Part shown: positions 1 to 64,000 of the stretch, piece by piece | Numbering within the stretch: the stretch's first letter is position 1 | How the letters are laid out: each line of letters begins with the position of its first letter | Assembly: GCA_951406725.2 (NCBI GenBank) | Contig: OX597814.1 | Location: forward strand, 181,846,001-181,910,000 | DNA from: Octopus vulgaris | Taxonomy: Eukaryota | Reading direction: 5' to 3' | DNA: 64,000 nucleotides | Program-made: the position numbers and the translations under genes | Notes under the pieces: generated by a model | What the model was told of the DNA's origin: nothing | The model's input: the letters and a program-made list of their open reading frames with translations, nothing else | Database searches by the model: none

Positions 1-1266
1 TTAAAAAATACATACCGAAAAATCTACAAAGAAAAAAAGCATCAATCCAACGCTATGTGATATCAATAATATCCTTAAAAAAGAATTTTCCGATATCTTC
101 AAGTAATTAAGGTTTTAGTCTTTAAAAATATATATATAAAAATAAGTAGTAATACGGATTTAATACTTTTAAATGAAATTTTGAAATTCTTACTTTTTTA
201 ATATTTGGGCCTAAAAAGTTAGGATTTATATATAAGACGTAAAATTTCCATAACTTTTAAGGGCTTTAACAAACATTTTTTTTTACAAGGCTCAGAATAT
301 TTTACACATCAAGGAAGAGTAAGAACCAAATTGCTACCAAAATTTTATTATGAAGACAGTTTTTTTTCATGTAAAAACAAACACTAAAACAAAAAAAAAA
401 ACTACAGTGAATAGAATATGAACAAGATGGCTGTCCACTTTGCTTGTCGTTAACACTTTGCTAGTCCTTATAAAGCCGTATATATATGCATATACACATA
501 GACACACATATACATATATTGTATGTCATCAAAGATGAATATGCACTTGGATAGTTACATATACATACTTTCCCCACACATGATGTATATGTACACATGC
601 CCATATACATACACATGAATATCATTATGTAAAAAAAAAATTACGACTGCGTTAAAAATCAAGGGGGCGAGCATTATATATTTGTATATATATGCATATA
701 CATATGTATACATGCATGTGTGTATGTGTATGCAAATGTGCGTGTGTGCGCTTAAATTCCATAAAGCCATCGATTCTTATTTTCACTCAATAAAGAAAAT
801 TTTAAAGCTTTAATTCACGTGTGTAAAAGGTATATTTATGCAAACCAAATACTTGTATTTAAGAAGTTTTAAATATATAATGAAATATGATATGTGTGTA
901 TGTATGTATGTATCTATGTATATATATTACGTACATCCAAGCGATGCTTACTGTAAAAGATATTAACAATATGAAAATTTAATACTGAAATTATATTATT
1001 CATTATGATATTATAAAAAAACAACCCTCTTCTTTATCTATTAAAATTATTATTTGTAAAAATTTCTTATTTGCTGTCAGAAATACCCCCAAATCTGAAT
1101 TTTGGGACCCCCCATGTTAGTTACAATATAAAACCAATATTGTTTCATATAAAATGAGTATCAGGAGAATGATGCCTCAATATAATCTATGCCTTGTGGA
1201 AGGCTCGAAAAGTCAGTCTACATAGATGGGTGAGTCTACGTCATAACTAGTTCTAAAAAGCTTCGG

Positions 1267-1370
1267 TGCATTGTGGGAAGATTCAATGAAGCGTGAAAGG
1301 CAGCTACATTTTGCTATGATTGGTCAAAATGGTGATATTATTTGCATATCACTATTGTGGGCATGCGCAC
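1267..1370 (+). promoter_or_regulatory. Promoter-like motif cluster (ZNF143/Staf-like, CCAAT, octamer, NRF1-like)
   Basis: TGCATTGTGGGAA 1267-1279 (reverse of TTCCCACAATGCA, Staf-like), GATTGG 1318-1323, ATTTGCAT 1340-1347, GCATGCGCAC 1361-1370; locally CpG-richer; downstream donor CC|GTAAGT at 1527. Confidence 0.5.
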
Positions 1371-1399
1371 GAGTGGAAACCTGTCCCGTAACACTCGGG

Positions 1400-1526
1400 G
1401 GAAGGATCAGGGACCGCTACAAACGCTGGAAACAGTGCTACATTCGAAAATGATAGAGAATTAATTATATTTTTTTTTAACCAAAAGCAAAACAAAACAT
1501 TCAAATCATTCTCCAGATTTCATACC
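1400..1526 (+). other. Putative non-coding first exon (start approximate)
   Basis: Follows the promoter motifs and ends at a consensus donor GTAAGT (1527-1532); no convincing CDS. Confidence 0.3.
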
Positions 1527-2094
1527 GTAAGTATCTCTAAGTATCTAAAGAATACTTATTGGACTTATCGACATTTTTTTCTTATATGCATGGTCGTTTC
1601 GAGGAAGATATAATTAACAAAAGCTAACTACAGAAACTGCGATTATTGGAGCAGCAGCAACAGCAACAATAACAACTGTACGCTTATATACCACATGCAA
1701 TATCTTCACTACCTTCTCCTCTCCTCCACCATATAACCAGCAGTATCGTTACAGTATATCCATTATATCACTCCTCAGTTGTGCATTACTTTTTTTTTTT
1801 TTACACATCCTAGTAGATTTGTACCTGCGCGCGCATGTCTGTAAATGTCTGTTGCAAGTATTGTGTGTATATATATATATGTATATAATATATATGTATA
1901 TATATATATATAGTAGTTAACATACATAGGTCATAATACTAGGATTGAGTAAATTCATGTACAGGATGTAGTTAAGACATAATAACCCAACCAGTTACAT
2001 TTTCATAACATTAATTAGATCAATGTGAAAGTAGTATGTATGGTACTCACTGAATCAACATAATGTACAATATTATATACATATGAAATGCCTA

Positions 2095-2126
<32 letters not shown>

Positions 2127-2760
2127 TACGGTAGAAATATTTTAGATTCCATTTTGTCGCTATCCATACTTCAAGTTCGCGAAAATCGCCTGTATTCTTT
2201 GAAACGAATAAGAAATTAATATTTTAAAAGTAAACGATCCATGTTTACTAGTCATAAGAGGTTGATATGATGTTTGTATTGATACTGTCCCCAGTTCATT
2301 ATGATCACGTGATATGTTGGAGGAGCCAACAATTAAAATAGGAACATGGAGAGGAGGACCTGCCCCTGTTTTGTCTAATTAAATTTTTTTTAATGTTTTA
2401 TTTTTTTTAGAATTTACTAGATCTGAAGCAAAATGAGTAAAAATTTAGTAAAATTATTTTTAGTATACATTTCGTAGTTATTGTGATAAAAAAAAAATCT
2501 AGCGTGTATTTTTTGTTTGTTTAAAAGAACTCGTAAAAGTTTATGTATGAAATGTCAAGATAATTTTTAATTAATGTTTCTAATTTAACTGATTTTACGA
2601 AAATTAACAAACTTAAAATAATCATGTAAGGAACTCACATCAACATTCTCTTTGTTGCTGAATATGTTTCATGTTCACACAAACACATTAGTAGTAAAGC
2701 TACGTCAGTGGTTCGGAGGCCTAAATTTTCGTGTATGGCACATATAAACGACTCCATTAT

Positions 2761-2811
<51 letters not shown>

Positions 2812-3991
2812 TTATAATACTCATTAATTTTCTGTTTGATAGCAATTTTATTTTTTGTTTTTATAAGAATGGTGCTTGCAGTACTTTGTCCTATTAATAG
2901 GAATTCGTCGATTAAAAAATGTACTTTAAAAACATTTAGTAGGTTTACCACTGTCTCTAAAAGTAACTAGTATAAACTACGGTTTTGGTTTGACTGCTCA
3001 ACGTGATACCAACTATAAACTAACTTTTGTCAACTAAATGCACTGAAAGAATATATAAAATCCTATTTCTAAAAATAGCAAGAGTTAATGAAAAAAAAAA
3101 TTCTTATAGTTCAACAGGTTCTTTATTGATATCTGTTGTTATTGCATTTCAGTATGCGTGTTATACTGTACTCTCTTTGTTTTTTACTCCATCTCAAAAC
3201 GATTCCGCGTTATTGAATTACGATTAAAAGTATTCGTGCTCATCATAATATAATAATTTAAAAGTATAATTATTTGAGGTTTAGAAGCCAAAATATCGTT
3301 CTAGTTTATCAGCTGTAAAAAAAAGAAACACCTCCAACCCATAATTAAGAAAAATGTAAAAATGAGTAAATAGATTATTCAGTTTTTTATTGAAAAGAAA
3401 GTGTTTCAGTAAATTGGAAACAAAGTACTTTGCAGACAAATACTTCTTATATATGTTAGAATAGCCTTACTTATATTAATTTAATAGCAAAGTTATTTTG
3501 TCTAAATAAAAGAAATGATTATGTTGTTATATTGTACTCGATAAGACACCGAACTGGGCACGTATTTTCAGTATGCTCTTCCTAAAGCCAACTGTTCGGA
3601 TAAAAGCAGATTGTCAATATGACTCATATATCCATTCTATTTTATATAATAGAAAACTTTTTACCGCGATATTTCGAGAAAGCTTAAGGTAGGCAGTCGC
3701 AAACATTCAGAAATGTACCGACACTATATATTACAATACAAATTAATAATATGCATATTTCTTTGTAAACATTTTCATAGCGCGATGGATGGAAGAATAT
3801 AGTGCCTGACAAAATGCTTTGTGTTGTTTGATTACATTTCTTTACGTTCTTAGTTCAAATCCCGCCTACGTTGACTTCGTTTTTCATCATTTCGAGGTCG
3901 ATGAAATTAGAAGCAAGTACTATAGCTAATATCAGCTATATGCTTGAAGGTTCTGCCCTAGCGCATGTATATGTATGTCTTATGTGTGTGA

Positions 3992-4031
<40 letters not shown>

Positions 4032-5239
4032 GCACCCACACACATTCTCTTTGTTAATGAAACTACTTTATTAATATATGAACGTTAATGTTTGCAGTGC
4101 TGCTCGATAGGTCTAAGTAGAACTTATTAATTTATAATATCAAATCATTTACATCTGTATCTACTTATTAGACTTGTTGTAGTAGTGCCGCTTGTTTTGT
4201 TGTGTTTTACGAAAAATACGTATCACTATAAATTCGATATGTATAATAAGATTTCTCTCACCCTCTACTGATGATTGTGTATGTAACACATGAAACTTTG
4301 AAATCTGAACGTCTGGGACGGATTTGTTTTAATATCTACATAGAGAGTGTATTGTTTCTAGCATAGTTAGATATTGACTTCACATGCATTAATATATTAC
4401 ATTTCAATAAGTCAAGAACTGCCAAGAAGTTAACATTTGTATATCATGTATTGGTTTGCATATGCATATGTGTGTGAGAAAGTGAAATGGTTGAGTGGGG
4501 GTATGCAGCTTTTAAACTAGCAGCACTTGCAAGCATGTGTTTATATTTCTTGGAAGATGTTTGTTTAGGTGTCTGGTCTATTCAGGCATGGAAAAGTTAA
4601 TGGATTTTGTTTATTGTGTTTTTACTAGTTTTTATTCTTCCATGCTATGTATGACTCTATCTTAACAAAATTGTTGCTTATATCATCACCAGTGAATGTC
4701 TAACTGGTCATTTGAACTGCTAGGGATAGCAGACATATCTCCCTTGTCTTATTTTTTTAAAAAAGCCACAAAAGAAAAAAAAGAAGGGACAATTCTAAGG
4801 CTAATTGACAAAATTGCCTTGTTATATGTGTATTTCCCCATGGCTAACATAATAATGATTTCTTACATTTTCAGAATATGGAAATTTATAGGGAGTGTGT
4901 GATAGTCATTTGAATTAACACTGAGAACATGAACTCAACTTATATCTATTTAAAGGCAAATTTGCCCAAGGTTTCAATTCAGAATTTACAAGAATAAAAC
5001 TAAATACTATAAGACATTGATTACTTAAATTGAAAATCAGGGATAATTGCTCAACAATATCATCCACATAACGATATCATCTATATGAAGTTAGTGTTGA
5101 AATGTTTAATGCAATGTGCATCAACAATCATCAGCATAATATCCAATTATTCATGTTTGCATGGGCTGAATTGCCCTTCCCATCACCAACACGCACCTAT
5201 TTCCAAGCAAAGTAATATTTTCCTGTGGTCAGATATATT

Positions 5240-5555
5240 CATCATCATTGTTTAACGTCCGTTTTCCATGCTAGCATGGGTTGGATGGTTTGACCAGGGT
5301 CTGGGAAACCAGGAGGCTGCACCAGGCTCCAGTCTGATCTAGCAGTGTTTCTACAGCTGGATGCCCTTCCTAACGCCAACCACTCCGTGAGTGTAGTAGG
5401 TGCCTTTTACGTGCCACCAGCACAGGTGCTAGGGGAGGCTGGCAGCAGCCATGATCAGTTGGTGCTTTTTACATGCCACCGGCACAGGTATCACAACTAC
5501 AATTTTTATTTTGATGTTGGTGTACTTGACTCAATAGGTCTCCTCAAGCACAGCA
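5240..5555 (-). mobile_element. RTE-clade LINE 3' UTR/tail fragment
   Basis: (CAT)n-GTTTAACGTCCGTTTTCCATGCTAGCATGGGTTGG terminus shared with the RTE copies at 6.6, 15.9, 37.2 and 57.4 kb. Confidence 0.8.
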
Positions 5556-5809
5556 TTCTTGTAGAATATTGAAAATGAATGACACTGCTTGTGTGACTTG
5601 TTATATATGTGTGTGTGTGTGTGTATACACGCATATACATGACTGGCTTCTTTCAGTTTTCGCCTCCCAAATTCTCTCACAAGGTTTCGATCAGCCCAGA
5701 TCCATGCAGTGGACTGAACCCAGAATCTAATTATAAATATGTAGTGCTAAAAAAACAAATTAGCAATAACTAGTATTATTTTAATCATTTCAGTAAATAG
5801 AATGAATGA

Positions 5810-6262
5810 TTCAAGGTATGTTTTGGTCTTGTCAGACTTCTTCAGCAAAGCATAGATCTCAACACATTTTGTTGAAATAAGGATGAAAGAACAACTAATG
5901 TAGATATTGGTCATAAGTATGTGAAAACTTATATTTTCATAATATAAAAATAAATTACTGCATTTAATTATTCTGAAACATCATTCTCATGAAAAATATA
6001 ATGAAAATATAACATTGTCCAGTGACTTACATTTCTGATGATCCACAACCCAGATCTCTCTATAATTTTTTGGACTGAGTTCAGTGCCTACTTTCTAGGA
6101 TATGTATCCTGTTGGAACATACTCTGCCAACATGGAGGCATATTGGGTCAACTTGACATCCGCATTTTATCCAAGCACCCGAAAGACTCAACACTCAGAA
6201 AAATACAGGAGCATGTCCTTATAAATGAAACATCTCCAGTACTGAATAGGAAATATACGTAG
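5810..6262 (+). mobile_element. Degraded Penelope-like element: GIY-YIG C-terminal remnant plus inverted pLTR relic
   Basis: Peptide IRILSKHPKDSTLRKIQEHVLINETSPVLNRK resembles the IL..RKI.E..I..P.LNR end of PLE GIY-YIG domains; minus-strand CTGAAGA..stem..CAAAA relic at ~5812-5850. Confidence 0.5.
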
Positions 6263-6439
6263 AAGGTAGCCATACCCCAATACCCATAAGTTATATATAT
6301 ACACAGGTAAAGTTGTTAGTAGGCTGTTACGTAGACGTATATATATATATATATGGTCTTTCAAAATGTGACCTCGTGTGTACCGTTGGCGATTTTCTTT
6401 TCCTCTGTCATCCCTTCTCTGGATCTTTCCTTCTCCTAT

Positions 6440-6474
6440 GTTTCCGACGAAGAGCTCTGCTCGAAATGTTAAAC
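6440..6474 (+). ncRNA. Minimal hammerhead-ribozyme-like motif (U4C variant) in a pLTR-like repeat
   Basis: gttt CCGACGA a gagc-tct-gctc GAAA tg TT aaac: stem I, core, stem II, GAAA and UH in type-I order. Confidence 0.55.
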
Positions 6475-6580
6475 CCTCCTTCTTTCCTGAGCGTCCAATA
6501 ATACTATATTTGTTCCACGTCCTCGCATTGTTGTGTTTTTTTGTGCTTTCTTGTTTGGATTAACTTTATATAAATATATA

Positions 6581-7465
6581 TCATCATCATCATCATTGTT
6601 TAGCGTCCGTTTTCCATGCTAACATGGGTTGGACGGTTCTACTGGGGTCTGTGAAGCCAGAAGGCTTCATCAGGCCCAGTCAAATCTGGCAGTGTTTCTA
6701 CGGCTGGATGCCCTTCCTAACGCCAACCACTCCGTGAGTGTAGTGGGTGCTTTTTACGTGCCACCCGCACAGGTGCCAGACAGAGCTGGCAAACGGCCAC
6801 GAACGGATGGTACTTTTTATGTGCCACCAGCACGGGGGCCAGGCGAGGCTGGCAGCGGACTCGAACGGATGGTGCTTTTTACGTGCCACCGGCACGAGGC
6901 CAGTCAGGGCGGCGCTGGCAACGGTCGCGAAACGGAAGGTTCTCTTACATGCCACCGGCACTGGTAACACATCTGCAATTTCCATTGATCGATTTCGATT
7001 CTGATCCTCACTTGCCTCAACAGGTCTTCACAAGTAGAGTTTTGTGTCCCAAGAAGGGAAGGTATGCATACGTAGGCTGGCTCCATCCCATGTAGAAGGC
7101 CACGGGTTATGGACTCACTTGTCCTGCCGGGTCTTCTCGCGCACAGCACACTTCCAGAGGTCTCGGTCTCTAGTCATTTCCTCAGTGAGACCTAAAGTTC
7201 GAAGGTCGTGCTTCACCACCTCGTCCCAGGTTTTCCTGGGTCTGCCTCTTCCGCAGGTTCCCTCAACCGCTAGGGTGTGGCACTTTTTCACACAACTATC
7301 TTCATCCATTCTCGCCACATGACCATACCAGCGCAAACGTCTCTCTTGCACACCACAACTGATGCTTCTTAGGTCCAGCTTTTCTCTCAAGGTACTTACA
7401 CTCTGCCGAGTATGAGTACTGACATTACACATCCATCGGAGCATACTGGCTTCATTTCTTGCTAG

Positions 7466-7468
<3 letters not shown>
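6581..7468 (-). mobile_element. RTE-clade LINE, 5'-truncated (RT C-terminus + repeat-containing 3' UTR)
   Basis: ORF 7115-7444 with [29 protein letters not shown], typical of RTE RT C-termini; (GAT)n tail; inserted in (TA)n. Confidence 0.92.
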
Positions 7469-7521
<53 letters not shown>

Positions 7522-7626
7522 TAAATGGATATGTAAGTAAACTGATAGATAAGCAGATAGGTTAAATGGACAGTCAAACGCACACACATATACACATGCA
7601 CATTTAATCAATGATGATGATGATGA

Positions 7627-8381
7627 ATTTAATGTACACAGTAGAAAGATATGAGCTATTGATAGTGTCTTACATTTGAAATGTGGGTCCAGGCAGGTTT
7701 TTATAACATGCTTTGTGTCTCCAAGTAATCCTCATACTCTGAGCACATGGAATAATTCAATGGAGAGGGTGGTGTTCTACAGTTCACCAAAAGAAATTTG
7801 TCCATATGCTTGCATTTGCATAATGTCTTTTGAAATCAGCTTCACCTAATCCAATGTAATTTTTCTTTTTTGGTTAGGTTATCCTGAAGTGTTATGACTT
7901 CTCCCTCATACAACAGAATTAATCATACATGATTGGTTAAGTGGGTTAGCTTCAGGTCTTCGACTGTTATAATTGGGAGTGGGCTCTTGGTATATCGACA
8001 AAAGTAAAGCCATTAAGTTGGCTAGTTGTGTATGGGGTTTGAAGGTGAACCGCACATACAATCAAGTGGAAAATCATAGGGAAATCCATACCATATGTTA
8101 ATAGATCTAAGAAATGCAGATTTTGCATAGCTGAAAGATTGCATACTTTTTTCAGATTTAAGAATTCCATTATACTACTGAGTCTGAAATAACAACTAGC
8201 TTTTTGCCTTTGTATTTTCTTGTGATTTCTCTTGTATCAGAACTCTGTTTTGTAAATTGAATAGACCATGTGCTCAGATTGCTTTTAAGACCCAAGGTGT
8301 GTCATAAAAACCTGCCTAGACCTGTGTCTTCAATGTAAGAAGCTATTAGTAGTGCAGGTTTTTATACTGTGTACATTAAAT
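7627..8381. mobile_element. Non-autonomous DNA element with ~90-bp imperfect TIRs
   Basis: ATTTAATGTACACAGTA...CAGGCAGGTTTTTATAAC on the left matches the reverse complement of ~8288-8381. Confidence 0.7.
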
Positions 8382-8438
8382 GATATTTATCTCACTTGGT
8401 GGAGTTCTTTTTTGGTTGATCTTACCTTAATGGAACAG

Positions 8439-9050
8439 TACAAGGGGGTACCCAAAATAAACCAGAATTTTGCAATTTTATTTTATTTTCAGTTTAAACT
8501 TTAATCACCTTCAAAGTATTTTTCATTTGAAGCAATGCATTGATCCAGACGTGTTTTCTACTGTTGGAAGCAGTGCTGGTACTCTTGCAAAGTGATGCCA
8601 TTTAACACCCCTCTCATTGTTTTTCTTCACCTCTTCCATATCTACAAATTCCATAGCACCAGTTTTCATCACCAGTGATGACTTTCGAGAAAAAGGTCCA
8701 GATCAACTTCCAACTCTTCTTTCAGTCGTGACTGCTTTTGATCTTCCGTGAGCAACCGAGGCACAAATTTTGCAACCCTTTTCATTCACAATTCCTTGCT
8801 CAAAATTTGTTGCAGGAGCTCCAGGACACACCAGTCATATCAACAATTTCATCAATTGTTTAGTGACGGTCCTCCAAGATCAGTTCATGAATTTTTATGA
8901 TGTCTTCGTTCAGGAGGTTGACGGTCACCCTGAACAGGGTTTGTCCTCAAGTGACTGTTCCTAAAGTGTGAAAACCACTCATAACCCTGTTTTGCTCATG
9001 GCAGTGTCCTTGTAAGCTGTTTGAAGCATGACAACTGTTTCAACCACCAT
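8439..9050 (-). mobile_element. Internally deleted mariner copy (same family as 42.7-43.9 kb)
   Basis: Terminus TACAAGGGGGTACCCAAAATAAACCAGAATTTTGCAAT is the reverse complement of ~43895-43932; internal segments match the decayed transposase. Confidence 0.75.
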
Positions 9051-9472
9051 TTCCCCCATATTTTCCCATGCTTAATGGAAGATTGGAAATGAAGGGCACC
9101 ACTTCTGATGCTCACTTACTATCACATGATGGTCAAGACAAGGAGACACAAACAGATGCACACACATACGTACATAATATAATAGGTTCTTTTCATTTTG
9201 TGTCTACCAAATCCACTCAATGGTTTGTTGACCTGAAGCTATAGTGAAAGATACTGTGTGGCACAGTGGGACTGAACCCCAGTGTGGAAAATGGATGTGA
9301 AATGATGACGATGTTGATGACCACATGCACTACGTTAGGAAAACAAATATACCATACAATATAACTTGGTCCATGATTGATCGGGTCCTCCATACCAGGG
9401 CCAAAATGCTGTGTTGGTTATGTTTGAAAGAAGCAATGCAAATATTATCACGTAACCCTACACAATTATTAA

Positions 9473-9678
9473 CTCTTTAATCAGATTATTCTGTCAAATA
9501 TAATGCTTATTTATTCACATTGTATTGATTTAATCTGCATAATCTCATAGCTTTGAGATTTTCAGGATTTGATTATTTATTTTTAGAATGACATTATGGG
9601 GTATGTGTGAGAAACCAGATCTGGCTGGTTTGAACATAAAACAGATAGAATATTTTGGCCAGTTTGAATATTAAAGGG
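9473..9678. mobile_element. piggyBac-type MITE
   Basis: TTAA|CTCTTT...AAAGGG|TTAA termini; second copy at 59561-59770. Confidence 0.7.
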
Positions 9679-9934
9679 TTAAACAAACAAACATGAAGCA
9701 TTCTTTGCTTGTGTTTATAAATTACGTTCTTTTGATTTCACCACATCTAAATGCAGTAAGACGAGTCCTATAATCCCTTAAACATTAATTTCACTTAAAC
9801 ATAGTTGAGATATGGTATAAGCTTATTTAATTAAATTAATTTATTTACCTTATTTTACTCTTCTGTCTAACCTGTCATGCAACATTGAATTCCTGCAGCG
9901 CCTGCTTATATTTTCACTCTTCACCTAGCTCCTT

Positions 9935-10450
9935 CATCATCATCTTCCACGTGTTGGATGGTTTGATAGGAGCTTCCTTGCTAGCTTCTATCAAACCTCC
10001 TCTCTCCTTTGGTATGTTTTTTTATGGCTGGATGCACTTCCTAATGCCAACCACTTTACAGAGTGAACTGAGTGCTTTTACGTGGCATGGGCGAGGTCTG
10101 TTTTGACATAGTTTTTATGGCTGGATGCCCTTCTTAATGCCGACCACTTTACAGAGAGGACTGGGTAGTTTGCCCTTCCAAATACCAACCACTCTCCAGA
10201 GTGGCCTGGATGCTTTTTATGTGGCATCTGCAGTGGCAAAGTAACTAAGTAACTTGCAAGACAAAAATCTTTTGAGAGGGGGTGGCTTTGTGCCATGTGA
10301 TGAGATGTTAGAGTATGACAGGGACAGAAACAGGTGTCTTACTGTAGAGGAGATACATAGTTTTACTAGTCGGAGAGAGAGTGAGTGAGTGGGTGAATAA
10401 GAGAGCAAGGAATGTGATGGCAATATGCCTGGGCATACTCTCAAAGTACA
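9935..10450 (-). mobile_element. Non-autonomous RTE-tail-bearing repeat
   Basis: Repeated GGCTGGATGCCCTTCCTAATGCCAACCAC motif of the RTE 3' UTR; opposite-orientation homologue at ~62090-62530. Confidence 0.55.
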
Positions 10451-10901
10451 GGGATGTGAATATAAATGGCACTGGAAAGGACTACCCAGGCTGTGTGAGA
10501 AGGGAGTTTACATGAATGCTGAAGAAGGTGGGAGAGGGGATGCAATGACTAGTGAAGCTGGGTATATATATATAGTGGAGGAATGACAGGAATGGGGAGG
10601 GAGGGATAAGCATAGTGCATGAAGAGATGTAGTTCGATTTATTGGAGTAGGGTGTATGAAAACTTTAATGTTAAATGGGGGTGGAACACTCTGCCCTTCC
10701 AGAACTTGGTTTCACTGAAATGGACAGGTTCTCTCATGAACCTGATATTGCTAAACATCTCAGTCCATTGTCAAATTAATATAATTACTTTAATCTGTTA
10801 TACTTTACTTTATTTGAATCTAGTGATAACTTAATATTTTATTCACTACAGATGAACTTACAGTCACTATACTATTTTTATAGGTGACACTATTATATAT
10901 T

Positions 10902-11127
10902 TCTTTACTACCCACAAGGGGCTAAACACAGAGGGGATAAACAAGGACAGACAAAGGGATTTAGTCGATTACATCGACTCCAGTGCGTAACTGGTACTTA
11001 ATTTATCGACCCCGAAAGGATGAAAGGCAAAGTCAACCTTGGCGGAATTTGAACTCAGAACGTAACAACAGACGAAATACGGCTAAGCATTTCGCCCGGC
11101 GTGCTAACGTTTCTGCCAGCTCGCCGA
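10902..11127 (-). mobile_element. SINE, family B (GGCGAGCTGGCAGAAACG head)
   Basis: Near-identical to 37380-37607 (+); Pol III B-box-like GAGTTCAAATTCC; central GCCTTTCATCCTTTCGGGGTCGATAAATTAAGTACCAG domain. Confidence 0.85.
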
Positions 11128-11479
11128 CTATTATAACCCTCTAAAGTTAACTTCTGATCTCTTTACTCCTTTACCTCTTCTAATACTTAGTATTAGTCTC
11201 CCTCCTAATACTTAGTATAATTCCTTCACTACATACCAAGCTGGAATTACTGTGTGACACTGCTATTGTCTGAATACTTTATCTTGCTTGTAACCCTCAA
11301 ATGCTTCCTCACCCCTTTGGCTATCTGATAATTCTAACCTTCATTGGACATTGCTACTACAGTTAGGTTCTTGCCGGTTACATATGCTCTTTTTCTTGCC
11401 ATACTAATGAACATCTACTATCCTATTTATCTCACTATCCTCCATTCCCTCATGTGTGTGTGTGTGTATATATACTCTT

Positions 11480-11870
11480 TTACTCCCTCTTTTACTTGTT
11501 TTAGTCATTTGACTACGGCCATGCTGGAGCACCACCTTTAGTCAAGCAAATCGACCCCAGGACTTATTCTTTGTAAGTCTAGTACTTTATTGGTCTCTTT
11601 TGCCAAACTGCTAAGTTACGGGGAGTAAGCACCAGCATCGGTTCTCAAGTGATGTTGAGGGGACAAACACAGACACACAAGCATATATACACATATACAT
11701 ATATATGTACATATATACGATGGGCTTCTTTCAGTTTCTGTCTACCAAATGCACTCACAAGTTTTTGGTTGGCCCGAGGCTATAGTAGAAGACACTTGCC
11801 CATGGTGCCAGGCAGTGGGACTGAACCCAGAACCATGTGGTTCATAAGCAAGCTACTTACCGCACAATCC
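11480..11870 (-). mobile_element. tRNA-derived SINE, family A with CR1-like tail
   Basis: Head ...GGTTCAGTCCCACTG, CORE-like GGGCAAGTGTCTTCTACTATAGCCTC, internal microsatellite, tail GGTGCTCCAGCATGGCC; other copies at 55.4, 56.2, 62.5 kb. Confidence 0.88.
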
Positions 11871-12624
11871 CTCTAACTCTTAAGTTAAATATGGCTTCAC
11901 TATACCAATTAGTCTCAATCTACTCTCATGCATTCATGGCTATCTTTTATACTGTCCTGTATTCCTCATAGGCCTTCTACTTGTAGTCTACTTCACTCTC
12001 TTTGTCATGATAATGAGCCTTTATTACTAATATCCTTTATTAAAGATAATCCTTAATTCTTCAATGATGGAAAAGGTGACTACAGATATCCTTTATGAAG
12101 GATATTCCTTAATTCTTCCTCTCTGAAGATGGAATAGTTGGCTTTTATAATGAAATATTTGCTCAATGAGATATGCACAGTTGTTTTAGAAACAGCTGTA
12201 AGAGACTTCATGCTCAACTTCTTAATCCCTTATTTACTCTAATGACTGCAATTATGTTTGAAATATAAATTACATGTTCTAAAGTGATAGCACATACTTT
12301 GCTTGTTCATTCTTTCTTTTTAATAAATATCTACCTATTCAATGATGAACCACTTATCACTATTCATTGCTAGGCAGCTACAACACCACTCTTGTTTTAG
12401 TTACAGTTCAAGCTGGAGTTTTAGTGGTAAACCAACCGTGCAAGTTATGGATGATCCTTTTATGACTTCATTGCTTTCAGGCTTAGCTTAAGGTATTTTT
12501 GTGCTCGACATCACAAAATGCATCTGAATAAACGTAGTCAGACAGCAAATAGAGACTCGGACATTGCTTAGAAAATAATTTTCATTTTTAACCTTGTATA
12601 TAGTATGCACTAGGGATTTTGACC

Positions 12625-12672
12625 TTTAAATTTTGGGGAAAAAATGCGGATTATACTCGAGGATTTACGGTA
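12625..12672. mobile_element. Isolated Tc1/pogo-like TIR end
   Basis: GCGGATTATACTCGAGGATTTACGG|TA resembles CCGTA-type TIRs with TA target site; partner end not found. Confidence 0.4.
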
Positions 12673-13400
12673 CACTCAATTATCATTGTTAAATGTCCAC
12701 TTTTCCATGCTTGCATAGGGCAGATAAAATTCATTTCATATCCACACACACACATATATATATACACGTACATACTAACCTAAGATTGGTTTGACTGGGA
12801 CTTCTGCCATGAGTAAATGTTATTCTCAAACTTTCTTTAAAATAACTATATTAGCATTTGTGTGTGTGTTATTATATATATAAACAAAAATGAGCTAAGA
12901 GAGATAACTCCGATTGGCCAATGGCCAGTATTTCAACAACATAAGTATATCAAAGACCATACAATTTAAATGCTTGATTTATTAAAATTCTCTCCATCTC
13001 TAGATGATGTGCCATAAGGACCAAATGGCAATTAAGACCAGGTCCATATGACAAGAGATGATATCAAGATTCAAGAATTCTCCTAAGTATATCAGTAGCA
13101 GGCAAAAACATTTAGCAGCAGAATTGTTAAATCCAGATTATGCTTCTTTGAGCATTACCAGTGGCAAGTATCCACTAGTAACTACATGTCAAGACAAATT
13201 TGGCCTCTACTGACAGAGAAAAACAGTAATTTACAAATCACTGGTATTGCAATTAGCTAGGTGCTTGAAACTGGTCTACTACTGATATATTTTTGTACTT
13301 ATTAGCACGATATGTCTTTGGGATGCTTTTTTTTTAGACAGATATCAGTTTTCTGGTTTTCTGCAGTATATCCACATTAAGTAGGTTTATATATATATAC

Positions 13401-13688
13401 AATGGCCCAGTGGTTAGGGCAGCGGACTCGTGGTCAGAGGATCACAGTTTCGATTCCCAGACTGGGCGTTGTGTGTGTTTATTGAGCGAAAACACCTAAA
13501 AGCTCCACAAGGCTCTGACAGAGGGTGGTGGCAACCTCTGTTGTACTCTTTAGCCCCAACTTTCTTTCACTCTCTCTTCTTGTTTCTTGAGTAATGCTGT
13601 GATGGACTGGCGACCCGTCCAGCTGGGGGGCGGGAATCATACGCCACAGAAACCGGGCCCATGAGCCTGGCTAGGCTTGAAAAGGGCA
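13401..13688 (+). mobile_element. tRNA(Arg)-derived SINE, 3' variant 1 (V-domain-like)
   Basis: A-box TGGCCCAGTGG, B-box-like GTTTCGATTCC; head shared with 44790-45176; 3' part GATGGACTGGCGACCCGTCCAG..GAAACCGG..ATGAGCC resembles the V-SINE domain (from memory); probably an octopus OR-type SINE. Confidence 0.75.
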
Positions 13689-14699
13689 ATGTTTGTTTTA
13701 TATATATATAAATATATATATATGTGTATGTATGTATGTATGTATGTATGCGTGGTGCAAGAATGAAAAAGCAAGATGAGGTAAAATAGCAAATAGTGTA
13801 TTAGTTTTATGCTCAGGAAAAATAGAAGTCTTTTACATTTCAAACATGCATTCCTCTGCCGAAAAAGTAGACAAGGAGAGAAGTGGATGTATTTCCTAAT
13901 CCTAGCCATGTAGGAAATGGTTCGGTAAAGAGGGAATAATGACTAGCAGGTCAGAAAGAATGACGATAGATGTTACTGTTGCTTTAACAAAAACTAGTAT
14001 AAGCTTTATCTTGTCACCCACTCTAACTACCTCCATCAAGTTTTCTGCTGGTAGTATGTCTACTCCTTCCATACCATCACTACTACCTATTCAAAGAAAT
14101 ATATGCCTTTGTTTCTTGTCTGTCAAGAGTTTGACTGAGGTGCCCTCTATCTTGTCTCTTGCACTTGATACACATATACACACCTTTGCTTTAGCATTTC
14201 TTTAACCTCTAGGCCTACCTTACATTGTATCTATTTTATAGCAGCTCTAAAGCTGTGGTTTTGATATGAAGGGTGGGGTTGCTACCTTTCAGCACCTGAA
14301 AGGAAAATATTTGTGCAAATGTTTGCCAGCAGACATTGGGCTTTGCACATGCTCAAATATCCAAATGTTTCCACTTAATTATTTATTTAATCTCCAATCA
14401 TCAGGGATAGGTGCCTGCAGAATGATATAAGGCACCAAGCTATGCACCAAGAGGCCTCATCAAAGAGGTAGTACAGGAGAGGATATACAGTAAGAAATGT
14501 AAGGAAAATTGACTATGGTGTGTGTGTGTGCGCGCAAACACATAAACACTCATATATGCAGGTAGTGCATCTGTTTGTCTATGCACTAAACAAAAGAAAC
14601 AATATGTAAAAATATTTTTTATCATCATTTTAATGTCTACTTTCACATGCTTGCATGGGTTGAATAGACTTTATTGTGGTAGATATTCAACCAAGCTCT

Positions 14700-15775
14700 A
14701 AATTCTGCATCAGTATTGAACAACACTTCGCACATAGCATTTGAAAGAGATCAAAAGAGGTGGAAATTCATTAGTGCCAAATTAGGAGAGTACTGTGGGT
14801 GTGGCAGAACTTCCCAGACATGCATTTGAATGGCTTCCTTGGTCATATTGGCGATATGAGGGTGGGTGTTATCATGCTGCTGATTACGTCTTTTCTCTTG
14901 AATAGCCGTGTTGAGTCTTTCCATCTGTTGAACATAGAGTTCCACGTTGACTGCTTGATTATGTTCAAGCAATTCATTTAGGATAGTCCCTTCCCAGTCT
15001 CGCCATAAGCACAACATCGTTTTATGCGGATGAAGATCTTGTTTCACGCGTGTTGTTGCTTGTTTACTGAGGCTAAGCCATTCCGTATGCTGCTTCATAT
15101 TGATGTACAGGCACCATTTTTCGTCGCTAGTAATGATTCGGTAAAGAAATCATTGCTTGTTTCCATGAGTTGAGCAGTGATGAGCAAGCAAACCAGCAGA
15201 GATTGTGGCTCATTGATTTTTACTGTTGTCACTTAAAGCATGCGGAACCCATGCTCCATACTTCTGAACCTTTCCCATCAAGTGAAGATGCTTCTCTATA
15301 GCAGTGTGGGAGCATTCCATTTTCTCTGCTAGTTCCCTTGTTGTTTGATGAGAATTTTCATGCAAAAGTTGGTTTAATCGCTCTTCATCAAACTCAACTA
15401 ATCGGCCAAAACAAGGGACATCATTGAGGTCAAAATTTCCATTTTTGAACTTGGAATACCAATTGAGGGGTTCTTTCAGCTATAGCACTCTCTCCATACA
15501 CAGCACAAATGTAGCGAGCAGCTTCTGCAGCCTTGGAACCTTGATTAAAAGCAAAAGGAAGGTGTCGAAAATGTTCGTTTTTCTTAACTTGACATTGCAT
15601 TTTAATGATCTGGGCGGAAAAAAAAAAAGAATTAACTAAAATTAACTAGAAAAAAAACAAAATAGATTCCAAAATGATACAAAAATAGAATCGCAAAAAA
15701 AATAGATTCCAAAATTTAAAAATGCAATGAATTCCAAAATTTAGATAAATGCCGGGAACTTAGTTGCCAGCAATA
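14700..15775 (-). mobile_element. Mariner transposon, decayed transposase pseudogene
   Basis: WVPHAL-like motif near 15240, HDN, LPHPQYSPNLA (ORF 14751-15098); TIR-like end TATTGCTGGCAACTAAGTTCCCG. Confidence 0.9.
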
Positions 15776-15855
15776 TATGAATAAGATATATATATCTCTA
15801 AATAATATATGTATATATCTATAAATAATATGTGTATACATATATATATATATAT

Positions 15856-16922
15856 CATCATCATCATCATCGTTTAGCGTCCGTTTTCCATGCTAGCATG
15901 GGTTGGACGGTTCTACTGGGGTCTGTGAAGCCAGAAGGCTTCATCAGGCCCAGTCAAATCTGGCAGTGTTTCTACGGCTGGATGCCCTTCCTAACGCCAA
16001 CCACTCCGTGAGTGTAGTGGGTGCTTTTTACGTGCCACCCGCACTGGTGCCAGACAGAGCTGGCAAACGGCCACGAACGGATGGTGCTTTTTATGTGCCA
16101 CCGGCACGAGGGCCAGGCGAGGCTGGCAACGGACACGAAATGGGGCGGTGCTGGCAACGGTCGCGAAACGGAAAGTTCTCTTACATGCCACCAGCACTGG
16201 TAACACATCTGCAATTTCCATTGATCGATTTCGATTCTGATCCTCACTTGCCTCAACGGGTCTTCACAAGCAGAGTTTCGACATGCCACCGGCACTGGTA
16301 GCACATCCGCAATTTCCATTGATCGATTTCGATTCTGATCCTCACTTGCCTCAACACGTCTTCACAAGTAGAGTTTTGTGTCCCAAGAAGGGAAGGTATG
16401 CATACGTAGGCTGGCTCCATCCCATGTAGAAGGCCACGGGTTATGGACTCACTTGTCCTGCCGGGTCTTCTCGCGCACAGCACACTTCCAGAGGTCTCGG
16501 TCTCTAGTCATTTCCTCAGTGAGACCTAAAGTTCGAAGGTCGTGCTTCACCACCTCGTCCCAGGTTTTCCTGGGTCTGCCTCTTCCACAGGTTCCCTCAA
16601 CCGCTAGGGTGTGGCACTTTTTCACACAACTATCTTCATCCATTCTCGCCACATGACCATACCAGCGCAAACGTCTCTCTTGCACACCACAACTGATGCT
16701 TCTTAGGTCCAGCTTTTCTCTCAAGGTACTTACACTCTGCCGAGTGTGAGTACCGGCATTACACATCCATCGGAGCATACTAGCTTCATTTCTAGCGAGC
16801 TTACGCATATCCTCAGCAGTCACGGCCCATGTTTCACTGCCATGTAGCATGGCTGTTCGTACACACGCATCATACAGTCTGCCTTTCACTCTGTGCGAGA
16901 GGCCTTTTGTCACCAGCAGAGG
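15856..16922 (-). mobile_element. RTE-clade LINE, 5'-truncated
   Basis: ORF 16449-16946 ([35 protein letters not shown]); nearly identical to 6581-7468. Confidence 0.93.
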
Positions 16923-16935
16923 TATATATATATAT

Positions 16936-17187
16936 ATCATCATCATCGTTTAATGTCCGCTTTCCATGCTAGCATGGGTTGGACGGTTCAACTGGGGTCT
17001 GGGAAGCCCGAAGGCTGCACCAGGCCAGTCAGATCTGGCGGTGTTTCTACAGCTGGATGCCCTTCCTAACGCCAACCACTCCATGAGTGTAGTGGGTGCC
17101 AGACGAGGCTGGCGAACGGCCACGCTTGGATGGTATTTTTTACGTGCCACTGGCACGGAGGCGAGGCTGGCACGGCCACGATCGGAT
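16936..17187 (-). mobile_element. RTE 3' tail fragment
   Basis: Same (CAT)n-GTTTAATGTCCG-CCATGCTAGCATGGGTTGG end. Confidence 0.8.
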
Positions 17188-17229
17188 ATATATATATAAA
17201 TAATATATATGTAAATATATATAATATGT

Positions 17230-18237
17230 ATATATAAGAAATTAAAAAAAGGAAAATACACACACTTTACATAGTTTAATATAATTTTTAATATATCGAC
17301 TGGTTTCGCTTTTGCTATTCATGATATTATGGTTTACTTATTTGAATACGTATTTTCTTAAGAAGAAATTTTTGTCCATGTTATGTGTGATGATATTTAC
17401 GAGTGAATGCCTTCATAAGTAGAGAAATGAGGGGAGCTAATTGGTTATTGTTTTTGTTGTAGGTTAGGGAGATAACTTCAGCTTTCCGTAAGGGGAGGGG
17501 AATATATATATGTACACACAAAAAAGGGTTTCAAAAACTTGTTTAGTGAGGGGATTCGTGATGTAATCGTGAAATATGTAAAAAGATATAAGTTGGTTAT
17601 GCGTGCATATTAAGACGTGTTCTGTATTTTTCAACGAAAAAGTTTCTTTATTTAAATGTTCTTGTGGAGAGATTGTGTCTTTGTACTGGTAGAAGGGGAA
17701 GACTGTGAAATTTGGTTTGATGTTATCTGCACATTTTTCTATATGTTCACTGAGAGGAATTTGCCTGTATTGCGGGGAAACGGATTTGTTCTTTATGTAG
17801 AGTTGTTCTCCTTCTCAAGGTCATACTTGTCTGTCCAATATAGTTGTGTCCGCAACCCGAGCAGGTTATTACATAAATTAGGTTCTCAGAAGCACAAGTG
17901 AAACTAGTTTTAATTGTGAACCTATGTCCTTGTTTGAGAAGGAAATCCGAGCCTTCAAGTTGGGGCAGGTTCCAAAGTTTGGGCATGCACATTTTTTAAC
18001 CGTTGGTTTCGTGGTTGTTTTGTAAAGCTTCGCATTTGTTAGTAGTCTCTTTAGCGATTTGTGTTGCTTTTTGCCTTTGATGAGTTTATGCATTTTCAGG
18101 ATGTTGTTCATTTTTGGATCTCTAGTTAGTAAAGGAAGATTTTGCACAATAGTGTTGAATGCCTCACTGTTTCTGGGGTTGTGTGTTGATATAAATAGTA
18201 GTGTTTCGAGGTTCAGTAAAACAGCTCTCAGGTACAT
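17230..18237 (-). mobile_element. Penelope-like element (Neptune-like), 3' part: RT thumb/Cys linker, GIY-YIG endonuclease, pLTR
   Basis: Frameshifted translation ..KKCACPNFGTCP..FTCASENLIYVITCSGCGHNYIGQT..LRRRTTLHKEQI..FPFYQ..; hammerhead motif in the downstream non-coding end. Confidence 0.88.
17293..17327 (-). ncRNA. Minimal hammerhead ribozyme, A3-U8 core variant
   Basis: Minus strand: atatc ATGAATA gc-aaaa-gc GAAA ccag TC gatat. Confidence 0.65.
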
Positions 18238-18861
18238 TTTGCTCTCTAAAAAGGTACGTGTCTATTTTTTCTATAAGCGTATAAGAATGACTTATTCGAT
18301 ACTTCTTCACTTAGCTTTTATCTTCACTTTTCTTAAATTGGATACATCTGCTCTTAAGTTGCAGAAGTTTGGCAGTACAGTTAAAAATCATTTCTGCTTT
18401 ACTTCTTAGATACAATTTTCCCGTAAATTCTTACAGTTTCATTTCTTGGTGATGATTGAAATGTCAAGCATTTTTTAACTGCTAAAGCAATTCTTTATGT
18501 CATCTTTTTAATGCATCTCTATTAAAACCATCATAGCTTATGCCTAATTGAAAACGATAGATGATCTCTTATCATTTAGCTTCTTGGTTATTCACTATTG
18601 TCCTTTCTAATCAATTTACCGATATTGTCCTTCAAAGCTGCATGTTTTGTTTTAAACATTTCATTAATTTTTTTCTTATTTATCGTTATACATTTTGACC
18701 TGTAATAACAGATAAAGATTAATACTTTGTTCAAAAACGTTAGCATTTTACTTTAAGAGATGGGTTCAAGTTGCAAAAAACTATACTTTCGTTAAACTTA
18801 GTATTTGCTTCTTTAAAAAATCTCATGACGTTTGGCTCAGTAAAAACCATCTTTACAGATA

Positions 18862-19567
18862 ATGCCTAACCGAAAACGATCAATGCTCTGTTCCAAAAGG
18901 AATGCCCTCCTAAAACAGCGAAAAAGGGAGTTGCGTTCACAGGTATGTTTTTCAACATTCATATCATTTCGATTTCGCTTCCACACATTCTCGTGTATCC
19001 CATTTAAATATTGCACTTTCACATGTGCTCTACTATTCCTTTCAGGAAACACCAGAAGCAAGAGAGGCCCGTCTTGCTGCACAGCGTAGTCGTGATCAAC
19101 GCTCACTACTCGAGGAGTCAGCAGAAGCAAGGCAGGCTCGTCTTGCTGCCCAGCGTCATCGTGATCAACGCTCACTACTTGATGAGCCTATTGAAGCAAG
19201 GCAGGCCCGTCTTGCTTTTATGCGTATTCGAAATCAGCACTCACTCCTTCAGGAGTCAGCAGAAACAAGGCAGGCCCGTCTTGCCAGCCAGCATAATCGT
19301 AATCGATGCTCACACCTTGAGGCTAGGGAAAACTGGTTAGCAGGTCTATGTCAAAGAAATGTTGCTGCTGCAAGGGGCACATTTTGGATGAGAGCTGGCT
19401 TCAGATACAGGCCTGCAGATGATTTCTCCAATCACCCAGACGTGACCTTTGGTAAAATGGACAGGGAATGCCAATTTTGTCGAGCTAAGAAGTGGGCTGG
19501 TGAGGCAGCTGGTCTTTGTTGTTCCGGAAGCAAGGTTCGACTTCAGCCTTCTGCTCTCTGCAAATAA
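18862..19567 (+). CDS. Spliced Helitron-derived ORF: STPR repeats + Cys-rich RepHel N-terminal motif (join 18862-18942, 19046-19567; ~200 aa)
   Basis: Phase-0 intron 18943-19045 (GTATGT..TTTCAG); four 23-aa repeats (ETPEAREARLAAQRSRDQRSLLE etc.); FRYRPADDFS..GKMDRECQFCRAKKWAGEAAGLCCSGSKVRL matches the Helitron RepHel N-terminus; no Rep/helicase follows. Confidence 0.72.
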
Positions 19568-19882
19568 AATTTTTACAGATACAGCTGCTTACAAAAATAG
19601 GGATTAATGTATAATTTCTTTCTATGTCCATAATTAAATCAATGTTTTAATGATTACATACACAGAAACACAAGTTGAGTTTTATTGTTAGGATACATAT
19701 ATTTCTATATTGATTGTTTAATTATTATATCTTCATTTATTTTATATTATTTTTGACCTGACAAGTGGCTGTATATTCTTTCTTGTCTTGAGATTCATGG
19801 TCAAACGACTGGGTGGAATTGCGCGAAAAATTACAGATATGTGTAGAATGATGCGGTGGTGATGGTGGGCTTTGTATTTTTA

Positions 19883-20068
19883 CATAGCTCCCATGGTTAT
19901 CAAGATAATCTACTATAATAATACTCTTTTGTTTATGAATGAGGAAGGGGTGATAGATGTATAACGAAGGAAGGGGTGATGTAATTTTTTCATAGCTTCC
20001 ATGGTTTCTGAGATAATGTACTATAATAATCTCTTGTGTTTATGAATGAGAAAGGAAGGGGTGATGTC
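19883..20068 (+). repeat. Imperfect direct duplication, ~108-bp period
   Basis: CATAGCT(C/T)CCATGGTT..AGATAAT.TACTATAATAAT..GTTTATGAATGAG..GGAAGGGGTGAT occurs twice. Confidence 0.7.
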
Positions 20069-20436
20069 ATACTTGGTAGTGGAATGATGAAAATTGTATG
20101 CTGAAAAAAATAAATCAAGCAGCATTTCAACTCTATATATGTATGTGTATGTAAAAGGGAGGGTATGTGAATATGTGTGTGCGCTTGCAATGGAAATGGG
20201 ATGCTTCATCTTTGTTCACTTAGTATTTGGTTTGAGTTTTTGATTTGGTTGAATCTTGGTGCTTTTTTTGCTGGTTAGTTATTTTTAGCATTTTGACAAG
20301 AGATATGTCATTCTAAAGTTGTTTTTTAACATAAGCGTGCCTAAACAAGTCGAATGCATATACAGAGCAGGTTTTACAGCCACATCATCCAAGTATATAT
20401 ATGCATATATATATATGTATATATCCATATATATAT

Positions 20437-20477
<41 letters not shown>

Positions 20478-21419
20478 TGCATATATATGCATATACACAC
20501 ACACACTCTAGTTGGTGTACCCAGTAATTCCCAGTCAAGATGTTCTATTGAAAAACCTTATTACTCTGATGTGAGAAAGGAATTTGGTTACAACTGCCAC
20601 AAAAGATGTATTTTCCGTCACAAAAAAGTACAAAAAACTGTCTGCTGGTGGAGGGAGAGATTGTTGGAGGTTGGCGAGAAAGATTGTTGGAAGTTTGGTG
20701 AGAGGTAAAGACATTATTCTGCTTAACGAAGGTATCTGGGAAATGTATTAACTGCTGTCATTCACAGAAAAACTATGGTTTTACCGTGAGAAAAGCGCTG
20801 TTGAAGTGATAAGTTAAATTTAGCAACCGAGGATCCATGCTATGCCTGCATGAAGTTACTACAAATACGTTGAATAAAATATCTACTGTCATGGAAGAAG
20901 TGTAACTCTAAAAATGCAGAATTATCAGAGTAATTGGTATTCAAGAAAGTATGTATGTATAGAAATGTATGAATGAAGTCTTTAATGTTTAAGATTCAAA
21001 TTAAGGAAGTGCAATGGTAATGTTTATCAGTTCAAAAGTGTGAGTTGTGAAATGCAGAATTAGGTCGGCTGATCGTGAGAATCAAATATTGATCACTTCG
21101 CTAAAATCTGTTTAAATAAAATATTAGTAATATGTAGTAGATAGAAGGATCCATTGAAAGGGCCCTGTTATTGATTGTTTTCAACAGTCTAAGTATGTCA
21201 TGAGGTTTCCAGACATGAATTCTACTCACGTGTCAAAGTATAAAAGAGATATTGTCTGCAAAAATTAGAAATAGAACACACAAAAAGATCAATATTCAAA
21301 GTAATCGAACATAAACAATGAAATGGGTTATTTCTTTTGAGTGTTTAAAAAAAATATTGTACAGGTGTTATGGTATATTTCCCTTGGGTGTTTAAAAAAA
21401 GTAGTTATATGAGGTAGAT

Positions 21420-22580
21420 ATAAAGGTCATCTGTGTTTCCTGCCGTGAGGTAGGCTTGTCTGGAACCCATAACAGGAAAAGATCTAGTTTTGTTTTAAAG
21501 ACACTTACATCCACACCATGCAGGTCTCTCAGGCATTTTGGAAGAATATTAAAGAGCTGTGGGCCCTTGAAACCCAAGCTGTTGCAGTATCTGGTCCTGT
21601 ATTTTTATGATGATGCCGGGATCATTGGCATTATGCAGTGGCGTCCCGTTCTACACTTTGAGTAACTTTCAATGCTGAGTTTGGTACAACGTTCCAGATG
21701 TATATCACTGCATATTTCTCCCGCCTTTGTTTCGAGGAGAAGAGTTTTAATTCTTTACGTCTTTCCCAGTAGCTGACATGTTTCATTGAGACGATTTTCT
21801 TAGTGTAGCTTCATTGCATTGCTTTGAGCTCTACCATGGATTTTTTATTGTGTGGTGACCATAGTTGGGAGGAATAGTCTTAGTGGCTGAGAATGTATGT
21901 CCTTTAAAGGATCATCAATGTTTCCTTTTCTCTTGTTTTGAAATTTCGGAGGGTCCATCCATCCAGCTGTCTGCATTTTATTACCAAATTGGTAATATGC
22001 ACTTGAAAAGATGCATCATTGCTCATGTCAATGCCCAGGTCACGCACTGACTTTGATTCAGGGATTTGAATTCCTCCTCGGCCAGTGTATCCTGTCTGCA
22101 TGTCATTTAGCATTGTGTGCTGGTAGAGTGGGCCTGGAATTTTTCTGCATTTAACTGCATGTTGTCCTCAGCCCACCTGTATATTGCGTCCAACTCCTGT
22201 TGCAGATGTGCAATATTTCCAGGATTTTGTATTGTCTGAGAGATTTTTGTGTCATCTGCATAACTATCAAGGGTAGCTATCTGAGCAGCCAAGGGCATGT
22301 CTGAAAGAGTCACTGTGAACAGTAGTGGTCCCAAGACAGTGCCCTGTGGAATGCTATTTGCATTTCATTGGCCACTACTGCCTGACGTCTATCCTTTAGA
22401 AAGTTGTGCAGCCATTCTCCAAGTTTTCCGCATATGCTGAGATCACACAGTTTGTGACATATACCATGGTCAACTTTATCAAAGTCAAGATATATCATAT
22501 CAATGCTTGAGTCATTCAGCAGCTGTTTTTGCACCTAGTTGTAGTGTTGCAGAAGCTGTGCCAGACAGCTTCTACCTGGA
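21420..22580 (-). mobile_element. CR1/L2-group LINE, decayed RT
   Basis: Fragments IYLDF-DKVDHG, GPLLF, YADDTK, VRDLGI, GFKGPQLFNILP; homologous to 30.8 and 32.4 kb copies. Confidence 0.9.
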
Positions 22581-23364
22581 CACATACATACATACATACA
22601 CATGCATATATGGGTACAGGATGTCACCAATATATATATATATATATATAAAATGTTACATCCTTTGGACTTTCAGTTTTTCATTTTCAATTTGCCTAGA
22701 CACACACACACATACATGCATGTGTGTGTCTGTACTGGTTTACATCTTATTTGCTTAAGAAAATTGCAATATTTAGTCAAAGTTGTCAGTTTCCTTCTCA
22801 ACAAACCACATGACAAATGGTGTTCATCATTTGAGAACAGAAATAATCCTTCACATGGGCCCCTATATAATTTCTGTCTATTAAATTTCACTCATAAGTC
22901 TTTGTTCAATCCATGGCAAAGGTGGAACAATGTTCCTCAAAGTGCTGTGCAGTGGAATCAAACCTGAAAGTACATAGTTCTGAAGTTAGCTTTGTTAATT
23001 ACATCCAAAGTAGGAGGTGATTGTTATGGTTTAGCCTCTTGTGCACACTGATTGAACAGACCTATAATCAAAGGCATTCTACCAATCACCATTCTTTTCC
23101 TTAGCACATTGCACCCAGGACCACATTATCCTCTGATAGTAGGGTATGATTTGAGGGAGGTTTGGTTGTTGTTTCAAGCAAGTCAAGTAGCTTTGTAGAG
23201 ACATCTTGTTGTTTACATATATGGATAAAAGAGTGTGAGCATGTAACTTGTTTCTTCAATTGATTTAAGTTGGTGGTTGGAAGTGGGTGAACCTTTGTAA
23301 TATATCACTGATCTTCATTGTTCTACTGATTTATAAGTATCCTTAATATTAGAATTATCTTTAT

Positions 23365-23545
23365 TTTTAATTTTTTGCTCATTTCAGTCAGTAATGCTGG
23401 GGCATTATCTTAAAGAATTTTAGCTGACCAGACGGACCCCAGTACTTGTTTTTTAAAGCCTTGTACTTATTCTATCAATCCCTTTTGCCAAACAGCTAGG
23501 TTACTGAGACATAAACATACCAAAATCAGTTGTCAAGCAGTCATT
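23365..23545 (-). mobile_element. Diverged SINE family A 3' half
   Basis: GACCCCAGTACTT..GTACTTATTCTATC..TTTTGCCAAAC.GCTA.GTTAC matches the family A tail. Confidence 0.6.
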
Positions 23546-24195
23546 TTATTCTGCAAAACATGCTGAAAAATATGAATATGAAAGTATTAAAGTTATAATT
23601 GTTGTAGGATAAGTATGAAAGATGCTGGATACAAAATTTTCTTTGTATATATTTATTTTAATTTAATGTAACTATTGTCTGTGGGTGCACAATAAACTAA
23701 AAGAAACCAACACTATGATATTGGTGATGGTAGGATCTTGTTCTGTAGAATGACTAAAAGTAAATTGAAAACTTGTTAGCTTCTCAGTTTCTAAAATAAC
23801 AGAATAATTGATATTTAATAGTTATGATGATGTACTTAGTGGTTAATGTGATTAAAACTCCAGCACTATATTATCCTAATCTTTTTAATACCAATCCACT
23901 TGAGTCTGCCTGCACTACAGTATTTGTATTTAGATTAAAATCTTGATCAAAATTTTGTGATGTGAATACTAAGCTTGAAATTTTAGTTGGTCAACACTAG
24001 CATAATAAATACATACAATATATTAATTTAAAAAAACAACAAATAACACCCTCCAAAGTTGTGAATCTTTTCAAAATTAGCTGAAGCAGGTGAGCAGTCT
24101 ACTCATTACAAGTATAATCATGAAATGGTTAGAAGAATCAATCACATATTTGCTTCAGTTCTGCTATACAATTGTGTAATGTTGGAAAAAGTTGC

Positions 24196-24228
<33 letters not shown>

Positions 24229-25177
24229 TAATACATACATGTGTGTGTGTAATATATTTTTGTATTATATAATACTAGTATAAAGATTGCTTTCTTGGTG
24301 GTTTTTCTGCTAGTCATTAAATGATATTTATATATATGATTTCCAATATTTTTTAGTTGTGTAATTTTTCTGATTCAGTGCATCTAATTTTCATTTGTAT
24401 CCTTTATTTGATTGATTGATACTCACTCGCTTAGTAAATATTTCTTTCATTATTTTATCGCAGTTTTAATCTCTCTTTTAAACAAACTCAAAGTACTCCA
24501 TCCTCTACGTGGTCATTTATTATATTAGAAATAGCAGGGATCATGTGGGTATATTCTATTGCATACAGCATACCAAACAGCCATATCAACAAATTCCCTT
24601 CTGATTCTTTTCTTCCAAATGATGCCTGTGTAAAAATTTCAAATTGCCTACCTACTCCGGTAACTTGAAATTGCATTCAGATTGGGTGGGGAGGCTTGGA
24701 TAAAATTGATTTCATCCTATCCTTTGTGATTTCAGATTACCTTCTCAAATCCCTCCCCAAATGGTTGTTGTCTTGGTAGCAAGTAAAGTGCTTTCTGTGT
24801 GTGTGTGTGTGGGTGTTAAGTACATGTGTTTAAATCATAGAGAAAGAGTTTTGAACATCTACTTTGTTGGTTCAAGTTGAAGAAGTTGCATTTACAGTGT
24901 ATTAATATATTTTTTATTTTATAATTGTGAATGACTATATTTTGCATATGAATATATTTTGTTTGCATTTGAAGTATATGTCTATTTATATATTTTGTTT
25001 TGCATAATATATATTTCAATCACTAAAAGTTATTTTAAAAAAATTGCAGACTCAGAATCTCTGTTGTTCAAAGGTGTTTTTTAAAGGCATCATAAAAATG
25101 TTAGGGGATATATTGCGACAATAATCATATTGAAAATCTTACTGTTGGTTCTAATGTGATTATTATATCTTTTCAGT

Positions 25178-25223
<46 letters not shown>

Positions 25224-25664
25224 ACATGTTGGTATTAATAACATATATAAACACACAATTGCAGAGATACAGACATGGGAATTGATATTTTTTTTTCTTT
25301 TTTTCTGTTCATTATATGAACTATAGTAACATAAGCAGTGGAGGTTCAACAAAGGAATCAACTACTGAAAATATATTAACAAAGAAGATGTGGAAAGAGA
25401 GAGAGGGGGAAGCAAGACATTAAAAAAAATGCTTTCTCTCAGATTAAGATTTGAAAAAAACAATTGCAGGGAATTAAAATTATTTAACTGAGAACATTAC
25501 ATTTTGATAAAAAAAATATATTAAAACTAGAATTTTAAAGAATTTTCTAGACCGTAGAGACTTTAATAATTGCTTTCTCAGTTACAGCACTTACACAAGG
25601 GTCGGCTGAAAAGCTCTTAGGCTGACCAAGGTACTCATGGAATAAAACCAAATAAGGATTATAA

Positions 25665-26305
25665 GAATAATAATAATAATGAAATTATTGTATATAGTGC
25701 TCAGGTGCACTACAACTTGTTAAAAGTGCATATAAAGCATATGCAGTAATGTACAAATGTCTGGAAAGTGAACAGTGTATGAGTCAGATACATGCTTGCA
25801 TGTGTATGGAGGGAGAAAATCAGGTGTAGTGTTGGCGAATCTCAGGAAGCATGGAAGTTTTGAAGGATGAAGTGCTCCGACAACTAACAACTGATGCCAG
25901 CAGTTTGTTCCATGCTTCAGCAACTCTTAGCGTGAAAAAATGTTTTCGAAAGTCATGGGAGCTGTGCTGTTTTCTGAATTTGTAAACATGTCCACGGGTG
26001 TTAGACAGATGGAGTTTGAAAAGGTGCTCAGTGTTATTGTTATTAAGATGGTTAATAATTTTATGGATGTCTGCCAAGTCAGCTGCCAGACGTCGGAGTT
26101 TCAATGTATCCATGCCCAGGGAAGTAACGCGTTCAGAATATGGCAAATGCCTGATGGAGGGCATTCTCTTGGTTGCACGTCGCTGAACGGTTTCCAGATG
26201 ATTAATATCCTGGGCAAGATAGGGGTTCCAGACCGGTGATGCAAATTCCAGATGAGTTCGCACCATAGCTATATAAAGCCTCGGATAAATAGAAGTCAAC
26301 TTCAT
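25665..26305 (-). mobile_element. CR1-clade LINE 3' end
   Basis: ORF 25820-26305 LYIAMVRTHLEFASPVWNPY..LETVQRRATK..TRGH..FFTLRVAEAWNKL; 3' UTR ends in (ATT)n. Confidence 0.92.
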
Positions 26306-27089
26306 TGTGTGTATTTAAGCTATTATTTTTTCTGTAAAAACTATTCTGACATTAAATGAGTCAACTTCTGGTACGAATGTTTACATTTTGTATGTCTTTT
26401 TTTCAACAACAAAAATTTCAAAGCAAATTCTGGAAACAACCTACTCATGTAATTTACGCACACCCTAAAGCTTATTTTTATTTTTGTGAAAAAATGTGTG
26501 TAAATTACATGGGCTTTTACAGTATATATAAAGTGTCTATATTGTAATATAGCTGTTTATCAATTAGTTATATATACCTAAATTATACTGAAAGAAAATT
26601 CTTTAGCATTCAAATTTTAATATGTTTTTATCAAAACGTATTTTCATGGTTCTTTTATTATTGAACATTTCAACAACACAATTCAGAAAACTAATTTTTT
26701 ATTTATTGTGAGATAGCATTTTTTGACATCTTGCTCCTTTCTCACTTCATTTGTGTCCCTGTTTTCTCCTCTGTTTCCTTGTATCTCTCTCTCTTCAGTT
26801 GTTTTCATTAACAAAGTTTTTCTTCAAGATACTTTGAGAATATTTGTAAAAAATTTTACACTATGTCTATTTATCATGTCAAAATTACAGAAATTTTTTG
26901 AGTTTCATTCTTTTATACACAAATGTGTAAACGATGGTCCTTTGAATAATGAAAGCCTCGGGTTATTTTCTGTGCCTTTGCGTTTATTGTTAGGTAATAT
27001 ATTGATTTTGTTTAGCATATTGATCACACTACAATAGTACAATTACATACTGTGCTATTTGTTTCCATATTAGAATTTTTCAATTCCAC

Positions 27090-27425
27090 ATGGGTCGTCC
27101 AAAAAAATATGCAACTAAAGCAGAATGGTTGGAAGCAAAGGCACTACAGCAAAGGGAGAGAAGGGCAATGGAATCAAAGAAAACCAGGGCAAAACGACTG
27201 AAACAAATGTGTGAATATACTCGTAAACGTAGAGAATATGATTCTGTTTCTACTACACATGACAGACTGGCTAGGGTATCTCAAGAAGAGAATAATCTAC
27301 TTCAAAATAATACACTGAGCCAGCTTTCACAGTCTGTAAATATTCAGGTGCCAATTGATAATCATCATCAAATGGACAAGATATACAGACAAATATCTCG
27401 TGCAAATATTTCATTGCATACACAG
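27090..27425 (+). CDS. Putative coding exon with AT-hook-like GRPKK and STPR-like repeat
   Basis: Acceptor TTTCCATATTAG ending 27073, ATG 27090, donor CAG|GTGACT at 27426 (phase 0); ESKKTRAKRLKQMCEYTRKRREY fits the 23-aa STPR pattern; ORF uninterrupted. Confidence 0.55.
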
Positions 27426-27628
27426 GTGACTATTTTTTATAATATTCTACTTTTCATTAACTGTTATTTATGTTAATTCTTTAAATTCTTTCCCCTTCAT
27501 TACCATTTTCAATTATTACATGTTTCCATCTTGTCCTCATATTACATAGAGCTCCTTTGATCATTGTCATCCGATATTAGTAAAAATAAGACAATATATG
27601 CATGTGTATATGTGTGTATGTAAATATA

Positions 27629-28853
27629 TTAAAGTGTTCAGAAAGTGATTATGTTTTTTCACTACTATGAAATATGAATCAACCAATCATGTCAGAGCCA
27701 TGATCGAATAGGTGGGAACTGTCTAGAAATAGTATATCATCTCTTCTATCCGGCAGTGTGTCATTCATAGTTATTTTGATAATTAACCCCATGGAGGATA
27801 AGAAACTTTATAAAACAACATATTTGCCATTGCTTACTGTATGAGTTTCAAAAAAAAAGTACCACTAAAGAAACAATGAGAAACATTTGTGAAGTGTATC
27901 TGGATGCAGTGATAGCTTGTACATGTCAGCTGTGGTTTAAAAGGTTTAAAGATGGTGATTGTAACATATCTGATAAGCCTCATTCTGGAAGATGATCCAC
28001 TCTGAATGACAACTTATTGAATGAGACTGTTGTATTGGATCCACATCAAAGCACCAGACATTTGGTGCAAAAATGCAATGTGTTATGTTCAACTATCCAT
28101 GAACACCGCAAGCAAATTAGGAAGGCATGCAAAGAGGGAATTTGGGTTCCACATGAGCTTGTGTTTGAGAACTGAAAACAATATTCCACCATCTGCAGCA
28201 GTCTTCTAACCAGGAATAACAATCTGTCATTCCTGCAGTGCATTGTTACAGGTAATGAAAAATGGGTTTTGCATCTCAATATAACAAAAAGGACAATGGT
28301 TATCATGTAATGAGAGGTTAGTGCCAACACCAAAACCCGAACTCCATCCACAAAAATCCTTGTTCTGTGTTTGTTGGAACATGGAAGGACCATCAATGCA
28401 GATGTCTATTGTCAGCAACTTGATTGTGTAATTGAAAAATTATGTCAATAGTGGTCAGCTTTAGTAAACAGAAAAGGTGTTATTCTCCACAGCCACACTC
28501 TTCAAAACAAACCCAAGCAAAAATAATATTAAGGATGGGAAGTTCTTCCACACCCCTCATATTCACCTGACTTAGCACCTATAGATTTCCATCTGTTCTG
28601 ATCACTAGAACATTTTATAAGAGGCAAAACATCCAGAAATAGAGTGGAAGTTGAAAACAGTCTCTCAGACTTTTTTTCAGGAAAAGAAATAGGTTTCTTT
28701 GAACGTGGCATGAAAAAGTTACTTTTCTGTTGGGTGGCAGTCATTGAAAATGATGGTAATTACATTCTTGATTACAACTATTAAGATAAATTTAGTTTAT
28801 ATTTGTTTTTATGTCCTTTCTGGTAAAACACAATTACTTTCTGAACACCCTAA
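27629..28853 (+). mobile_element. Full-length mariner with TIRs, transposase pseudogene
   Basis: TIRs TTAAAGTGTTCAGAAAGTGATTATGTTTT / AAAACACAATTACTTTCTGAACACCCTAA flanked by TA; WVPHEL, VTGNEKW and HPSYSPDLAPIDFHLF motifs with frameshifts. Confidence 0.93.
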
Positions 28854-28912
28854 TAGATATGCATATGTGTGTGTATATGTATGTACGTATAAGTATGTAT
28901 ATGTATAAATAG

Positions 28913-28945
<33 letters not shown>

Positions 28946-28949
28946 ATAA

Positions 28950-29339
28950 ATATTAGGGAATAAATCCAAATTTACAGGGAAAAATCAGATTTAGGATTGA
29001 ATCCAATTTTATAGTAAAATATATTATATTAAATTAGAGACAAAACCACTATTATGCAAATCAAACAAAGAAAGACTTAAGCCAATACATAAAATAATTT
29101 ATATAATTAAATTTAATTAAAATAACCACTACGATCGTTTCATGTCAGCACTTCTATGAGACATTCTTCAGGTGGTTTCAAAACCTTCTTTGCAAGTTTT
29201 AAACTAGTGCTGACACGAAACGATCGTAGTGGTTATTTTAATTAAATTTAATTATATAAATTATTCTATGTATTGGCTTAAGTCTTTCTTTGTTTCATTT
29301 GCATAATAGTGGTTTTGTCTCTAATTTATTATAATATAT
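28950..29339 (-). mobile_element. Short Penelope-type insertion with inverted pLTR (~134-bp arms)
   Basis: Arms 29019-29152 and 29206-29339 are near-perfect reverse complements; contains a hammerhead; related to 45253-45735; flanked by (TA)n. Confidence 0.8.
29124..29177 (-). ncRNA. Type-I hammerhead ribozyme, canonical core
   Basis: aaccac CTGAAGA atgtc-tcatagaagtgct-gacat GAAA cgatcg TA gtggtt: all core nucleotides, stems I and II and a palindromic stem III. Confidence 0.85.
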
Positions 29340-29539
29340 GTATATATATAATATTTTATGAAGTTGGAAAGACTTCACAAATTGTTACATGGTTTCAGAT
29401 AACTGATCATGAGATAGTCGTGAGTATTTTGAAGTATTTAGTATAATGCAATAATTTGTAAGTACTTATGATTACCAACTCCTCAAACAAACATTTAAAC
29501 CTGATTAGGTACTTACTTTTCAAAATAACAATTGATGTA

Positions 29540-29890
29540 GAATTTCCATGGTCAGATGCCCTACCTATTGTCAACCCTTACCTGTTTCTGTGTAAGACTG
29601 ATATTTCCCCATGACTGGGTGTGTTTTCATATTGTTGCATTACAGTGACACTTATTTACAACTATCATGCAATTTCAAGTTAAGGAGATAGCAATATGTG
29701 CATGTGCGCGCACGTGCACACACACACACACACACATGACAAGCTACTTTCTGTTTCTGTCTACCAAATCCACTTGAGGATTTGGTTGGTTCCAGGTCTT
29801 TGGTAGGAAACACTTGTCCAAGAGGTTATGCAGTGGGACTGAACCTAGAACTATGTGGTTAGGAAGCAAGTTTCTTACCACCTAGCCGAT
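29540..29890 (-). mobile_element. SINE family A head with RTE-type 3' part, diverged
   Basis: CAGTGGGACTGAACC..TGTGGTT head; CTACCAAATCCACT; 3' part similar to 49320-49705 and 61280-61630. Confidence 0.6.
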
Positions 29891-30039
29891 GCTTAGTAAA
29901 AGTTGTAATATTTGTGGTCTGTGGGAAAACACCTGGATATTTTAAATAGAGCAACAGTATCAGTAAATGTTATAAGCTGTAAACTTAGCCATTTGGTGGT
30001 ATTAATCTAGAAATCAAGTAGTTTAAAGACTCTCTGTAG

Positions 30040-30655
30040 TTACTCTAAAGCTCTTTTACAACTGCACCCCATGCATAATAATCAACAGGATTGCAGTCTG
30101 GGGAGTTAGGTGACCAGATGTTAGGGGTGATGTGGTTGCAGAAATTGTCTGACAGCTATGACTGGGTTCGTCTGCTTGTGTGGTTTGGTGCAGAGTCATG
30201 GGAAGATGAATGGAGGCATAACATCGCCATCACTACTGATCACTCTGAACATCATAATGTTGACTGGGTGTTTGATTTTTATTATTCTCAGTATATGTTT
30301 TGGGGACACAGCAAGCCAATGGTTGTTCTGATCTTGGTAGAAATATTTCTCGTCTGAGAAACACCAAAGCATTGGTTGGAGGGGAAGCTTGAGTTTGTTC
30401 AAAAGCTTCGTAGCATGATCTTTCCTCTTGTCCTTGATGGCTTGGGATAAAAATTGGCCCGTTCTCATCTTGTATTCAGAATACCAAATATCTTCATGAA
30501 CTACATGCCTGATAAGAAACTCAGGCACTACCATGGCCCTGGTGATGGACCTGATTGGTTTAAAGGGCTCATTGTCAATCATGGCCTGGATCTCACCAGT
30601 AAATTCAGGACACTTTTTCTTATCAGAGTGATCAGAATGAGTTTTACGAGCTGCT
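30040..30655 (-). mobile_element. Tc1/mariner-superfamily transposase fragment (possibly DD37D/maT-like)
   Basis: FSDEKYF, HPVNIMMFRVISSDGDVMPPFIF and WSPNSPDCNPVDYY motifs. Confidence 0.8.
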
Positions 30656-30822
30656 GATATATGTATGTATGTATGTATGCATATGATACATTATGTATAT
30701 GATATATATACATATATATGTATATATGTCTGTAATGTATGTATATGATATATATACATATATATATTATATATGAATTCATGTATATGTATATTATGTG
30801 TATATATATAAATATATATATA

Positions 30823-31662
30823 TGCTACCAAAACTGAATATTAAACTTACAGGATACACCGGTCCACAGGGAATTTCAATCCCAGAGCCTAAGTCTGTGA
30901 GGGGCCTGGGTATCGACATGAGTGATGATACCTCTTTCCAAGGGCACATTACCAGGATGGCGACAAAGTGCAGACGACTGGCTGGGTGGATCCTAAGAAC
31001 ATTCAGAACCAGAGATAAGGAAACCATGATGGTCCTCTGGCGGACATTCGTCCTCAGCCACCTGGATTACTGCTCACAGCTATGGTCACCCACCAGTGTA
31101 AAATTAACAGCGGACCTTGAAGCAATCCAGAGAAGATTCACAAAGAAGATCGTCTCTTTGCAACAGCTCAGCTACTGGGAAAGATTGAAACAGCTAAGAC
31201 TCTACTCCATGGAGAGAAGACGGGAGAGGTATGCAGTAATATATGTCTGGAAGATCCTGGAAGGAATTGTGCCAAATTTTGGCATTGTAAGCTACACCAA
31301 TGCTAGAACGGGACGACACTGCATAGTGCCAAAGATCCCAGCAATGCCATCACACTTCAAGACCAGCTTCTGCAACAGCCTGGGTTTCAAGGGCCCACAG
31401 CTTTTTAATATTCTCCCAAAGAGTCTGAGGAACTTGCACAAAGTAGATGTAGCAGTTTTTAAATCAAAGCTGGACATCTTCCTGTCAAGAGTCCCAGATG
31501 AACCTACCCCACGGCAAGAGGTGCAAATGAGAGTAGCTATATCAAACTCCATTCTTCACCAAGTGCCACACATTAGACGAGGTTCGTCGTAATAACAGTG
31601 TAGCACAAAACGGCAGTGCATCAGCATGGCCGCAGCTCTGAGCTGAATCTAGAAAAAAAAAA
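30823..31662 (+). mobile_element. CR1/L2-group LINE 3' end
   Basis: Open frame to 31592 (VRGLGI..LDYCSQLWSP..LEAIQRRFTK..SMERRRERY..GPQLFNILP), short 3' UTR and poly(A). Confidence 0.93.
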
Positions 31663-31743
31663 TATATATATATATGGCCTGTTGCCATGATAAATCGTTA
31701 GCCACTACACACATTTTTTCCTCTCTTTGTTTTTTCTGTGTCC

Positions 31744-31779
31744 CTTTCTGTAGAAGAGCGTAGGCTCGAAACGTAAAAG
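31744..31779 (+). ncRNA. Minimal hammerhead-ribozyme-like motif (A6U variant) in a pLTR-like repeat
   Basis: cttt CTGTAGA a gagc-gtag-gctc GAAA cg TA aaag; flanks resemble the 6.35-6.57 kb repeat (..TTTC(C)TGAGCGT..TAATAC..). Confidence 0.6.
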
Positions 31780-31867
31780 ACTTTCTATTTCTGAGCGTTA
31801 TACTAATACATCTGTTTCTTTTGTACACCGCCTGTCTTCGTCTTTTGTTTTTTTCGTAAACTCTCCC

Positions 31868-32162
31868 TATATATATTATATGTATGTATATATATATATA
31901 TGTATTATATGTATATGTATTATGTGTATATATATATATGTATTATGTGTATATATATATGTATTATATGTATATATATATATATATATTATGTATTATA
32001 TGTATATATATATATATTATTATATGTATATATATATATGTATTATATGTATATATATATGTATTATATGTATATATATATGTATTATATGTATATATAT
32101 ATGTATTATATGTATATATGTATGTTATATGTATATATGTATTATATGTATATATATATGTG

Positions 32163-32198
<36 letters not shown>

Positions 32199-32400
32199 TA
32201 TTGTATATATATATGTATTACATGTATATGTATATATATATGTATTACATGTATATGTATATATATATGTATTACATGTATATGTATATATATATGTATT
32301 ACATGTATATGTATATATATATGTATTACATGTATATATATATATATGTATTATATGTATATATATATATATATATATATGTATTATATGTATATATATA
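31868..32400. repeat. Compound (TA)n/TATGTATTA microsatellite
   Basis: Directly visible low-complexity array. Confidence 0.97.
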
Positions 32401-33516
32401 GCACGCAAATAGTGAGCGGTGTTCCACAGGGCACTGTTTTGGGACCACTACTGTTCATAATGGCCCTCTCAGACATGCCCTCAGCCACGCGGAGAGCCAC
32501 GATCACAAGTTATGCAGATGATACAAAAGTTTCACAGGCAATACAGAACCCTGAAGACACTAGGCACCTGCAATATGAGCTGGACGAAATATACAAGTGG
32601 GCTGAAAAGAATAGCATGCAGTTCAATGCTGAAAAGTTTCAAGCTTTATACTATCAGCATGCAAAACTGAATGCAATACCCAAGGAATACACTGGACCCG
32701 GAGGGATTGCAATCCCAGAGGCACAATCAGTGCGTGACCTGGGTATTCACATGAGTGATGACGCGACCTTTCATGTACATGTTGCTAAACTGACAATGAA
32801 ATGCAGACGGCTGGCTGGATGGATTCTTAGAACCTTTAGAACAAGAGAACAAGAATCCATGATGGTCCTCTGGAAGACACTTGTCCTAAGTCACTTTGAC
32901 TATTGCTCTCAGCTATGGTCACCATCCAGTGTCAAGTTGATCACAGAACTTGAGGCGATCCAACGAAGCTACACGAAGAAGATAGCCTCTATGCAGAATG
33001 TAAGCTACTGGGAAAGACTCAAGAGATTAAAATTATATTCCCTGGAGCGTAGGCGGGAAAGATATGCCATAATATACATCTGGAAGATCCTGGAGGGAAG
33101 TGTCCTGAACTTTGGCATTGAGAGTTACGCAAATGCCAGAACTGGGCGCCACTGCGTGGTGCCTAGGACTCCAAACTTGCCATCAAGATGTAGGACAAGA
33201 TTCTGTGATAGCCTGGGCTTCCGAGGCCCACAGCTCTTCAATATCCTCCCGATGAACCTGAGAGACCTGCATGGGGTGGATACAGATGTCTTTAAAATGG
33301 AGCTGGATCTCTTCCTGTCAGGTGTCCCAGATGAACCAACTTCACGGCAGGAGGGGCAGATGAGGGCAGCTGCATCGAACTCTCTCATGCACCAAATAGC
33401 AGTTGCTAGAAAGCCTCCGTGAAGTGAAACCAAGTAGCAACACCAAATGGCGGTGCCCCAGCATGGCCACAGCTCATAAGCTGAAACTAGAATCAATCAA
33501 TCAATCAATCAATCAA
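32400..33516 (+). mobile_element. CR1/L2-group LINE, 5'-truncated, RT C-terminal frame intact
   Basis: SGVPQGTVLGPLLF, YADDTK, VRDLGI, FDYCSQLWSP; stop 33422; tail stem-loop then (AATC)n. Confidence 0.95.
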
Positions 33517-33552
33517 TATATATGTATTATATGTATATATATGTATTATATG

Positions 33553-33589
<37 letters not shown>

Positions 33590-33802
33590 GTATTATATGT
33601 ATATATATATATGTATTATATGTATATATATATATGTATTATATGTATATATATATATGTATTATATGTATATATATATATATGTATTATATGTATATAT
33701 ATATATATGTATTATATGTATATATATATATGTATATATATATATGTATTATATGTATATATATATATGTATTATATGTATATATATATATGTATGTATA
33801 TG

Positions 33803-33855
<53 letters not shown>

Positions 33856-33875
33856 TATATGTATATATGTATGTT

Positions 33876-33912
<37 letters not shown>

Positions 33913-34024
33913 TATATTATATATATATATATGTATGTATTATATATATATATATATGTATGTATATATTATATATATATATATATATGTATGTATTATA
34001 TGTATATATATATATATATGTATG

Positions 34025-34118
<94 letters not shown>

Positions 34119-34156
34119 TATATATATATATATATATGTATGTATATATTATATTA

Positions 34157-34210
<54 letters not shown>

Positions 34211-34239
34211 TATATGTATATATATATATATGTATGTAT

Positions 34240-34270
<31 letters not shown>

Positions 34271-34333
34271 GTATGTATTATATGTATATATATATATGTA
34301 TGTATTATATGTATATATATATATGTATGTATG

Positions 34334-34366
<33 letters not shown>

Positions 34367-35584
34367 TATATGTATATATATATATATGTATTATATGTTA
34401 TATATATATATGTATTATATGTTATATATATATATGTATGTATTATATGTATATATATATATGTATGTATTTATATATATATATATATATGTATGTATTA
34501 TATGTATATATATATATATGTATGTATTATATGTATATATATATATATGTATGTATATATTATATATATATATATATGTATGTATTATATGTATATATAT
34601 ATATATGTATGTATTACATGTATATATATATATATATGTATTATATATATATATATATATGTATGTATTACATGTATATATATATATATATGTATGTATT
34701 ACATGTATATATATATATATGTATGTATTACATGATATATATATATATGTATGTATTACATGTATATATATATATATGTATGTATTACATGTATATATAT
34801 ATATGTATGTATTACATGTATATATATATATGTATGTATACATGTATATATATATTTGTATGTATTACATTATATATATATATGTATGTATTACATGTAT
34901 ATATATATATGTATGTATTACATGTATATATATATATGTATGTATTACATGTATATATATATATATGTATGTATTACATGTATATATATATATGTATGTA
35001 TTACATGTATATATATATATATGTATGTATTACATGTATATATATATATATGTATGTATTACATGTATATATATATATATGTATGTATTACATGTATATA
35101 TATATATGTATGTATTACATGTATATATATATATGTATGTATTACATGTATATATATATATATGTATGTATTACATGTATATATATATATATATGTATGT
35201 ATAATTTATATATATATATGTATGTATTAATGTATATATATATATGTATGTATACATATATATATATATGTATGTATTACATGTATATATATATATGTAT
35301 GTATTACATATATATATATATGTATGTATTACATGTATATATATATATGTATGTATTACATGTATATATATATTATTATAATATATATATATGTATGTAA
35401 TATATTATATATATATATATGTATGTATTACATGTATATATATATGTATATATTACATGTTATATATATATATGTATTACATGTATATATATATATATAT
35501 GTATTACATGTATATATATATATATATGTATTACATGTATATATATATATATATGTATTACATATATATATATGTGTGTATATA

Positions 35585-35679
<95 letters not shown>

Positions 35680-35794
35680 GTGTATATATATATATATGTG
35701 TGTATATATATATATGTGTATATATATATATATGTGTATGTATATATATATATATGTGTATATATATATATATGTGTATATATATATATATGTG

Positions 35795-35829
<35 letters not shown>

Positions 35830-35864
35830 GTGTGTATATATATATATGTGTATATATATATGTG

Positions 35865-35963
<99 letters not shown>
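33517..35963. repeat. Large compound TA-based satellite array
   Basis: Units such as (TA)nTGTATTATATG, then (TA)nTGTATGTATTACATG, then (TG)n/(TA)n. Confidence 0.97.
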
Positions 35964-35964
35964 T

Positions 35965-37263
35965 GCTATGGACACATAAGAGGTGCAGCAATGTCATAGG
36001 GAGGCTAACTAGGAAGATGGTTTTCGTATGTGGCAGATGCTCGGGAGCATTAACCTCTGAAAATCTGCAGAAAACAACTTCCGTCACTTTCCAGGGGGAA
36101 AAACTAGAAGTAGTTGATAGCTTCCGTTATCTTGGTGACCAAGTCAGTAGTGGGGGTGGGTGTGCTGAAAGTGTAACGGCTAGAGTAAGAATAGCCTGGG
36201 CAAAGTTTAGGGAGCTCTTACCTCTGCTGGTGACTAAAGGCCTCTCGCTCAGAGTAAAAGGCAGACTGTATGATGCATGTGTACGAACAGCCATGCTACA
36301 TGGCAGTGAAACATGGGCCGTGACTGCTGAGGACATGCGTAAGCTCGCGAGAAATGAAGCCAGTATGCTCCGATGGATGTGTAATGTCAGTGTGCATGCT
36401 CGACAGAGCGTTAGTACCCTGAGAGAAATGTTGGACCTAAGGAGCATCAGTTGTGGTGTGCAAGAGAGACGATTGCGCCGGTATGGTCATGTGGCGAGAA
36501 TGGATGAAGATAGGTGTGTGAAAAAGTGCCAATCCCTAACAGTGGAGGGAACCCGTGGAAGAGGTAGTACAGGAAAACTTGGGACGAGGTGGTGAAGTAC
36601 GACCTTCGAACTTTAGGTCTCACTGAGGAAATGACCAGCGACCGAGACCTTTGGAAATATGCTGTGCGGGAAAAAACCAGGCAGGACAAGTGAGTCCAGC
36701 CCACTTATGCATGCCTTTCCTCCCTTGGACACACAAAGACCTGTTGAGGCAAGCGAAACGATATCGAACCTCATCCGACGACAGGCTTGCGAAGACCTGT
36801 TGGGGCAAGTGAAATCGGAATCGAAATTGAACCAATCCTATGACTGGCACCTGGCAGATGCCAGGACCCCTGGACTGGAGATACGTAAAAAGCACTATCC
36901 GAATCGTGGCCAATGCCAGCGCCGCTTCGACTGGCTTCCGTGTCGGTGGCACGTAGAAAGCACCATCCGAATCGTGGCCGAAGCCAGTGCCGCCTCGACT
37001 GGCTTCTGTGCAGGTAGCATGTAAAATGCACCAATCCGACCGTGGCCGATGCCAGCCTCACCTGGCACCAGTGCAGGTGGCACGTAAAAAGCACCCACTA
37101 CACTCACGGAGTGGTTGGCGTTAGGAAGGGCATCCAGCTGTAGAAACATTGCCAGATAAGACCGGAGCCTGGTGCAGCCTTCTGGCTTCCCAGATCCCTG
37201 GTTGAACCGTCCAACCCATGCTAGCATGGAGAACGGACGTTAAACGATGATGATGATGATGAT
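35965..37263 (+). mobile_element. RTE-clade LINE, 5'-truncated
   Basis: [45 protein letters not shown]; frameshift near 36570; repeat-containing 3' UTR; (GAT)n tail. Confidence 0.95.
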
Positions 37264-37379
37264 GTATATATATATATGTATTATATGTATATTTATATAT
37301 ATGTATTATATGTATATATATATATGTATATATGTATTATATGTATATATATATATATATATATTATATATATTTAAAA

Positions 37380-37607
37380 GGCAGCGAGCTGGCAGACACG
37401 TTAGCACACTGGGCGAAATGCGTAGCCATATTTCATCAGCCGTTACGTTCTGAGTTCAAATTCCGCCGAGGTCGACTTTGCCTTTCATCGTTTCAGGGTC
37501 GATAAATTAAGTACCAGTTTCGCACTGGGGTCGATGTAATCGACTTAATCCCTTTGTCTGTCCTTGTTTGTCCCCTCTATGTTTAGACCCTTGTGGGTAG
37601 TAAAGAA
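37380..37607 (+). mobile_element. SINE, family B
   Basis: Full copy matching the reverse complement of 10902-11127. Confidence 0.87.
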
Positions 37608-37635
37608 ATATATATATATATATATATTATATGTA

Positions 37636-37682
<47 letters not shown>

Positions 37683-37986
37683 TATATGTATATATATATA
37701 TATATGTATTATATGTATATACATATGTCCAACCCATGCTAGCATGGAGAACGGACGTTAAACGATGATGATGATATATATATATATGTATTATATGTAT
37801 ATATATATATGTATTATATGTATATATATATATGTATTATATGTATATATATATATGTATTATATGTATATATATATATGTATTATATGTATATATATAT
37901 ATGTATTATATGTATATATATATATGTGTTATATGTATATATATATATATGTATATATATGTATATATATATATATGTATTATATG

Positions 37987-38023
<37 letters not shown>

Positions 38024-38679
38024 GTATTATATGTATATATATATATGTATTATATGTATATATATATATGTATTATATGTATTATATGTATATATATATA
38101 TGTATTATATGTATTATATATATATATGTATTATATGTATTATATGTATTATATATATATATGTATTATATGTATTATATGTATATATATATATATGTAT
38201 TATATGTATATATATGTATTATATGTATATATATATGCATTATATGTATATATATATATTATATATATATATATGTATTATATGTATATATATATATGTA
38301 TTATATGTATATATATATGCATTATATGTATATATATATGTATTATATGTATATATATATGTATTATATGTATATGTATATATGTATATATATGTATATA
38401 TATATGTATTATATGTATATATGTATTATATGTATATATGTATTATATGTATATATGTATATGTATTATATGTATATATGTATATATATGTATATATGTA
38501 TATATGTATATATGTATATATGTATATATGTATATATGTATATGTATTATATGTATATATATATGTATATATATATGTATTATATGTATATATATATGTA
38601 TATATATATATGTATTATATGTATATATATATGTATTATATGTATATATATATGTATTATATGTATATATATATATGTA

Positions 38680-38721
<42 letters not shown>

Positions 38722-39164
38722 TATATGTATATATATATGTATTATATATATATATATATGTGTTATATGTATATATATATATGTATTATATGTATATATA
38801 TATATGTATTATATGTATATATATATGTATTATATGTATATATATATATATATGTATTATATGTATATATATATATATATATATGTATTATATGTATATA
38901 TATATATGTATTATATGTATATATATATGTATTATATGTATATATATATGTATTATATGTATATATTATATATATATATGTATTATATGTATATATATAT
39001 ATGTATTATATGTATTATATATATATATATATATGTATTATATGTATATATATATATATATGTATATATGTATTATATATATATATGTATATATATATAT
39101 GTATATATGTATTATATGTATATATATATATATATGTATATATGTATATATGTATATATGTATA

Positions 39165-39229
<65 letters not shown>

Positions 39230-39436
39230 GTATTATATGTATATATATATATATTATATATATATGTATTATATGTATATATATATGTATTATATGTATA
39301 TATATATATGTATTATATGTATATATATGTGTATTATATGTATATATGTATATGTATTATGTATATATGTATATGTATATATGTATATGTATATATATAT
39401 GTATATATATATATATATATTATATATATATATATG

Positions 39437-39507
<71 letters not shown>

Positions 39508-40568
39508 GTATTATATGTATATATATTATGTATGTATGTATGTATACATATATATATATATGTATTATATGTATATATATTATGTATGTATGTATACATA
39601 TATATATATATGTATTATATGTATATATTATATATGTATGTATACATATATATATATATGTATTATATGTATATATTATATATGTATGTATACATATATA
39701 TATATATATGTATTATATGTATATATTATATATGTTTGTATACATATATATATATATATATGTATTATATGTATATATTATATATGTTTGTATACATATA
39801 TATATATATATATATATGTATTATATGTATATATTATATATGTATGTATACATATATATATATATGTATTATATGTATATATTATGTATGTATACATATA
39901 TATATATATATATATATGTATTATATGTATATATATTATGTATGTATGTATACATATATATATATATATATATATGTATTATATGTATATTTATTATGTA
40001 TGTATGTATACATATATATATATATATATGTATTATATGTATATATATTATGTATGTATGTATACATATATATATATATATATATTATATGTATATATAT
40101 TATGTATGTATGTATACATATATATATATATATATATGTATTATATGTATATATATTATGTATGTATGTATACATATATATATATATATATGTATTATAT
40201 GTATATATATTATGTATGTATGTATACATATATATATATTATGTATGTATGTATACATATATATATATTATGTATGTATGTATACATATATATATATTAT
40301 GTATGTATGTATACATATATATATATTATGTATGTATGTATACATATATATATATTATGTATGTATGTATACATATATATATATTATGTATCTATGTATA
40401 CATATATATATATTATGTATCTATGTATACATATATACATATATTATGTATGTATACATATATATATGTATTATATGTATATATATTATGTATGTATGTA
40501 TACATATATATATATATGTATTATATGTATATATATTATATATGTATGTATATATATTATATATATTA
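37608..40568. repeat. Very large compound TA-based satellite array containing a 47-bp RTE tail (37727-37773)
   Basis: Directly visible; the unit changes to TATTATGTATGTATGTATACA(TA)n in the last kb. Confidence 0.97.
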
Positions 40569-41452
40569 CGCTACATTTAGGCATATCAATAAACAATTGA
40601 ATTTGAAATAGAATATTCTATTTCTTTACCTTACAACAAAGGTAAATATTTTTGCTTCCTTTGTAATAGTGAAATGTTTTTTATCCTATTCTCAAAGAAA
40701 CCTCTTGTAAACACATTTATAGAACACGTTTATTGTTGCAAACATTGGCAGAAACGTACCTAACCTTTGACTGTCTTGTTACATTGCACTTCCTCTAAAT
40801 ATATCTACTTCCATTCCTTTAAGCTATATTCTAATTTATCTATTGCTCTATATCTCTCCACTGTTGGTTTTCTGTCAGTTTCTTTCTTTCTCCTATTTCC
40901 ATAAACTACCTTTGATGTTATATCTACTGACGGTTTAAAAAAAAAAATTGACAGCATTCCCTTCATCACATACACAGTCATCACATTCTGTTAAAATGTC
41001 TTATTGATGTGTTTGGTTTCTTTCTTTCCCTCATGATAAGATTGCATTGTTTTACACCATTTTATTCATTCTGGAATAATACCAATGTTGTCTTTGAAAC
41101 ATGTTGGAAGTAAAACAATTTGAATAACACCTGCGTTTAACTCTATTTATTTATCTATATTATACAAAACATTTTCCTAAACCTGGAGTTTTTATCTTTA
41201 TACATAGGCTGTTACATCCTTGTTACTTAGGTGAATTCTTGCTACCTTGGTAACTGTTTATTTTTTTCCATGTTATTTGTAAACACTGGAAGAAAAGCAG
41301 ACATACATTTATATATATATATATATAATGTATATATGTATATGTATGTATATATGTACTGTTGTGTCTGGGGAGAGTCATTTTCTTTTTGTGCCTTATA
41401 ATTTAACACACTCCTCCGGTAAAATTTCCACTTATTTCTTATTTTTATTTTC

Positions 41453-41489
41453 CTAGAATTTTTGTTGCGTCTTGCAACCTTTTCAATAG
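41453..41489 (-). ncRNA. Hammerhead-like motif with U3-A8 core (G12 lost in this copy)
   Basis: Minus strand: cta TTGAAAA g gttgc-aagac-gcaac AAAA at TC tag; CGAAA>CAAAA is consistent with CpG decay. Confidence 0.45.
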
Positions 41490-41639
41490 TCTTGACTCTG
41501 TCCGTTATAAATATATATGTATATTTATATATATATGTATATATATATATATATATGTATATTTATATGTGTGTATATATATATATGTGTATATGTTTAT
41601 ATATATGTATGCATGTGTATGTATATGTATGTATATAGG

Positions 41640-42310
41640 GGGAAAGTAAGAAAAATAGACGAAAATGCACATTGTAAAAAGTCTTTTTATGCAAGGTAAT
41701 GAAAAATATATACAATTTTGATGAACTGAGGTAGGAATAAAAGTAATAAAAGTCATTATTGTGAAATTATTAAAGAGATTCAAGCATACTGGTTTCGTAA
41801 GTTACTAATCATTGCTTTGAATACAACTATTCATTGTTTTTTGCTTTGAATACAACTATTCATTGGTTTGAATGCATACTGATTAATGGATGGTGTCAGG
41901 TCTAATAGTTCCTGAGAAAAAAGATTATTTGTAACTGAGGTAAGTGGTTCTGGATTTGGTGCAGTTAGGTTAGATATAGAATTGTAATGTGAATGGTGTA
42001 AGGGATGTATGGGAGTTAGAGGTATTAATTGCAAGGTTAGTAGTGTTCTGTATTATGTTATGTGTTCATATTTAGTTGGGGAAGATATTTATTGATGAAA
42101 GTTACCTCTTTATTCATTCTTTGTTGCATTGAGGTGTTCTGTGAACATTGATAAAAGGGGAAAATTTGGAAATTAGGATTAAGATTCCTAGCACACCTTT
42201 CTATGTGTTCACTAACCTGTAACTGTCTGTATTGTGGGTGGCAGATTTGTTCTTTGTGGATAGTGGTTCTTCGACGGAGTGATATCCCTGTTTGGCTAAT
42301 ATAGTTGCCT
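41640..42310 (-). mobile_element. Penelope-like element 3' end (GIY-YIG C-terminus + pLTR)
   Basis: Manual translation 42306-42058: NYISQTGISLRRRTTIHKEQICHPQYRQLQVSEHIERCARNLNPNFQIFPFYQCSQNTSMQQRMNKEVTFINKYLPQLNMNT*, homologous to 17.6-17.85 kb; absent from the ORF track. Confidence 0.85.
41782..41817 (-). ncRNA. Minimal hammerhead ribozyme, A3-U8 core variant
   Basis: Minus strand: aagca ATGATTA gta-act-tac GAAA ccag TA tgctt. Confidence 0.68.
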
Positions 42311-42699
42311 CAGAAAATTTAATCTATGCCATGACACGCTTAGGATGTGGTAACAACTATTCATCCCTTACACCATTCACATTACAGTAATTTTTCATTT
42401 TGGTGATGATAGTCTCTTTTAATCTGAAGATGATGATGATATGCTGTCAATGTCACATATCTGAAGATGTTGATCTGCAGCTTTCATGGTGATGCAGACC
42501 TGAGATGGAACTAGTTTATACTGAGGCTAATTGTTGAGTGAAACAACTTTGATGCATTTCAGAATTTGTCAATAATTGATTGTTAGTGGTTTCTTGATGT
42601 GCCATGACTGCTTTGCCATCAGCAAATACAAGGAGGTATCCAAATGTAACTGGAAATGTTCTCTGTGGGTCAGGCCCATTATAGTTCAGGCATCCACCA

Positions 42700-43932
42700 C
42701 TAGAAGCCACTTGATGTGACCTCCAGGCAGCAGTCTGCCAACCGGTGTTGTTGACTAATGTTGTACTGCCACGTGGTGCATCTTTGTTTTGCAGTGCTTC
42801 TCATCTGTTCATCGATTTCTGTGATGGCTGAAATGAAGGAACAGCATACCTCCCTGAAATTCTGTTTTCTGCTGAGGAAAATGGCAACCAAAATAGTTGT
42901 CATGCTTCAAACAGCTTACAAAGATGCTGCCATGAGCAAAACACAAGTTTACAAGTGGTTTTCATTCTTTAGGAATGGTGAGTTGTTGCTTGAAGACCAA
43001 CCTTGTTCAGGGTGACTGTTGACCTGCCAAACGAATGAAAACATCATGAAAATTCATGAACTGATCTTAGAGGACCATTGCTGAACAGTTGACAAACTTG
43101 TTGATATGACTGGTGTGTCCTGGAGCTCCTGCCAATGAATTCTGAGCAAGGAATTGTGAATGAAAAGAGCTGCAGCAAAATTGGTTTTGTGCCTTGCTTG
43201 CTCACAGAACTTAAAAAAACAGTAACAAGTGAATGTGTGTCGTGAACTGAAAGAACAGTTGCAAGTTGATCTGGACTTTTTATATGTAGGTCATCACTGG
43301 TGATAAATTCTGCTGCTACGGCTATGACCTGGAAATCAAGTCAATGGAAGCATTCAATGTCAACACGCCCCCAAAAAGTGTCAAGTCCAATGTCAAGATG
43401 ATGCTGATTTGTTTCATTGATGTGAAAGGAATTGTCCACACAAAATTTGTTCCTCCTGGTCAAATTGTTTACCAGATATTTACTTGGCAGTTCTGATGTG
43501 TTTGCAAGATGTGGTGAGGTTAAAATGCCACGACCTGTGGCAAAGTGGAGTGTTGTAATTTCATCATGACAATGCACCTGTGCATATTGCCTTGAGTGTG
43601 AGACAATTTTTTTGACCAAAAGTGGCATGACCCCACTTATCTTCCCTATTTGCCTGATCTTGCTCCCTGCAACTTTTTTTTTTTGTTCCCCTGAATGCAA
43701 AAAGTCCCCAAAGGAAAACGTTTTGCAGATGTGGAAAAGGTGAAAAAAACAACAGAGGTGTTAAAAAAAGCATCACTTCACAAGAGTCCCAGGACTGCTT
43801 CAAACAGTGGAATACTCGTCTGGACCAATGCATTGCTTCAAATGTAGAATACTTTGAAGGCGATAAAAGTATAAAGCTAAGTGAATACAATAATATTGCA
43901 AAATTCCAGTTTCTTTTGGGTACTCCTTGATA
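42700..43932 (+). mobile_element. Mariner transposon, decayed
   Basis: MAEMKEQHTSLKFCFLL..LQTAYKDAAMSKTQVYKWF HTH region, ITGDK, HHDNAP, PDLAPCNFF motifs; 3' TIR + TA at ~43932; left boundary uncertain. Confidence 0.9.
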
Positions 43933-44742
43933 GTGCTTCTTTGATAAATTTTTGGGGATTCTTGAGTATATTGAAAAGTGACAAAAGTTGCAGGGAGACT
44001 AGTCCAGATAGCATTAAACTGATTTCATTTTCTTCTTCATTACCATCATTTGTTTGAGAGAGTTAGTTGATACATCTCCCTTGTGATGTTCTTTATATTC
44101 TAGCTAAAAGGAAACTAGCAATCTAAAGGTCCAGTTTCAAGTGATGTGATTATTATTAATATTTTGGTAGATACAGTTAAGGAAGTAACTACCTTTGCTG
44201 TTTAAATACATTCTGTTGTTGATTTTACCTTTTATCTCTTCAGAGTCAGAAACATTGAATGCACATATTCAACAAATTTGCGGCCTTATGCCAAACTTAA
44301 AATCATTATTGGACTGCATGTCGGACAAAATGCTTAGCAGTATTTCTCCTGCCTCTTTGGCAGTTCAAAAGCTGCTGAAGTTGACTTTGCATTTCATCCT
44401 TTCAGGATTGATAAAATAAGTACCAGTCAAATACTGGGGTTGATGTAATCAACTTGATTGACTTAGTACCTTCCTTCAAAATTGCTGGCTTTGTGCTAAA
44501 ATTAGAAAGAATTTTAGAATGCTCTTAAATGGTTATTTATGAGAAGCTCATTTGTATTTTTTCAGTTTCTTCATTTCACTCTTTATTTCTTTGTTTCATT
44601 TTTTATAGTCAGCCTCATCTAATTGTGCACAATTATGGAATAAACTTATCCATTTCTGTGCTTTGATCATTTGTCAAAAATTAAAACACGTTTGACCTCA
44701 ATAGTGCACAAACTAATGAGCCACATAGTGACCATTCTCTTA

Positions 44743-44783
<41 letters not shown>

Positions 44784-44789
44784 ATGGAT

Positions 44790-45176
44790 GGAAGCACTCC
44801 GTCGGTTACGACAATGAGGGTTCCGGTTGATCCGAATCAACGGAACAGCCTGCTCGTGAAATTAACGTGTAAGTGGCTGAGCACTCCACAGACACGTGCA
44901 CCCTTAACGTAGTTCTCGGGGATATTCAGCGTGACACAGGGAGTGACAAGGCCGGCCCCTTGAAATACAGGTACAACAGAAACAGGAAGTAAGAGTGAGA
45001 GAAAGTTGTGGCGAAAGAGTACAGCAGGGATCACCACCATCCCCTGCCGGAGCCTCGTGGAGCTTTTTAGGTGTTTTTTCGCTCAATAAACACTCACAAC
45101 GCCTGGTCTGGGAATCGAAACCGCGATCCTATGACCGCGAGTCCGCTGCCCTAACCACTGGGCCATTGCGCCTCCA
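44790..45176 (-). mobile_element. tRNA(Arg)-derived SINE, 3' variant 2
   Basis: GGAGGCGCAATGGCCCAGTGGTTAGGGCAGCGGACTCGCGGTC..GGTTTCGATTCCC head (TCG at the anticodon position); (CCAT)n tail; in (TA)n. Confidence 0.85.
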
Positions 45177-45252
45177 TATATATATATATATATGTATATA
45201 TAGATGTATTACTTTCCAGTAAAATAAAGCCCCATATATATATATATATAAA

Positions 45253-45735
45253 AATTAGAGAAAAAACCCACTATTATGCAATTCAAACAATGATAGACAT
45301 AAACCGAATCATAAATAAACAATAAAATATATTTTTATAAAACATATTACTAGATCACAGAAAGTATAAAAATGAATAATATATGATAAGAAAAAATATT
45401 GTTTAACTATATTTGCTTATTTATTTAACTATTATTGTTAACCTGAAGAGTGACTATAATTTTAAATTGAATTGATTTTCGATTAAATTAAAATTTAATT
45501 GTAATTCAAAACGTACATAGTTTTTTTCTTATATATTGATTATTCATTTTCATACTTTTTGTGATCTAGTTATATGTTTTATAAAAATATATTTTAGTTT
45601 TTATTTATGATTTAGTTTATGTCTATCATTGTTTGAATTGCATAATAGTGTTTTTTTCTCTAATTCATATTGTGAAATTTGATTTAATACTAAATTGAAT
45701 TTTTCCCTGTAAGTTTGGAGTTATACTCCCTAATA
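45253..45735 (+). mobile_element. Short Penelope-type insertion with inverted pLTR and decayed hammerhead
   Basis: Arms ~45253-45395 and ~45521-45665 are inverted; CTGAAGA 45443-45449, long AT-rich stem II, CAAAA CGTACA TA; tail TTTTCCCTGTAAGTTTGGA..CCCTAATAT matches the reverse complement of 28950-28985. Confidence 0.72.
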
Positions 45736-45950
45736 TATATAATGGTACACATGCTTTTCTCAATCTATTCTCCTTCTCGCTGGACTTTTTCCTCTTTCTG
45801 ATGGTCACACCCACTCTTTTTTCCATTTCAAATTTTCTTTGAGTGTCAATCTAATATATTTACTGTGTATGTCCTTTTGATTTTTGTTTTTCCTGTTTTT
45901 ATTATTGATTTGCCTATATATCTATATATACGGGTGTGTGTATGTGTGTG

Positions 45951-45983
<33 letters not shown>

Positions 45984-48394
45984 CTGTATATTTATATAAA
46001 ATTTACTGATCGGCTATTGAATTTAGATTGGAGTTTTTATTTCACTATTTAGTTACTATTGTATCTGCAAATCATATTCAAGTTTTTCAAAATAAATAAA
46101 TGAAAAGTCTTGTATTAAACATGTTCATCTCATCTTTGAGGTGTTTGTTGATGACGGATTATATCTTACAGCATGATTCACTTTACATTAGAAGAATGGG
46201 CAAATTTGAAAATTTCATTACTGGTTCATTTTATGGTGTAGACTTAGATTTCTTATAATCTCCGCCACTTCTAATAACCTCTCGCCATGATCATCGGTCA
46301 TGTGAAAATGAATGTAACCAATACTGACACCTCTCCCAACCCACAATCTTTTGTATGATCCGCTGGGAACAACAAGCAACATAATAGCAATGTCTGTAGC
46401 TACATATGTTTCAAAGTGACAGGCGCAGAAGGAGAAGTGCCCATTAACACACACACACGTTTTGTCTGTTATTCTACTTGCCACTATGAGCATGCATCTT
46501 TTGTAAGTAAAAATTAGGTAGAAGAATAAGAGATGAAACAAAAAGAAAACATTATTGTTATCCTCATTTTACATCTGCTTACCATGATGGCATGGGTTGA
46601 ATGTCTTGGTCAGAGGAATATGTCTTGGTCAAATATCTCAAACTTCAGCTTGACTTCTATGGCTAGATGCCTTTCCTAACGGTGTAATGGGTGCATTTTC
46701 CTATGGCACCAGCACTAGAGAAGTTGTTATGTCTTCGGCAAGACTAAATATTTTTTTTTTTTTTTTTTTGTGAAAATGTTTTCTGTGACTGGCTCTCAGA
46801 GAATATGCATATATATCTAGAAAACCATAGCATATTCTAATGACAGATGTACATTAGCATCAAAAGAAAATTAGCGTGAAATTATTAAAAAAATATATCG
46901 CAATTATTTTACATTTGCAGTCTTTTTAAACGTACGCTGATCACTTTGTATTGTAGTATCAGTAATCTTTACCGTAATTTAACCGTAGATTATAAGTCAA
47001 TAACCACTGAAAACGTGAGAATGGCAGTTTACCATAACAATCTCAGTGGCAAAACAGTAGTATTTAATCAGTCTAAAGTGTATTACTAAGTTGTATCTTA
47101 ATTTGATGCACATTAAAAAGAAACAGTTCATCATTTATTTAAATCTACTTTCTACAATGTGTGGTATGTTGCTTATGTGTAAAATATTACAGGGTGGTGG
47201 TTGTGTATGGAATTTTTTTTTTTTGTGTGCAATTAATTTCATAGTATGATTTTTACCAAACCCATCTCAAGCATGCGTGTACATGTATGCATTCGTTATA
47301 GTTAAAAATATAATTATTTTCTATGTTACGTTTACTTTTTACTATCGAGTGTTGTATTACCCGCATTATGCCTGTGGTAACACGTGCATACTTATGTGCC
47401 CTCACATATATACACACGCATAGAGACTCATAGCCATGTAAATTGTATGTATGCGTACGTATGATTACATTTCACTATGGATATTTAAATGTTATGATTT
47501 ACATTCACGTAATATACACGCCTTCTTGAGGATAAAAACAATGTAATAATCTTTTCACAATTACCATACAATCAGTTATCGCAGTATTACGTAAACAAAA
47601 TGAATTTGAGGATACTAATTAACGGCTGAATTTTTGCTGCGGTGTACGTACGTATATTTATATTTAGGAATATATATATATATATTGAAATAACATTGAT
47701 AATTATCGTTACTTTCATTTTCAAATTATTGTATCAAATTTTATTTTTGTATTTCTTTGATGGGGGCTGGATAAAAATTAAGGTGAGACGGGGTTATAAA
47801 CACACCTTTAACATCAAGTCAATTCTACTGTTACATTGAGAAATCTAACAAACCTATATACGTCAGACCTTTTAATTATTTTCTAGGATTAGTGAATGAG
47901 CTTTCTTCACATTCCATTGATTTTTTTTTTCTTGTTCAAAAAGAACACAAACGCTTATTACAACGATTTTAACTGAAAAACTAACTGAATAATCTGCGTT
48001 AACTTTTTCCATTGTTAGCGACGCCAGGTTCATTACGCAATGCATTATGGTTAACTGCGGTACACAATCTAAATTCACACACACATTATGGCTTAACTGT
48101 TGTGCACTTTACTTTATATATGTGTGTGTGTATATATATTATATATGTATGTAGTATGTCAGGTTCATTACGCAATGGTTTATAATTTACAGTACACAAC
48201 GATCTTTTTAATTCAGTAGTGTATAAATTTCATATTAATGCGCCTGCACGCACACACACACACTTGTGTGTATGTATGCATAACTTAATAATCTTGAGTA
48301 ATTATATGTAACATTGAGTTATATAAAAAAAAGTTTTACATTAAACTGGAGGGTTACTCAATACCTTTTGTAGAGTATATATGTTTATACTTTT

Positions 48395-48476
48395 ACAAAA
48401 GGGTGGTGACAGTGACTTCGAAGTTCCAGACTGCTACAAGACGCAAACTTAAAAGTCATTGTCACCGCTCTTGTGT
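48395..48476 (+). other. ~31-bp stem-loop with G-U wobbles (pre-miRNA-like geometry)
   Basis: ACAAAAGGGTGGTGACAGTGACTTCGAAGTT pairs with AACTTAAAAGTCATTGTCACCGCTCTTGTGT around a 20-nt loop. Confidence 0.5.
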
Positions 48477-49319
48477 GTGAACATCAGAGATCATATCTTT
48501 CTAGTTAAAACACCGTCGGGAATTATTATTTTTCTTCTCAAACTATAATAGTATCAATTATATTTTTACATTTCTTTGTTGTGGAGATTATAAATGGAGT
48601 GGGTCAGGAATGGAATGCAGTATGTATCTTTCAGTTTCGGCTATTCTTCAAAAAATATTTTCCGTTTTTCTTCATTTTTTATTTATCGTCTCCTTCTCAA
48701 ATATTAACACCCCGCCTCACCATGTATCCGATGTTCTACTGAGTCATCTTTGCGAGGATTCAAAATGGCTACTCTACGAATAGAGGTATTGACCCGTTTA
48801 GCGTCCAAAGCTGTTTTTACTTGAAAAACGTGACAAGTTGTGCATGTGTGTGCGTGCGTCTTCAGCATGTCATAGTAACAAGGATCAAATAGTATCTTGG
48901 TGGTGATATCTGGATATGCTCAAAATGCACTTCTCAAATAGGTGCTTGCCAAACTCCTTAAAAACCGTTCTCAAATGAAACAGTAATAAAAGCTCCTGGC
49001 ACAAATTGTTTTGGTTTGTGCATCTGTAAAACATAATGACCACTATGATGGGTGTTAAACTGATGCATGGCACTCTAAACCTAAATCTGTTTCAAGGCTT
49101 ATTCATGCTGAGCTCCTTCAAAACTGGTCAATACTTGTGCAATGGATCTTGCACAAGGTGTTACACACACATACGTGCGCGCGCGCGGTTACAAAATTTG
49201 CTATTAGTAGAGACACCCAGCATTGCCTGGATGCCAAATATGTTGGAAGTTTTTTGTTATATCACGCATTGCAAGTTTTTACGCTGTGCCTTTTGTATAT
49301 GGTTTTATTCGCTTAGATA

Positions 49320-49705
49320 TGGCTGTGTGACTTAGTTCATTTCCAACCACATGGTATCAGGTTCAGCCCCGCTCTGTATCTTGGGCAAGTGTCTTCTACT
49401 ATAGACTGAGCTGAGCAAAGTCTTGTGAGTGAATCTGTGAGTCTGGTAGATGGAAACTGAAAGAAACCCATTGGATATGTGTGTGTGCCTCCTTATCTTG
49501 ACTTCATGTGGGTGTCACCTTTATACAAGTGTTGTTCATTTCCAGTCTGCCATGAAAATGTATTTGGGTAAGGAGAAATATTATCATGCTTGGAACTGGT
49601 GAGGGTAGGTGGCAGGAAAGGCATCAGACTAGAAAATCTGCCTCAACAAATTCCGTCTGACCCATGTGAACATGGGAAAAGTTGACCAAAAAAATGATAA
49701 TCGTG
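49320..49705 (+). mobile_element. SINE family A head with RTE-type tail
   Basis: CCAACCACATGGT..TTGGGCAAGTGTCTTCTACTATAG..GGAAACTGAAAGAA head; tail GGCATC..TAGAAAATCTGCC..GACCCATG..CATGG..GATAAT. Confidence 0.7.
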
Positions 49706-50237
49706 ATTTTTATTGCAATGTTTTACTTCATATATTTTATTATAGTGCTAAATTGATATTATACTTACACTTTATAAAATAATAAAAATAATAATAAAAG
49801 ACACAATATAAAACCAAAAACGAAAAATTCAGATGTCACTATTAGTGACTGAGAGTGCAGGCAAGCACCTATATTGCTAGAAACAAATCATACACACACA
49901 TACACAGATGTATATACATAAACGTGTGTGTGTGTGTGTATACACACACATATATACATATCATTTAACGTTCATTTTTCATGCTGGCATGGGTTAGATG
50001 GTTTGACTGGCGTTGTAAGCTGGAGAGCTGTCCCAGACTCCAATCATATACACACATGCATGTATACGTAAATACCTCTTTATATATAAGCATTTGTTGA
50101 ATTTGGCTCACTCAAAATAGACGCCTCTTAAAATTTACTACTCAATAAAATGTTATTCATGTAATCTATATTCTTTAAGGACTTGACACTATAATCATGT
50201 CTGTTTATTATATGTGTGCGTGTATGTATGTATGTGT

Positions 50238-50424
50238 GTGTTTGTCCCCCAACATCGCTTGACAACCGATGCTGGTGTGTTTACGCCCCCGTAACTTAGT
50301 GGTTCGGCAAAAGAGACAGATAGAATAAGTACTAGGCTTACAAAGAATAAGTCCTGGGGTCGATTTGCTTGACTAAAGGCGGTGCTCCGGCATGGCCGCA
50401 GTCAAATGACTGAAACAAGTAAAA
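50238..50424 (+). mobile_element. SINE family A 3' half (CR1-like tail)
   Basis: TTTGTCCCCCAACATCGCTTGACAACCGATGCTGG..GGCGGTGCTCCGGCATGGCCGCAGTCAAATGACTGAAAC. Confidence 0.85.
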
Positions 50425-50551
50425 CAGTATATAAATAAATACCCACTTTTCCATGCTTTTGAGATAGATTTTCTTTAGCTGGATACCCTCCCTAACCCTT
50501 ACATGTTTCCGAGCAAGGGAATATCTCATTGTCTCAATATGTTCTTGCAGC

Positions 50552-50584
<33 letters not shown>

Positions 50585-53328
50585 CGCATATATAGTATGT
50601 ATACGTATGTCACTATTAAGGTTATCTCTACAAATTTTCTGGAAGAATTTTATCCAGCACTGATTTTGTTACTTTGTAGTATATAGAAAAACGCCGCAAG
50701 AAAATTAGCGCTGGCTATAATTTCTATAGAAAATCTATATAAATCTGTAACGAGTGATGTAATAGTACCGTCAACGTAGTAGACTTATAAAAGCGCTGAA
50801 TATACTTTGTAGTATGTTATGGTTGCACAATGAAATACAGTGTCCCCACAGGTCATTAATGTAAACGTATATATATATAGAATATGTATGTATATAGAAT
50901 ATATACATACACACACACACTGTGTGTGTGTGTTTATACGCGTGTATAAAGTTATGCAAGTTTGTATGTTTATGTGTATCGGTGCAGCCCTACTACTCGT
51001 GGAATTGTGTAACCATCCAACCCGGCATGGAAAACGGGGCGATCCTTCGGTATAGGTACCGTAAGTGGCTTTGTTTACATTTCTGAAGATAACAGAAACC
51101 CTTTTGTCCCTCCCCTAACCCCCCCCCCTTTATATATATATATAAAAACTTTCTTGAAATGTATCCGGTACCGATACCGAAGTTACGCCGAAAAAGGATG
51201 TTAAATGATGATGATCTGTGTCTGGTTGCGTGTGCATGTGTATGTATGTATAGGAAGGGCATCCGTCTGTAGAAAATCCGCCTCGAAATTCTGTTCCACC
51301 TATGCGAATATAGAAAAATGAAACGTTATAACATGCTGGTGACGATGTATATACTTGTGTGTATGCATATACATGTGTGTGTGTGTGTATATATATATGT
51401 GTGTGTGTGTATACATACACGTATACGTATATACATCTATATGCATGTTTCTGTGTGTGTGTAGTGTATATAATACTATGATTTTATAATTGAGAAACTT
51501 ATAGACGACAAAGCAAGAGCGGAGCGTTACAGTTAGTCAGTCATTCAGTCCTGGATGCACTGTCTCAGATTCAAGCCCGTAAGTGATGTCATCATCACCA
51601 TTGTACTATGGATGGATGAATGAACGAACAAGAAATACTTTGATAAGCATGATATATAGTTCGAAACTAGTCAGGTAGTTTTCCTTATTGTCTTTGTTTC
51701 GCCCACGCTTAAAATATCTTATATCATTTCATGTTGCTTTATCACTTTTGTTATACAATACTTTTTATAAATATAACACGATCGAAATGTTTTGATTAGA
51801 TGCGACCCATTCAGTTTCAACACGCTTATTCTGAGTTGTAGAGATTTCTTATGGAGATAAAAAAAAAAAAAAAAACTCATCGCGTTCTACTCAATTATCA
51901 GATTATCGAATCCCTTTCTCATTTCTTTTTAAAGCTTGCAGAGAATTTTTCAATGTCATGTTTATACATCCGCTATTCTCTATTTATATAATTCGTTTTA
52001 TAACATCTGTATATGCGATAATATTTATATAGCTAGTTTTCATTATTGATATGCAGCCTCATTCAAAATGAGGTCGCCAGTGTTTTATGCCAAATTGGAA
52101 ATAGGTCAAATGAAGGGACATAACTTATATCTAGAAAACTTGGCTGATTAATAATTAAGATAAAAAGATTTGAATTTTCTTGGCTTATTATTAAAATGTA
52201 GTTTTAGTGATTTAAAAAAAATACTCATTGCTTAATGAATATATTTAAAATAAATGTATATAGTAATAATTTATCAACTTTGGATATATATTTTTGTCTT
52301 TTCTATAAATTTGTAATTAAATTACATGAGATATTAATCGCTTAATTTGTAGTTATTAATTTACGATATATTTTCAAACGTTTGTTTAAATAAAGGGTCT
52401 TTCCAAATGAAAAAAAGTAAGCTGTTCAGTTATGGTTAAATATTTTCAGTAAATATCTCCGTATTTAGCAATATAGTATTTCCATATTCTTTTAAATTAA
52501 CTTTAGCGAGATAACTGAATGTATGTTTATGGTTGCATACAATCTATGCTGTAAACCATGTAGTGTAGAGTGCATACATTTCATAAACTGTATACCGGAA
52601 GTCTACAGTCGAAAGAGATCATGTGTCAGTCTACTTCAGATTGTTAGGTTACATCTTCGGTTCAAGTTCTCTCTCCTGCAATTTTTATGAATGCTAAATG
52701 GATAAAAAAACTACGGTTTATGAGATATCGTGTTTTGGTGAAATATCTTAGCACATCTTATAGGTACGTAATTTGCATTGCTTGTTGTAATTTTGTTTTT
52801 TCATTTTAATTGCACTTGCGAAGTTTTTATAACCTTTCATAAATTTTTGTATTTAAATATTTACGATCATTCCATTTTCTAAATTATTAATTTTAAAGTC
52901 AAATTTAGAAATATTTATAAAGAAAAGTATATCTTAGATGGGGGTAAGCGGAAGCAGTGTTGCATTTTGGGTAAATGTTCGCTCTTTGGTCATACTGGTA
53001 AATAAGTAGTTGCGTTGAAAAAGAATTTTACCTTTCTTATCGCCTAGTATCTCTAGCAGATTCATGCTATCACGTTTATAGTCATTAAAAACATTTCAAG
53101 AATAGCTATTTATAGTTTAAAGTAAACTTTTACTGTAAAGCAAAACCAGTCTAACGCTGAAAATGTGCATTTTGAAAATTTATTTTCAATAATTTTTTTT
53201 TAATTGTACAGAACTGATTAATAACATTTTCACTAATACAACTATACAGACTATTTAGAGACTATTCTTTGGGATTCTAATATTTATTTTATTATAGCTA
53301 TCGTCAGTCTCACCTGAACACACAATAT

Positions 53329-53364
53329 CGGAAGTGACGTTTAAATATTACCGGAAATGACGTC
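53329..53364. promoter_or_regulatory. Tandem ETS-CRE composite motifs (promoter)
   Basis: CGGAAGTGACGT 53329-53340 and CCGGAAATGACGTC 53351-53364; further CCGGAAGT at ~52595; TE-poor, CpG-retaining neighbourhood. Confidence 0.6.
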
Positions 53365-54288
53365 TAAGTGGGAAGGGGAGGGTGAAGGTGTTTCCTATTC
53401 TTTATGTCAACATGATGTATAGTGGAGTAACAGGACAAAAAAGAAATCAAACCAAGTTTAGCTTATATTTCAAAAATCAGAAATTTAATTCCTGAAATTA
53501 TCTGAAATGCATTGACTAAATATATATTTTTAATAAAAACAGAAGCATGATCTTTCTTGCGAAAGAGACATCGTGAATTGGGTGTGTCGGCGAAAACCAT
53601 AGTGTTTATTATTCGTTTTGTTAGTTATTTAAAGGAAAAAAAATACATTGTAGATTCCCTCTTTTCTTTTTCTACAAAGCTTTACAAAGGACATGCAATA
53701 AGTAAAGTACAAGTATTTAAATGTTTTCCAAATCATGTTTTCATAACAAAATTAAAGAAAATTTGATATATGAAAAGTGTTGTGTGTGAATGTATGCTTG
53801 TATATATGTATATAATGTGTGTGTAATATACATATATAGGCATTCTTTTGGTATACTCCTATATATAATTACGAACCTGTTCTAAAATTTATGACCGTTA
53901 AGGAAAAATATTGAAATTATTTAAATTTGTGCTGGTTTCTCTGCGTCTCGTGTTCAATTTCAAAAACTCGAGAATTACAAAACTTGTGTAAATATTATGA
54001 TTTGAGGAGAGGAGAAAAATTGAAAATAGATTTTTTTTGTAGTGTGTTGGAATTGTATTAGGAGCTCAATCATTTAATAAACCATAATTTTCTTGCGTCA
54101 AAGAGGATACCTGTTATAAAATTTCCATATTTCAGTCTCCTAGGTTAAGACCCTTTAATCTGGATGGTCATTGGAAGAAGGTTGTTTCTACAAGAAAATA
54201 TCGAATGCAATACTTGAATTTATCTCATTCCTAAGAACCAGGCTTTAAAAATATATAAATATATTGGGGTTGATTTGTTCCACTAAAC

Positions 54289-54502
54289 CAGTTCTCAACC
54301 ATATGGTCCTGGGTGGAGTAGGGGGTCCATATAAAAGTTTTGATGTTAAGATTTATGTGCAATAAATTAAATACAATTCTTAATAATTATAAAAATACGG
54401 TAAGATTTAAAAATATATATATAGCGAATGGTTATGGAGGCTCAGTAGAATAAAGTAGGAATCAAAGGGTTCATGGGCAAAAAACATGGTTGAGAACCAC
54501 TG
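54289..54502. mobile_element. hAT (Charlie-like) MITE
   Basis: CAGTTCTCAACC ... GGTTGAGAACCACTG termini; no clear 8-bp TSD. Confidence 0.6.
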
Positions 54503-54504
54503 GA

Positions 54505-56187
54505 TGGTTAATGCTGACATTATTACTCGGAAACGAAATCGAAAAAAAAAAAAAAAATAGTGCAACGAGTGAAAAATAAGGTGTAGGAAATGAATATGAA
54601 AACAAAAATGCGCGAAAAGCAACGTGGGGTGGAGAGAGGACTTTGGAAAATTCACAAGATCCGAGTTTTTCCCTCATAACTTTTAGAAAAATGTTTTTTT
54701 TTTTTTCAATGAAATTTTATGTAAATACCTTTCAAACGGCATGCATTATTATTATAACGAAATTTGTGGGTAAAATCTTTTCTGAGGGGGTGGAGAGAGG
54801 ACTTCGGAAAATTATCCGATTTTTTTTTCCCTCGTATCTTTAAAGGAAACAGATATCTTTTAATGAAATTGTATATAAATACTTTTCAAACGACATGCAT
54901 TACGGATGCCTAATGCGCCGTAAACCCCTTATTTTTGTTCGGAAGTGGGTGGGGTGGGACAATAAATGCATTTTTGATGGTGAAATGCGAAACTGCATTA
55001 GCCACTTTTCTTTTACCCATATTTTAAGATTACATTTTGCAGAAATACGTTTTCTAGAGTGTGGGTTACATGTGATTGAAAATTCAAACAAGTTTGAAAA
55101 GAATAAGTGAAACTGTTGAAGTTATAAAAATTAGGAGAGAGAAAGAATGATACAAAATCCTTAGAAAAACCATGTTAGTGTTTGTGTGTGAAACAAGTAA
55201 AATTATAATATTAAAACAAAATATCTTTCACATACCTCTTAAAAATCACTGGATATATTAATTGCAGATTGTGGCTTATTAGGTCACCGTAGTTCATTCA
55301 TCGAAAAAAAGAAAAGAAAAACATTTTCCAATAATTCCCCCCTTTTTTCTCCCAACAAAAACAAAGTTTGCGGCGCATTAGGCATCCGTAATGCATGCTG
55401 TTTGAAAGGTATATTCTTTTCCTTTTCTTTTATTCTTTTGTTTCAGTCATTTGACTGTGGCCACGCTGGAGCACCGCCTTTAGTCGAGCAAATCGACCCC
55501 AGGACTTTGTAAGCCTAGTACTTATTTTATCGGTCTATTTTGCCGAACCGCTAAGTTACGGGGACGTAAACACACCAGCATCGGTTGTCAAGCAATGTTG
55601 GGGGGACAAACACAGACACACAAACATATACACATACATATATATATATATATACATATATACGACGGGCTTCTTTCAGTTTCCGCCTGCCAAATCCACT
55701 CACAAGGCTTTGGTCGGCCTGAGGCTATAGTAGAAGACACTTGCCCAAGGTTCCACACAATGAGTCTGAACCCAGAACCATGTGGTTGGTAAGCATGCTA
55801 CTTGCCACACAACCATATGTACAATTTCATTAAAAGATATCCATTTTCCTTAAAGTTACGAGGGAAAAATTGGATCTTGTGAATTTTCCGAAATCTTCTT
55901 CCCAACCCTTTGGAAAAGATTTTACCCACAAATTTCATTATAATCGTAATGTATGCCGATTGAAAGCTTTTTATATAAAAAATTTCATTCAAAAAAAGAA
56001 AATTTTTCCGAAAAGTTATGAGGGAAAAACTTGAATCTTGTGAATTTTCCGAAGTCCTCTCCCCACCCCCATTGCTTTCCACGCACTTTTGTTTTCATAT
56101 TCGTTTTCTACACTTTTTTTTTTACACCCGTTGCATTATTATTTTTTTTTTTTCAATTTCATTTCTGGGTAATAATGTCGACATTAA

Positions 56188-56190
<3 letters not shown>
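54505..56190. mobile_element. Fold-back element with ~420-bp inverted arms, right arm interrupted by a SINE
   Basis: 54505-54925 matches the reverse complement of 55365-55412 plus 55815-56190; each arm has an internal ~160-bp tandem duplication. Confidence 0.78.
55417..55813 (-). mobile_element. SINE family A (CR1-like tail)
   Basis: Full head and tail as at 11480-11870. Confidence 0.9.
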
Positions 56191-56227
<37 letters not shown>

Positions 56228-56228
<1 letters not shown>

Positions 56229-56438
56229 CTTTTATTAGTTTCAGTCATTTGACTGCAGCCATGCTGGAGCACCGCCTTTAATCGAGCAACTCGACCCCAG
56301 GACTTATTCTTTTGTAAGCCCAGTACTTATTCTATCGGTCTCTTTTGCTGAACCGCTAAGTAACGGGAACATAAACACACCAGCATCGGTTGTCAAGCAA
56401 TGCTAGGGGGATAAACACAGACACACAAACACACACAC

Positions 56439-56480
<42 letters not shown>

Positions 56481-56643
56481 GACAGGCTTCTTTCAGTTTC
56501 TGTCTACCAAACCCACTCACAAGGCTTTGGTCGGCCCGAGGCTATAGTAGAAGACACTTGCCCAAGGTGCCATGCAGTGGGACTGAACCCGGAACCATGT
56601 GGTTGGTAAACAAGCTACTTACCACACAGCCGCTCCTGCACCT
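56228..56643 (-). mobile_element. SINE family A (CR1-like tail)
   Basis: Full copy in (TA)n, head AGGTGCAGGAGCGGCTGTGTGGTAAGTAGC..GGGTTCAGTCCC. Confidence 0.9.
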
Positions 56644-57387
56644 ATATATATATCATCGTCATTGTCATTGTTTAACGTCCGCTTATATATATCATCATCA
56701 TTGTCGTTGTTTAACGTCCGCTTTCCAAGCTGACATGGGTTGGACAGTTTGACTGAGAGGTGGCGAGCCAGAAGGCTACACACACACATTTAGAAAGGTT
56801 AGTGTATTTAATGTTAATTCATTTTGGGGGAGGAGACAAAAACAAAAACACGTGGTTTTATTATTTATTACGCTGTTAGTAATTATCAGGATGAGAGAAA
56901 TTTTATTTGTAGGCATTAAGTAAAATGGAAAAAAAAAGATCATTAGTTTTTAATGTTCTTTCTATTAGTATAAATTTTGTAAAGTCAGTCTGTTGTTGGT
57001 GAAGCATCCCTAGTCCTTCATTTATGGCAGAGTTGGGTCTTAGCACGTCCAAACTTGTCGGTCTTCAATTGGTTTGGTATTTCAAGCTGTTCCTGCTAGG
57101 TAAGTAGTAGACAGCTGGATTTTAAAAACTAGCCAACATAAAAGTAACATGGGTTTAAAGATCTATTTATGAAAAAAAAACAACTTTTTTTCTTATTTTT
57201 TGAAGTTTTAAGCATCTTTTTTCTTGTAATAAGTGTTTATTATAAATCCGGATAATACTGAGAGAAACATCTTTAGCATAAAGAAGCTACATCTTCATGA
57301 TTTTTTAACCAAAAATTATCTAAGAATGTTAGATATTAGTGAGAGAGCTTTTACTTGACTCTAGGCACAAATTCTTTATATATATTT

Positions 57388-58082
57388 CATCATCATTATC
57401 ATCGTTTAACATCCGTTTTCCATGCTAGCATGGATTGGACAGTTCGACTAGGGTCTAGGAAGCCAGGAGGCTGCACCAGGCTCCAGTCTGATCTGGCAGT
57501 GTTTCTACAGCTGGATGCCCTTCCTAATGCCAACCACTCCATGAGTGTAGTGGGTGCTTTTTACGTGCCACTAGCACAGGTGCCGGGGGGGGGGCTGGCA
57601 GTGGCCACGATCAGTTGGTGCCACCGGTACGGAAGCCAGTCAAGGCTGCGCTGGCCTTGGCCACGTTCGGATGGTGTTTTTTATGTGCCACCGGTACAGG
57701 TATCACAACTACAATTTCCATTTGATTTTTTATTTTGATATTGATGTACTTGACTCAGTAGGTCTCCTCAAGCACAGCAAGTCGCCCTACGATCCAAGGT
57801 AAGCACAGCAGGCCATTCTGTGATCCAAGGTACTTTGGATGGGCTGGGGCTGCTATGTGAAACTGGTGCAGGAAACAGCCATGAACTCACGTTATTTGTC
57901 GGGTCTTCTCAGTACAGCATATCTCCAAAGATCTCGGTCTTTCATCATTGCCTCTGTGAGGCCCAACGTTCGAAGGTCATGCTTGACCACATCATCCCAT
58001 GTCTTCCTGGGTCTACCTCTACCCCGGATTCCTTCAACTGTTTGGGAGTGGCACTTCTTCACACATCTCTCCTCATCCATCC
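57388..58082 (-). mobile_element. RTE-clade LINE 3' end
   Basis: RMDEERCVKKC..GRGRPRKTWDDVVKHDL; RTE 3' UTR and (GAT)n tail. Confidence 0.9.
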
Positions 58083-58104
58083 GTGTGTGTGTATATATAT
58101 ATAA

Positions 58105-58228
58105 TTTATTGACCCCCAAAAGGATGAAAGGCAAAGTTGACCTTGGCAGAATTTGAACTCAGAATGTAGCGATGGGTGACATACTATTAAGTATTTTGTC
58201 CAACGTGCTAATGATTCTGCCTACTTGC
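58105..58228 (-). mobile_element. SINE family B 5' fragment
   Basis: TTTATTGACCCC.AAAGGATGAAAGGCAAAGTTGACCTTGGCAGAATTTGAACTCAGAA. Confidence 0.75.
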
Positions 58229-59345
58229 CACCTTCAAAACATGAAAACAAGAAAGCATCATACTCAGTAACAAAACAGGCAAAGGAATATGTAAGTGAAT
58301 TCCAAATACGACAAATTCCGGAATTAGACATACTAGAAACAAGCGCAGAAAAAGCTAAGCACATGAAAACCTGTGCTAAAACTGCTGCTTTTGATATTCT
58401 GACTGATAAATGGCAAGAAAAACCTCTCAGTGGTAAATACCCAAAGAGATCAAATAATGCTGATGTTGACAAAGCCCTTACCCATCAATGGCTAATGGCT
58501 TCTCTGGCTTAAAATCTGAAACAAGGCTTTATCATAGCAGCCCAAGATCAGTGCCTACTTACAAGGCCAACGTATTAAAGAATGGCAGCTTCCCAACATG
58601 TCATATATGTCAACAACAAAATGAAATCATTGATCATGTCGTCTCTATGTGCAGTCTTCTTGTACCAACAGAGTATCTCAACAGGCATGATAGAGCTGCA
58701 CAATATATTCACTGGGTAATTTGCAAAAACCTGGACTTGTCCCATGATAAAAACTGGTGGGAACACAAACCACCTCCAGTGCTTGAAAATGATCACATCT
58801 CGCTCCTCTGGAACTTCACCATTCAAACGGACAGAAATATAGATACAAATAGGCCAGACATCATATTGAAAGTCTTCAGACAAAAAACATGCCTCCTCAT
58901 TGATATGACTGTCCCAATCGATATAAACGTATCTGTCAAAACCTACCAAAAACTGAGCAAGTATAAATATCTTGAAATAGAAATTAACAAAGTGTGGAAC
59001 CTGAAGACTAAAACAATAGCTGTTGTCATAGGTGCCCTGGGAATGATAGCAAAAGGGGCTGATTGCTACCTAACTCAGATACCAAAAAACCCCCAAATGG
59101 CAGAAATTCAAAAGATAGTGCTCATGGGAACTGCCCATATCCTAAGCAAGATACTTTCTATGTAATCTCAAATTTTAAAACAAACACATAATTTTCTTAT
59201 GGTTTCTTAAGCATTCTCTAGAACAACACTATGTACAAAAACCAAATATATGGCACCCTAGGCATAACCAACATGAACTTCTAACTTGTCTTTTGAGGTC
59301 TCTGGGTGAGACTTGGAGCCAACTTGTACAAATGTAATAATGATA
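58229..59345 (+). mobile_element. R4/Dong-clade non-LTR retrotransposon 3' end (CCHC knuckle + restriction-like endonuclease)
   Basis: KWQEKPLSGKY..GLKSET..AAQDQ..CHICQQQNEIIDHVVSMC..RHD..LLWNFTIQTD..NRPDI..LIDMTVP..KLSKY..VVIGALG; frameshifts near 58500-58560; TAA-rich tail. Confidence 0.92.
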
Positions 59346-59560
59346 ACAGCAGCAGTGCCCTGAGCTTAAAGCTATAAGCCCAAATTTAACAGTTTAAGAT
59401 AGCAGCCTGATGATTTTATTTGACCATGTAAGTTGTGTGCAATCAGTGACAGCAAAATTATTTGTTTAAAAATAGAATTGGAGCCAGAGGCATTTAAAAT
59501 TAAACATAGACTACATTTATTCAACTTTCAACATTTTTACTTAGCCTCTATAGGATTTAA

Positions 59561-59770
59561 CTCTTTAACATTCAGATTGCTCAGTCACATGTAATGCTTA
59601 TTCATTCAAATTATTTTGAATTAATCATGCATTATCTCATAGCCTTCAGATTTCAATGATGTGATTGTTTACTTTTAGAATTACATTGTAGGGTAGTTGG
59701 GAGAGGCCTGATCCGGTCAGTTTGGACACAAAACAGAGTATTTAGGCTGGATATGGCCAGTTTGAATGCT
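59561..59770. mobile_element. piggyBac-type MITE, right end missing
   Basis: Homologous to 9473-9678; starts TTAA|CTCTTT. Confidence 0.65.
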
Positions 59771-60142
59771 TGTAAGAATTACACTTTTGTCAAGTTTGTA
59801 GCAGTTGTCATCGTCATCACTATTGTATTTATGTTCACTTTTTAAATATTGGAATTTCTGAACTATTTTGATTTTACCATTTAATTCATTTTTGTGGGTT
59901 AATAAATATCTATCCATTGATTGATTAAATTGAGATGGACAGATGTAGCTGAGAAATTCCAATATTGTGCTAGCATGGAAAAAGCAAATGTTAAGGAGGT
60001 TTGTGGTGTCCATTGAAATTACCTGATGAGAGAAAAAAAATCTTTGCATTTATGTTATATATTTGTTTTAATTGGTTTTAAATATTAAGTGTTGTTGCAA
60101 AAGCATTTTTAAGAATTACCTACCAATATTTTTCAGGCAAGA

Positions 60143-60197
60143 ATGTCTGCTGTAGAGAAGGTTGCTACCACTGCAGCCTTTTCATCATCCAGTACAA
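60143..60197 (+). CDS. Putative first coding exon of an unidentified gene (MSAVEKVATTAAFSSSST...)
   Basis: Acceptor TTTTTCAG ending 60136, ATG at 60143 in AGAATG context, donor GTAAGT at 60198; GC-richer than flanks; product unrecognised. Confidence 0.45.
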
Positions 60198-61279
60198 GTA
60201 AGTTAATTTTTCTTTATTAAACATCTTCAGTTATTGTGAATTATTAAAAAAATAATTTAAATAGTTAATAATTTTAACATGCATTTTAAAATACATTCTT
60301 AAAGCACATTGTTGTATGCACATGCTTATGCACATACATAGAAAACTTCATATTTGAAAGATTTTACATATAGGTAACTAGTGATAAAATTTTAATCTGC
60401 ATGTTTTGTTTTTAATCTTTGTGTTAATTAATTTAATAATCTGCATGTCTTTTCTGTATACTAATTGAATAACAGTTGTATTTTAAGAGTATTTTTCTTG
60501 ATGATGAATGTGTGAGTATGATGGGGGAAAATTGAAACTGGTAATAGTTGTTGCATAATTATATACTTGGATTTACAAAATAAGATGACAGATATTCTTG
60601 TCATTCTATAGAAAGCAAAACATTTAGTTAGATTAATGTTTTGGCTACAGGATTAGTGGTGTAAGTGACACTGTTTTTCTATTAGTTTAATCGATGCTAT
60701 TCTGTGTTCTTTTCTATTTTTAGCATTTGAAATGTAAGCATCTTTTCTTTGGGAGAAAAACAAAATAGTTTCTTAATCCACTATTAGTAATATCATGAGA
60801 AGTTTTGTCTTTAATGCATTTTAAAAAGGCATTTTGTATCTCATTGCTTTATGAAAGTGGTTTTGTTAAGTCCTTTGTAACAGGTTACTGTTTATTTGCT
60901 TTCATTATCCATATTCTTTTCTGAAATAGAATAAGGAATTGCAATATTAAAGCTCGTGTGAACCTGTTTAACTGAGAAAGTTTGAAAACTGGTAGAAAAG
61001 GCTAATTTTATATGACTCTATTATTACTATAAGTAATGTGTTAGGCAATGGTGATTCCAATAATATATTTGCATAAAGTAAAGGAAATGTGAATTAAATA
61101 TTGTGTATATAAATACAGGTAGTAGATTTACAATGGTGGTAGAAATATATCATTTAGATTAACTGTACCTTCGCAAAGTTGATAACTCACCATATTGATA
61201 TTATATGCAACTGGCTGAGAATATACTCAAAATGAGTGTTGAGATAAGAGTTTACAATAGTGCATGGATTTTAACAAAC

Positions 61280-61630
61280 CAGGTGTAGGTGGCCTTGGAT
61301 TCAGTCCCACTGCATGGCTTCTTGGGCAAACGTCTCTACTATTATAGCTCCAGGTTTACCAAAGCCCTTGTGAGTGGATTTGATTGACAGAAACTGAAAG
61401 AACCCTGTTGTAGTGTGTGTATTCTTGTTTTGATATTGTGGTGATTGTAAGCAAGATCACCTTCAAGTGATGCTGTTCATTTCCAGTCTTCCATGAAGAA
61501 CATGTCTGACCATGGGGAAACAAGTAGGGGATGGTGACAATTCAGGTATCCAGCTGTAGAAAATCTGCATTGACAAATTCTGTTTGACCTGTGTGAGCAT
61601 GGTAAAAATGGATGTTAAATGATGATGATG
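61280..61630 (+). mobile_element. SINE family A head with RTE-type tail
   Basis: TTCAGTCCCACTG..CTTGGGCAA..GTGAGTGGATTTG head; ends ATCCAGCTGTAGAAAATCTGC..GCATGG.AAAATGGATGTTAAATGATGATGATG. Confidence 0.75.
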
Positions 61631-62089
61631 CTTTTGTTGATAACAATGCATAAAGAAAAGAAATTTTTTTAAAATGGAGTTGAAATAAATATGATATTAA
61701 AAAAAAAAAAATGATCGGCCATAAGATGAAGTGCAAAAGTTTCATATGCTTATGTAGTTCATTCCAGCACAGAAAAGCTAATATGGAAAAGTGGATGGTG
61801 ATTATAATGCTTTTAACTTTATGATGTGATCTTTCACAAACTAGTTTCTGAATTGATGGTTATATCATGATTTTCAAGAATATCTTGCATCCATTTTCCA
61901 TAGTAAAATATATTGAGTAGTTTTGCACATTTGATAAAGACGAAACCTGATTGATCTTCTAGAATTGGCAACCAACTATCTATTAAAAGCAAGGATATAT
62001 TGGACAAGTTGTTCTAGATATATTATGTCAGAATAAAAGATAGTTGGTCATGTCTTGATGGCTTCATATATATATATATATAATGCCTC

Positions 62090-62532
62090 TGATTCTCCTT
62101 CTGTTGTGGAAAGACACCTGCTTCTGTCTCTTTGTCACACTCTGACCTTTCATATCCTCTGACACAAGTTTCTCTCCTCAAATGCCCTGCCCCTGTCATA
62201 ATTCCTTGTCTTGGGAGTTACTTGGTTACCCTATCAGTGCTGGTGCCACATTAAAAGCATCCAGTCCACACTAATGTGGTTGGCGTTTGGAAGGGCATCA
62301 AGCTGTAAAATTCCTGCGAAAACTAACCTCACCTGTGCTAGTGCCATGTAAAAAGCACTGAGTTCACTCTGTAAGTGGTTGTTGTTAAGAAGGGCATCTA
62401 GCCGTAAAATCCCTGCCAAAACACACAATAGCCTTGGGTAGTTTTTCTACCTTGGCTGGCTCCCCTGTCAACCGTCCTACCCATGCATGCATGGAAGATG
62501 GACATTAAATGGATGATGGAAGATGATGATGA
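62090..62532 (+). mobile_element. Non-autonomous RTE-tail-bearing repeat
   Basis: Opposite-strand homologue of 9935-10450; ends CCCATGCATGCATGGAAGATGGACATTAAATG..(GAT)n. Confidence 0.6.
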
Positions 62533-62537
62533 TATAT

Positions 62538-62904
62538 TCTTTTATTTGTTTCAGTCATTTGACTGTGGCCATGCTGAAGCACCACCTTTAGTAGAACAAA
62601 TCGACCCCAGGACTTATTCGTTGTAAGCCTAGTACTTATTCTATTGGTCTCTTTTGCCGAACTGCTAAGTTATGGGGGAGTAAACACACCAGCATCATTG
62701 TCAAGCAATATTGGGGTGGGGGGACAAACAGACACACACACACAATAGGCTTCTTTCAGTTTCGGTCTACCAAATCCACTCAAGGCTTTGGTTGGCCCGA
62801 AGCTATAGTAGAAGACACTTGGCCAAGATGCCACGCCATGGGACTGAACCCAGAACCATGTGGTTGGTAAGCAAGCTACTTACCACACAGCCACTCCTGT
62901 GCCT
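62538..62904 (-). mobile_element. SINE family A (CR1-like tail)
   Basis: Full copy as at 56228-56643. Confidence 0.9.
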
Positions 62905-64000
62905 ATATATATACATATATAGAAAATATTTGATCAGGATTGATCTACAGCTAAAGTGGCATAAACTGTGCAAGTAACACACTTGTTTGCTTTTCTTGGA
63001 TGTTAAAGTTTTTCAGTCAAACAGTCTGAAGTAGCTAATTTAGAACGTATTAACACATTTTACGTTAGACACAAGAAGCAAGTCTACTGACAGGATTCTA
63101 CCCACAAATCGTTGGCCCTGTTTCTCTATTCGACCTCAAATAAGTTGGCGGTGAGGAGAATGAACTGATAGTAAACTAAATTTCCAAGAAGGAAGAATTG
63201 GGCATAATGTTTTATGTGATGTGTTGGAAGTGAAATAATAAGGGGGAAAGAAGATATTCTGCTGTGGGGAGAGAGGAGTTTTTATATAACATGCGTGAAA
63301 AGAAAACAGTATAGAAATGAAAAGGATCCCTGTATAAAATATGAGATTGCTAATTTTTTCTTTTGCATGTAGTTTTTTTTTATTAAAATTTTTTTTCTAG
63401 TTGAGCTATGAAGTTGTTGATGTAGAGAAATAAAATGACAGTTGAATTGTTAGCTGGGTAGTGAAAGAAAGCTTCTCAATGTGATATAGTTTGCAATATA
63501 TTAGTAGCCTCTGTCTGGTGCTTAGTGATTGAGTTTTTTTTTTCATTCCCATGACGTTAAGACATGGTGAAGTCAAGGGCAACAACTTTGGCTTTATCAA
63601 AGTTCTCAAAAGTGATCAACTGCAAGTATATGAGATTATAGGAAAGGATTTCTTTAAATAATTTGGTTTTGATGGTAACCAAGCTGGATAATGAAACTCA
63701 ATAATACTCATTTTTAAGAATATTAGTCTTTACTCTTTCTTGTTGATCTTTTGAAGTTTGAATTAATTTTAATATCTACACTCCGGTTGTAGAGCAAGCT
63801 AATTTTTCTTTCTGTTGAAAATGCATAATGGAATTAGGATCATTAGCTAATATAGTAGCTCTAAGACCTCATAACATTTTAAATGTTAGAGAAATATATG
63901 ATTCAAGTTGATAAATATAATTGTACTTTGATATTCAAGGTATATAAGTTATTAATGGACTTGTATTAAAAATAAGCTTTGGATATGATTGATTTTTTAA

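Follow-up and report, generated by a model that had tools for sequence, protein, structure and literature searches.

Penelope-like elements (PLEs) of one lineage in the genome of Octopus vulgaris carry minimal type-I hammerhead motifs in which A3-U8 stands in place of the C3-G8 pair, and this is confirmed as the family-level state rather than the decay of two individual copies. The observation, made in a window of 64,000 nucleotides (the whole stretch of DNA that was analysed, on contig OX597814.1), is real and larger than first seen. The initial annotation had pictured an A3-U8 lineage; the family-level part of that picture stands, but it proved too narrow, as the same lineage uses four types of 3-8 pair (A-U, G-C, U-A and U·G), and the phylogenetic trees indicate that the pair has been switched repeatedly.

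Hammerhead motifs and element fragments in the window

Both motifs are on the minus strand: copy A (41817-41782) reads aagca AUGAUUA guaacuuac GAAA CCAG UA ugcuu, and copy B (17327-17293) reads auauc AUGAAUA gcaaaagc GAAA CCAG UC gauau. The features of the two elements are as follows.

41782..41817, minus strand: copy A, minimal type-I hammerhead motif (sequence scan, family copies and fold)
41817-41813 paired with 41786-41782, minus strand: copy A stem I
41812-41806, minus strand: copy A core A3-A9, AUGAUUA, with A3 at 41812 and U8 at 41807 replacing C3/G8
41805-41797, minus strand: copy A stem II
41796-41793, minus strand: copy A GAAA
41788..41793, minus strand: copy A stem III hexamer ACCAGU (in relatives, ACCGGU or a longer ACCGCGGU-type strand, both self-complementary)
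3' of A17 at 41787, minus strand: copy A predicted cut
41813..41864, minus strand: tandem repeat of the stem I 5' strand and partial core, directly upstream of the copy A motif
41640..42057, minus strand: copy A 3' untranslated region/pseudo-LTR, finishing near a (TA)n tract, with an approximate 3' end
42058..42307, minus strand: copy A C-terminal PLE GIY-YIG endonuclease fragment, to the stop codon, of a 5'-truncated copy (tblastn and translation)
17293..17327, minus strand: copy B, minimal type-I hammerhead motif, with core AUGAAUA at 17322-17316 and stem III decayed to ACCAGU
3' of C17 at 17298, minus strand: copy B predicted cut
17597..18228, minus strand: copy B broken linker and GIY-YIG fragment, with a CX4CXXC zinc-finger linker (Neptune type)

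The order of stem I, core, stem II, GAAA, stem III, UH and stem I, expected of a minimal type-I PLE hammerhead, is present. The motif of copy A, noted as about 240 nt past the GIY-YIG stop codon (42060-42058), lies 241 nt past it, and that of the homologous PLE at 17.2-18.2 kb is at the similar distance of 270 nt from its own stop codon (17599-17597). Copy A is a 5'-truncated stub that starts near 42307, and its endonuclease fragment matches an intact relative at 56% over 79 amino acids (tblastn, E 1e-24); no Pfam detection was obtained for the 83-aa endonuclease fragment. The GIY-YIG fragment of copy B matches an intact relative with a tblastn E value of 2e-30. Endonuclease DNA of the two elements is approximately 69% alike across 160 nt, and the open reading frames of both are broken. 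The tandem repeat of stem I and partial core is a subfamily trait of which copy A has one extra unit, and it supplies an alternative 5' half for the hammerhead.

A relaxed hammerhead scan of the window gave five matches, namely copies A and B, a canonical motif at 29124-29177, and two that are chance-like. No hammerhead family was among the best 150 of 290 rows of an Rfam scan of the window, and at the Rfam gathering threshold there were no matches on seven loci, including three canonical minimal hammerheads, so that the Rfam score is uninformative for minimal motifs; the expectation that CUGANGA-type or Rfam searches miss the variant is thus borne out. Elsewhere in the window, decayed sequence at 30100-30650 and 42700-43900 resembles what is presumably Tc1/mariner transposase, and long AT-rich microsatellite and minisatellite tracts with extreme GC skew (31750-36100 and 37700-40600) yield spurious frames of 400-950 amino acids and miRNA matches.

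Family state of positions 3 and 8

Copies of the families of copies A and B were fetched by means of an upstream untranslated sequence that lacks the core (30 of 41 matches listed for family A, 30 of 40 for family B), and one locus of the 30 in each family was without motif coverage, leaving 29 covered copies each. A3-U8 is present in 28 of the 29 covered copies of family A, some of which are non-independent local duplicates on contig C23, and in 26 of the 29 of family B. All 29 family A copies have A3 and 28 have U8; the exceptions are one A3·G8 copy in family A and three A3·C8 copies in family B. A CUGANGA consensus, looked for by this core-free retrieval, was not found: C3-G8 is present in none of the 58 covered copies, and instead of the literal C3/G8 the families have A3-U8, in keeping with the earlier proposal that the lineage itself, and not decay, accounts for the change. 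Elsewhere in the core, U4, G5, A6, A9, G12, A13, A14 and A15.1-U16.1 are the majority in both families (each at least 25/29), position 17 is A or C in the family majority, and position 7 is variable (16 U and 13 A in family A).

The lineage-specific pattern, with its own stem I background, has 226 matches in the genome and none in the reversed control, so the lineage motif exceeds chance. A hand count of the first 100 of the 226 matches listed gave 80 A-U, 15 G-C, five unpaired and no C-G, that is, 95 Watson-Crick pairs at 3-8.

Stems, palindrome and predicted dimers

The folding energy of the monomers is unremarkable (z of -0.63 and -0.91), and the evidence for the structure is therefore comparative, not thermodynamic. 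In a structural alignment of 18 representatives, which were hand-picked and whose relatedness inflates the pairing figures, 96.5% of 171 cells are paired, compared with 23-38% in slid controls. The 3-8 column pairs in 17 of 17 cells, with one wobble (AU 5, GC 5, CG 4, UA 2, UG 1), and shows the covariation that had been suspected from two copies. Stems I and II, described as differing in sequence yet pairing, do so across these 18 hand-picked rows: all five stem I pairs change on both sides, covariation is present in both stems, and G10.1-C11.1 is G-C in 16 of the 18 rows. Stem II is just 1-3 bp long, with 10.2-11.2 unpaired in two of 17 cells. Irregular stem I junctions occur in the young U3-A8/U3·G8 families represented by L002, L137, L191, L197 and L208, where an additional U separating stem I from position 3, or an unclean position 17, shifts the register of stem I.

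The loop of the window copies is CCAG, and that of intact relatives is CCGG within the stem III strand ACCGGU. On comparison of these sequences, the CCAG of both window copies is a decayed CCGG palindrome, likely through CpG decay. Among the raw copies of family A, 15 of 29 have a 4-nt CCGG-type loop, intact in nine, and the other 14 a longer one of CCGCGG type, and both types give self-complementary stem III strands; these counts are from raw copies, the stem III insertion of 2-3 nt being invisible in the reference-projected alignment. The lengthened ACCGCGGU-type palindrome marks a sister subfamily (L365, L369, L372 and 11 more family A copies, 14/29). Self-duplex formation by the hexamer is calculated at +1.4 kcal/mol for the window ACCAGU and -8.3 kcal/mol for the intact version. 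Among copies passing the strict pattern, to which dimer cofolding was limited, a double hammerhead is the predicted minimum-energy fold of the dimer in six of seven copies of family A and ten of 20 of family B with the palindrome intact, and in none of three copies of either family without it. Intact copies are therefore predicted to fold as double hammerheads through a palindromic stem III. The palindrome is found in the family and not in the two window copies, both of which are probably inactive because it is broken.

Genome-wide occurrence of 3-8 combinations

The genome (2.8 Gb in 227 contigs) was searched with the pattern N3-UGA-N-N8-A, 7-11 nt, GAAACC(G/A)G-UH, with the reversed pattern as control. 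Any 3-8 combination gave 6976 matches (1156 in the control). U3-A8 had 3107 (99), A3-U8 1791 (303), G3-C8 170 (27) and C3-G8 45 (19); the remaining combinations had 395 for U3 (244), 362 for A3 (193) and 161 for G3 (198). These counts are lower bounds, because longer palindromes escape the pattern. Together, U3-A8, A3-U8 and G3-C8 exceed their controls in this genome by about 4,600 motifs. Both stem criteria were satisfied by 19 of 32 fetched A3-U8 matches, only seven of 30 G3-C8 matches, and none of 29 distinct C3-G8 matches. Among the first 100 of the 395 U3-other matches listed, 57 are the young U3·G8 wobble family.

About 945 matches, by subtraction, have C3 with a base other than G8 (17 of the first 100 matches listed for the any-pair pattern). 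They were rejected as a hammerhead family, because most are chance matches on the strand opposite the reverse transcriptase ORF in a young element that is presumably of a LINE type. Copies of this LINE (L001, L018 and relatives, roughly 900 in number) are 90-99% alike and have long reverse transcriptase frames. The chance match within it is the sole non-pairing cluster, and all clustered PLE families with at least three copies have a pairing 3-8 majority. A separate search of IMG/VR gave three A3-U8 pattern matches, none with stem I, which were taken as chance.

The hammerhead at 29124-29177 of the window (minus strand) is a canonical C3-G8 minimal motif; it lies in an inverted-repeat stub, and its palindrome is CGAUCG. 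Its pattern has 390 genomic matches and none in the control, with no PLE ORF nearby in 15 fetched loci. C3-G8 is present in 96 of the first 100 of the 390 matches listed, and retention of C3-G8 by this unrelated family indicates that its loss elsewhere is lineage-specific, not an effect of genome-wide mutation.

Carrier elements

The carrier appears from its sequence to be a Neptune-type PLE, a label that comes from the linker. A CX2-5CXXC zinc-finger linker precedes the endonuclease in copy B and in the relative L195, and the linker definition available from the text of PMC8557442 fits Neptune or Nematis. The elements show the single-ORF layout in which reverse transcriptase precedes a C-terminal GIY-YIG domain: L195 has a stop-free frame of 718 amino acids with RVT_1, homologues carry PF00078 and often PF01541, and broken A3/G3 copies retain similarity from reverse transcriptase to endonuclease. 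An endonuclease was found by tblastn within 700 nt upstream of 21/57 A3-U8, 14/30 G3-C8 and 27/40 U3-A8 motifs, but of only 2/29 C3-G8 pattern matches. Tandem pseudo-LTRs are present in the U3 families (L191 and L341) and inverted pLTR pairs in the A3/G3 families (L343-L346). The six long A3/G3 copies that were fetched have broken frames and only a 3' motif, with no second hammerhead in tandem upstream. Repeats that are 97-99.9% alike mark the U3-A8 and U3·G8 families as young; the U3·G8 family (L208, L341 and relatives) is homogeneous and includes one copy with tandem pLTRs about 4 kb apart. Contigs from four sequencing runs (two organism labels) cover the family stretch, although contigs cannot show RNA ends. 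PLE reverse transcriptase genes are also present in contigs of GTDB bacterial bins (L296-L334; a single Stappiaceae bin has 26 of the loci), where they are probably host DNA contamination.

History of the 3-8 pair

Among homologous elements from outside this genome, 119 PLE loci include 13 with C3-G8 and eight with U3-A8, some of which share the 2-bp stem II and CCGG loop at the homologous position. A strict scan of these 119 loci found no A3-U8 or G3-C8, but this absence is weak because just 16 of 43 loci with adequate 3' flank yielded any motif. Eleven outside U3·U8 matches from one repeated element, and one outside U3-A8 match within an ORF, were set aside as either unresolved or due to chance. 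A nearby homologue carries the label Argonauta hians.

In a protein tree of 52 rows, the elements of this genome group together in a single clade (100/100), C3-G8 is the state of the closest outside clade with labels (5/5), and a purine3-pyrimidine8 subclade (99/93) is sister to the pyrimidine3-purine8 families (99/97). An endonuclease DNA tree of 59 rows places copy B in one A3-U8 clade, and nests the A3-U8 subfamily of copy A among G3-C8 families under two starred branches. A constraint that joins the 17 A3 rows in one group is rejected (p-AU 0.001, for a group named after the tree was seen), so the window copies do not share one swap. The view that both copies inherited a single C3A+G8U change is therefore not supported, since the endonuclease tree puts G3-C8 families between the two and one common A3 clade is rejected. 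At a minimum, we infer a single inversion to purine-pyrimidine, a pair of A-U/G-C switches and a change from C-G to U-A, alongside which U·G occurs as a family state. The A3-U8 of the copy A family likely arose from G3-C8 via two transitions, and recombination of a short tract between subfamilies may have contributed. Only about four of the double changes are independent, a number that the thousands of copies do not raise.

Proposed mechanism and alternative explanations

It is fairly probable, from the alignment, the predicted dimers and the known behaviour of related ribozymes, that the motif is a dimeric and probably protein-assisted self-cleaving one that processes tandem PLE transcripts, and in which the 3-8 pair has been kept and its identity changed. 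The pLTR hammerhead of active ancestors would have cut element RNA as a two-copy ribozyme, with stem III formed between two motifs by pairing of their ACCGGU (or ACCGCGGU) palindromes. In the mechanism reportedly set out by Martick and Scott in 2006, Watson-Crick pairing of 3 with 8 would keep nucleotide 8 with its 2'-OH at the scissile bond. Cleavage would follow H17, probably slowly and with the aid of the element's protein. As the pair, so long as it is kept, would position the 2'-OH, the identity of its bases would be free to change.

The PLE hammerhead of a lizard loses cleavage with either C3G or G8C alone and regains part of it when the two are combined; its cleavage requires the element's protein, and PLE insertion in vitro does not need cleavage (PMC11167929). 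The 3-8 pair is part of the catalytically arranged core, as stated in the text available from PMC3884650, and PLE minimal hammerheads cleave weakly according to the passages seen of PMC4209133. The existence of the young U3·G8 family implies that Watson-Crick pairing at 3-8 is not absolute. The repeated matched swaps likely mean that a self-cutting fold stayed under selection, the cutting itself being putative. A more ambitious version of this account is conceivable and somewhat doubtful: a purine-pyrimidine inversion followed by A3-U8/G3-C8 switching, with U3-A8/U3·G8 in the sister clade, would make these the first natural family-level active A3-U8/G3-C8 hammerheads, with PLE cleavage selected and thousands of motifs per genome hidden from CUGANGA searches.

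It is unlikely that selection maintains the hammerhead fold, 3-8 contact included, for its structure, as a signal to the PLE protein for binding or reverse transcription, and that A3-U8 and G3-C8 no longer cleave meaningfully. The very short stems would suit such a role, as would the unimpaired insertion of hammerhead mutants in vitro, the absence of RNA-seq reads ending at the cut site (both PMC11167929) and the success of hammerhead-less PLE clades (PMC8557442, in the text available); but the 3-8 pair belongs to a core arranged for catalysis (PMC3884650, same portion), and the conservation of U4, G5, A6, A9, G12, A13, A14, A15.1 and U16.1, with A or C at 17 and variation at 7, is what a catalytic core predicts. 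Quite improbable is relaxed selection on the core, with 3-8 covariation a coincidence among a few masters that was amplified in copy number or shuffled by recombination. Against this stand the 3-8 pairing majority of every clustered PLE family of at least three copies, the rough odds of (1/3)^4 estimated for four pair-restoring changes, and the covariation of stem I together with a palindrome that grew from 6 to 8 nt and is still palindromic. In its favour are the small number of double changes on the trees (about four), the existence of a U3·G8 family, the irregularity of the stem I junction in the youngest families, the A3·C8 pairs of three of the 29 family B copies, and the 7-nt core of copy A, which is identical to that of another A3-U8 family. 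Chance decay of both window copies to A3/U8 from a canonical CUGANGA family is scarcely credible, for although both have decayed elsewhere (broken palindrome and broken ORFs), C3-G8 is missing from all 58 core-free copies and from the first 100 of the 226 lineage matches listed.

Relation to known hammerheads and implications

Any Watson-Crick 3-8 pair can reportedly cleave in vitro, as attributed to Przybilski and Hammann in 2007, and the chemistry proposed here is unsurprising, since laboratory 3-8 swaps are already known to function. By its sequence, the motif has all the structural features of PLE minimal hammerheads bar the literal C3/G8, its cleavage being putative. Features in common with the metazoan PLE minimal type-I hammerheads described in the accessible text of PMC4209133 include the pLTR site after a GIY-YIG ORF, the type-I order, G10.1-C11.1, a palindromic stem III that requires dimers, inverted truncated pairs and thousands of single copies. 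The U3-A8 found here is shared with the Cercyon elements of Schistosoma mansoni (Cervera and De la Pena 2014, PMC4209133, in the part available). Purine3/pyrimidine8 family states (A3-U8 and G3-C8) distinguish the present families from those hammerheads, for which the same text names U3-A8 alone, as do the four 3-8 pair types within one lineage and, relative to its consensus, a stem II of 1-3 bp without a bulged base after A9.

Natural U3-A8 hammerheads have thus been published (PMC3088659 and PMC4209133, excerpts). Natural 3-8 covariation was first reported among core variants by Perreault et al. 2011 (PMC3088659), the text of which, as far as available, gives U3-A8 only. The PAc hammerhead of a Poseidon element of Anolis (PMC11167929) is likewise a PLE ribozyme with 3-8-dependent cleavage and a need for protein, and an engineered G3-C8 partly rescues it; G3-C8 is there a laboratory mutant of C3-G8 in the Poseidon clade, whereas the present Neptune-type clade has it as a natural, family-level state. 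The PLE hammerheads of Lunse, Weinberg, Breaker 2017 have, to judge from the title and the review PMC6765202, a diminished stem III and dimer cleavage, as here. No natural A3-U8 or G3-C8 was found in a literature search of text rather than figures, in which the notation 'A3:U8' was not matchable, and which covered, within the portions available, supplements (file 2 of PMC4209133 and the text files of PMC3088659) as well as PMC6155905, PMC8495972, PMC10085705, PMC2920678 and bioRxiv 10.64898/2026.07.22.740005. Family-level A3-U8 and G3-C8 may therefore be new in nature relative to the available text of PMC4209133 and PMC3088659.

PLE hammerheads may merely parasitise their elements, a view found in PMC11167929 and in the accessible part of PMC8557442. 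Since the 3-8 pair lies in the catalytic core, its repeated compensatory swaps are comparative evidence for selection of the fold. Scaffolds that are nearly identical but have A-U, G-C, U-A, U·G or C-G at 3-8 already provide a natural test set. As the roughly 4,600 motifs are invisible to a CUGANGA descriptor, hammerhead censuses, and the classification of PLEs as having no hammerhead, may need a relaxed rule for positions 3 and 8.
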